Part shown: piece by piece, positions 1 through 14,854 of the stretch
How positions within the stretch are numbered: the stretch's first letter is position 1
How the letters are laid out: every line of letters begins with the position of its first letter
Source: a virus
DNA: 14,854 bases
UHGV virus genome: UHGV-0122456
Direction: 5' to 3' (one strand)
Program-made: the position numbers and the translations under genes
The notes under the pieces: generated by a model
What the model was told of the DNA's origin: nothing
The model's input: only the letters and a program-made list of their open reading frames with translations
The model's database searches: none

Positions 1-158
1 AGCTGGCGGGATGTGATATGGCACGCAAGGCTATCAAGGCGAGCTGCCATTGCTTCAGCTCTTGCCCGGCGTTCTTCCAGACGAGCCTCTGTCAGTAAAA
101 TATTAAGCCCTGCATCATCCGGTCCGGTTTTAGTCGTGAGGGTTTCAATATTACGCAT
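1..158 (-). CDS. Hypothetical phage early protein, N-terminal part only (gene runs off the window start)
   Basis: ATG at 158..156 preceded by AGGAG about 8 nt upstream on the - strand. Open frame to the window edge reads MRNIETLTTKTGPDDAGLNILLTEARLEERRARAEAMAARLDSLACHITSRQ. Same strand and operon direction as apl/cII. Confidence 0.4.
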   Translation of the reverse strand, partial: MRNIETLTTKTGPDDAGLNILLTEARLEERRARAEAMAARLDSLACHITSRQ

Positions 159-225
159 AATCAATTCTCCTGAATTTAGGTAAAGGGATACCCGGCGTGT
201 TTACGCCATGAAGTTCATTAGTTTG

Positions 226-567
226 TTAATTCGGCATGGTTAGTCGTCTGGGGAATAAGCTCACTACTGCACGAAAATGATTCATTGCTTTAATCAACTC
301 CCGCTTTTCGTCAGTGGTCAGCTCATTAATGCTGATGCTGTGACGTTCAGCTGGAATTTTTGCCATAAAGAATATGGCAGCCAGTGCCCGTTTATTTTGT
401 TCGCTATTGATATCCCGTGGATCACGCATATCTTTAATAAACCGCTCAAGCTCTGACTCAATATTCAGGCCAAAAACTTTCGCCCTTAACTCCGCAATAT
501 GATTAAGTCCATTCAGGCGTTCACCGGGGCTTAATGGAACAGTTGCTGCAGCGCCATTAATTGCCAT
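226..567 (-). CDS. Hypothetical early-operon protein (113 aa)
   Basis: Supplied ORF, co-oriented with cII/apl in the early operon, protein-like composition. Shine-Dalgarno is weak. No family recognised. Confidence 0.5.
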   Translation of the reverse strand: MAINGAAATVPLSPGERLNGLNHIAELRAKVFGLNIESELERFIKDMRDPRDINSEQNKRALAAIFFMAKIPAERHSISINELTTDEKRELIKAMNHFRAVVSLFPRRLTMPN

Positions 568-589
568 AATTCATATTCCCAAAACGCAA

Positions 590-814
590 CTATCGTTCTT
601 TGTTCTTACGGTAACGTTCAAGAGGAGATACATTTTTTCGTATCGTCTCTTTAACCTGCTCTCCCCGTAAAAACGTCCCATCCCTTAGCGTGAAAAAGTA
701 ACTGCCATCGCCCGACAACGACGGATAACAACAGAGCAAATCATCTTCAGGTACTGAATAACTCTCCCCTCTGTAACGAAACTGATAAACCACTTCACTT
801 TCCGCTGCATACAT
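590..814 (-). CDS. Hypothetical early-operon protein (74 aa)
   Basis: ATG at 814 preceded by GGAGAAAG on the - strand, a strong RBS. Overlaps the alternative ORF 685..981 in another frame. Confidence 0.45.
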   Translation of the reverse strand: MYAAESEVVYQFRYRGESYSVPEDDLLCCYPSLSGDGSYFFTLRDGTFLRGEQVKETIRKNVSPLERYRKNKER

Positions 815-981
815 TTTGACTTTCTCCGTTTCCTCGTGGTCAATTCAGACAGCAATTCATCTTGTGAATGACATGGATGCCAGCGTTTCCCATCCTCACC
901 CATGATCCAGCCGTGACCGTAGTGCATTGCCGGGCTTTGTTTTACCAGCAGCGATGCAAATGATGGTTCTTTCTTCAGCAT
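685..981 (-). CDS. Hypothetical early-operon protein (about 98 aa from the internal ATG at 981); alternative or overlapping gene call
   Basis: Internal ATG at 981 preceded by GAGGTG. The N-terminal 55 aa look protein-like, but the C-terminal part overlaps ORF 590..814 and is Cys/Arg-rich like out-of-frame sequence. May reflect a frameshift or nested gene. Confidence 0.3.
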   Translation of the reverse strand: MLKKEPSFASLLVKQSPAMHYGHGWIMGEDGKRWHPCHSQDELLSELTTRKRRKSKCMQRKVKWFISFVTEGRVIQYLKMICSVVIRRCRAMAVTFSR

Positions 982-988
982 AAGCACC

Positions 989-1498
989 TCACAGCAAACC
1001 GAATGAAGCACCGAGGCCAGTCACGGTATCAACTGCACTCACCATCGCAGGGTTAGCCTGTAAACGGGCCTGCAATGAAACAGCAGCCAGCGCCATCAGT
1101 CGTGTTACAGAGTTAATGCTGCTGATAGCATCACGACGACCTGCACTGGTTTTTACATCTCCAGATACCGCACCTGCAGCAACACGCCCGATCTCTGCGG
1201 TTGCACTCATGACGTAATGCGGCAGTTTCTCTTTTGCTACCTCATTAATCGGTACACATGGCAGGCAGTGAATCTGTGCCAGAAAACCATCTATCAGCGT
1301 TGAATCTTCAGTCAGATCGGTAAGCAGCCAGATTTCTGGCGCATTTAGCTGATGCGGTTGATCTGGGTTGAGTTTGTTTCGCAAAGTCTGGACATTCATT
1401 CCTGCACGTTCTGCCAGCTTCGCCATATTGTGACGAAGTGCAAAAGCTCTACAGGCTTCATCAAAATGCGGGTGTTTGGAAATCTTATAATCAAACAT
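989..1498 (-). CDS. cII: CII-like lysogeny-establishment transcriptional activator (phage 186 CII family)
   Basis: 169 aa. N-terminus MFDYKISKHPHFDEACRAFALRHNMAKLAERAGMNVQTLRNKLNP matches my memory of 186 CII, including an HTH-like segment. Sits immediately downstream of apl. RBS AAGGGGG before the ATG. Confidence 0.75.
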   Translation of the reverse strand: MFDYKISKHPHFDEACRAFALRHNMAKLAERAGMNVQTLRNKLNPDQPHQLNAPEIWLLTDLTEDSTLIDGFLAQIHCLPCVPINEVAKEKLPHYVMSATAEIGRVAAGAVSGDVKTSAGRRDAISSINSVTRLMALAAVSLQARLQANPAMVSAVDTVTGLGASFGLL

Positions 1499-1530
1499 GC
1501 TACCCCCTTAGAAAGTTCTCATAATTGAAC

Positions 1531-1773
1531 TTACTTACCAACAATGACGCGGAAGTTGGAATGACCGAGGGATTCACGGACCTGATCGGTTTTGTACATT
1601 AAATAACGCAGGCTTACGCGGCCTTTGTTTTTTTCTTTCTTGACCATGTATTTAGCAAGCTGACCATGGTGAATTTTTTGATACACGGAGCCGCGGGAGA
1701 TACCTTCCCATTCCGCGAACTCTGCAGGCGTAGCCATCTCTTTTGGTACACGAATTGAAATATCAGTGCTCAT
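1531..1773 (-). CDS. apl: Apl/Cox-like excisionase and switch regulator
   Basis: 80-aa basic protein, first gene of the early operon, divergent from the repressor gene. This is the position of 186 apl / P2 cox. RBS GGGAGA upstream of the ATG. Confidence 0.7.
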   Translation of the reverse strand: MSTDISIRVPKEMATPAEFAEWEGISRGSVYQKIHHGQLAKYMVKKEKNKGRVSLRYLMYKTDQVRESLGHSNFRVIVGK

Positions 1774-1892
1774 AGTGCAGTATCTCCCGATTAAGGTTTG
1801 GTTTACGTCGTTTTATCTCGTTTTACTTGATTCAATATTTGATACATCTAGATACTACGATCCAATATTTGATACGTCAACAGGATTAAAAA
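1774..1892. promoter_or_regulatory. Lysis-lysogeny switch region (early/lytic and lysogenic promoters with operator repeats)
   Basis: Intergenic between divergent apl and cI. 13-bp direct repeat CAATATTTGATAC at 1833..1845 and 1863..1875 (30 bp apart), a third GATAC at 1851..1855, and tandem CGTTTTA-type repeats at 1809..1828. Confidence 0.5.
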
Positions 1893-2525
1893 ATGATACA
1901 GGTAAAGGCTGGAGAGAATACAGGGGGAAGAGAGGCTATCCATAGACTAATGGCAGCCTATGATTTCAAGTCCAGACAGCAACTTTGCGATCACTTAGGC
2001 GCATCAAAAAGTACCATGGCAAACAGATACTTAAGAGATAGTTTTCCTGCAGAGTGGGTGATTCAGTGCGCCTTGGAAACAGGAGTTTCTTTACTGTGGC
2101 TAACCACCGGACAGGGGGAGCCAGGTTCAAACATTGAACCCAAAAAAAATATCAATTCCGTGAACTCCAGCAAGGTTATACCTCTTTCTGAACTAGTATC
2201 TCCTGAAATTGACAAGGCGACTCTCAACGGTGGTTTATTGATCGATGCTGGAAAAGCAATCATTGATAGCAGCATACTCCCCTCAAACTCAAGCAACCTA
2301 CTGCTGGTGACTACTTCTGGTGATTCTTATTTAATAGATCGCAACCAAACACCACTAGTAAATGGTATGTGGTTAGTCGATATCGACGGGATAAAAAGCA
2401 TTGTTAAATTGACTCGACTCCCGGGAAACAAATTAGTAGTGCATCAGGATGATTCATCGTTTGAGTGCGGCCTGGATGACATTGAGGTAGTAGGCCGCGC
2501 ACTGAAAATCATTAAGAGCCTTTGA
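1893..2525 (+). CDS. cI: Immunity repressor CI (phage 186 CI family)
   Basis: 210 aa. N-terminal HTH region with NRY..........CALETG..L.WL.TG.GE and C-terminal GMWLVDIDG..SI..LTRLPG.KL......FECG.DDI..VGR match my recollection of 186 CI. Directly upstream of int, as in 186/P2. Confidence 0.85.
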   Translation: MIQVKAGENTGGREAIHRLMAAYDFKSRQQLCDHLGASKSTMANRYLRDSFPAEWVIQCALETGVSLLWLTTGQGEPGSNIEPKKNINSVNSSKVIPLSELVSPEIDKATLNGGLLIDAGKAIIDSSILPSNSSNLLLVTTSGDSYLIDRNQTPLVNGMWLVDIDGIKSIVKLTRLPGNKLVVHQDDSSFECGLDDIEVVGRALKIIKSL

Positions 2526-2526
2526 T

Positions 2527-3555
2527 ATGACCATCAGAAAACAGCCGAACGGAAAATGGTTGTGTGAGTGCTATCCCAATGGACGCAATGGCAAGCGCGT
2601 GCGTAAGCAATTTGCCACGAAAGGCGAAGCCATTGCGTTTGAAAGCTTCACAATGGAAGAAGTGAATAAAAAACCGTGGTTGGGTGAAAAGGATGATCGG
2701 CGACGCCTATCAGAGTTAATTGAGCTTTGGTATTCCCTGTATGGTCAGACACTCGCAGACCCCAAGCGCCTCATGGCGAAACTTAGAATTATCTGTAATG
2801 GTCTAGGCGACCCCATCGCCTCAGAACTGACAGCCGGAGACTTTACGAAATACCGCGAAGCACGGTTAAAAGGTGACCTTCGTAACGAAGACGGCACACT
2901 AATGTCGCCAGTAAAACCACGCACGGTGAATCTTGAGCAACGTAACCTATCATCGGTTTTCGGCACATTGAAAAAACTAGGCCACTGGTCAGCACCAAAT
3001 CCTCTCGTCGGGCTGCCAACATTTAAAATCGCTGAGGGTGAACTAGCATTCCTGACCCCGGAAGAAATTAAACGCCTACTGGATGCCTGTGCTGATTCTC
3101 AGAGTCCCAGTCTGTTGATGATTGCAAAAATATGCCTAGCAACTGGTGCCCGATGGAGTGAAGCAGAAAACCTGCAAGGGCATCAGTTATCAAAATATCG
3201 CATTACTTATACCAAGACCAAAGGTAAAAAAAACCGAACCGTTCCAATATCTCAAGAACTGTATGACGAACTACCTAAAAACAGGGGGAGATTATTTACC
3301 CCATGCAGAAAATCCTTTGAGCGTGCAGTAAAGCGAGCCGGTATCGAACTGCCAGAGGGCCAGTGCACCCACGTACTGCGCCATACATTCGCCAGCCATT
3401 TTATGATGAACGGCGGAAATATACTGGTACTGCGCGATATTCTGGGCCATGCTGATATAAAAATGACGATGGTTTACGCTCACTTTGCCCCTGATCACTT
3501 GGAAGATGCTGTAACAAAAAATCCACTTTACAAATTAGACTGGAAAAAAGCATGA
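2527..3555 (+). CDS. int: Tyrosine integrase (P2/186 Int family)
   Basis: 342 aa. C-terminal catalytic region TGARWSEA ... HVLRHTFASHFMMNGGNILVLRDILGH ... MVYAHFAP with Arg, His-x-x-Arg and Tyr closely resembles P2 Int. Lies next to the att core. Confidence 0.95.
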   Translation: MTIRKQPNGKWLCECYPNGRNGKRVRKQFATKGEAIAFESFTMEEVNKKPWLGEKDDRRRLSELIELWYSLYGQTLADPKRLMAKLRIICNGLGDPIASELTAGDFTKYREARLKGDLRNEDGTLMSPVKPRTVNLEQRNLSSVFGTLKKLGHWSAPNPLVGLPTFKIAEGELAFLTPEEIKRLLDACADSQSPSLLMIAKICLATGARWSEAENLQGHQLSKYRITYTKTKGKKNRTVPISQELYDELPKNRGRLFTPCRKSFERAVKRAGIELPEGQCTHVLRHTFASHFMMNGGNILVLRDILGHADIKMTMVYAHFAPDHLEDAVTKNPLYKLDWKKA

Positions 3556-4535
3556 CCCTTTATTCATCAATTGGCATTATGTTCTATGTTGTAATGTTAA
3601 TATACATATTGTATTTAACATATAAATACAAGTGGTATTTATTAAATGAACAAAACCTTATAAAACAGAAATTATTCTGGTTATCAATCGGAATACCAGT
3701 ATTATCATTCTTTTATTTTGGGATTTTCGCATGGTGGGGCAAGGTCCCGGTGTTAAGTGCCCACGGCTATACTCGCTTTTACGAAATCAGTAAATTCCCT
3801 CTAATGCTGCTAGCCAGTTCAGTACCTCTTGGAGCTATAGTTAAGAATATTCACAGGACCATTCAAACAGAGACGCAGCTTTCAAGGACAGAGCATCAAA
3901 TAGAGCTGGTAAAAGCAAAAAATAAATCTGATTCATTTTATGCCCACCAGAAGAGTTATGCCGATATTTTTAAAACTGTCCCTTCATTTATCGTTAGTAG
4001 AGAGTTTACCGAACACGATGATGGAAAAAAATATATAGAACCTTCCATTTCTCACCCTTATATTCTTTACATGAATATTTTTACAAAATCCTCTATTGAA
4101 GAAGGCTATAGCAAAGAAATAAGTTCATTATTTATGGGTAGAGTTCAAGATTATTATAAGAATATCAACAAAGCTATTAAAAGCTGTTACAACAAAGAGA
4201 CTTCTTATGATATCCAAGTGATTTCCCTTCAAATGCTCGAAATCAATATTATCCAACTTTGCAGAGAATTAGGGATCGACTATCGATATGAAAAACATGA
4301 GTTTATTCTTTTTGACTCCATTGAAGAAAAACCCTTCACCACTTCTTTCTCTGATGAAAAACAAATAAAGCAAATGGTCACTGGATTGCGCGAGCTGTTA
4401 GTTCATGTTTATATGCTGATTGGCTTAAGCCCTGAGGTCTTCCAAACGCCAAAAGGGCTATGGGACTTTATCCCTGACTATGGCAATGATTGCTCTAAGC
4501 TCTACCCAGCAATTCTACCTGCTGATAGGAATTAG
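3552..4535 (+). CDS. AT-rich cargo gene: membrane protein of unknown function (327 aa)
   Basis: ATG at 3552 overlaps the int stop as ATGA. Two to three N-terminal hydrophobic helices (about residues 7-24, 41-62, 82-97) followed by a roughly 230-aa K/E/Y/S-rich soluble domain. DNA is much more AT-rich than the flanking phage genes. No family recognised. Confidence 0.75.
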   Translation: MTLYSSIGIMFYVVMLIYILYLTYKYKWYLLNEQNLIKQKLFWLSIGIPVLSFFYFGIFAWWGKVPVLSAHGYTRFYEISKFPLMLLASSVPLGAIVKNIHRTIQTETQLSRTEHQIELVKAKNKSDSFYAHQKSYADIFKTVPSFIVSREFTEHDDGKKYIEPSISHPYILYMNIFTKSSIEEGYSKEISSLFMGRVQDYYKNINKAIKSCYNKETSYDIQVISLQMLEINIIQLCRELGIDYRYEKHEFILFDSIEEKPFTTSFSDEKQIKQMVTGLRELLVHVYMLIGLSPEVFQTPKGLWDFIPDYGNDCSKLYPAILPADRN

Positions 4536-4651
4536 CAATGGCGACAACTTGGCGGCAGAGCATTAAAAATGTGTAAAACCGACAAAAACAAAATAACACT
4601 AACGTACTGTTTTAAAACATAAATATATGTTTTTATTATAGTCAAAATGGT

Positions 4652-4696
4652 ATGTAGGAATTTCGGACGCGGGTTCAACTCCCGCCAGCTCCACCA
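4652..4696 (+). other. attP core: about 45-bp copy of the 3' end of the tmRNA gene ssrA (tRNA-like T-arm and acceptor CCA end); not a complete RNA gene
   Basis: ATGTAGGAATTTCGGACGCGGGTTCAACTCCCGCCAGCTCCACCA matches the 3' terminus of enterobacterial ssrA as I remember it. No ssrA 5' portion lies upstream; upstream is AT-rich phage DNA. Confidence 0.8.
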
Positions 4697-4706
4697 AATA
4701 AAACAA

Positions 4707-4739
4707 GGGGTTACGTGAAAGCGTAGCCCCTTTTTCTTT
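4707..4739 (+). terminator. Rho-independent terminator just 3' of the att core
   Basis: Stem GGGGTTACG (4707-4715) pairs with CGTAGCCCC (4722-4730), 9 bp with one G-U, loop TGAAAG, then TTTTTCTTT. An A-rich tract upstream makes it potentially bidirectional. Confidence 0.6.
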
Positions 4740-4819
4740 GGTAGTGGCGGCAAAATGGCGACAGGCTTTTGCGTCTTTCTTGCCTGTCGCCCTCTTGAAA
4801 TCATGCAAAGAGGTTTCAC

Positions 4820-5302
4820 ATGGAAGAACTTCACTTTGTTTACATCAATGCAAATGGTCGTATCGGAGTTCACTCAATACAGAGCATCAGTTATAGCGAA
4901 AATCATATACAGGGCATTTGTAAGAACACCGATCGAATAAAAACCTTCCGAAAAGACCGCATTCTTAAACAGTACGATTCACCAGAACAAGCCATTCAGG
5001 AATGCGCGTCATTCCTCCCCGAAAACTACTCACATCTCACTAAGCAGTCTGGTCCGAAAAAAAATACATTCGATGTGTGTTTCACCGGATTTAAGAAAGC
5101 AGATAAAGAAAGATTGGTTGATAAGGCGAATGAACAAGGATTAACGGTAAGAACCTCTGTAACCCAAAGCCTTCAGATGCTCTGTTGCGGTTACAATGCT
5201 GGCCCATCAAAAGTATCGGCAGCCAGGATGAAAGGCACAATCATCATAGATGAGCCTGGCTTTATACATTTTCTTGAAACGGGTGAGATCCCAGATGAAT
5301 AA
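4820..5302 (+). CDS. Small cargo protein with C-terminal BRCT-like domain (160 aa)
   Basis: RBS AAGAGG 7 nt before the ATG. C-terminal about 80 aa (DVCFTGF...RLV...GLTV..SV...L.CCGYNAGPSKVSAARMKGTIIIDEPGFIHFL) follows the pattern of the LigA C-terminal BRCT domain. N-terminal 60-aa domain unassigned. Confidence 0.7.
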   Translation: MEELHFVYINANGRIGVHSIQSISYSENHIQGICKNTDRIKTFRKDRILKQYDSPEQAIQECASFLPENYSHLTKQSGPKKNTFDVCFTGFKKADKERLVDKANEQGLTVRTSVTQSLQMLCCGYNAGPSKVSAARMKGTIIIDEPGFIHFLETGEIPDE

Positions 5303-5330
5303 AAACCTGCCGTAGCAGGTTCTCTTTCTC
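5303..5330. terminator. Bidirectional terminator between the convergent BRCT-like gene and ogr
   Basis: Hairpin ACCTGC-CGTA-GCAGGT (5305-5320), flanked by AAAAA upstream and TCTCTTTCTC downstream. Confidence 0.5.
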
Positions 5331-5547
5331 AAAAATTCATATGCCCCTGACCACCTGGCAATGGATGTGGAGGAGCAGTAGCAATCAGTGCGGGTGTCAC
5401 AATAAACCTGACCACTGTTTCATGGGTAACAAAAGTGCTCCCGCAGTTAATATTTTGGCACTGGCAGTAACGCTCTTTGGTGCTTTCAGTTACTTGAAAA
5501 CTGCTCCTTGTGTGTGCCGCATGACCACACTTTGGACAATTCATCAT
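5329..5547 (-). CDS. ogr: Ogr/B-type zinc-finger late-gene transcriptional activator
   Basis: MMNCPKCGHAAHTRSSF...YCQCQNINCGSTF has the Cys4 motif and about 72-aa length of P2 Ogr. I start it at the internal Met (5547 or 5544), not the 87-aa ORF start at 5592. Confidence 0.85.
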   Translation of the reverse strand: MMNCPKCGHAAHTRSSFQVTESTKERYCQCQNINCGSTFVTHETVVRFIVTPALIATAPPHPLPGGQGHMNF

Positions 5548-5615
5548 ATCCAGATCCCTACCTTTGCTATCAGAATCATTGTAATGATACACATAATATC
5601 AATATTGAGAACACT

Positions 5616-6716
5616 TTATTCCATTTCAAGATCATCAATCTTCACTTCGAGTTCAATACTGGTTGTAAAACCGTTATCCGGGCTGACGGTATGTGTCAGA
5701 GTCGTAATGGTCCATTCCGCATCATCTATCGGCTGTTTAAAACCACTGACTTTCACTGGCATTTCCGTGTAGAGATCTGCCCGACCTTCCGCCAGTTGTA
5801 GCGAGAATGACGCAACGCCGCGTTGCAGGCGTTCCCACTGCATTTTCGCCGCTCGTTCGGCGTTGCTCCGGTTGGCATAAGTGCGATTAAGTACCAGCAC
5901 GTTTTCATCCGTACCCACCAGGTAATCGCCCTGCTTCGCTTCCGTCTCTTTCTTCTGCTTCTTAGTCCTGCGCTTACGCTTCACCGTGGTGCTTTCTTTC
6001 TTCGAGGGTTCGCGAGTATGCAACCAGCTGGCAATTACGCCCGTGTAAGCTCCGCGATCTGCCAGGGTAAAGCGGTGACTGTCGCCGTCCTTACGTGTGA
6101 TAGTGATCACCGGTAGTGGTTTACCGCTGGCGCTTTTACCCTGTCCCTGTCGGATGAATAACAGATTGCCATTTTTCACCGACGCAATAGCACCGTACTG
6201 GCGCGCCAACCGCATCAGAAAACTGCCGTCACTCTCATTGGTCTGGTCTATATGTTCCACGGGTTTATCTGACAGGTCTTTACCCAATGTCATCTTCAGT
6301 TTGTGCCGCGCAGCTATTTCCTTCACCACTTCCCCAACGGTGGTCTTGTGCCACGACTTTTCACGGCGGGTATTCAGCGTTTCACGAAAATCAGCACTTC
6401 GCGCCCGGATAGTCAGGCGGTCCGGTGCGCCAGTGTGTTCAATCTCGTCCACCGTGAATGTCCCTTTCGGGAAAAGCGGCTGCCCCTTCCAGCCCAGCGC
6501 CAGCGTAATGACCGCACCACGGCGCGGCAGCACGATTTTTCCGTCGGCGTCGTCCAGCTCCAGATCAAGCTGGTCCGCGTCAAAGCCCCGATTGTCCGTC
6601 AACGTCAGACTCATCAGACGGTTATCCAGCACAGTAGTGATATCCCTGCCCTCAATACTGATGCTGAATGCGGGAGTTTTGTTGCCTTTGTTAAGCAGTT
6701 CAGAGCTGAAATTCAC
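5616..6716 (-). CDS. D: Tail protein D (late control gene D family)
   Basis: 366 aa, in the P2 gpD position between U and ogr. 4-bp overlap with U. Confidence 0.85.
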   Translation of the reverse strand: MNFSSELLNKGNKTPAFSISIEGRDITTVLDNRLMSLTLTDNRGFDADQLDLELDDADGKIVLPRRGAVITLALGWKGQPLFPKGTFTVDEIEHTGAPDRLTIRARSADFRETLNTRREKSWHKTTVGEVVKEIAARHKLKMTLGKDLSDKPVEHIDQTNESDGSFLMRLARQYGAIASVKNGNLLFIRQGQGKSASGKPLPVITITRKDGDSHRFTLADRGAYTGVIASWLHTREPSKKESTTVKRKRRTKKQKKETEAKQGDYLVGTDENVLVLNRTYANRSNAERAAKMQWERLQRGVASFSLQLAEGRADLYTEMPVKVSGFKQPIDDAEWTITTLTHTVSPDNGFTTSIELEVKIDDLEME

Positions 6717-7198
6717 GACAGCAGCCCTCCCACCGTTTTACTGATATCACTTAAGGCAGATGTTGCCGTGTCCTGCAGATTATTCAGTTGCGTACTGAGA
6801 TCACCGAACATATCGGACAGGGATTCATCCACCCGTTTGAGCGACAGGGTGAACTCAATCCGGCGCGGCATACCGTCGCGGAAAAACTCCGTTTTAGTCT
6901 GATTCAGTCCCTCAATCACATACATGCCGTAAATCGTGCCGCTGCCTTCAATCAGGGGCCATGCTTTTCCCTGTTCTGCCATCTGCTCCAGAGCCAGCAA
7001 CGACAGCCTGCCGCCCGTTACCTCCGGCATAAGAACACCAGAAAGCGTCAGCATGTCGTTGTCCGGTCCCAGAAACTGCGTTGACGGGCGTCGGTTTACC
7101 CGGCTGTTTGCCGCATGTCGCCAGCTGCGTTGATACTGCAGCTCCTGATACGGCACGGTGCGCAGCATAAACACGTACAATCCCAGCACCATCATCAT
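6713..7198 (-). CDS. U: Tail protein U
   Basis: 161 aa, matching the P2 gpU size and position. ATGA-type overlaps with T upstream and D downstream. Confidence 0.85.
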   Translation of the reverse strand: MMMVLGLYVFMLRTVPYQELQYQRSWRHAANSRVNRRPSTQFLGPDNDMLTLSGVLMPEVTGGRLSLLALEQMAEQGKAWPLIEGSGTIYGMYVIEGLNQTKTEFFRDGMPRRIEFTLSLKRVDESLSDMFGDLSTQLNNLQDTATSALSDISKTVGGLLS

Positions 7199-10100
7199 GC
7201 GTCGTATCCCCCCTGATCGCTGTAGTTACTCCTGGCTTTTGCCTTCAGCCTGCGTTCACGTTCATCAAGCTGGCGGGCCACCTCCCGCGCAATATCCTGC
7301 GCACTTTGTCCTGGCTGCGTCTGGATGATGATCTGCGTCGGTGCCTCAATCCTGTAAACAGGCGGCACAGTGGCTGCGCGACTCACAATTGCTTCTCCAC
7401 CTTTCGCGGGAAGTGCCAAAGGGTGCAACGGTGGAAGCTCTGCTGGCGCGGCAGCAACGCCCATCATTCCGGCAACAACGGTAGCCAGTGCAGCTGTATT
7501 TCTCCGGCTGGTCACGTTTGCCGGACCGTTAACAATTTCAGGCCCGTTTTCACCGACAATGCCGAACTGCCCGCGCGGGATATAGCCGCCGCTGTCATAC
7601 ATCCCCGCAAATCCATATCCCCATGACGGAAAACCACCCGATGGCATCATCACTTTACCGTCTGCATTCACCGTCGCAGGTTGCTGACGCGTCACACTTT
7701 CCGGCAGTTTCGCCTTTGCAGCCTCTTTACTGACAATGCCGAGCTTCTCCAGCAACCAGGAAACGCCGGATTTCAGGGAGTCCAGCGGATGCATGACCAT
7801 ATTCAGCCCTTCCGCCAGCGCCTCCCCGAATCGTCGCCCCATTGCCGCTGCGCTCTGCAGTTCGGCAGAGGTCGACTTAACGGGCGTCAGCAGATCAGTA
7901 AACCAGCCCCACAACGCCTGCACTTTGTCGCCAATCCACTGAAACACAGGCTTAAGTGGTTCGAATGCTGCACTGACGGGACCTGCCGCCGCTTTGAATC
8001 CTTCCACCACGCCACCGAGAAATGCGGTGATGGGTTGCCAGTATTTCCAGACAACCAGCGCCACACCCGCCAGTGCAGTAACCACAAGACCTATCGGACT
8101 AAGCAGAGCACCTAACAGACCAGATATGGCATACAGGGCAACGCGCAGCATCGCCAGCGGACCAGATGCAAGCACTCGCAGCACCGCGCCTGCGGCTGCC
8201 AGTCCACCGCGCAGTACCGCCAGAGGATTCATAAACATCACAGCAACAGCACGTAAACCGGATAATCCAGACCGCAAAAGTGCAACTGGCGCACCTGCTA
8301 CAGTTTTCAGGACATTTCCCGACAGTGATGCCGTGCGGCGCAAAGACGACAACGGCGCAGTAAGTAAACCTGCGGCGTTGCCCGATGAAGCAAGCCCGCG
8401 TCGCAGCAGTGCCAGTGGAGCGCCAGCTAACCAAGACAACGCTCTGCTGGTTCGTGTTACTGCTGCCGTAACGGAAGGTAACGTTTTGATACCCAGCACA
8501 GAGAATCCCAGACGGATGACTGCCAGCGGCCCCAGCACTGCAGCCAGCGCCACCGCTAAGGTGCCGAGGCCTACGGTAACCGCAGCCACAACAGCCGCTA
8601 CTTTCATCAGTGTGCCTGTCAGTTCCGGGTTAGCTTCCACCCAGCGGCGCAACGCCCCCGTGATGCTTTTCACCGTGTACAGAATATCCATCAGCGGCTG
8701 GCGCAGCGTTTCGCCCAGGCTGCTGAAGGTGTTCTGCGCTCCGGTTTTGACCAGCAACCACTGAGCAGAAAGTGAGTCTTTGTTGATGTCGGATTCTTTC
8801 TGCATGGAACCGAGCGCATCATTGCCCGCTGTCAGTTTTAGCTGGCGCTGCAGTTCCGGAAGGTTGTTTGCCAGTTTCGCCGCGTCATCACCAAACTCTT
8901 TACCAAACAACATGGTCATGGCAGACAGACGCTTGTCCTGCGGCAGTGCGTTCACCTTCTCCAGCACACGCTGGATAGTTCCCATCGCATCCTTCGTCAT
9001 CTGCTTTTCAATCACTTCAGGATTGAGTTTCAGCAGATTCATCCCTTCAAAGAAACTCTTGCTTTGCATGGTGGCAATGGACAATTCACGCACCATCGCG
9101 TTTGCTGCACTGGCTGCAACCTCCGGCGCAGCGCCCAGTGTCAGAAAGGTGGAACCCAGTGCCGCCGCTTTACGATAATCCAGACGGTCAGCCACACCGC
9201 CCAGACGTTGCATCACATCAATGATGTCCGCCCCTTTCGACATGGCGTTATCATCCAGATAGTTCAGCGCATCGCCGAGCTGTTCAATATTGCGGGTAGG
9301 TATTTTGTAGAGCTGGGCGATTTTCCCCAGACTTTCTGACAGTTCATCCGCTGGCAGCTCAAAGGCTGTTGCCGCCTTTGCTGCCGTACTGGCGAAGGCC
9401 AGCAGGTCACGTTTCTGGTCTTCCCAGCTGTCGTCAGGGTTTGCGACGTTCATGCGCGCACCACCTTCAACCAGTGCAGCGAAGTCCACCGCACCGTTTT
9501 CCATCGGCAACTGTTCGCTGGCAGCCTTGATGGCATCCTGCATTTCATAAAAACGTGCAGTGCGGTTGCCATTATCGTCACGCAGACCATTGACCTGCTT
9601 TGCCACGCCTTTCATGGCATCTTCCATGCTGGTATAGCTTTTTACTGCCGCCATCACTGGCGCACCCATTGCCAGCCCTGCAGCCGTGGTAGTGGCTCCG
9701 GCTCCTGCGATGCGATCGCGCACTTCAAGCCGTCTTGAGTATTGATCCCTGACAGCGTTCATCCGTGCCTGTTGTTCACCCAGACGTTTAAGTGCTTTTT
9801 GCTGGCCCTCCAGTGCCTGCCTTGTTTCTTCAGCATTTTTCTTAAGTTCTCGCTGGGCACTACTGAGTTGTCTGGTATCAATCCCTGATTCTTTAAGTGC
9901 CTGACGTTGTCTCTGGACCGCCCCCAACAAGCCGTTATAGGTCTGCTGAAGTTCCTGTACTCGTGTTTTGGCCTGACTGAATAACTTTGCCTGCGCGGCG
10001 GTTGGCCTGTTAGTGGCAGCAAATTGTGTGGCGAGTTTTGCCGCCTCTTCGCGGGCTGCGTTCAGGTTGTTGGCTGTTATGGCTAGTTGCGAGCGCGTCT

Positions 10101-10272
10101 TGCGAAATTCATCAATTCTGCCAGCCTGCTTATTCAGTTCTTTGAGACTGTTTCGGGTATTCTGAATTGCGCCAGCCAGCTCTTTCGAACTGGCCTGTGC
10201 AGCACGGAATGGGCGGGTAAGTTTGTCAACCGCATTAAGAATGACCTGCAGCCGCAGGTTGTTATCACTCAT
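7195..10272 (-). CDS. T: Tail tape measure protein
   Basis: 1025 aa. Coiled-coil-like N-terminal half, central Ala/Leu/Gly-rich repeated hydrophobic block, position between E/E' and U. Confidence 0.9.
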   Translation of the reverse strand: MSDNNLRLQVILNAVDKLTRPFRAAQASSKELAGAIQNTRNSLKELNKQAGRIDEFRKTRSQLAITANNLNAAREEAAKLATQFAATNRPTAAQAKLFSQAKTRVQELQQTYNGLLGAVQRQRQALKESGIDTRQLSSAQRELKKNAEETRQALEGQQKALKRLGEQQARMNAVRDQYSRRLEVRDRIAGAGATTTAAGLAMGAPVMAAVKSYTSMEDAMKGVAKQVNGLRDDNGNRTARFYEMQDAIKAASEQLPMENGAVDFAALVEGGARMNVANPDDSWEDQKRDLLAFASTAAKAATAFELPADELSESLGKIAQLYKIPTRNIEQLGDALNYLDDNAMSKGADIIDVMQRLGGVADRLDYRKAAALGSTFLTLGAAPEVAASAANAMVRELSIATMQSKSFFEGMNLLKLNPEVIEKQMTKDAMGTIQRVLEKVNALPQDKRLSAMTMLFGKEFGDDAAKLANNLPELQRQLKLTAGNDALGSMQKESDINKDSLSAQWLLVKTGAQNTFSSLGETLRQPLMDILYTVKSITGALRRWVEANPELTGTLMKVAAVVAAVTVGLGTLAVALAAVLGPLAVIRLGFSVLGIKTLPSVTAAVTRTSRALSWLAGAPLALLRRGLASSGNAAGLLTAPLSSLRRTASLSGNVLKTVAGAPVALLRSGLSGLRAVAVMFMNPLAVLRGGLAAAGAVLRVLASGPLAMLRVALYAISGLLGALLSPIGLVVTALAGVALVVWKYWQPITAFLGGVVEGFKAAAGPVSAAFEPLKPVFQWIGDKVQALWGWFTDLLTPVKSTSAELQSAAAMGRRFGEALAEGLNMVMHPLDSLKSGVSWLLEKLGIVSKEAAKAKLPESVTRQQPATVNADGKVMMPSGGFPSWGYGFAGMYDSGGYIPRGQFGIVGENGPEIVNGPANVTSRRNTAALATVVAGMMGVAAAPAELPPLHPLALPAKGGEAIVSRAATVPPVYRIEAPTQIIIQTQPGQSAQDIAREVARQLDERERRLKAKARSNYSDQGGYDA

Positions 10273-10701
10273 CGTTGGCCCCGCTTCTCTGAATCGCTTT
10301 ATACCGCCATTCCAGCACTTCGGTCAGCGGCATAACGTCAGTAACGGATGGCGGCCAGTGAAAGATGGTGGCGATATCTGCCACCAGATCGTCAACCGTC
10401 AGGCTGTCGGTAAACCGGCAAGCACCGACTTCTTCAACAAAAAAGTGACAACCTCAACCGACATGGCAGTGAGATCTGCCGGGTCCATCTCTGCAATTTC
10501 CTGTGCAGTCAGTGCCGGACTGGAAATGCGGGGGATCACGGTCATCATCGCGTTCACATCCATATCCATAATGGCCTGCAGGCGTGTACCGCGCAGCGCA
10601 CCGGACTGCGGTTTACGCAGCACAATTTCGGTGATTTCCGTTTTACCGCGCTTGATGGGGGTATCCAGTTGAATGGTCTTTTCAGTCTGCTTATCGCTCA
10701 T
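10265..10701 (-). CDS. E+E' tail assembly chaperone made by programmed -1 frameshift (about 145 aa)
   Basis: - strand T TTT TTG (complement of 10438..10444) lies in the E 0-frame as ..ACT TTT TTG... The -1 frame is open for 57 codons (VEEVGACRFTDSL...RSGANDE) to TGA at 10267..10265, overlapping the T start. Confidence 0.7.
10399..10701 (-). CDS. E: Tail assembly chaperone E (0-frame product)
   Basis: 100 aa, immediately upstream of T. Contains the slippery heptamer near its 3' end. Confidence 0.85.
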   Translation of the reverse strand: MSDKQTEKTIQLDTPIKRGKTEITEIVLRKPQSGALRGTRLQAIMDMDVNAMMTVIPRISSPALTAQEIAEMDPADLTAMSVEVVTFLLKKSVLAGLPTA

Positions 10702-10755
10702 TTTGCTGTCCTTTAAATTGGGTTCTGGCGCGGTATCCCGCGCCGTTCAGATAGA

Positions 10756-11271
10756 TCAGAGGCCGAGTGCGTTGCGGTGTGCTTCCATCAGGTCCACACC
10801 ATCCACAATTTCCACCATGTTGATAAGGTCCACTTCATAGAGCACCTCACCATTGATGGTCAGCTTCGCGTAGCTGTTGGTACTGGTCACTTTGGTGGTG
10901 TTGCTTTCGCCCGTCTTCCACTCGCCGGAATCCACTTCTTTGTGACGTCCACGCACCACAAGCTCCACAGCCTGCACTTCCCCGGTATCGTCACGCTGGA
11001 TAGAGCCGGTAAAGCGCAGCTGGATGCCATCCACAGTGGCTTTGCCCATCTGCTTAAACAGCAGCAGTTCAGTACCACCAATGGAAAATTCTGTGTCCAG
11101 CGCACTGTCATCAAGCCCCAGATCCACATCTACTGCACCCGGCATTCCGCCGCCGCGATACTTCTCATATTTGCGGGTGAATTTCGGCAGCGTCAGCGAC
11201 TCTACGATCCCCTGCCAGTTGTTCCCGTCGTTAAACAGGTTCAGATGTTTTAATTTGCGTGGTAAAGCCAT
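10756..11271 (-). CDS. FII: Major tail tube protein FII
   Basis: 171 aa, matching P2 FII in size and in position between FI and E. Confidence 0.9.
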   Translation of the reverse strand: MALPRKLKHLNLFNDGNNWQGIVESLTLPKFTRKYEKYRGGGMPGAVDVDLGLDDSALDTEFSIGGTELLLFKQMGKATVDGIQLRFTGSIQRDDTGEVQAVELVVRGRHKEVDSGEWKTGESNTTKVTSTNSYAKLTINGEVLYEVDLINMVEIVDGVDLMEAHRNALGL

Positions 11272-11280
11272 GTTGTCCCC

Positions 11281-12453
11281 TTACGCGCTGACCTGGCTGG
11301 CAAAATTCACCAGGTACTGATCGGTGATGCGCTGGCGCAGCATCAGATTTTCAAGTGGCGGCACTGGCGTGTAGTCATAGTCGATGGTGAGTTTTCCGGC
11401 TTTCAGCGTGTCTTTATCGTTCACCGACTCATCCAGCCAGCAATCACCACCAATGAGATAGCCCTGACTGACCAGGCTGCGCATTTTGGCGCGGATACCT
11501 TCGATAATGTCGCGGGCCAGCGACGGGTTAAGAGGTTTATCCACCGCCCACATGTGTGCTTCTGCAATCGTGTCCATCAGCACCTGCGCCGTGCGGGTGT
11601 AGTTTTCGAAGGCAAAGAGCGGGTCATCACTCAAGCAGCGGGAACCCCAGAAGCGGAAACCGTCTTTACGCACAAGCGTGGTGACGTCGTTCTGGTTCAG
11701 CAGACCTGCATCAGTTGCCGGGTCCTGCAGATCCCAGAACACATCAGCAGAAATTCCGGTGACACCGTTCACGCCCACGTTGGACAGGCTTTTGTGCCAT
11801 CCAGTCTGCTCATCAATTTTGGCGCGCAGACCAAGCGCACGGGCGGTGGCATATGCCGTTGCTTCGGCATTCAGTACCGTGTCCCAGCCAGTAAAGTCAG
11901 GCCAGATCAGCATCCCTTCGCGCTGGCTGAAGTTTTCACGGTAAGTGATCGCCTCCTGTATCGTCTTGCAGCCATACGCTGACAGGTAAGCAAACCCACG
12001 CAGGCTTTGCGCCACGCTCAGCAACTCAGTAGCTACCGCCTTGGTGTCGTGACCAGGTACACCCAGAATGCGTGGTTTAACGCCGAGCTGTGAATGAGCA
12101 GATAACAGGGCTTTCATGCCAGTTTTTTTACCTTCAGCGGTCACTGCGCCGATGATATTGGTCGTGGTTTCTTCTTCCGTTTCACCCTGCGGCACACGCA
12201 CAACAACGGTCACGGGTTTTGCCTGGTCAGCGATGGCATCCAGCGAACGGGCCAGAGTACCGGACTCACCCGCTTTACCGCTGGCAGTCAGCACATCAGT
12301 GATCAGCACGGGTTTATTAAGAGGAAACATTTTTGCATCGGCATCATCGCCCGTGCAGACCATACCCACGATGGCGGTGCTCACCGTGGTAATGGATCGG
12401 GTGCCTTCGTTGACTTCAACAACGCGCACCCCGTGGTGGTAATCCTGAGCCAT
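11281..12453 (-). CDS. FI: Contractile tail sheath protein FI
   Basis: 390 aa, matching P2 FI in size and position as first gene of the FI-FII-E-T-U-D operon. Confidence 0.9.
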
Positions 12454-12529
12454 AGTGGCGAACCTCCTGATTGGATTAGGCTTCGCCCTATGTTGAAGTG
12501 ATTGTGCCTGACAAACAGCTAAGCGCAGT

Positions 12530-12547
12530 TGTGTCGTTATTCACACA
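12530..12547 (-). promoter_or_regulatory. Candidate Ogr-dependent late promoter element (TGT-N12-ACA dyad) upstream of FI
   Basis: TGTGTCGTTATTCACACA = TGT-N12-ACA, centred about 85 bp upstream of the FI ATG. P2 late promoters carry this dyad near -55. Confidence 0.35.
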
Positions 12548-12595
12548 AAATAACGGTATTTGTCTGCTTGCAGGGATAATCAACTTAATGCTGAT

Positions 12596-13168
12596 TCAGG
12601 GGGATTCATTGATCTTATTTGCCGGAAATTTTCTATAAATGGTAGAAACGCCTACATCAAAAATCAGTGCAATACGCTGTCTTGATTCTCCGGCCTCGAG
12701 TAAACGCCCAATCTGTGCCCACTGTTCGGTGGTCAACTTAGGACGGCGTCCACCTACTCTGCCTTTGGCACGAGCTGCAGCCAGCCCTGCCCTAGTACGT
12801 TCAACTATCAGTTCGCGCTCCATTTCAGCCAGGGCACCCATGACATGAAAAAAGAAACGGCCCATTGGGGTACTGGTATCAATACTGTCAGTCAGGCTTC
12901 TGAAATTCACACCACGCTGGCGTAACTCTTCTATCAGCGTAACAAGATGCCGCATACTGCGCCCCACCCTGTCCAGCTTCCAGACAACCAGCGTGCCTCC
13001 TGCCGATAGTGTCCTGAGCAGTTTTTTCAGCCCCGGTCTGTCGGACTTAGTGCCGCTGATTTTATCCTCAAAAATCCGCTCACATCCCGCGCAGTTCAGC
13101 GCACTACGTTGCAAATCGGTGTTCTGGTCATTTGTTGACACGCGTACATAGCCAATAAGCATGATCAT
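12596..13168 (-). CDS. Serine DNA invertase (Hin/Gin/Cin/Pin family)
   Basis: 190 aa. N-terminal catalytic region LIGYVRVSTNDQNTDLQR, then LVVWKLDRVGRSMRHL, C-terminal HTH; closely resembles my recollection of E. coli Pin. True start may be the Met at 13162. Confidence 0.9.
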   Translation of the reverse strand: MIMLIGYVRVSTNDQNTDLQRSALNCAGCERIFEDKISGTKSDRPGLKKLLRTLSAGGTLVVWKLDRVGRSMRHLVTLIEELRQRGVNFRSLTDSIDTSTPMGRFFFHVMGALAEMERELIVERTRAGLAAARAKGRVGGRRPKLTTEQWAQIGRLLEAGESRQRIALIFDVGVSTIYRKFPANKINESP

Positions 13169-13189
13169 CTCCTTGAATAAAAATCGGGG

Positions 13190-13684
13190 ATGATGCCAGT
13201 TAGTCGTAATCGCTGCATTTTCTTAAACGTTGGTTTGGGAGAAGCGGCAAAACGGAATGTGGGCAACGGGGAAAACCAAATCCCTGATATGTCTTTCTGG
13301 ACGGTTACTGGTGGCAATGGAAATTTTGTGATTCGTCAACCTGACGGGCTAATCATTCAGATGGTTACTGTAAGTATAAGCGGTCCAGTGGCGATGAATG
13401 GAATGACTGATAATGCTTATGCCATTACAGGTTCTAATAAGTCTTATATTGCCACAGCCACATTGCCCTTTGTATTTCCTAATAAGGTACTGGGCGTTAT
13501 CCCTCTGGTATCAACAACAGCTTATGGTGGTGTATCCAGTAATATTACAGGTTCATACGCGACGGCGGTTTGTTCTTTTGCCGCTGTCAGGGGGAATAAT
13601 ACGATTGTGTTCAAAGTCGACAAACCACTGAATGCAGCCTTTCCTTCAGATACCAGCGTCTCAGCGTTAATCATTGGACGGTAA
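13190..13684 (+). CDS. Alternative tail-fibre C-terminal cassette (Sv'-like), expressed only after inversion
   Basis: Open frame with no convincing independent start that crosses the crossover site in frame. Gly/Thr/Ser/Asn-rich like fibre tips. Followed 3 bp later by a tail fibre assembly gene. Confidence 0.55.
   Translation: MMPVSRNRCIFLNVGLGEAAKRNVGNGENQIPDMSFWTVTGGNGNFVIRQPDGLIIQMVTVSISGPVAMNGMTDNAYAITGSNKSYIATATLPFVFPNKVLGVIPLVSTTAYGGVSSNITGSYATAVCSFAAVRGNNTIVFKVDKPLNAAFPSDTSVSALIIGR
13218..13243. other. Candidate invertase crossover site (gix/hix-like), left boundary of the invertible segment
   Basis: TTTTCTTAAACG-TT-GGTTTGGGAGAA: two imperfect inverted 12-bp half-sites around a TT core, resembling hixL TTCTTGAAAACC-AA-GGTTTTTGATAA. 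About 50 bp upstream of the invertase start and inside the fibre cassette frame. Confidence 0.5.
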
Positions 13685-13686
13685 GA

Positions 13687-14130
13687 ATGAACTCAGTATT
13701 CTTTTCACCCGCAAGTAAAAGTTTTTATCTGCAAGAATTGTTTCCAGAATATGAGGATGCGGGAACGCTTCCTGATGATGTTATTGAAATTACCAGAGAA
13801 ACATATGAGCAATTTCTTGGGCTGCATCCAGAAGGGAAAGAAATTGGCGCTGACAGTTCAGGATGGCCAATATGGATTAATTCCCCGCCGCCTTCAAAAG
13901 AGGATGAGATGCTGGCGGCTGAAATGAAAAAGATATCTTTGGTTTCAGAAGTCAATACCTACATCAATACCCATCAGTGGCCTGGCAAAGCTGCTATTGG
14001 TCGTCTGAAAGGTTACGAGCTGGAACAATATAATTTATGGCTGGATTATCTGGACGCACTGGAACTGGTTGATACCTCCAGTGCTCCAGATATTGAATGG
14101 CCTACGCCTCCGGTAGTTCAGGCCAGATGA
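13687..14130 (+). CDS. Tail fibre assembly protein (alternative, U'-like)
   Basis: 147 aa. C-terminal LWLDYLDALELVDTSSAPDIEWPTPP parallels the C-terminus of the convergent gene (LDYIDAVTATDTSTAPDVIWPELP), the conserved tail fibre assembly motif. Confidence 0.85.
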   Translation: MNSVFFSPASKSFYLQELFPEYEDAGTLPDDVIEITRETYEQFLGLHPEGKEIGADSSGWPIWINSPPPSKEDEMLAAEMKKISLVSEVNTYINTHQWPGKAAIGRLKGYELEQYNLWLDYLDALELVDTSSAPDIEWPTPPVVQAR

Positions 14131-14707
14131 CATCCGGCGCGGTACTGGTATCTGTTGCAGTCACCGCGTCAATGTAATCCAGCACAGCGTTAAGCCGGGT
14201 TGTTTCTGCCTGCGTCAGCTTCCGCCCGGCCTGCAATTTCAGCTGAATCAGACTAATGGAAGCCATAGCAGCATCAATCAGTGACTGGCGCCGTACTTCT
14301 GCCGCGTCTACTGCGGCGTTATGCTGTGCCTCAGTATCGGTCACCCATTTCTCACCATCCCATTTATCGTATGACGTTAACGGGGCGATAGTGGTTGTAT
14401 TTTCAGGGTAATCACCCGGAGCGGTGATTTCTTTTGATTCTCCTGTTTTGGTGCTATAGACCGTTTCACCGCGATGGTCTGGCACATATTCCCATGAGTT
14501 AAAATCTGCAGAACGGCAAATTGCATAACCAGCTTTATATGAGCCAGGAGCATCTAAACAGGAACATGCCGGGATACCGACACCCACAGCAAGATATTCA
14601 GTTGATGTGGAAATATATTCCCGTGTTTCACCATCATAATTATAAACGGTAATGTCTCCGGCCTTTGTGGCGATGAGTTCATTATTTAATACAGCTTTAC
14701 TTATCAT
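14102..14707 (-). CDS. Tail fibre assembly protein (U/G-like)
   Basis: 201 aa with the conserved C-terminal motif. Its ATG overlaps the stop of the upstream fibre gene as ATGA. Confidence 0.85.
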   Translation of the reverse strand: MISKAVLNNELIATKAGDITVYNYDGETREYISTSTEYLAVGVGIPACSCLDAPGSYKAGYAICRSADFNSWEYVPDHRGETVYSTKTGESKEITAPGDYPENTTTIAPLTSYDKWDGEKWVTDTEAQHNAAVDAAEVRRQSLIDAAMASISLIQLKLQAGRKLTQAETTRLNAVLDYIDAVTATDTSTAPDVIWPELPEA

Positions 14708-14854
14708 GCAGCCCTCACAATATAATTAAAGGCGATGTTACGGGAGCGGGTTTCAGATGCTGTGCGAACTGAGCGAGATGCGTCGAATGTCCAGTTATAA
14801 GCGCCATAACCCTCAATAATTTCGGCTTCCTTTAGACCTGTAGATAATACTTGC
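14704..14854 (-). CDS. Tail fibre protein, C-terminal end of the variable part (3' partial; gene begins beyond the window end)
   Basis: - strand frame open from the window edge: ...QVLSTGLKEAEIIEGYGAYNWTFDASRSVRTASETRSRNIAFNYIVRAA, stop TGA at 14706..14704 overlapping the assembly gene ATG. Confidence 0.6.
   Translation of the reverse strand, partial: QVLSTGLKEAEIIEGYGAYNWTFDASRSVRTASETRSRNIAFNYIVRAA

What the first reader, a model, noticed from the sequence alone, without database searches (positions are those of the whole stretch)
3552..4535. AT-rich membrane-protein gene wedged between int and attP and translationally coupled to the integrase
Seen in sequence: the ATG at 3552 overlaps the int TGA as ATGA. 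Base composition drops sharply against the flanking phage genes (roughly one-third G+C by eye, not computed). The 327-aa product has two or three N-terminal transmembrane helices and a large soluble domain with no motif I recognise. From family knowledge, int is transcribed with cI from the lysogenic promoter in 186/P2-type phages, so this gene would be expressed in the lysogen. That, plus foreign composition at an att-adjacent variable position, is the typical signature of a prophage superinfection-exclusion or abortive-infection gene. It is the best candidate in the window for an undescribed single-gene defence or lysogenic-conversion function.
Basis: partly seen in the sequence, partly recalled or inferred. 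Interest (0 to 1): 0.8.

Follow-up and report, generated by a model that had tools for sequence, protein, structure and literature searches.

The report
Uncharacterised membrane gene in prophage hotspot
A Fels-2/186-type prophage carries, squeezed between its integrase gene and its attachment site, an AT-rich gene for an inner-membrane protein from a large unnamed family found only in variable prophage cargo slots; it is a good but untested candidate for a new single-gene anti-phage protein.

Summary
ORF 3552-4535 (327 aa) starts in an ATGA overlap with the int stop codon. It has 35% G+C against 47% for int. It ends 3 nt before the first arm repeat of an ssrA-type attP. The product has three N-terminal hydrophobic helices, a long juxtamembrane helix and a compact C-terminal domain.

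It matches no Pfam, NCBIfam or PADLOC model and no solved or viral predicted fold. It belongs only to PHROG 17460 (unknown function). An exhaustive profile search finds 958 clusters.

In 76 of 80 viral contigs carrying a relative, the order is cI-int-gene. There int is mostly 90-96% identical (67-77% in nine) and the cargo 29-53%. The slot is a hotspot. In 80 contigs chosen by int it holds this family (21), other cargo (at least 19, including a dCTP-deaminase defence gene) or nothing (16; also Fels-2).

Distant members sit in the portal-GpA hotspot of P2-like phages and at ends of other prophages. The membrane module is strongly constrained (dN/dS 0.04). The C-domain evolves about five times faster and is shuffled between alleles.

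An anti-phage role is likely but unproven. The specific model, a cytoplasmic sensor coupled to a membrane effector, is inference only.

The parts
1893..2525 (+). cI repressor gene, first gene of the leftward (lysogenic) operon
   Evidence: Pfam Phage_CI_repr 5e-31 and Phage_CI_C 4e-28
2527..3555 (+). Tyrosine integrase gene (Fels-2/ssrA type)
   Evidence: Pfam Int_N and Phage_integrase. Mostly 90-96% aa identity in the 76 related viral contigs that carry it, 67-77% in nine
3552..3555 (+). ATGA overlap of the int stop codon with the cargo start codon
   Evidence: Sequence. An ATGA/GTGA overlap occurs in 27 of 76 family loci. The others start within -12..+8 nt of the int stop or overlap it further
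3552..4535 (+). Cargo gene: 327-aa membrane protein, member of PHROG 17460 (unknown function)
3555..3626 (+). Hydrophobic helix 1 (aa 2-25), poorly conserved in sequence
   Evidence: Hydropathy, model, conservation
3669..3734 (+). Hydrophobic helix 2 (aa 40-61), conserved (LFW.SI..P..SF.YFG.FAWWG)
3786..3842 (+). Hydrophobic helix 3 (aa 79-97), conserved (P83, L87, P92)
3846..3953 (+). Juxtamembrane helix with the family signature NIHRTIQTE.Q ... KN..D....H.K (aa 99-134). Most of the conserved polar residues (nine of eleven positions checked) lie on one helical face
   Evidence: H101 and Q105 are invariant in 110 diverse members. R102, T106, Q109, K123, N124, D127, H132 and K134 are at least 90% conserved. 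Helical angles
3966..4532 (+). Fast-evolving C-terminal domain (aa 139-327): a compact fold of three long and several short helices with a beta-hairpin, no assignable fold
4539..4557 (+). attP P-arm: two direct TGGCGRCA repeats, 3 nt after the cargo stop codon
4665..4696 (+). attP core, identical to the 3' end of ssrA (tmRNA)
   Evidence: Rfam RF00023 match ending at 4696. All 5426 E. coli genomes match. Prophage matches end here
4705..4732 (+). Terminator-like hairpin. After integration it would follow the rebuilt ssrA gene
4745..4763 (+). attP P'-arm: two direct TGGCGRCA repeats

Best explanation
The gene is interchangeable cargo in the int-attP hotspot of Fels-2/186-type (Peduoviridae) prophages. 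It is read as the last cistron of the leftward cI-int operon, so the lysogen should make it at a low level tied to int translation.

The product is an inner-membrane protein. It has a strongly conserved module of three transmembrane helices plus a long juxtamembrane helix with a conserved polar face. A rapidly diverging, probably cytoplasmic, C-terminal domain follows.

The most likely role is protecting the lysogen against other phages. In the proposed model the variable C-domain recognises a phage-made cue, and the conserved membrane module then acts on the membrane to stop the infection.

Shown here: gene, position, hotspot behaviour, architecture, selection pattern, absence of known homologues.

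Inferred: expression in the lysogen, topology, anti-phage function, and the division into sensor and effector.

The confidence of 0.5 is for 'anti-phage function of some kind'. The specific sensor-plus-membrane-effector abortive mechanism is about 0.3.
For: - The slot is variable, with conserved flanks. Int-anchored sample: family 21, other cargo at least 19, empty 16. Fels-2 is empty and phage Cartapus carries a different gene.
- A validated defence gene, dCTP deaminase, occupies the same slot in 3 contigs.
- All cargo in the slot shares low G+C.
- In 76 of 80 viral contigs with a relative the order is cI-int-cargo. There int is mostly 90-96% identical (67-77% in nine) and the cargo 29-53%.
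- Distant members lie in the canonical portal-GpA (old/tin) hotspot of P2-like phages, once as two tandem paralogues. Others lie at the tail-fibre ends of other prophages.
- N-core dN/dS is 0.04 and C-domain 0.21. Some pairs have 85-90% identical N-cores with 24-30% identical C-domains, and the reverse also occurs.
- Start-stop juxtaposition with int is conserved and no terminator-like site precedes the gene.
- K+R counts favour a cytoplasmic C-domain.
- Literature: the int-att region holds 3% of P2 defence systems, and 6 of 8 randomly chosen unknown genes from the main P4 hotspot protected against phages (PMC13586616). In 186, int reports leftward transcription (PMC7708051).
Against: - No experiment and no expression data exist for this phage.
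- There is no homology to any known defence, exclusion or toxin family. The argument is therefore by context only.
- The C-domain is on average under purifying selection, with no pair showing dN/dS above 1. An arms race is not demonstrated.
- Topology rests on a weak positive-inside signal.
- AT-rich genes in enterobacteria are often silenced by H-NS (general knowledge).
- In two E. coli genomes the copy carries a frameshift that leaves the membrane module without the C-domain. If real, this argues against a membrane module that is lethal when uninhibited. It may instead be a homopolymer sequencing error.
- Hotspots also carry anti-defence and other cargo.
Confidence: 0.5

Rival explanations
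1. Non-abortive superinfection exclusion. The membrane protein blocks genome entry of incoming phages at the inner membrane, as P22 SieA or T4 Imm do, without killing the cell.
For: The product is an inner-membrane protein probably expressed from the lysogenic operon. The conserved membrane module and the conserved loop between helices 2 and 3 could contact a conserved host or phage entry component. The gene sits in a prophage hotspot.
Against: The variable part is predicted to be cytoplasmic, not periplasmic, where ejected phage proteins would be met (weak). There was no hit to any other PHROG family at a significant E-value, so none to any annotated exclusion family PHROGs may hold.
Confidence: 0.2
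2. Lysogenic conversion unrelated to phages. The protein changes envelope physiology, stress tolerance or host interaction to the lysogen's benefit.
For: att-adjacent positions of temperate phages often carry conversion genes (general knowledge). The product is a membrane protein with no enzymatic motif recognised.
Against: Family members recur in slots that otherwise hold defence genes. The pattern of conserved module plus shuffled variable domain is not expected for a housekeeping-type membrane function.
Confidence: 0.12
3. A function for the phage itself: counter-defence, control of lysis or induction timing, or help with integration or excision.
For: The gene is tightly coupled to int. Hotspots of P2-like phages also carry anti-defence cargo (general knowledge and PMC13586616).
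Against: The slot is empty in Fels-2 and in 16 of the sampled contigs with the same int, so the gene is not needed for integration. Members also occur away from any int.
Confidence: 0.1
4. Silent or decaying passenger: the gene is carried along but not expressed or not useful.
For: It is AT-rich, so H-NS silencing is possible (general knowledge). A frameshifted copy occurs in 2 of 7 complete E. coli genomes.
Against: Purifying selection acts on both halves (dN/dS 0.04 and 0.21). There are 958 clusters with invariant residues. The translational junction with int is conserved.
Confidence: 0.05

Closest known systems
Defence cargo of P2-like prophage hotspots (old/tin between GpA and portal; Z/fun; the minor int-att hotspot)
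   Same: It occupies a slot with conserved flanks and interchangeable AT-rich cargo. That cargo includes a known defence gene, dCTP deaminase. Distant relatives sit in the old/tin hotspot itself (PMC9122126, PMC13586616).
   Different: It has no sequence or fold similarity to Old, Tin, Fun or any PADLOC model. Function is untested.
Transmembrane effectors of abortive-infection systems (CBASS and Pycsar TM effectors, RexB, KwaA)
   Same: It has a small N-terminal bundle of membrane helices, and context suggests a protective role in the lysogen.
   Different: There are only chance-level hits for single members: E 4e-5 to 9e-3 in 1-2 of 110. No partner gene or signalling enzyme is present. The membrane module here is fused to its own large domain.
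Fused sensor-effector single-gene defences such as CapRel(SJ46) (recalled from memory, not tested)
   Same: The logic is similar: a conserved N-terminal module joined to a fast-diverging C-terminal domain that is exchanged between alleles.
   Different: The chemistry is unrelated: a membrane module, not a nucleotide pyrophosphokinase toxin. There is no homology. Autoinhibition by the C-domain is not shown and is questioned by the truncated copies.
Prophage superinfection-exclusion membrane proteins (P22 SieA, T4 Imm, lactococcal Sie2009 next to int) (from memory)
   Same: It is a small membrane protein encoded beside the int/repressor genes and, by inference, expressed in the lysogen.
   Different: There is no significant hit to any other PHROG family, so none to an annotated exclusion family. 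It is much larger, with a 190-aa domain that is probably cytoplasmic.

Membership tests
PHROG 17460 (unknown function) | Significant match to the family profile over most of its length | tested here: met
   E 2.7e-51, aa 6-284 on profile positions 4-285 of 343
Any Pfam-A or NCBIfam family | Profile match at or near the curated cut-off | tested here: not met
   No family for the protein at E up to 1. Among 110 diverse relatives there were only scattered chance hits, the commonest in 4 members at E 4e-4
Known or candidate anti-phage systems in PADLOC-DB v2.0.0 | Match to a system component model | tested here: not met
   No hit for the protein. The 110 relatives gave only isolated weak hits to TM effector models. 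Models newer than 2023 were not available
Prophage defence-hotspot cargo (a kind, not a homology family) | Same flanks with variable content, including empty sites | tested here: met
   Family 21, other cargo at least 19, empty 16 of 80 int-anchored contigs. Fels-2 is empty
Prophage defence-hotspot cargo (a kind, not a homology family) | Known defence genes among the alternative cargo | tested here: met
   dCTP deaminase PDLC02373, E 2e-146, in L097, L120 and L123
Prophage defence-hotspot cargo (a kind, not a homology family) | Confers resistance to phage infection | not testable with these tools
   Needs cloning and plaque assays
Abortive-infection membrane effector | Transmembrane helices | tested here: met
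   Three hydrophobic helices by hydropathy and model. No dedicated topology predictor was available
Abortive-infection membrane effector | Membrane depolarisation or cell death on infection | not testable with these tools
   Needs infection time courses with membrane-potential dyes
Lysogenic-operon gene (cI-int-cargo transcript) | Co-transcription with cI and int in the lysogen | tested here: inconclusive
   Same strand, 4-bp overlap, no terminator-like site or above-chance promoter signal between the genes. There is no RNA data. In 186, int reads leftward transcription (PMC7708051)

The most novel reading that the evidence does not exclude
This would be the founding example of a large, unnamed family of single-protein, membrane-anchored phage sensors. 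A nearly invariant three-helix membrane module with an H-R-T-x-Q-T polar stripe would act as the killing or blocking device. Interchangeable cytoplasmic C-domains would set which phage is recognised. Translational coupling to int would keep the dose low and restrict it to lysogens.
Probability: 0.3. Interest if true: 0.7.

Novelty: new variant of a known kind. Interest (0 to 1): 0.55.

Why it matters
Membrane-based anti-phage proteins are among the least understood defences. Here is a family of about a thousand sequence clusters with no name, no domain assignment and no structural relative. It recurs in at least three different prophage cargo slots.

It has a clean two-part design that lends itself to domain-swap experiments. 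If it protects lysogens, it would add a new single-gene system to the catalogue. It would also give a tractable model for how a membrane module is coupled to a changeable recognition domain. And it would show that the little-studied int-attP slot of Fels-2/186-type phages is a productive place to look.

If it does not protect, the strong constraint on the membrane module still points to an unknown conserved function in lysogens.

Tried and rejected
- Pfam, NCBIfam, PADLOC and PHROGs scans of the protein, and Pfam and PADLOC scans of 110 diverse relatives, gave nothing beyond PHROG 17460.
- Foldseek against BFVD found nothing. The AlphaFold DB library was not available.
- A PDB sequence profile search returned only designed helical bundles.
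- Megablast and tblastn against the phage collection found no deposited phage with this allele. Two records hold distant relatives.
- A search with the C-domain alone, to look for the domain fused to other modules, found only the same small clade.
- The first genome-contig scan with the diverse alignment failed for lack of a conserved stretch. The repeat with closer sequences gave only 6 species-representative genomes.
- A test for positive selection by pairwise dN/dS found no pair above 1.
- The depositor's label 'RES protein' for the alternative cargo in phage Cartapus was not confirmed. A related slot protein from another contig (L159) gave no Pfam or PADLOC hit. Cartapus's own protein was not scanned.
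- Literature searches for the PHROG id, and for Fels-2 or P2-like exclusion genes, found no description of this protein.
- Considered and rejected: an O-antigen-modifying conversion gene of the Gtr/Oac type. That was recalled from memory; no comparison with those proteins was run, beyond there being no Pfam hit of any kind.

Full report
**What is there**

The window is a Fels-2/186-type (Peduoviridae) temperate phage genome read from the early region into the tail genes. On the + strand lie cI (1893-2525), int (2527-3555) and the ORF in question (3552-4535, 327 aa). The ATG of the ORF overlaps the int TGA as ATGA.

G+C is 0.350 for the ORF. It is 0.466 for int, 0.438 for cI and 0.53-0.56 for the tail genes. 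Third-position G+C is 0.36 against 0.44 for int.

The stop codon (4533-4535) lies 3 nt before two direct TGGCGRCA repeats (4539, 4550). A second pair lies at 4745 and 4756. The window holds 9 such repeats against 1.4 expected by chance. Between the pairs lies a copy of the 3' end of tmRNA ending at 4696 (Rfam RF00023, 48.2 bits), followed by a terminator-like hairpin. This is an ssrA-type attP, as known for Fels-2 and SopE-phi (PMC3448106). Matches to E. coli prophages end at about 4697-4700.

**The protein**

Hydropathy and an AlphaFold model (59-sequence alignment, pLDDT 85.5, pTM 0.62) give helices at aa 2-25, 40-61 and 70-141. The hydrophobic stretch 79-97 in the last helix is a third membrane span that runs on as a 44-residue juxtamembrane helix. 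A compact domain follows. Modelled alone, aa 139-327 give pLDDT 86 and pTM 0.85.

Lysine plus arginine counts across 110 relatives are 2.6 in loop 1, 2.2 in loop 2 and 5.4 after helix 3. Some relatives have an extra N-terminal span preceded by a basic tail. Both points favour a cytoplasmic C-domain, but this is inference.

**Known relatives**

There is no Pfam, NCBIfam or PADLOC hit. The only match is PHROG 17460, of unknown function (E 2.7e-51). Scans of 110 diverse relatives against Pfam and PADLOC gave only scattered chance hits.

- Foldseek against viral predicted structures gave nothing at E of 1e-3 or less.
- A sequence profile against PDB chains gave nothing.
- The AlphaFold DB library was unavailable.
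- Every source names the homologues 'hypothetical protein'.

**Size and shape of the family**

The word-index search found 64 clusters, all named ones from Enterobacterales. An exhaustive profile search found 958 clusters at E of 1e-3 or less, 450 at 1e-10 and 174 at 1e-30. One relative lies in Pseudomonas chlororaphis.

In 110 diverse members L36, H101 and Q105 are invariant. Q39, F42, P49, W61, G72, F76, P83, L87, R102, T106, Q109, I110, K123, N124, D127, H132, K134 and Y173 are at least 90% conserved. Most of the conserved polar residues between 101 and 134 fall on one face of the helix: nine of the eleven positions checked.

| Measure | N-core (aa 27-135) | C-domain |
|---|---|---|
| Mean pairwise identity, close set | 0.66 | 0.26 |
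| Mean pairwise identity, diverse set | 0.45 | 0.15 |
| Median dN/dS, 21 gene pairs with unsaturated dS | 0.04 | 0.21 |

No pair has dN/dS above 1. Some pairs have 85-90% identical N-cores with 24-30% identical C-domains. Some have the reverse, N-core 30-50% with C-domain up to 65%. That points to exchange of modules within the gene. Both halves are thus functional. The membrane module is tightly constrained, and the C-domain changes about five times faster and is shuffled.

**Context**

Three homologues at about 40-45% local identity (32-35% across the full alignment), from Klebsiella and Citrobacter, all sit directly after the same int with a 4-bp overlap, at the prophage edge.

Of 80 viral contigs that encode a relative, 76 have the order cI-int-cargo. 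There int is mostly 90-96% identical to the window's (67-77% in nine contigs). The cargo is only 29-53% identical and cI 33-98%. The cargo start lies in an ATGA/GTGA overlap in 27 of these. In the rest it is within -12..+8 nt of the int stop or overlaps it further. Mean G+C is 0.47 for int and 0.32 for the cargo.

An independent sample of 80 contigs was chosen by int similarity alone:

| Slot content | Contigs |
|---|---|
| This family | 21 |
| Other cargo, attP core located | 19 |
| Unresolved (no core found) | 18 |
| Empty (int stop to core end 162 bp) | 16 |
| Contig ends at the slot | 6 |

Fels-2 itself has an empty slot. In empty-slot phages the int stop occupies the same position, 3 nt before the first arm repeat, that the cargo stop occupies here.

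The other cargo types, counted over the 19 'other cargo' and 18 unresolved contigs together, are:
- a roughly 400-aa protein (22 contigs). Phage Cartapus carries a 401-aa gene in the same slot that its depositors call RES-like. The contig protein I scanned (from L159) gave no Pfam or PADLOC hit, and Cartapus's own protein was not scanned;
- a 514-aa unknown protein (4 contigs);
- a dCTP-deaminase defence gene (PADLOC PDLC02373, 2e-146; 3 contigs);
- a 222-aa membrane protein (3 contigs);
- a dCTP-deaminase-like membrane protein paired with ThyX (2 contigs).

All have 0.33-0.37 G+C.

This exact allele occurs in 7 of 5426 complete E. coli genomes, always at ssrA.

Distant family members lie elsewhere. 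Some sit between portal/Ogr and GpA in P2-like phages, which is the old/tin hotspot. One such contig carries two tandem paralogues whose ORFs overlap by 4 bp (coordinates 5885-5888). Others lie beyond the tail-fibre genes of other prophages. One lies next to umuDC in Pseudomonas and one near an IS element in Edwardsiella.

**Literature**

The main P2 hotspots were described by Rousset et al. (PMC9122126). A 2026 survey states that 3% of P2 defence systems lie between int and att. It also reports that 6 of 8 randomly chosen unknown genes from the main P4 hotspot protected against phages (PMC13586616). A 2024 preprint names a third P2-like hotspot between a tail gene and cI. No paper found here describes this protein family. 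In 186, an int-lacZ fusion is used to read leftward, lysogenic transcription (PMC7708051).

**Interpretation**

Shown: the gene is real, under selection and accessory. It sits in a true hotspot that also carries a known defence gene. It is tightly joined to int and encodes a membrane protein of a large unnamed family with a conserved module and a variable domain.

Inferred: it is made in the lysogen from the cI-int transcript. Its C-domain is cytoplasmic. It protects against other phages. The C-domain senses and the membrane module acts.

I put anti-phage function of some kind at about 0.5 as the leading explanation. Non-abortive exclusion, listed separately as a rival, adds about 0.2. The specific abortive sensor-effector mechanism is about 0.3.

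Points against:
- there is no homology to any known system;
- there is no demonstrated positive selection;
- H-NS silencing of AT-rich DNA is possible;
- E. coli strain 33-6 carries a frameshifted copy that keeps only the membrane module, and the annotation of strain 58-3 suggests the same split. If real, this argues against a module that is toxic once freed from its C-domain. It could instead be a homopolymer sequencing error.

**Verdict**

The finding is a sound, well-placed candidate rather than a surprise. The hotspot logic is established. The protein family is new to annotation and cheap to test.

Noticed in passing
window 4820-5302 (+): On the other side of attP lies a 160-aa gene with a weak BRCT-like C-terminus (Pfam BRCT 1e-3, below cut-off). 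It matches PHROG 2561, labelled 'DNA ligase' (2e-77), and has a partial hit to the PADLOC candidate PDC-S48 (1.8e-7). It is conserved in phages Cartapus ('putative exonuclease') and 500465-1. It may be a second att-adjacent accessory gene.
   Followed up: partly
L001 (E. coli 33-6, NZ_CP050031.1), locus 6253-7240: This copy of the gene has a 1-bp insertion in an A-run after about codon 160. It leaves the membrane module without the C-domain, and PGAP annotates only a 192-aa fragment. Strain 58-3 from the same study has two 'hypothetical protein' features under the match, which suggests the same split (not checked). It could be real decay or a homopolymer sequencing error.
   Followed up: partly
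L087 4845-5888 and 5885-6985: Two tandem paralogues of the family, whose ORFs overlap by 4 bp (5885-5888), sit between portal/Ogr and GpA of a P2-like phage. They have 27% G+C and different C-domains.
   Followed up: partly
L139 and L165, about 5040-6610: In two contigs the same int-attP slot holds a gene pair: a dCTP-deaminase/dUTPase-like protein with a C-terminal membrane helix, and a ThyX thymidylate synthase. Neither is in PADLOC. This may be a nucleotide-pool-based system.
   Followed up: no
L001 7565-12412; also L004, L007, L012, L013: Directly beyond the prophage end at ssrA lies a second element with its own P4-type integrase. In some cases it carries defence-type genes (a HamA/Cap4-nuclease protein with a helicase in L013). 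ssrA therefore carries tandem islands.
   Followed up: no
L181 11629-12393: In a P2-like prophage that carries a family member in the portal-GpA hotspot, a 254-aa gene with no Pfam hit lies between cI and int. Rousset et al. noted a hotspot at this position in Vibrio K139-like phages.
   Followed up: no
window 3552 versus NCBI protein P0001: The commonest public annotation of this allele (219 member sequences) starts at Met15 (313 aa). That start would remove half of the first membrane helix. Family alignments and the conserved junction with int support the longer start at 3552.
   Followed up: yes

Follow-up and report, generated by a model that had tools for sequence, protein, structure and literature searches.

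The region between positions 2527 and 5547 of the window (the whole stretch of 14,854 nucleotides analyzed in this study, which is an entire metagenome contig, ENA ERZ783489 NODE_545, with a coverage of 3.07) reads as the ordinary attP of a Fels-2/Cartapus-type phage of the P2 family that inserts into ssrA. We assign it to a temperate member of the Peduoviridae with a 186-like switch, and the window is probably free phage DNA. An attP arrangement in the unintegrated form is already well known, and the significance beyond annotation is small; recognition of the contig as phage DNA in phage order helps to classify it and to set prophage boundaries at ssrA and gives a hint of phage activity (excised or packaged) in that sample.

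Phage genes and the ssrA-derived core

The tyrosine integrase gene int (2527 to 3555, plus strand; Pfam Int_N, 8e-29, and Phage_integrase, 1.4e-24) encodes a protein that is 92% identical to the Int of Fels-2 over 341 amino acids, with the motifs ATGARWSE, HVLRHTF, LGH, and MVYAH in the alignment. The gene for a 186-type CI repressor (1893 to 2525, plus strand; Pfam Phage_CI_repr, 5.2e-31, and Phage_CI_C, 3.7e-28) is the first in a co-directional cI-int array. The open reading frame at 1531 to 1773 on the minus strand occupies the position of apl in Fels-2 and in Yersinia phage MLG42 and matches excisionase and Cox-like PHROGs (phrog_6912, 4.1e-39; phrog_575, Cox-like, 5.2e-28); its product, an apl/cox-type excisionase/repressor (recombination directionality factor), is likely to be the excision factor. 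The zinc-finger late-gene activator gene ogr lies on the minus strand at 5329 to 5547 (Pfam Ogr_Delta, 1.5e-20; NCBIfam PRK09678, 9.7e-33). Its open reading frame spans 5329 to 5592; the 72-residue form at 5329 to 5547 matches positions 1 to 70 of the 72 in PRK09678, and the gene is annotated with 219 nucleotides in relatives. The late tail operon starts with gpD (5616 to 6716, minus strand; Pfam Phage_GPD), followed by U, T, E, FII, and FI, which reach position 12453 and include a match to Pfam Phage_P2_GpU. The resulting order, FI-FII-E-T-U-D-ogr-att-int-cI-apl-cII, is that of the P2 family, and Pfam or PHROG matches were obtained for CI, CII (CP76), GPD, GpU, tape measure, tube, and sheath proteins. 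The window ends on the right with an invertase segment, for which no inverted repeats were found within the window.

The stop codons of int and ogr are 1.77 kb apart with the core between them, in agreement with the original prediction that the two genes flank an ssrA-derived core within 2 kb. The core adjoins the integrase gene at a distance of 1.1 kb from its stop codon, with one cargo gene in between; int and the gene for a 327-residue cargo protein lie to its left, and the gene for a 160-residue cargo protein and ogr lie to its right. As had also been stated for the unintegrated form, the two cargo genes (3552 to 4535 and 4820 to 5302) are neighbors on the plus strand, and the attachment site is located in the 284 bp that separate them. 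Gene calls gave zero host genes within the window. Phage DNA stands on both sides of the core, the two sides match opposite prophage ends, and the contiguous int-core-ogr order is that of a phage genome, which argues for an attP arrangement, as proposed, rather than a prophage end with host DNA beside the core.

The core (4652 to 4700, plus strand) is present in one copy in the window. It consists of ATGTAGGAATTTCGGACGCGGGTTCAACTCCCGCCAGCTCCACCA at 4652 to 4696, which is the predicted copy of the ssrA 3′ end and matches perfectly the final 45 nucleotides of the annotated E. coli ssrA of strains 33-6 and TST3, and of AATA at 4697 to 4700, which is also common to attL and attR of strain 33-6. 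The 5′ portion of ssrA is absent, as claimed: ARAGORN detected no tmRNA gene in the window, a search of the window for the E. coli ssrA 5′ sequence gave no match with up to three mismatches allowed, and the 5′ acceptor/tRNA-like half, the tag frame, and the pseudoknots of a complete ssrA were not found in it. The Rfam tmRNA model scores 33.3 bits against the window, compared with a gathering score of 47, and aligns convincingly at the 3′ end alone, with 103 unrelated bases in place of 288 model positions. A complete ssrA just upstream of 4652, which would speak against the proposed arrangement, is thus lacking in the window. A hidden or permuted tmRNA was likewise rejected, given the negative ARAGORN result and scores of 33 bits (tmRNA) and 23 bits (permuted) against a gathering score of 47. 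An inverted repeat of the tmRNA T arm (GCGGG and CCCGC around TTCAACT; 4669 to 4685, plus strand) was read from the sequence together with the Rfam structure line. It falls inside the crossover interval described below (4652 to 4689) and is a candidate for the core-type Int sites around a 7-nucleotide overlap, which we place here provisionally.

Arm sites, recombination products, and related systems

The sequence TGGCGRCA occurs nine times in the window, compared with 1.43 copies expected from shuffles, and four of the nine flank the core as two pairs with 11-bp spacing, one per arm. The P-arm pair lies at 4539 to 4557 (plus strand; TGGCGACA at 4539 to 4546 and TGGCGGCA at 4550 to 4557), and the P′-arm pair lies at 4745 to 4763 (plus strand; TGGCGGCA at 4745 to 4752 and TGGCGACA at 4756 to 4763). 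These repeats are conserved in Cartapus, MLG42, and SEN8, and their reverse complement, TGCCGCCA, fits the arm-site consensus of 186-type integrases, tgccGCCActt (PMC3448106). They are putative arm-type Int sites, as would be expected in the attP of a heterobivalent tyrosine integrase, and together with the core they delimit the attP cleanly to about 230 nucleotides. A terminator scan identified an intrinsic-terminator hairpin with a U-run at 4705 to 4732 on the plus strand (RNA fold of −19.8 kcal/mol, z = −4.5). The hairpin is conserved in relatives and stands directly behind ssrA in attL, and it is predicted to become the terminator of the rebuilt ssrA upon integration. In the search for IHF sites, the sole match to WATCAANNNNTTR has one mismatch (4701 to 4713) and overlaps the terminator stem. 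GTTTTA is enriched, which offers no more than a lead toward binding sites of the directionality factor in the attP.

Bacterial genomes identify the core as the site of recombination. In contigs as well as in closed E. coli chromosomes, the left arm and the core stand at the right ends of prophages, in the order int-cargo 1-core-host or island DNA (attR), and match the window with 99.9% identity up to 4696 to 4700. The core and the right arm stand directly behind the 5′ part of the host ssrA, in the order smpB-ssrA-cargo 2-ogr-D (attL), and match the window with up to 99.97% identity immediately after ssrA, which is intact in attL, the phage arm beginning after it. The right arm is present at a coverage of 80% or more in at least 169 genomes. 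A joint alignment of three sequences, the window plus the attL and the attR of 33-6, places the core in the host attB as well, and the parting of the two cargo genes to opposite prophage ends, which had been anticipated, is directly visible in this strain. In strain 33-6, attL and attR lie about 23 kb apart, compared with about 34 kb in TST3. Exact matches to the core with the expected flanks were found in five sequences (L001, L004, L005, L006, and L011). At the attR junctions of L006, L011, and L002, phage sequence continues through 4689, after which the junctions diverge, so that the crossover lies inside the core and, as read from these variants, strand exchange must take place left of 4690. 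L006 and L011 are integrated copies of the same phage in other samples, and the sister contig L008 stops 1 nucleotide past the core; the phage thus also circulates in integrated form in related samples. No closed genome of the collection contains both halves of the window at 99.9% identity or more, and the best closed-genome matches come from different strains for each half (33-6 or LR-25 for the left, TST3 for the right). The locus H35 (strain CAVP773) was rejected as an attP junction; it is a deleted prophage remnant in which D is fused to cII. Elements commonly form arrays at ssrA.

By analogy with P2 and 186, Int would bind the TGGCGRCA pairs of the P and P′ arms plus the core and would swap strands within 4652 to 4689 with the identical end of the host ssrA. 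The attL product would consist of the 5′ part of the host ssrA, the core, the phage terminator hairpin, cargo 2, ogr, and D, with ssrA intact, and the attR product would consist of cI, int, cargo 1, the core, and host or island DNA; both orders are seen in related genomes. The Apl/Cox-type protein encoded at 1531 to 1773 would drive excision.

Fels-2 and SopEPhi are reported as ssrA integrators in PMC3448106, which cites Pelludat 2003. The phage in this study shares with both the ssrA 3′ end as the target, and with Fels-2 the closely similar Int, an apl-cI-int order that has int upstream of the attachment site, and 186-type arm repeats. The annotated halves of the Fels-2 attP align to the P arm and core of the window; they are split across the ends of the record because it uses prophage coordinates. 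The window differs from Fels-2 in that the gene for the 327-residue cargo protein separates int from the P arm and a BRCT gene separates the P′ arm from ogr; Salmonella phage SEN8, which like Fels-2 is a Felsduovirus, is without both. MLG42 and SEN8 have the same contiguous int-core-ogr order. Cartapus (LF82 prophage 4; Peduoviridae, Elveevirus; OV696611) has a cos-delimited genome that is collinear with the window in the identical order cI-int-cargo-core-BRCT gene-ogr-D-U-T and an attP region that is 90.8% identical over 294 nucleotides, whereas the gene in its int-att slot encodes a 401-residue RES-domain protein, not the 327-residue membrane protein, and it covers 66% of window positions 2400 to 5700 at 90% identity. 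Similar to the attP of 186 and P2, the core is located between pairs of direct arm repeats, the att site is flanked by the late activator/D side and by int, and an Apl/Cox-type excision factor is encoded, but the target and the core sequence are different; the attachment sites of 186 are ileY/ileX, and those of P2 are non-tRNA sites (PMC3448106). As described for tRNA/tmRNA islands in PMC4383910 (Islander), the element bears the 3′ part of its target and a displaced fragment marks the far end, and the target gene is regenerated because the element carries its 3′ part. The element in the window is a complete phage and not a non-phage island, which is no difference in principle.

Source of the contiguous junction

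Since int, core, and ogr are contiguous, without host DNA or the 5′ part of ssrA, the window is in unintegrated order. The original prediction of this order holds; its list of sources (a free phage genome, an excised episome, or a tandem junction) was incomplete, as it omitted a low-coverage mis-join through the 49-nucleotide repeat. The contig is unbroken through the core, and the likeliest source is therefore phage DNA in free form, whether packaged in virions, replicating, or excised, in excess over integrated copies in this sample. The same int-core-ogr junction is found in two other assemblies with 99.94 to 99.98% identity, one of which is a Logan contig that runs straight through the core; the Logan assembly was presumably built with k = 31, which is shorter than the core. 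The three assemblies with the junction represent two pipelines, with one or two substitutions each relative to the window and the same combination of halves. An exact-pattern scan for the attP junction returned zero species-representative genomes and one IMG/VR contig, an independent sequence of the Cartapus type that carries the same junction; this outcome fits free phage DNA and a tandem junction alike. In culture, Cartapus undergoes spontaneous induction, excising and producing virions (PMC9928086).

A tandem dilysogen, in which two head-to-tail P2-like prophages at ssrA bring int-cargo 1-core against cargo 2-ogr-D, is an unlikely source. Such junctions exist: in strain 503440, an attP-like junction at 2,474,630 lies 36 kb from an attL-side copy at 2,438,797, the closed chromosomes of 503440 and ET734 share the layout early genes-int-cargo-core-cargo 2-ogr-D, and the frequent occurrence of element arrays at ssrA also fits. 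However, the full junction is present in 2 of 5,426 closed E. coli genomes, compared with at least 169 with the attL arrangement, and the assembly graph of a dilysogen should branch at the core, the P arm leading to both the P′ arm and host DNA and the P′ arm being entered from both ssrA and cargo 1; the window and the Logan contig appear to pass through the core unbranched. We also regard as improbable an assembly artifact in which attR reads of a single prophage were joined to its attL reads via the shared 38- to 49-nucleotide core because competing branches were lost at low coverage. The contig coverage of 3.07 is compatible with such a join, as are the best closed-genome halves from different strains (33-6/LR-25 versus TST3) and the end of some sister contigs, such as L008, at the core; the 49-nucleotide core also exceeds the small k of a multi-k assembly and the presumed k of 31 of Logan. 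On the other hand, the identical combination of halves recurs in the three assemblies from two pipelines, each with its one or two substitutions, and the junction in the Cartapus-type contig is independent of them; the final k, which we take to be the metaSPAdes default of 55, is larger than the repeat. No observation favors the view that the resemblance to ssrA is relictual or fortuitous, with integration elsewhere, and its probability is negligible: an exact identity over 45 nucleotides is beyond chance, the prophage boundaries of many genomes coincide with the stretch, and the annotated Fels-2 attP aligns at it. This reading, and with it the earlier proviso that the core might not be the recombination site, is refuted by the comparisons of attL and attR.

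Cargo genes beside the attachment site

The cargo genes are uncharacterized morons at a location already recognized as a hotspot; a recent study (PMC13586616) identified the int-att slot of P2-like phages as a minor defense hotspot, and the two slots abut the attP, one per side. Cargo 1 (3552 to 4535, plus strand) encodes an AT-rich predicted membrane protein of 327 residues; the start codon of the gene and the stop codon of int overlap as ATGA. Cargo 2 (4820 to 5302, plus strand; Pfam BRCT, 1.1e-3) encodes a 160-residue protein in which an N-terminal β-barrel, perhaps WYL-like in the predicted model, is followed by a C-terminal BRCT domain of the RFC1/LigA type; profile matches were to the BRCT domains of RFC1 and LigA. 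The AlphaFold model has a mean pLDDT of 91.7, and BRCT domains lead its Foldseek matches, among which PafBC ranks 24th. The protein is 99% identical to CARTA_32 of Cartapus, and among the matches listed, its gene stands behind smpB-ssrA in 8 of 10 places. In PADLOC-DB v2, cargo 1 matched no defense-system model, and cargo 2 had no full-length match, aligning to the C-terminal 70 positions of the candidate PDC-S48 at the level of the BRCT domain (1.8e-7). Both proteins are reasonable, unproven candidates for anti-phage or conversion functions expressed in the lysogen.

It is conceivable, though doubtful, that the attachment site acts as a switch for moron expression, the cargo genes being rewired upon integration. 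Crossing over at the core would set the WYL-like/BRCT gene behind the very strongly transcribed ssrA, 123 nucleotides downstream of it, with the phage hairpin alone intervening. A promoter scan found no sigma-70-like promoter between the hairpin and the start codon of cargo 2, and cargo 2 might therefore be expressed by terminator read-through, in the integrated state only. Cargo 1 would keep its place at the end of the lysogenic cI-int operon, with translational coupling. In lysogens, the Cartapus homolog is expressed 15-fold above the prophage background (PMC9928086), which is compatible with such a switch but does not show it.

The idea that cargo 1 and cargo 2 form a dedicated pair assembled solely on the circular form was judged unlikely, given that the int-side partners of cargo 2 vary. 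The partner is the RES protein in Cartapus and L020, another hypothetical gene in 503440, and a hypothetical gene with an HNH gene in ET734. In TST3 and MLG42, cargo 2 is present and the int end is without a cargo gene, and the exact cargo 2 protein is far more widespread than cargo 1.

Gene order around the ssrA-derived core

According to the ORF listing and family searches, the genes of the window are collinear with a P2-family segment carrying a 186-like switch. Genes for DUF5347 (226-567, -), CII (CP76; 989-1498, -), and an Apl/Cox-type excisionase (1531-1773, -) precede those for CI (1893-2525, +) and a tyrosine integrase (int; 2527-3555, +), the product of which is 92% identical to the Fels-2 Int. 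The int stop codon is overlapped by the ATG of a 327-aa ORF (cargo1; 3552-4535, +), and a 284-nt gap (4536-4819) separates cargo1 from a 160-aa ORF (cargo2; 4820-5302, +). These are followed by ogr (5329-5547, -), the genes D, U, T, E, FII, and FI (5616-12453, -), and DNA invertase and tail-fibre assembly genes on both strands (12596-14707). In the annotation that accompanies the ENA and Logan contigs, ogr is missing and an antisense 143-aa ORF (5341-5772, +) takes its place, which looks like a gene-calling artefact.

The original prediction, that int and ogr bracket a 45-nt copy of the ssrA 3' end within 2 kb and that no ssrA 5' portion is present, agrees with the analysis at each point. The int and ogr stops (3555 and 5329) lie 1.77 kb apart, and the core at 4652-4696, the only copy in the window, is of the predicted position and length and matches the terminal 45 nt of the annotated E. 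coli ssrA base for base. Identity among the window and both prophage ends of strain 33-6 (attL, directly after host ssrA, and attR, on the int side) extends four bases more, to 4700. ARAGORN found no tmRNA gene in the window, the Rfam tmRNA model scored 33.3 bits (gathering score 47) and truly aligned at the 3' end only, and the E. coli ssrA 5' sequence had no match in the window at ≤3 mismatches.

The gene order of the window, cI-int-cargo-core-BRCT gene-ogr-D-U-T, is also that of the cos-delimited Cartapus phage genome. Cartapus is prophage 4 of strain LF82, for which spontaneous excision and virion formation have been shown (PMC9928086). Yersinia phage MLG42 and Salmonella phage SEN8 share this order, but ogr is unannotated in both records and a short hypothetical ORF replaces the BRCT gene in SEN8. 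The arrangement of the window is thus the normal phage-genome arrangement, which supports the predicted unintegrated attP over a prophage end. This attP is of the standard kind and belongs to an already known ssrA-targeting P2-family lineage.

Recombination site and anatomy of attP

Comparison with integrated copies identifies the core as the recombination site, as had been proposed. Window positions 2400-4700 occur at 99.9% identity in closed E. coli chromosomes, where the match ends at 4696-4700 and gives way to host or island DNA, whereas positions 4697-5700 are found at up to 99.9% identity directly 3' of an intact 363-nt ssrA beside smpB. Of the 10 places shown for the exact cargo2 protein, 8 have smpB-ssrA ahead of it. 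The distance from ssrA to int is ~34 kb in E. coli TST3, and the two prophage ends of strain 33-6, the prophage of which carries a deletion, are ~23 kb apart. At three attR junctions (loci L006, L011, and L002), where the phage used a degenerate secondary core that derives from another island, the phage core is kept to 4689 and diverges beyond; strand exchange therefore falls within 4652-4689. The tmRNA T-arm inverted repeat (4669-4685), inside this interval, is a plausible candidate for a core-type site.

Four TGGCGRCA octamers form two direct pairs with 11-bp spacing, at 4539/4550 in the P arm and 4745/4756 in the P' arm; the window holds nine copies against 1.43 expected from shuffles. Both pairs are kept in Cartapus, MLG42, and SEN8, while the spacers between the pairs drift. 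Read in reverse complement, as TGCCGCCA, the repeats agree with tgccGCCActt, the arm-site consensus of 186 type reported for P2-like phages (PMC3448106). The cargo1 stop codon lies 4 nt from the first arm site and the cargo2 start ~57 nt from the last conserved one, so that the two genes abut an attP of ~230 nt, one on each side. A strong hairpin with a U-run (4705-4732; -19.8 kcal/mol, z = -4.5) is located 3' of the core; since it directly follows ssrA in attL, the terminator of the rebuilt ssrA is phage-supplied.

Of the 18 GTTTTA hexamers in the window, six (at 1810-1825 and 4574-4704) are located in the cI/apl switch region and attP, jointly 414 nt, and may be sites for Apl (excisionase/repressor); AT-richness may account for part of the enrichment. 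The P arm also has a sigma-70-like promoter match (4611-4639, +; TTTAAA-17-TATTAT, 9/12, a consensus match only) directed into the core, which after integration would face out of the prophage into DNA past attR.

Source of the junction

The window is the entire contig NODE_545_length_14854_cov_3.07 of ENA assembly ERZ783489, and the same phage is found, at 99.94-100% identity, on contigs of other assemblies. The attP junction recurs in ERZ783475 NODE_1491 and Logan SRR650261_3979, the latter presumably assembled with k=31. In ERZ27276036 and ERZ784261, attR lies beside a P4-type integrase island, and the SRR653134 contig group ends one base past the core.

The junction probably derives from free or excised phage DNA. 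A tandem dilysogen would have an identical local layout, and such dilysogens exist but are rare: among 5,426 closed genomes, only two (503440 and ET734) have a full-length junction, and at least 169 have the attL arrangement. A tandem or mixed population should branch the assembly graph at the core, yet the window and the Logan contig run straight through; unintegrated phage DNA is therefore inferred to have been the dominant form in those samples. A tandem source is unlikely, and so, to a similar degree, is an assembly mis-join at the contig coverage of 3x.

Cargo slots and neighbouring elements

Cargo1 is AT-rich (GC 0.30-0.38) with helices predicted at the N-terminus, and searches found no family, defence-model, or fold assignment for it. 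Its slot between int and att is variable: Cartapus and locus L020 have a RES protein, ET734 has an uncharacterised gene and an HNH gene, and MLG42 and SEN8 have none. A published study (PMC13586616) already describes the integrase-att region of P2-like prophages as a minor defence hotspot. Cargo2 is modelled confidently as two domains (mean pLDDT 91.7), with a C-terminal RFC1/LigA-type BRCT domain and an N-terminal β-barrel that is possibly WYL-like, judging from a weak PafBC match. It is 99% identical to CARTA_32, the only gene annotated 'putative exonuclease' in the Cartapus record; a Cartapus gene so annotated is listed as a moron with expression 15-fold over prophage background in LF82 lysogens (PMC9928086). 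Cargo1 and cargo2 are both taken to be morons, and the analysis assigned a function to neither; integration might place cargo2 under ssrA read-through.

In E. coli CAVP773 (L002), a prophage remnant (1810-10410) has a truncated cII fused to D. On one flank of it, upstream of the BRCT gene, lies a retron Ec67 reverse transcriptase, and on the other, beside int, an anti-phage dCTP deaminase; the remnant exemplifies the collection of defence genes in both of the slots next to att. The ssrA locus is occupied by arrays of elements (L006 11101-12537; L001 5465-6694; L024 and L027 upstream of 6001), the phage attR adjoins a P4-type integrase island via a degenerate core copy (..CCAGCACCACTT), and in some genomes a type I secretion/BapA island, not smpB-ssrA, precedes cargo2-ogr.

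At the far end of the window, a Gin/Hin-type DNA invertase (12596-13168, -) adjoins a tail-fibre C-terminal fragment (13190-13684, +), beyond which are two opposed tail-fibre assembly genes (13687-14130, +; 14102-14707, -). The region 12596-14854 looks like an invertible host-range segment comparable to CARTA_19-23 of Cartapus; no inverted repeat for it was found within the window, and the contig ends 147 nt past the assembly genes. In TST3 (L016, 13016-31660), the ssrA prophage is interrupted by three IS630-family element copies, which enclose genes of colanic-acid and O-antigen type (wcaM fragment, galF, gndA, and ugd) in the phage portal/terminase region.

Follow-up and report, generated by a model that had tools for sequence, protein, structure and literature searches.

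An ssrA-directed attP with probable 186/Fels-2-type integrase arm sites in a P2-family phage genome

The DNA analysed here (the window) is a stretch of 14,854 nucleotides from the virus genome UHGV-0122456, in which the genes and the attachment region run in the order apl, cI, int, cargo, attP, orf160, ogr, D. On the plus strand lie int (2527-3555), a cargo ORF of 984 bp encoding 327 aa (3552-4535), whose start overlaps the int stop in an ATGA, and orf160 (4820-5302). The minus strand carries apl (1531-1773), ogr (5329-5592) and D (5616-6716), and cI occupies 1893-2525. The int product is a heterobivalent tyrosine integrase that matches the Pfam families Int_N and Phage_integrase and has a 186-type N-terminal arm-binding segment (W11, E14, Y16). 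Escherichia phage Cartapus (Peduoviridae, Elveevirus) shows 95% identity to the window outside the cargo, and the regulatory type of the phage is that of 186/Fels-2.

Downstream of the cargo, a block of 47 bp on the plus strand (4652-4698) is identical to the 3' end of the host ssrA (tmRNA) gene, and Rfam aligns positions 4649-4696 to the tmRNA 3' end. The limits of this core were set on both sides by identity with the host ssrA and with the host flank at prophage junctions, and its size agrees with that of the annotated Fels-2 attP (24+23 bp). As is characteristic of cores that target tRNA or tmRNA genes, the block is the 3' end of the target gene, which is regenerated on integration. ARAGORN found no whole tmRNA or tRNA gene in the window and Rfam gave the 3' end only, so that the block represents an attP (or a displaced fragment), and the reading as an attL was ruled out. 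Just past the core, a terminator scan detected a phage-borne intrinsic terminator on the plus strand (about 4705-4738; fold of -19.8 kcal/mol, z = -4.4), which would stop the cI-int-cargo transcript in the attP form and the ssrA transcript once the phage is integrated. In phage 186, a terminator is annotated in the corresponding position, likewise directly after the RNA-gene fragment.

The core is flanked by short repeats that a first-pass annotation of this DNA had described as two motifs and candidate integrase arm sites. Reading the sequence from 4200 to 5100 and running a repeat finder over 4400-4950 recovered every string it had named, each in its place: the 10-mer AATGGCGACA at 4537-4546 and again at 4754-4763, and TGGCGGCA at 4550-4557 and again at 4745-4752. 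The repeat finder resolved both into a single 8-bp family, TGGCGRCA, with four plus-strand copies that start at 4539, 4550, 4745 and 4756 (start-to-start distances of 11, 195 and 11). The copies form two tandem pairs with a period of 11 bp, or one helical turn. The int-side pair, 95 bp to the left of the core, consists of site 1 (TGGCGACA, 4539-4546) and, 11 bp on, site 2 (TGGCGGCA, 4550-4557). The ogr-side pair, 46 bp to the right of the core, consists of site 1 (TGGCGGCA, 4745-4752) and, again 11 bp on, site 2 (TGGCGACA, 4756-4763), separated by a near-invariant AAA spacer. Conservation across the four sites does not extend to the two additional A's of the 10-mer. Moreover, the swapped order of the two motif versions on the two sides of the core, which had been pointed out at first pass, carries no meaning; the R position varies freely at all four sites in relatives, and the A/G order was dropped as a signal. 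The pairs themselves stand far above background: with 0.03 occurrences of TGGCGRCA-N3-TGGCGRCA expected in the window, two are present, a number that none of 200 shuffles reached, and the four copies of TGGCGRCA in 4537-4819 compare with a mean of 0.014 and a maximum of one in 5000 shuffles.

Both pairs are conserved at fixed positions in related attP regions; a lack of such conservation, which the first-pass annotation had listed as a refuting outcome, was not observed. The int-side pair is present in Cartapus, Yersinia phage MLG42, the Salmonella phages SEN8 and Fels-2 and two Klebsiella prophages, the ogr-side pair is found as well in those of these relatives that are in attP form, and BLAST homology to these phages starts within a few bases of 4537. 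Among the 29 unique left arms from all fetched loci, T1 and C7 of the site are kept in 29/29 and A8 in 28/29, these being the positions that the pattern used to select left arms does not constrain, while the R position, the 3-bp spacer and all sequence upstream of the first site are variable. The int-side pair always starts 132 bp before the core sequence GGGTTCAAC, and the period is 11 bp everywhere. For the right arms, IMG/VR loci were selected on the core plus terminator only, which yielded 90 unique sequences; in 69 of these, TGGCGRCA-AAA-TGGCGRCA stands at one fixed offset, beyond which the sequences diverge into many unrelated modules. A further 20 carry a P2-type pair at that position, and the remaining one is degenerate. 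Specificity was judged with a strict 8-mer pair pattern, which gave zero off-target matches on both strands of 0.5 Mb of loci; a looser 5-mer pair pattern (GGCGR..GGCGR) was discarded, as it also matched coding DNA off target. Several IMG/VR contigs with a near-identical int, L011, L029, L033, L043 and L044 among them, break off shortly before the arm sites; it seems that automated calling of prophage ends removes the attachment site and, in some cases, the end of the cargo.

Judged by its sequence, the motif is the 186/Fels-2-type integrase arm-binding site that has already been described. According to Nilsson et al. (2011, PMC3448106), P2 and 186 have two or more direct arm repeats to either side of the core, and P2-like phages are of two types, with the repeat tgTGGaCa in the P2 type and tgccGCCActt in the 186 type. 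When reverse-complemented, the 186-type consensus reads aagTGGCggca, which corresponds to the window motif. TGGCGR is present in all four window sites and A-R precedes the T in three of them, and site positions 7-8 read CA, as in the published ggca, as opposed to T-R in 186. The other hallmarks of a 186-type attP are found too, namely, two direct sites per side, conserved phasing and position, and an integrase with a 186-type N terminus.

Comparison with the arms of 186 and Fels-2 revealed arm pairs of 11-bp period in both. Phage 186 (Eganvirus) shares with the window the motif core TGGCGR and the 11-bp pairs. Its record lists predicted arm sites YAYCGCCAYTY (reverse complement, RARTGGCGRTR), of which the ogr side has three and the int side two, and also annotates IHF footprints and five Apl sites. 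Read in the int-forward direction, both sides carry a TGGCGAT-N4-TGGCGGT pair, the int-side one immediately beyond orf69; orf69 itself sits between int and attP, as does the cargo in the window. The stretch from the int-side arm to the core holds accessory sites in 186 and candidate ones in the window. The two differ in the core, which is derived from tRNA-Ile in 186 and from the ssrA 3' end in the window, and at site positions 7-8, which are T-A/G in 186 and CA in the window. Closer still are Fels-2, SopE-phi and SEN8 (Felsduovirus), which Nilsson et al. (2011, PMC3448106) placed in the 186-type arm group and which have the 47-bp ssrA core, the terminator and both arm pairs at the offsets seen in the window. 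In Fels-2 and SEN8, however, the first arm site follows the int stop after 5 bp, where the window has 984 bp of cargo, and the third ogr-side site is a direct copy followed by ogr, whereas that of the window is inverted and followed by orf160.

P2 shows the same architecture with another motif. Its annotated Int arm footprints comprise, in each arm, two direct TGTCCACA-like sites 11 bp apart in the orientation seen in the window, and sites for a recombination directionality factor (RDF) of the Cox/Apl type lie between its int-side arm and core, where the window has candidate Apl boxes. Unlike in the window, the arm motif is TGTGGACA (TGTCCACA when read int-forward), the Int residues are Y11/D14/R16, the core is a 27-bp sequence outside RNA genes, and the int-side arm overlaps the int 3' end. 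The attP of lambda, with its arm sites P1, P2 and P'1-3, the IHF H sites and the Xis X sites, shares the logic of heterobivalent integrases (PMC7498355); the sequence, number and arrangement of its arm sites are unrelated to those of the window, and the likeness is one of general logic for which we claim no homology.

Arm type was also compared with residues of the integrase N-terminal domain, which would bind the arm sites. In an alignment with the integrases of 186, P2 and Fels-2, the window Int is 56% identical to that of 186 and 92% identical to that of Fels-2, and residues 11/14/16 are W/E/Y in both the window and 186 and Y/D/R in P2. These three residues were proposed as discriminating in 2011 (Nilsson et al., PMC3448106). 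In a sample of 80 IMG/VR loci picked by Int homology alone, 45 of the 59 E14/Y16 integrases have a TGGCGRCA-type pair downstream of int, and at most of the other loci the contig ends before attP, so that these are no counter-examples; two longer contigs (L012 and L040) do not have the pair. D14/R16 integrases are accompanied by P2-type TCCAC-N6-TCCAC (TCCAC..TGTCCAC) pairs, such as GATCCACATTTTGTCCAC, in 12 of 15 cases, and where ssrA is present, the core is the same and so is its distance from the pair. In one group of IMG/VR loci (L052-L063), P2-type pairs (GATCCACATTTTGTCCAC) are found about 130-180 bp or about 1.1 kb past the int stop; the D14/R16 integrases of this group are 67-72% identical to the window Int, act on the same ssrA core and retain W11. 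Residues 14 and 16 split the arm types perfectly (37 versus 14 unique N termini, n = 51), which residue 11 fails to do. In this data set, only two of the three residues proposed in 2011 appear to track arm type. At two loci, L060 and L107 (IMGVR_UViG_2937357040_000004), we observed a P2-type int-side arm and an ssrA core followed directly by the phage terminator and a 186-type pair. These probably represent two P2-family elements in tandem at one ssrA and, alternatively, may possibly be hybrid att sites.

The 186-type consensus, the Int N-terminal residues and the fixed positions in relatives support the proposal made at first pass that the repeats serve as integrase arm sites. With both arms around one core, the region is an attP, and we estimate at roughly 90% the probability that 4537-4800 is the attP of a temperate P2-family phage (186/Fels-2-like, Elveevirus-like) that targets the ssrA 3' end, with the TGGCGRCA copies as Int arm sites. 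In this scenario, the N-terminal domain of Int would bind the arm sites while its core-binding and catalytic domains take the core, and DNA bends between the arms and the core would let one Int bridge both, giving the integrative intasome. IHF, joined by Apl in excision, would bend the arms, and Int would exchange strands at a position that presumably lies inside 4652-4698. During excision, Apl would act at 10-bp-phased TAAAAC-like boxes within 4564-4599. This logic of N-domain and arm, bend and core bridging is established knowledge, cited in PMC7498355 and PMC3448106. Its bridging mechanism is carried over to the window from lambda and P2 biochemistry, and the binding of Int, IHF and Apl at the window sites is likewise inferred.

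The ogr-side arm holds a further element. The perfect 10-bp inverted repeat noted at first pass is present, as GGCGACAGGC (4757-4766) and GCCTGTCGCC (4782-4791), and appears in 0.8% of right-arm shuffles. Its right half contains a third, inverted arm-like site on the minus strand (4784-4791; GGGCGACA, 7/8). In the window, 4784-4791 reads TGTCGCCC, where nearly all close relatives have a perfect TGTCGCCA; the single change falls on the outermost position of the site. The ogr (B) side of 186 is laid out in the same way, with an inverted third copy that forms an inverted repeat with the second site, although the gap before the third site is 9 bp there and 20 bp in the window. The inverted repeat is most readily understood as arm site 2 followed by a third arm-like site in inverted orientation. 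A third site accompanies the 186-type pair in 40 of the 69 right arms, as a direct copy in 26 and as an inverted one in 14; the other 29 lack it, and the copy in the window is imperfect, so that it may go unused. The inverted third site might also let Int regulate the neighboring moron orf160.

Alternatively, the inverted repeat could form an RNA or DNA hairpin, acting as a transcription barrier that shields attP or as an operator or leader element of orf160, rather than as a third Int site. The predicted hairpin is stable, with -21.9 kcal/mol (z = -2.7) on the plus strand and -23.4 kcal/mol (z = -4.1) on the minus strand, where AUUUUG follows. The orf160 start is 29 bp further downstream, and the inverted repeat is confined to the arm class carrying orf160, so it could belong to an orf160 module. 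We nevertheless consider this explanation unlikely. Of the two halves, one is exactly an arm site and the other exactly such a site in reverse complement, the perfect TGTCGCCA occurs in close relatives, 186 has an inverted third arm site amid unrelated flanking sequence, and the direct third copy of other relatives is unable to form a hairpin. In addition, the loop is 15 nt long and the plus strand has no U-tract after the stem. An intrinsic terminator at the inverted repeat on the plus strand was rejected for the same lack of a U-tract, and the terminator scan gave only the one at 4705-4732. The hairpin and third-arm-site readings are not mutually exclusive. As for orf160 itself, which lies between the ogr-side arm and ogr, its product matches phrog_2561 ("DNA ligase") and shows weak matches to BRCT and to the C terminus of the PADLOC candidate PDC-S48. 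Since quite different modules follow other arms, its position looks like a second accessory-gene slot.

The left arm, between the int-side pair and the core, contains candidate sites for the accessory proteins. Four TAAAAC-like blocks on the plus strand within 4564-4599 (TAAAAA at 4564-4569, TAAAAC at 4574-4579, AAAAAC at 4584-4589 and TAACAC at 4594-4599) recur with a 10-bp period and are conserved in the 29 unique left arms, although their A+T richness limits the statistical weight of this observation. Beside the apl start, in the lysis-lysogeny switch, GTTTAC/GTTTTA/GTTTTA boxes at 1801-1825 have the same 10-bp period in the opposite orientation and are conserved across relatives with different cI operators. 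Because the box is repeated in inverted form beside apl, and because the Apl boxes of 186 likewise occur at both places in opposite orientation, we take the arm blocks and the 1801-1825 boxes as candidate Apl (excisionase) operators; the boxes themselves differ, being TTGGCAA in 186 and TAAAAC-like in the window. Between apl and cI, we also observed a direct repeat, TTCAATATTTGATAC / TCCAATATTTGATAC (1831-1845 and 1861-1875, 30 bp apart), as candidate CI operators. The repeats found there in relatives are unrelated to it, which points to different immunity types.

Next to the candidate Apl boxes lies a candidate IHF-like site on the minus strand (4600-4612, TAACGTACTGTTT), which matches 7 of the 9 specified positions of YAANNNNTTGATW and sits where the 186 IHF footprint falls on the int-side arm. 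A second IHF-like element, at 4620-4632, likewise scores 7/9, the consensus tested being WATCAANNNNTTR with an A/T-rich flank. Relatives from both the 186-type and the P2-type arm groups have 8-9/9 matches at offsets -71 and -51. The 8-4-8 palindrome reported in the first-pass annotation, AAAACATA-AATA-TATGTTTT, is indeed present at 4614-4633, where it overlaps the second IHF-like element and a TAAAAC copy at 4613-4618, but it is not conserved as a dyad in 29 relatives. A dedicated dyad operator for a dimeric protein would account for its perfect symmetry over 8 bp, of which MLG42 keeps 7/8, and for its location where accessory-factor sites are expected. This seems improbable. The inner half-site positions are unconserved in the 29 relatives, in which only AAAC, GTTT and TGTTTTT columns are kept, and there is no dyad at this position in Cartapus, SEN8 or Fels-2; a similarly good 8-bp palindrome arises in 3.6% of shuffles of this left arm (77% A+T), which makes it marginal. 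Column conservation and shuffles rule out a conserved dyad, and what is conserved here are IHF-like and T-tract elements, which fit two IHF-like half-consensus matches 20 bp apart; the palindrome can best be regarded as a side effect of A/T-rich elements.

The TGGCGRCA pairs might also be bound by another linked phage protein, either the Apl excisionase or CI at a distal flanking operator comparable to FL/FR of 186. RDFs do bind direct repeats one helical turn apart (PMC7498355), and with int, cI, apl and attP linked, the co-variation with Int residues is not fully independent of the other linked proteins. Yet TGGCGRCA is absent from the apl-cI switch region of the window, where Apl and CI must bind and where the repeats are of other kinds (GTTTTA boxes and TYCAATATTTGATAC). 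E14/Y16 loci with at least five different cI-operator types retain one arm motif, 186 has TTGGCAA Apl boxes and nevertheless the arm motif of the window, and RDF sites occur on one arm only, while the TGGCGRCA pairs occur on both, like the footprinted P2 Int sites. This dissociation of the arm motif from immunity and Apl type argues against a binder other than Int, which we regard as very improbable. Finally, short GC-rich words are common in the coding DNA of this phage and five more single TGGCGRCA copies lie elsewhere in the window, but an origin of the repeats by chance or hitch-hiking, devoid of function, is negligible, given the pair statistics, the fixed positions across divergent relatives with a sharp drop of conservation just outside the sites, and the takeover of the same positions by another motif when Int residues 14 and 16 change.

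The cargo gene ends at the boundary of the arm, as had been noted: its TAG occupies 4533-4535, and the first motif begins 1-2 bp on (4537). The cargo protein matches only phrog_17460 (function unknown), and searches against Pfam and PADLOC gave no match. In relatives, the interval from int to the arm ranges from 5 bp to about 2.7 kb; the insert encodes a RES-domain protein in Cartapus, is lacking in Fels-2, SEN8 and MLG42, and measures 1.0-2.7 kb in IMG/VR loci. The last Int residues were seen to vary with the insert. The slot between int and the first arm site is described as a minor hotspot of P2-like phages (PMC13586616). The 984-bp cargo of the window lies inside the mobile unit, in a known int-att hotspot, co-transcribed with cI-int and ending at the first arm site.

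The literature and the 186 GenBank record already contain the arm consensus, the ssrA core of Fels-2 and SopE-phi, and the arrangement of two plus two sites with a third. The finding is therefore real but ordinary, with a small discovery value, and useful mainly as annotation, setting the functional limits of the attP at about 4537-4791. Two modest points appear to be new: E14/Y16 versus D14/R16 as a perfect discriminator without W11, and the presence of both arm types on one ssrA core. These points open the way for a tentative hypothesis, which on the sequences compared we hold as possible rather than likely. In this scenario, ssrA-directed P2-family phages would carry two interchangeable arm-recognition "alleles," E14/Y16 with TGGCGRCA and D14/R16 with TGTCCAC. 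Both share the 47-bp core and often the terminator too, and their integrases are about 70% identical. If true, three separated elements, the Int N terminus and both arms, would be swapped together. Furthermore, if two residues in a beta-strand of the N-terminal domain do set arm specificity, with W11 irrelevant, they would constitute a compact natural specificity code, and E14/Y16 versus D14/R16 provides a clean natural data set for engineering orthogonal integrase/attP pairs.

Follow-up and report, generated by a model that had tools for sequence, protein, structure and literature searches.

Introduction

The genome of virus UHGV-0122456 carries, within the stretch of 14,854 nucleotides that was analyzed here (the window), the last part of a bacterial tmRNA gene (ssrA), and directly behind it stands a GC-rich hairpin followed by a run of T residues. 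An element that inserts into ssrA with such an arrangement would replace the 3' flank of a host gene by its own DNA. The question is therefore which transcript this hairpin ends, that of the phage or that of the host, and whether it arose in the phage or was taken from a host. We have analyzed the folding of the hairpin, its conservation among related loci, its place in the phage attachment site and its occurrence next to complete ssrA genes in bacterial chromosomes.

Results

The window and its gene order

The whole stretch is a region of a Fels-2/186-like temperate phage (P2/186 family) in attP configuration. The phages closest to it are Cartapus (93%) and 500465-1 (99% over the right arm). 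Its elements are arranged as cI, int, orf327, P-arm Int sites, core, hairpin, P'-arm Int sites, the BRCT-like gene and the convergent ogr gene (Table 1); beyond ogr the minus strand continues with gpD, gpU and the tape-measure gene. Between the BRCT-like gene and ogr lies a second hairpin that folds at -17.3 kcal/mol on the minus strand versus -10.8 kcal/mol on the plus strand, and by its sequence it reads as a terminator chiefly on the minus strand, for ogr. The orf327 gene is the final plus-strand gene of the cI-int operon ahead of attP, and its slot is variable among relatives. In Cartapus it holds a different protein that is annotated as a putative RES/NAD+-binding protein, and in strain 503440 yet another hypothetical protein is found there. 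Cargo thus varies at this second place as well, and defence or toxin genes may be among it.

Table 1. Features around the attachment site in the window, and distal copies of the hairpin flank in E. coli loci (handles L003, L005 and L249; positions within each locus)
Feature	Position	Strand	Basis or remark
CI repressor	1893-2525	+	
Tyrosine integrase, reads towards attP	2527-3555	+	Pfam Int_N and Phage_integrase
orf327 (327 aa), function unknown	3552-4535	+	no Pfam match; phrog_17460 (unknown function)
P-arm pair of 186-type Int arm-type sites, 11 bp apart	TGGCGACA 4539-4546, TGGCGGCA 4550-4557		direct repeats
attP core, ssrA (tmRNA) 3' terminal 45 nt, ends CCACCA	4652-4696	+	E. coli ssrA identity
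A-rich spacer AATAAAACAA, A-tract partner of the U-run	4697-4706	+	nearly invariant in 29 variants
Predicted terminator hairpin, 12-bp stem, GAAA loop, AAGGGGTTACGT-GAAA-GCGTAGCCCCTT	4705-4732	+	folding, covariation
U-run TTTTTCTTT, predicted release point, 8/9 U	4733-4741	+	sequence
P'-arm pair of 186-type Int arm-type sites	TGGCGGCA 4745-4752, TGGCGACA 4756-4763		direct repeats
Inverted third arm-type copy GCCTGTCGCC	4782-4793		10-bp inverted repeat with 4757-4766
BRCT-like cargo gene (160 aa), co-directional with ssrA	4820-5302	+	phrog_2561 at 2e-77; weak Pfam BRCT
Second hairpin, between convergent BRCT-like gene and ogr	5304-5321	mainly -	fold energy
ogr/B late activator, convergent with ssrA-direction transcription	5329-5592	-	Pfam Ogr_Delta
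Distal copy of the hairpin flank, L003	2487-2562		
Distal copy of the hairpin flank, L005	2501-2555		
Distal copy of the hairpin flank, L249 (K-12 MG1655)	~1838-1910	-	

The hairpin lies inside a complete attP

All 45 nucleotides of 4652-4696 agree with the end of E. coli ssrA, and the segment aligns with the 3' end of the Rfam tmRNA model. A tmRNA gene was found in the window neither by ARAGORN nor by Rfam at the gathering threshold, so that only the 3' fragment is present. Other weak Rfam matches over the hairpin (BjrC68, aspC and others) scored far under their gathering scores and were taken as chance. The motif TGGCGRCA occurs in two copies on each side of the core with a spacing of 11 bp (4539-4557 and 4745-4763). 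Read as the reverse complement, these repeats match the published consensus of 186-type Int arm sites, tgccGCCActt (PMC3448106), as well as YAYCGCCAYTY of the phage 186 record. The locus thus has a core equal to the 3' end of its target, arm repeats on both sides, an adjacent integrase gene and matching attL and attR, whose junctions in lysogens break within 4652-4696. Since the arm repeats flank the core and match the 186-type consensus, 4539-4793 represents a complete attP, in which the hairpin separates the core from the P' arm sites. The AT-rich region 4560-4650 is a candidate for IHF and excisionase (Apl/Cox) sites.

Some further features of this region were observed. The segment 4751-4797 contains a perfect 10-bp inverted repeat (GGCGACAGGC...GCCTGTCGCC) that is made of arm-type Int sites in opposed orientation, and it is among the most stable local folds of the window (-20.6 kcal/mol). 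The arm-type site TGGCGGCAG (4550-4558) is complementary to CTCCCGCCA (4679-4687, in the T-arm part of the core) at 8 of 9 positions, which may be chance or a tie between the recognition of arm-type and of core-type sites. In the AT-rich P arm, a promoter-like site (TTTAAA-17-TATTAT, 9/12) at 4611-4639 on the plus strand is aimed into the core and the hairpin; in a lysogen it would face out of the prophage across attR.

Structure and strength of the hairpin

Positions 4697-4739 read AATAAAACAA GGGGTTACGT GAAA GCGTAGCCCC TTTTTCTTT. The hairpin starts 9-11 nt past the CCA of the 45-nt ssrA fragment, and six of its 12 pairs are G-C and two are G.U. The earlier note on this DNA had described a 9-bp stem (GGGGTTACG / CGTAGCCCC) that begins at the 11th base after CCA, and this stem turned out to be the core of the 12-bp stem at 4705-4732. 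Its wider claim, that the phage carries a terminator-type hairpin directly 3' of the tmRNA end, agrees with the 12-bp stem and U-run that follow the CCACCA core. The same note had proposed RNA folding of 4690-4745, and this segment is indeed stable, with a free energy of -25.5 kcal/mol (z = -6.3) that none of 200 shuffled sequences equalled. The shorter segment 4697-4745 folds at -19.8 kcal/mol (z = -4.5; 0/200 shuffles as good).

In a scan of the window, 4705-4732 was the best terminator-like match. When about 14,800 segments of 40 nt were sampled from both strands (mean -6.5, sd 3.7), the hairpin came out among the top 12. As we read this list, none of the other 11 is both intergenic and followed by a T-run. 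Generic terminator-like matches occur in the window at about chance level (17 found, 14.5 expected); hence it is the strength and the placement of this hairpin that count. Taken together, there is a GC-rich stem with a short loop, an adjoining U-tract, a position downstream of a co-oriented unit and a pairing under selection, as in Rho-independent terminators.

Conservation points to a signal in plus-strand RNA

The GTDB species genomes and IMG/VR were scanned with the 26-mer of the ssrA 3' end, and the resulting loci, at least 240 (at least 120 from GTDB and at least 120 viral), are samples. Among the matches listed, a hairpin-type flank follows 36 of 241 core occurrences, which gives 29 distinct sequences with the window's own included. 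The named records among these variants are Enterobacter, Franconibacter, Raoultella, Xenorhabdus and Photorhabdus, the remainder being viral contigs. Over the 29 variants the 12-bp helix is 99.4% paired, a value reached by none of 500 shuffles, and sliding the 3' partner cuts the pairing to 33-66%. Four pairs have undergone compensatory change, for example from A-U to G-C or from G-C to A-U. Spacer and T-run are nearly invariant: the T residues at 4731-4732, which close the stem, and at 4733, the first of the run, are the same in all variants, and positions 4734-4735 are T in at least 90%.

One stem pair is U.G in 23 of the 29 variants and would be a C.A mismatch on the opposite strand. The hairpin alone folds at -19.2 kcal/mol on the plus strand versus -12.8 kcal/mol on the minus strand. 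Because of the conserved U.G pair and the weaker minus-strand fold, selection appears to act on plus-strand RNA and not on a DNA cruciform or a minus-strand signal. A role as bidirectional terminator for ogr or late read-through was considered as well; the minus-strand fold is less stable and has C.A mismatches, the separate hairpin at 5304-5321 reads as the ogr terminator, and we keep this role as a minor possibility.

The module of core, 10-nt spacer and hairpin is common to phages with P2-type (GTCCAC...) and with 186-type (GGCGRCA) P' arms, as seen when six loci were compared with 4652-4741 of the window. Being shared across both arm types, the module seems to follow the ssrA target and not the arm specificity of the integrase or the operon.

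Host ssrA is joined to the hairpin in lysogens

That the 5' part of host ssrA would join this phage arm upon integration had been predicted, and chromosomes bear it out. The attL of the prophage is seen in E. coli S88, where smpB and full ssrA are followed by spacer and hairpin, BRCT gene, ogr and D. With a junction query made up of 100 nt from ssrA and the 62-nt flank (coverage at least 80%), full ssrA was found to run into the hairpin flank in 230 of 5426 complete E. coli genomes (about 4%). A matching attR, composed of the phage left arm, the core and the next element, is present in strain 33-6. In strain 503440 an attP-like arrangement was observed inside the chromosome (2,470,629-2,479,091), 36 kb from the ssrA-hairpin junction. 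The most likely explanation is a tandem of two related P2-like prophages at ssrA, and in the second copy both the BRCT-like gene and ogr carry frameshifts.

In a lysogen, the last 45 nt of the tmRNA gene, its trailer and its terminator are hence all viral DNA. The proposal that this altered 3' context could affect tmRNA processing or levels meets the difficulty that E. coli offers no clear native reference. A direct junction of ssrA with the tested candidate empty-site flank, which now lies on the ypjC side, occurs in none of the 5426 E. coli genomes, and the flank of K-12 belongs to the element CP4-57. A native ssrA 3' context may therefore not exist in E. coli. For pre-tmRNA, RNase E has been reported to cut at CCA/A/A/AUU (slashes mark the cuts), followed by exonucleolytic trimming (PMC5291269). 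The phage flank keeps an AU-rich stretch straight after CCA (CCA-AAUAAAA; CCA-AAUAAAACAA) that resembles these mapped sites, and the spacer at 4697-4706 is a candidate region for RNase E-type cleavage of the pre-tmRNA trailer. Nothing in the sequence suggests a disruption of tmRNA processing or level. The precursor trailer is predicted to be about 40-45 nt long, compared to about 80 nt with the K-12/CP4-57 flank, which offers an easy experimental handle. This is relevant for mapping tmRNA precursors and for comparing tmRNA levels between strains. Judging from the phage records, a virally terminated ssrA is also to be expected in Fels-2 lysogens of Salmonella.

Copies of the hairpin flank at the far end of ssrA islands

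In 769 E. coli genomes the 62 bp of 4697-4758 recur at 95-97% identity. About 540 of the 769 have this copy not beside ssrA but at the far end of the array of ssrA islands, where a short degenerate core precedes it and ypjC and ileY follow. Such distal copies are seen in strain 165, strain 2013C-4830 and K-12 MG1655. In K-12 MG1655 the order is ssrA, CP4-57, degenerate core, the flank of a second element class, degenerate core, hairpin copy and ypjC, and the hairpin copy has an A.C mismatch in its stem. The distal core of CP4-57 (CGCCAGC-CCACCA) is followed by the flank of the other class of ssrA element (ATCATGATTGGACGG..., about 7330-7402 of the K-12 locus, minus strand). With this other-class flank behind the CP4-57 core, K-12 must carry at least three stacked layers at ssrA. 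Excision of CP4-57 would give ssrA a flank with the first terminator about 125 nt away.

A variable cargo slot behind the hairpin

A ribosome-binding site (AAGAGG) stands 6 nt ahead of the ATG of the BRCT-like gene. No sigma-70-like promoter was recognized between hairpin and gene; the best candidate matches at 8 of 12 positions and has its -10 element over the start codon. The motif of P2 late promoters, TGT-N12-ACA, is likewise absent from the 80 nt after the terminator, upstream of the gene. Without a recognizable promoter, the BRCT-like gene would therefore be transcribed either by read-through of the hairpin or from a promoter of unrecognized type.

The slot between the P' arm and ogr (4820-5302 in the window) was seen to be variable when five further loci were compared. 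It may hold the BRCT-like gene (phrog_2561), ORFs with a hydrophobic N-terminus, ORFs of 240-288 aa, an ORF of 257 aa on the opposite strand, or nothing. The ORFs with hydrophobic N-terminus possibly encode secreted proteins or lipoproteins. The hairpin itself is conserved whether co-directional cargo, opposite-strand cargo or ogr comes next.

Discussion

Probably one terminator with two uses

In our view 4705-4741 is probably (with a probability of about 0.8) a Rho-independent terminator in the P' arm of a Fels-2/186-type attP, which would end the cI-int operon of the phage and later the host ssrA gene. What we observed directly is the structure of the hairpin, how it is conserved and biased to one strand, where it lies in attP, and that it is joined to ssrA in lysogens. 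Termination and its efficiency, as well as the processing steps and the 3' end of the pre-tmRNA in lysogens, we infer from the sequence. The earlier note had missed that an operon of the phage itself, cI-int-orf327, is situated upstream of the hairpin as well. The scan of the window detected no other plus-strand terminator-like site between the stop of orf327 (4535) and the hairpin, and the positional counterpart of the hairpin in phage 186 is annotated as a predicted operon terminator. The simplest reading is therefore a single terminator that is used twice. In the free or circular phage the hairpin would stop plus-strand transcription coming from the lysogenic operon cI-int-orf327. After integration it would stop transcription of the strongly expressed host ssrA, the downstream DNA of which would have been displaced to the far end of the prophage. 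RNase E-type cleavage within the AAUAAAACAA spacer would then shorten the pre-tmRNA trailer, and trimming would bring it back to CCA. At the same time, the terminator would block ssrA transcription from entering the cargo slot, and from running antisense into ogr and the tail genes.

Could the ssrA role be incidental to the terminator of the int operon, as the sequence cannot separate both roles? A hairpin serving the lysogenic (cI-int) operon only, with the stop of ssrA transcription as an unselected by-product, would fit the annotation in the phage 186 record, where the geometry is identical, and the lack of a further terminator-like site downstream of orf327. However, integration parts the hairpin from int and joins it to ssrA, and it must therefore meet ssrA transcription all through lysogeny. 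The common occurrence of the module in phages of 186-type and P2-type arms, where it follows the ssrA target, and a spacing that resembles presumed native ssrA terminators speak against this reading too, and we hold it to be unlikely. Highly improbable is a retroregulator in the manner of lambda sib. The lambda sib element lies across att from int. In this model, transcripts that read through would form an extended helix (CCACCAAA...UUUGGU), which would be cut by RNase III and destabilize the int mRNA as long as int and hairpin are linked. The position of the hairpin across att from int is the same as that of sib, and the window sequence can lengthen the stem by about 10 pairs. Yet this extension is not conserved over the 29 variants: the outer helix is 73% paired, its three outermost pairs form in less than 50% of the variants, there is no covariation, and shuffled sequences do equally well.

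The distal copies in E. coli bear on the origin of the terminator. If the hairpin were the ancestral terminator of host ssrA that was captured by a phage, the distal copy would be the original host flank, and the 62-bp match does sit exactly where a displaced native terminator would be expected. An equivalent displacement has been documented for tRNA-Asn and ICEKp1 (PMC13023037). Against such a host origin, which we consider quite unlikely, the 62-bp homology does not stop at the T-run but also takes in the first P' arm site and one half of the second (GGTAGTGGCAGCAAAATGG), and the arm motif recurs in the P arm of the phage and matches the 186-type consensus. Moreover, arm-type sites of 186- or P2-type come after the hairpin in 36 of 36 sampled loci by our reading, computed for part of them. 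Because the homology enters the arm sites and the sampled hairpins all precede arm-type sites, the distal copy is most likely the scar of an old Fels-2-like prophage. An empty site was found neither in the 5426 E. coli genomes nor among the GTDB loci listed; with no ssrA-hairpin-ypjC arrangement in the E. coli genomes, a native origin could not be shown. The cargo slot raises a different issue, namely the purpose of the terminator. The earlier note had assigned to the hairpin the insulation of the BRCT-like gene from read-through. This cannot be the reason why it exists, because it is equally conserved in relatives with and without the cargo gene, including Fels-2. In the relatives with ogr next to the arm sites, what it would prevent is antisense transcription of ogr and the tail operon. 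The BRCT-like gene may even depend on read-through instead of being shielded from it, and the lack of an evident promoter suggests that some transcription must pass the hairpin. One may thus think of a leaky gate, in which a small fixed fraction of the strong ssrA transcription passes and drives promoter-less cargo in the P' slot, specifically in lysogens. This is compatible with a terminator that is used twice and differs from it in purpose. The ribosome-binding site without a sigma-70-like or TGT-N12-ACA promoter would fit, as would the fact that the slot cargo is often co-directional with ssrA (the BRCT-like gene, the candidates with hydrophobic N-terminus and the ORFs of 240-288 aa). There is also a precedent in S. 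pyogenes M1UK, where 0.25-0.35% read-through of the ssrA terminator sets the level of the speA toxin (PMC9951164). We nevertheless think that a leaky gate is somewhat unlikely, since the hairpin looks strong (12 bp, GNRA loop, 8/9 U) and is just as conserved when no cargo gene follows, some cargo ORFs are on the opposite strand, and weak or non-sigma-70 promoters are possible for the BRCT-like gene. Were it true, integration itself would switch on the slot genes at a level set by terminator leakage, and the first gene behind a tRNA- or tmRNA-targeting attP would be a general slot for lysogeny-specific expression.

The terminator with two uses thus remains our preferred reading. The hairpin is an ordinary, family-wide part of the Fels-2/186-type attP, and its counterpart in the type phage has already been annotated as terminator. 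The result tidies the anatomy of these phages and does not call for a new mechanism.

Comparison with known systems

The closest parallel is found in phage 186 (NC_001317). In its record, positions 20930-20957 are labelled "predicted terminator of lysogenic operon", and the truncated tRNA-Ile core and arm-type sites for Int lie next to them. As in the window, int is followed by an extra ORF, a tRNA- or tmRNA-derived core in the direction of int, a hairpin with U-run, P' repeats and a convergent B/ogr gene. The consensus of the arm-type sites is the same (YAYCGCCAYTY / tgccGCCActt), and the B gene, the homologue of ogr, has its own annotated terminator tB, comparable to the hairpin at 5304-5321. 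There are also clear differences. Phage 186 targets ileY instead of ssrA, its hairpin (AGGCCACTCTCTCGAGTGGCCTTTTTG) is unrelated in sequence and starts 26 nt after CCA with an IHF footprint in the gap, compared to 9-11 nt in the window, and in the window, unlike in phage 186, a cargo gene separates the arm sites from ogr. Fels-2 (NC_010463) is closer in sequence, with an identical core, the AATAAAACAA spacer, the hairpin GGGGTTACGTGAAAACGTAGCCCC, a T-run and the GGTAGTGGCGGCAAAATGGCGACAG arm sites. However, ogr follows directly and the BRCT-like cargo is missing. The Fels-2 record marks only the attP halves and leaves the hairpin unannotated. Fels-2 and SopE-phi, of the Felsduovirus type, have been described to integrate at ssrA without mutating its 3' end (PMC10107115 Table 1; PMC3448106).

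The P4-type island CP4-57 of K-12 likewise replaces the 3' flank of ssrA and brings a terminator (GCCCGCA...TGCGGGCTTTTTT), and flanks of this type are found at ssrA in K-12 and in 998 of 5426 E. coli genomes. In contrast to the window, this terminator is located about 45-60 nt after CCA, behind another hairpin, and the integrase belongs to a different family. The distal core of CP4-57 has a 1-nt deletion, so that excision mutates ssrA, unlike in P2-type phages (PMC10107115). In the sampled loci, elements of other ssrA-integrating classes likewise have a terminator no more than about 130 nt from CCA, and in three further classes it lies about 121-129 nt after CCA. With these three classes having their terminator some 125 nt away, close placement is not obligatory. 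In the flank groups that occur in genomes only and that we take as native (Vibrio, Photobacterium and Pseudidiomarina records), the terminator is 6-13 nt after CCA, and the class of the window thus reproduces this close spacing.

A terminator between a strongly transcribed host tRNA or tmRNA gene and the first gene of an element integrated beside or into it, which sets how much transcription enters the element, is known from two further systems. In S. pyogenes M1UK the toxin level is set by the sub-percent share of transcription that passes the ssrA terminator into the prophage gene speA (PMC9951164); unlike the phage of the window, the S. pyogenes phage inserts between two host terminators. 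With ICEKp1, integration displaces the terminator of tRNA-Asn, and read-through into the int gene of the element has been demonstrated (PMC13023037). There, the host terminator is moved away and weak stem-loops only remain, whereas the phage of the window brings a predicted full-strength terminator of its own.

Follow-up and report, generated by a model that had tools for sequence, protein, structure and literature searches.

Gene content of positions 12596 to 14854

The window, that is the whole stretch of DNA analysed here (14,854 nucleotides), is an entire metagenome contig of approximately 3x coverage which ends at position 14854. Its open reading frames, together with the Pfam matches to sheath and Ogr/Delta, give the P2-like late-gene order H-G ... 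FI FII E T U D ogr, which matches that of P2 and is annotated likewise in a relative. Positions 12596-14854 hold a serine invertase, one 26-bp site, a silent fibre cassette with its assembly gene, and an expressed fibre cassette with its assembly gene, all of which are real and lie at or very near the coordinates originally given. The original prediction of a Pin/Gin-like serine invertase beside two convergent assembly genes and two opposed cassettes agrees with both the Pfam matches and the open reading frame coordinates, and the predicted placement of this module between the fibre genes and FI is the same in the P2-like phages named in the final section.

On the minus strand, the contig holds the last part of fibre gene H (14704..14854), which runs off its end and is collinear with the corresponding 3' end of H (506 aa) in the closest relative, a prophage of E. 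coli C2 (98.3% identity). This is cassette A, the currently expressed tip, and it is followed by a TfaE-like assembly gene on the same strand (14102..14707; Caudo_TAP, 2.5e-32), with the start ATG of the latter overlapping the H stop codon as ATGA. The silent C-terminal cassette B (13190..13684, plus strand) matches the Pfam family Gp53-like_C at 24.1 bits (5.2e-05), just below the cut-off, and is paired with an assembly gene (13687..14130, plus strand; Caudo_TAP, 7.8e-28) which is silent in the present orientation; each fibre cassette is thus followed by a Caudo_TAP gene. The two assembly genes share 92.5% (14102..14707) and 54% (13687..14130) identity with TfaE and TfaP of prophage e14, respectively. 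They were predicted to overlap antisense by 29 bp (14102..14130), which was confirmed from the coordinates, and the same 29-bp overlap is found between e14 tfaP and tfaE, in E. coli C2 and in Peduovirus magyaro.

The invertase and the silent fibre cassette

The invertase open reading frame spans 12596..13168 (minus strand) and has an upstream ATG at 13168, but alignment with Gin, Cin and PinE makes 13162 the likely start, resulting in a Pin-type serine DNA invertase of 188 aa (12596..13162, minus strand) with Resolvase (2.9e-51) and HTH_7 (1.4e-15) matches in Pfam. The protein shares 85% of its residues with PinE of prophage e14, 76% with Cin and 73.5% with Gin, and aligns full-length with the structure of Mu Gin (PDB 3uj3, E=1.5e-90) with the Ser9 nucleophile in register, while R7, D64, R65 and R68 align with the catalytic R8, D67, R68 and R71 of gamma-delta resolvase. 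A simple scan for a sigma-70 promoter of the invertase gave nothing informative. Within the 5' part of the gene, positions 13073..13144 align with the enhancer annotated in P1 (cin nt 19-90) and form a putative equivalent of the Fis-dependent recombinational enhancer; the 76% identity is no higher than that of the surrounding coding sequence, and loose matches to the Fis consensus fall in columns of the alignment where cin and gin have them too. We infer that inversion would depend on Fis and on an enhancer inside the invertase gene.

This particular invertase sequence was found on this contig only, among about 15 billion proteins. Comparison with ten full-length cluster members, PinE, Cin, Gin and the C2 copy showed that D56G and L66V differ from all full-length relatives examined, and that N20S differs from all except P0008, which also has S20. 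These substitutions may be sequencing errors, as single-base errors are possible at approximately 3x coverage, or may impair the enzyme, and they matter only if real. It is conceivable, though unlikely, that the region has the architecture of a switch but that this copy is frozen, with the three substitutions having inactivated or destabilised the invertase and the phage being stuck with cassette A unless a Din-family invertase of the host acts in trans. L66 does lie within the LDRLGR catalytic motif, and D56 corresponds by alignment to D59 of Tn3 resolvase, a residue listed as conserved across most serine recombinases and of which the D59N mutant was insoluble. Against a frozen copy, the open reading frame is intact, with every residue known to act in catalysis retained. 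Din invertases complement each other, and hence the segment could still flip even if its own enzyme were impaired.

With regard to the silent cassette, the original prediction placed the crossover site (13218..13243) inside the frame of a start-less cassette at 13190..13684. The site does lie in this frame, but the cassette is not strictly start-less, since two ATGs, at 13190 and 13193, are found ahead of the site and a short way outside the invertible segment, and the RefSeq homologue is annotated as a separate CDS ('hypothetical protein'). This raises the alternative that 13190..13684 is no promoter-less cassette but a gene in its own right, with a start codon of its own, in line with PGAP calling a CDS there in both orientations and with the exact 163-aa product being recorded on 523 contigs. 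We consider this very improbable: a TAA stop at 13178-13180 leaves the frame open for a mere 37 nt ahead of the site, a simple scan for sigma-70 promoters gave none facing rightward upstream of 13190..13684, and 24 complete E. coli genomes encode full-length fibres that end in the same sequence. Being outside the segment, the ATG at 13190 or 13193 heads whichever cassette is silent, and the annotated S' CDS of Mu likewise starts just outside the boundary of the G segment. There is a marginally smaller chance, and hence a very low one, that the frame from these ATGs through the crossover site is translated and yields, in the phage or lysogen, the non-displayed receptor-binding tip as a free domain; if so, such a domain could, for example, mask a receptor or exclude related phages, and 'silent' would be the wrong word for the cassette.

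Crossover sites and inversion in relatives

The 26-bp crossover site (13218..13243) belongs to the pix/cix/gix family and consists of two imperfect 12-bp inverted half-sites flanking a 2-bp core, TT at 13230-13231 (sequence TTTTCTTAAACG TT GGTTTGGGAGAA). It marks the invertase-proximal end of the invertible segment (13231..14854), the right end of which is cut by the end of the contig; of cassette B, the part from 13232 onwards lies inside the segment. The site had been described as gix/hix-like with a TT core, and alignment bears this out, with 25/26 positions shared with the e14 site next to pinE, 19/26 with P1 cixL and 17/26 with Mu gixR, where the cix and gix sites were taken from records with annotated crossover points and the e14 site was found by motif search. 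It is located upstream of the invertase as predicted, although at 56 bp from the start codon at 13162 rather than at 50 bp. The central motif has one match in the window versus 0.5 expected by chance, and as this is not significant, the evidential weight of the site comes from its position, its 25/26 identity with the e14 site and the breakpoints of natural inversions, not from motif statistics.

A second site was expected beyond 14854. Because the contig ends there, the partner had to be sought in relatives, an exact-protein look-up for DNA past this point having led back to this 14,854-bp contig alone. The C2 prophage contains the inverted copy inside fibre gene H, at the equivalent of window positions 15163..15188 and approximately 310 bp past the contig end, with core AA versus TT and an identical inner half-site, and this short site is the sole inverted repeat common to both segment ends in that relative. 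The segment measures approximately 1.93-1.95 kb in relatives (6778..8722 in L001, 1933 bp in L008 and L009), so that about 320 bp is missing from the contig. No third, shufflon-like crossover site was found in either the window, which has a single site, or the relative, which has a single pair. When inversion was simulated at the 2-bp cores, the reading frame was kept, with approximately 350 constant H residues joined to the 13190..13684 cassette as a 500-aa H', compared with 506 aa for H in C2.

The predicted inversion was followed up by looking for both orientations in complete genomes of relatives, and both occur. The flipped arrangement is present in complete E. coli genomes L003 and L004, which both encode a 500-aa H arranged exactly as in the simulation, with cassette B as its C-terminus, and collinearity with the flipped relatives switches between window positions 13230 and 13244. 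Among complete E. coli genomes the junction of H with cassette A is intact in 108, and that with cassette B in 24. The pig isolates 1504D004 and 1604D011 (L008 and L009) both have a chromosome of 5,198,112 bp, and over the 12 kb compared their differences are confined to the inverted segment, with 0 mismatches in the approximately 10 kb of flanking sequence. A brute-force test for an exact inversion failed on this pair because of 16 internal mismatches, and segment alignment resolved it as a reversed segment of 1933 bp. Inversion in P2-like prophages of EPEC has been detected by sequencing (PMC4272514), and invertases with inverted neighbouring genes have been noted at the same P2 hotspot (bioRxiv 10.1101/2024.10.15.618418). 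That the near-palindrome is a chance match and the differences in orientation reflect homologous recombination or assembly artefacts is supported by the ordinary statistics of the central motif alone in the window, but is extremely unlikely given the identity with the e14 site, the breakpoints inside a 15-bp shared half-site in independent genomes, and an inverted repeat at the segment ends that is too short for RecA-mediated exchange.

We therefore put the probability at roughly 90% that this region represents an invertible tail-fibre segment of the Pin type (Din family), carried by a P2-like temperate phage of E. coli. The invertase (12596-13162, minus strand) would bind the two inverted 26-bp sites, at 13218-13243 and inside H, and together with a Fis-bound enhancer, presumably located near the 5' end of the invertase gene itself, would cut both at the central TT/AA, with rotation and rejoining flipping approximately 1.9 kb. 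Each flip would swap the last approximately 150-156 codons of H as well as the cognate assembly (chaperone) gene following them. The contig would represent the state in which the collar-type cassette A and the TfaE-like chaperone are joined to H and neither the gp53-like cassette B nor its chaperone is expressed, with the invertase copy of the contig inferred to be active. Two types of virion with different receptor-binding tips, and thus with different host ranges, would be the expected outcome.

Comparison with known invertible segments

One of the closest known systems is the P segment of e14, which has the same order of fibre N-terminus, cassette, tfa, inverted tfa, inverted cassette and invertase, and shares with the window the high identities of PinE (85%), TfaE (92.5%) and the invertase-proximal site (25/26), as well as the 29-bp tfa/tfa overlap. 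The two differ in that e14 is a lambdoid defective prophage of E. coli K-12, whereas the segment described here resides in a P2-like myovirus, and in their cassettes: the full 506-aa H of C2 aligns to e14 StfE over residues 346-506 with only 55% identity, the cassette B-associated assembly protein is only 54% identical to TfaP, and there is no detectable similarity between cassette B and e14 StfP. The G segment of Mu resembles the window in its layout (Sc / Sv U U' S'v / gin), in an invertase gene pointing away from the segment, in a crossover point approximately 67-68 bp from the invertase start, and in its invertase, with Gin being 73.5% identical and its solved structure aligning fully. In contrast, the gix core is TC/GA rather than TT, the site matches at only 17/26 positions, the Mu assembly genes do not overlap and the cassettes are unrelated. 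The P1 C segment has the TT/AA core, a cixL site identical at 19/26 positions, a 76% identical Cin and an enhancer annotated inside the 5' part of its invertase gene, but it measures 4.2 kb, and cin points toward the segment with cixL overlapping its 3' end.

Among P2-like phages, Peduovirus magyaro (NC_041848), Escherichia phage 500465-1, Klebsiella phage KP12 and the P2-like prophages of EPEC E2348/69 all carry the module between H/G-type fibre genes and FI, with an annotated DNA invertase and two assembly genes, and differ from the window in cassette sequences only. Canonical P2 has fun(Z) at the position of the module and no invertase, and the region upstream of FI was too divergent from the annotated P2 pF for the alignment to be useful. 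Multi-site systems (p15B Min, the three-site EPEC P2-like locus and the Rci shufflons) have at least three sites and so more than two arrangements, versus the single pair in the relative examined here, and the shufflons further differ in using a tyrosine recombinase instead of a serine enzyme.

This kind of device is thus already well known, and there is nothing new at 12596-14854; its significance is limited to that of another example of the textbook way in which a Din-family invertase varies tail fibres and host range, located at a hotspot already known for its variability in P2-like phages. Judging by the G segment of Mu, the C segment of P1 and the P segment of e14, the swap of fibre tips probably shifts the host range of this phage. 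There is also value for annotation, as the RefSeq 'hypothetical protein' beside the invertase in many genomes is in fact the fibre's alternative C-terminus, and an inversion of approximately 1.9 kb is a legitimate difference between assemblies of such phages.

A P2-like phage contig spanning attP

The sequence is an entire metagenome contig (ENA ERZ783489, NODE_545_length_14854_cov_3.07) with a coverage of about 3x, and derives from a P2-like phage. Its 186-type early genes (CII, CI and integrase) are located at 989-3555, and a partial tmRNA copy comprising the 3' part of ssrA, the expected attP core, is found at 4521-4697 (Rfam 33 bits, below the gathering score). With the integrase on one side of this copy and ogr/D on the other, the contig spans attP, and therefore represents a phage that integrates into ssrA, in its excised, circular or virion form. 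One end of a prophage in E. coli SCU-106 is collinear with positions 1-4697. Two cargo ORFs on the + strand flank attP, both without Pfam match: 3552-4535 (327 aa), which overlaps the integrase stop, and 4820-5302 (160 aa), which gave a weak PADLOC match (PDC-S48, 1.8e-7) and nothing else. In the relative H153, the features under the match include an anti-phage dCTP deaminase.

The − strand carries ogr, then D, U, T, E, FII (tube) and FI (sheath, 11281-12453), and the invertase/fibre module fills the remainder of the contig (12596-14854), between the fibre genes and FI, a position occupied by fun(Z) in canonical P2. The invertase is followed by a 142-bp gap containing a TGT-N12-ACA dyad (12530-12547), located 86 bp upstream of the start of FI, with a placement resembling that of the activator site for Ogr in the P2 pF promoter; by itself the pattern is not significant (3 matches vs 4.2 expected), and the dyad region did not align with P2 pF.

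Invertase, crossover sites and segment orientation

The Pin/Gin-like serine invertase of the original prediction is a small serine recombinase on the − strand (ORF 12596-13168; Pfam Resolvase 2.9e-51, HTH_7 1.4e-15), with 85% identity to PinE of the defective E. coli K-12 prophage e14 and lower identities to P1 Cin (76%) and Mu Gin (73.5%). In a full-length alignment with the solved structure of Mu Gin (3uj3, E=1.5e-90), the nucleophile Ser9 is present. While the gene is as predicted, its start is likely the ATG at 13162, where the alignments with Gin, Cin and PinE all begin; this would give a protein of 188 aa, the length annotated by RefSeq in relatives.

The predicted 26-bp crossover site is present at 13218-13243 (TTTTCTTAAACG-TT-GGTTTGGGAGAA), and was aligned with reference sites drawn from public records, of which those for cixL and gixR carry annotated crossover points. 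It matches the e14 pinE-proximal site at 25/26 positions, P1 cixL at 19/26 and Mu gixR at 17/26, and the TT core is common to the window site, cix and the e14 sites; the central motif alone is not significant (1 occurrence in the window vs 0.5 expected). The core is located ~68 bp from the invertase start codon, with the invertase gene directed away from the segment. The contig ends before the position of the second site and can never show it itself, hence the closest complete relative, the prophage in E. coli C2, was used (98.3% identity over 12454-14854). The best inverted repeat of the C2 region pairs the site with TTCTCCCAAACC-AA-GGTATGTGAGAA inside the tail-fibre gene H, at the equivalent of window positions 15163-15188, about 310 bp beyond the contig end, where a partner past 14854 had been expected. 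The inner half-sites of both C2 sites are identical and the cores are TT vs AA, i.e. inverted. In silico inversion of C2, cut at the cores (1945 bp), changes H from 506 aa to an intact protein of 500 aa, of which the final ~150 residues are the 13190-13684 cassette (cassette B). A single site was found in the window, and a single pair in C2; this is not a shufflon or other multi-site system.

A 1-kb query across the simulated flipped junction gave a one-piece match in two complete E. coli chromosomes (97.7-97.8%), each with the same P2-like prophage and the predicted fibre gene of 500 aa. Relative to the flipped form in the SW070919 genome (L003), collinearity of the window extends to 13244 and inversion starts at 13230, placing the exchange within 15 bp which hold the core and inner half-site. 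Among complete E. coli genomes, intact junctions join the constant part of H to cassette B in 24 cases, and to cassette A, the C-terminal tip joined to H in the contig, in 108. Isolates 1504D004 and 1604D011 were both obtained from pig faeces at one location, and their chromosomes each measure 5,198,112 bp. They are identical over about 10 kb of flanks, with the 1933-bp segment between the two sites reversed. The original observation is confirmed, and its interpretation as a switch is supported. Between these isolates there are 16 mismatches at locus positions ~5460-6350, confined to the cassette B/tfaB half of the segment, the flanks being free of them; they could reflect gene conversion, or else an artefact of polishing caused by mixed orientations or by a paralogous prophage.

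Fibre cassettes and related systems

Both tail-fibre assembly genes match Caudo_TAP and are convergent as predicted (13687-14130, +; TfaE-like, 14102-14707, −), with the described 29-bp antisense overlap at 14102-14130. An identical overlap is found in e14 (tfaP/tfaE), E. coli C2 and Peduovirus magyaro, and it is a family trait rather than a peculiarity of this contig. The 3' end of H runs from the contig end to the stop at 14704-14706, which overlaps the TfaE-like gene start as ATGA. The expressed position is occupied by cassette A and the TfaE-like chaperone, and the silent position by cassette B and its chaperone. Cassette B (ORF 13190-13684, +) is gp53-like, with a match close to threshold for the Gp53-like fibre C-terminal domain, and does hold the crossover site in frame; it is not literally start-less as had been described, having its ATG outside the invertible segment. 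PGAP calls a CDS from this ATG in both orientations (window 13190-13243; L003 5440-5949), and as a result, mis-annotation of the silent cassette as a protein of its own ('hypothetical protein' or 'phage tail protein') is routine.

The e14 P segment with pinE is the closest relative of the module. The last ~160 residues of C2 H align with e14 StfE at 55% identity, and the TfaE-like chaperone is 92.5% identical to e14 TfaE; the cassette B chaperone is 54% identical to TfaP, and cassette B resembles none of the e14, Mu or P1 cassettes. The Mu G segment has the same layout and site core-to-invertase geometry (67 bp in Mu), and the P1 C segment the same site core. The same module is annotated at the same position in the P2-like phages Peduovirus magyaro, 500465-1 and Klebsiella phage KP12. 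Inversion was shown by whole-genome sequencing in P2-like prophages of EPEC E2348/69 (PMC4272514), and a phage-hotspot survey noted, at this P2 locus, invertases whose neighbouring genes were inverted (bioRxiv 10.1101/2024.10.15.618418); the invertible tail-fibre feature is already known.

Invertase substitutions and proposed mechanism

Among about 15 billion proteins, the exact invertase sequence was found in this contig alone, whereas the cassette B ORF is present in 523 contigs. Compared with its closest relative it has the changes N20S, Q29R, D56G and L66V (codons 20, 29, 56 and 66; window 12965-13105). In a comparison with ten full-length cluster members, the C2 copy, PinE, Cin and Gin, D56G and L66V are unlike every full-length relative, and N20S is unlike all except one (P0008). 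The aligned residues of gamma-delta/Tn3 resolvase are D59 (for D56) and L69 (for L66, within the LDRLGR motif); gamma-delta resolvase also keeps both residues. D59 is listed as conserved in most serine recombinases, and the Tn3 D59N protein is very insoluble (PMC2794168). Given the coverage of about 3x, the substitutions could be base-call errors, and need re-checking in this copy; real substitutions might impair the enzyme. In either case, the module has the architecture of a switch. Din invertases can replace one another.

By the mechanism established for Gin, Hin, Cin and Pin, dimers of the invertase would bind both sites on supercoiled DNA, and an enhancer within the 5' part of its gene, bound by Fis, would assemble the synaptic complex. 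This Fis/enhancer step is presumed from those systems, and the equivalent of the annotated P1 enhancer (13073-13144) has 76% identity, no higher than the adjacent coding sequence. The 2-bp core would be cut at each site, followed by subunit rotation and religation. Every flip would place the other cassette and its cognate assembly gene behind the ~350 constant H codons in the late operon and, by analogy with the known systems, may thereby switch host range.
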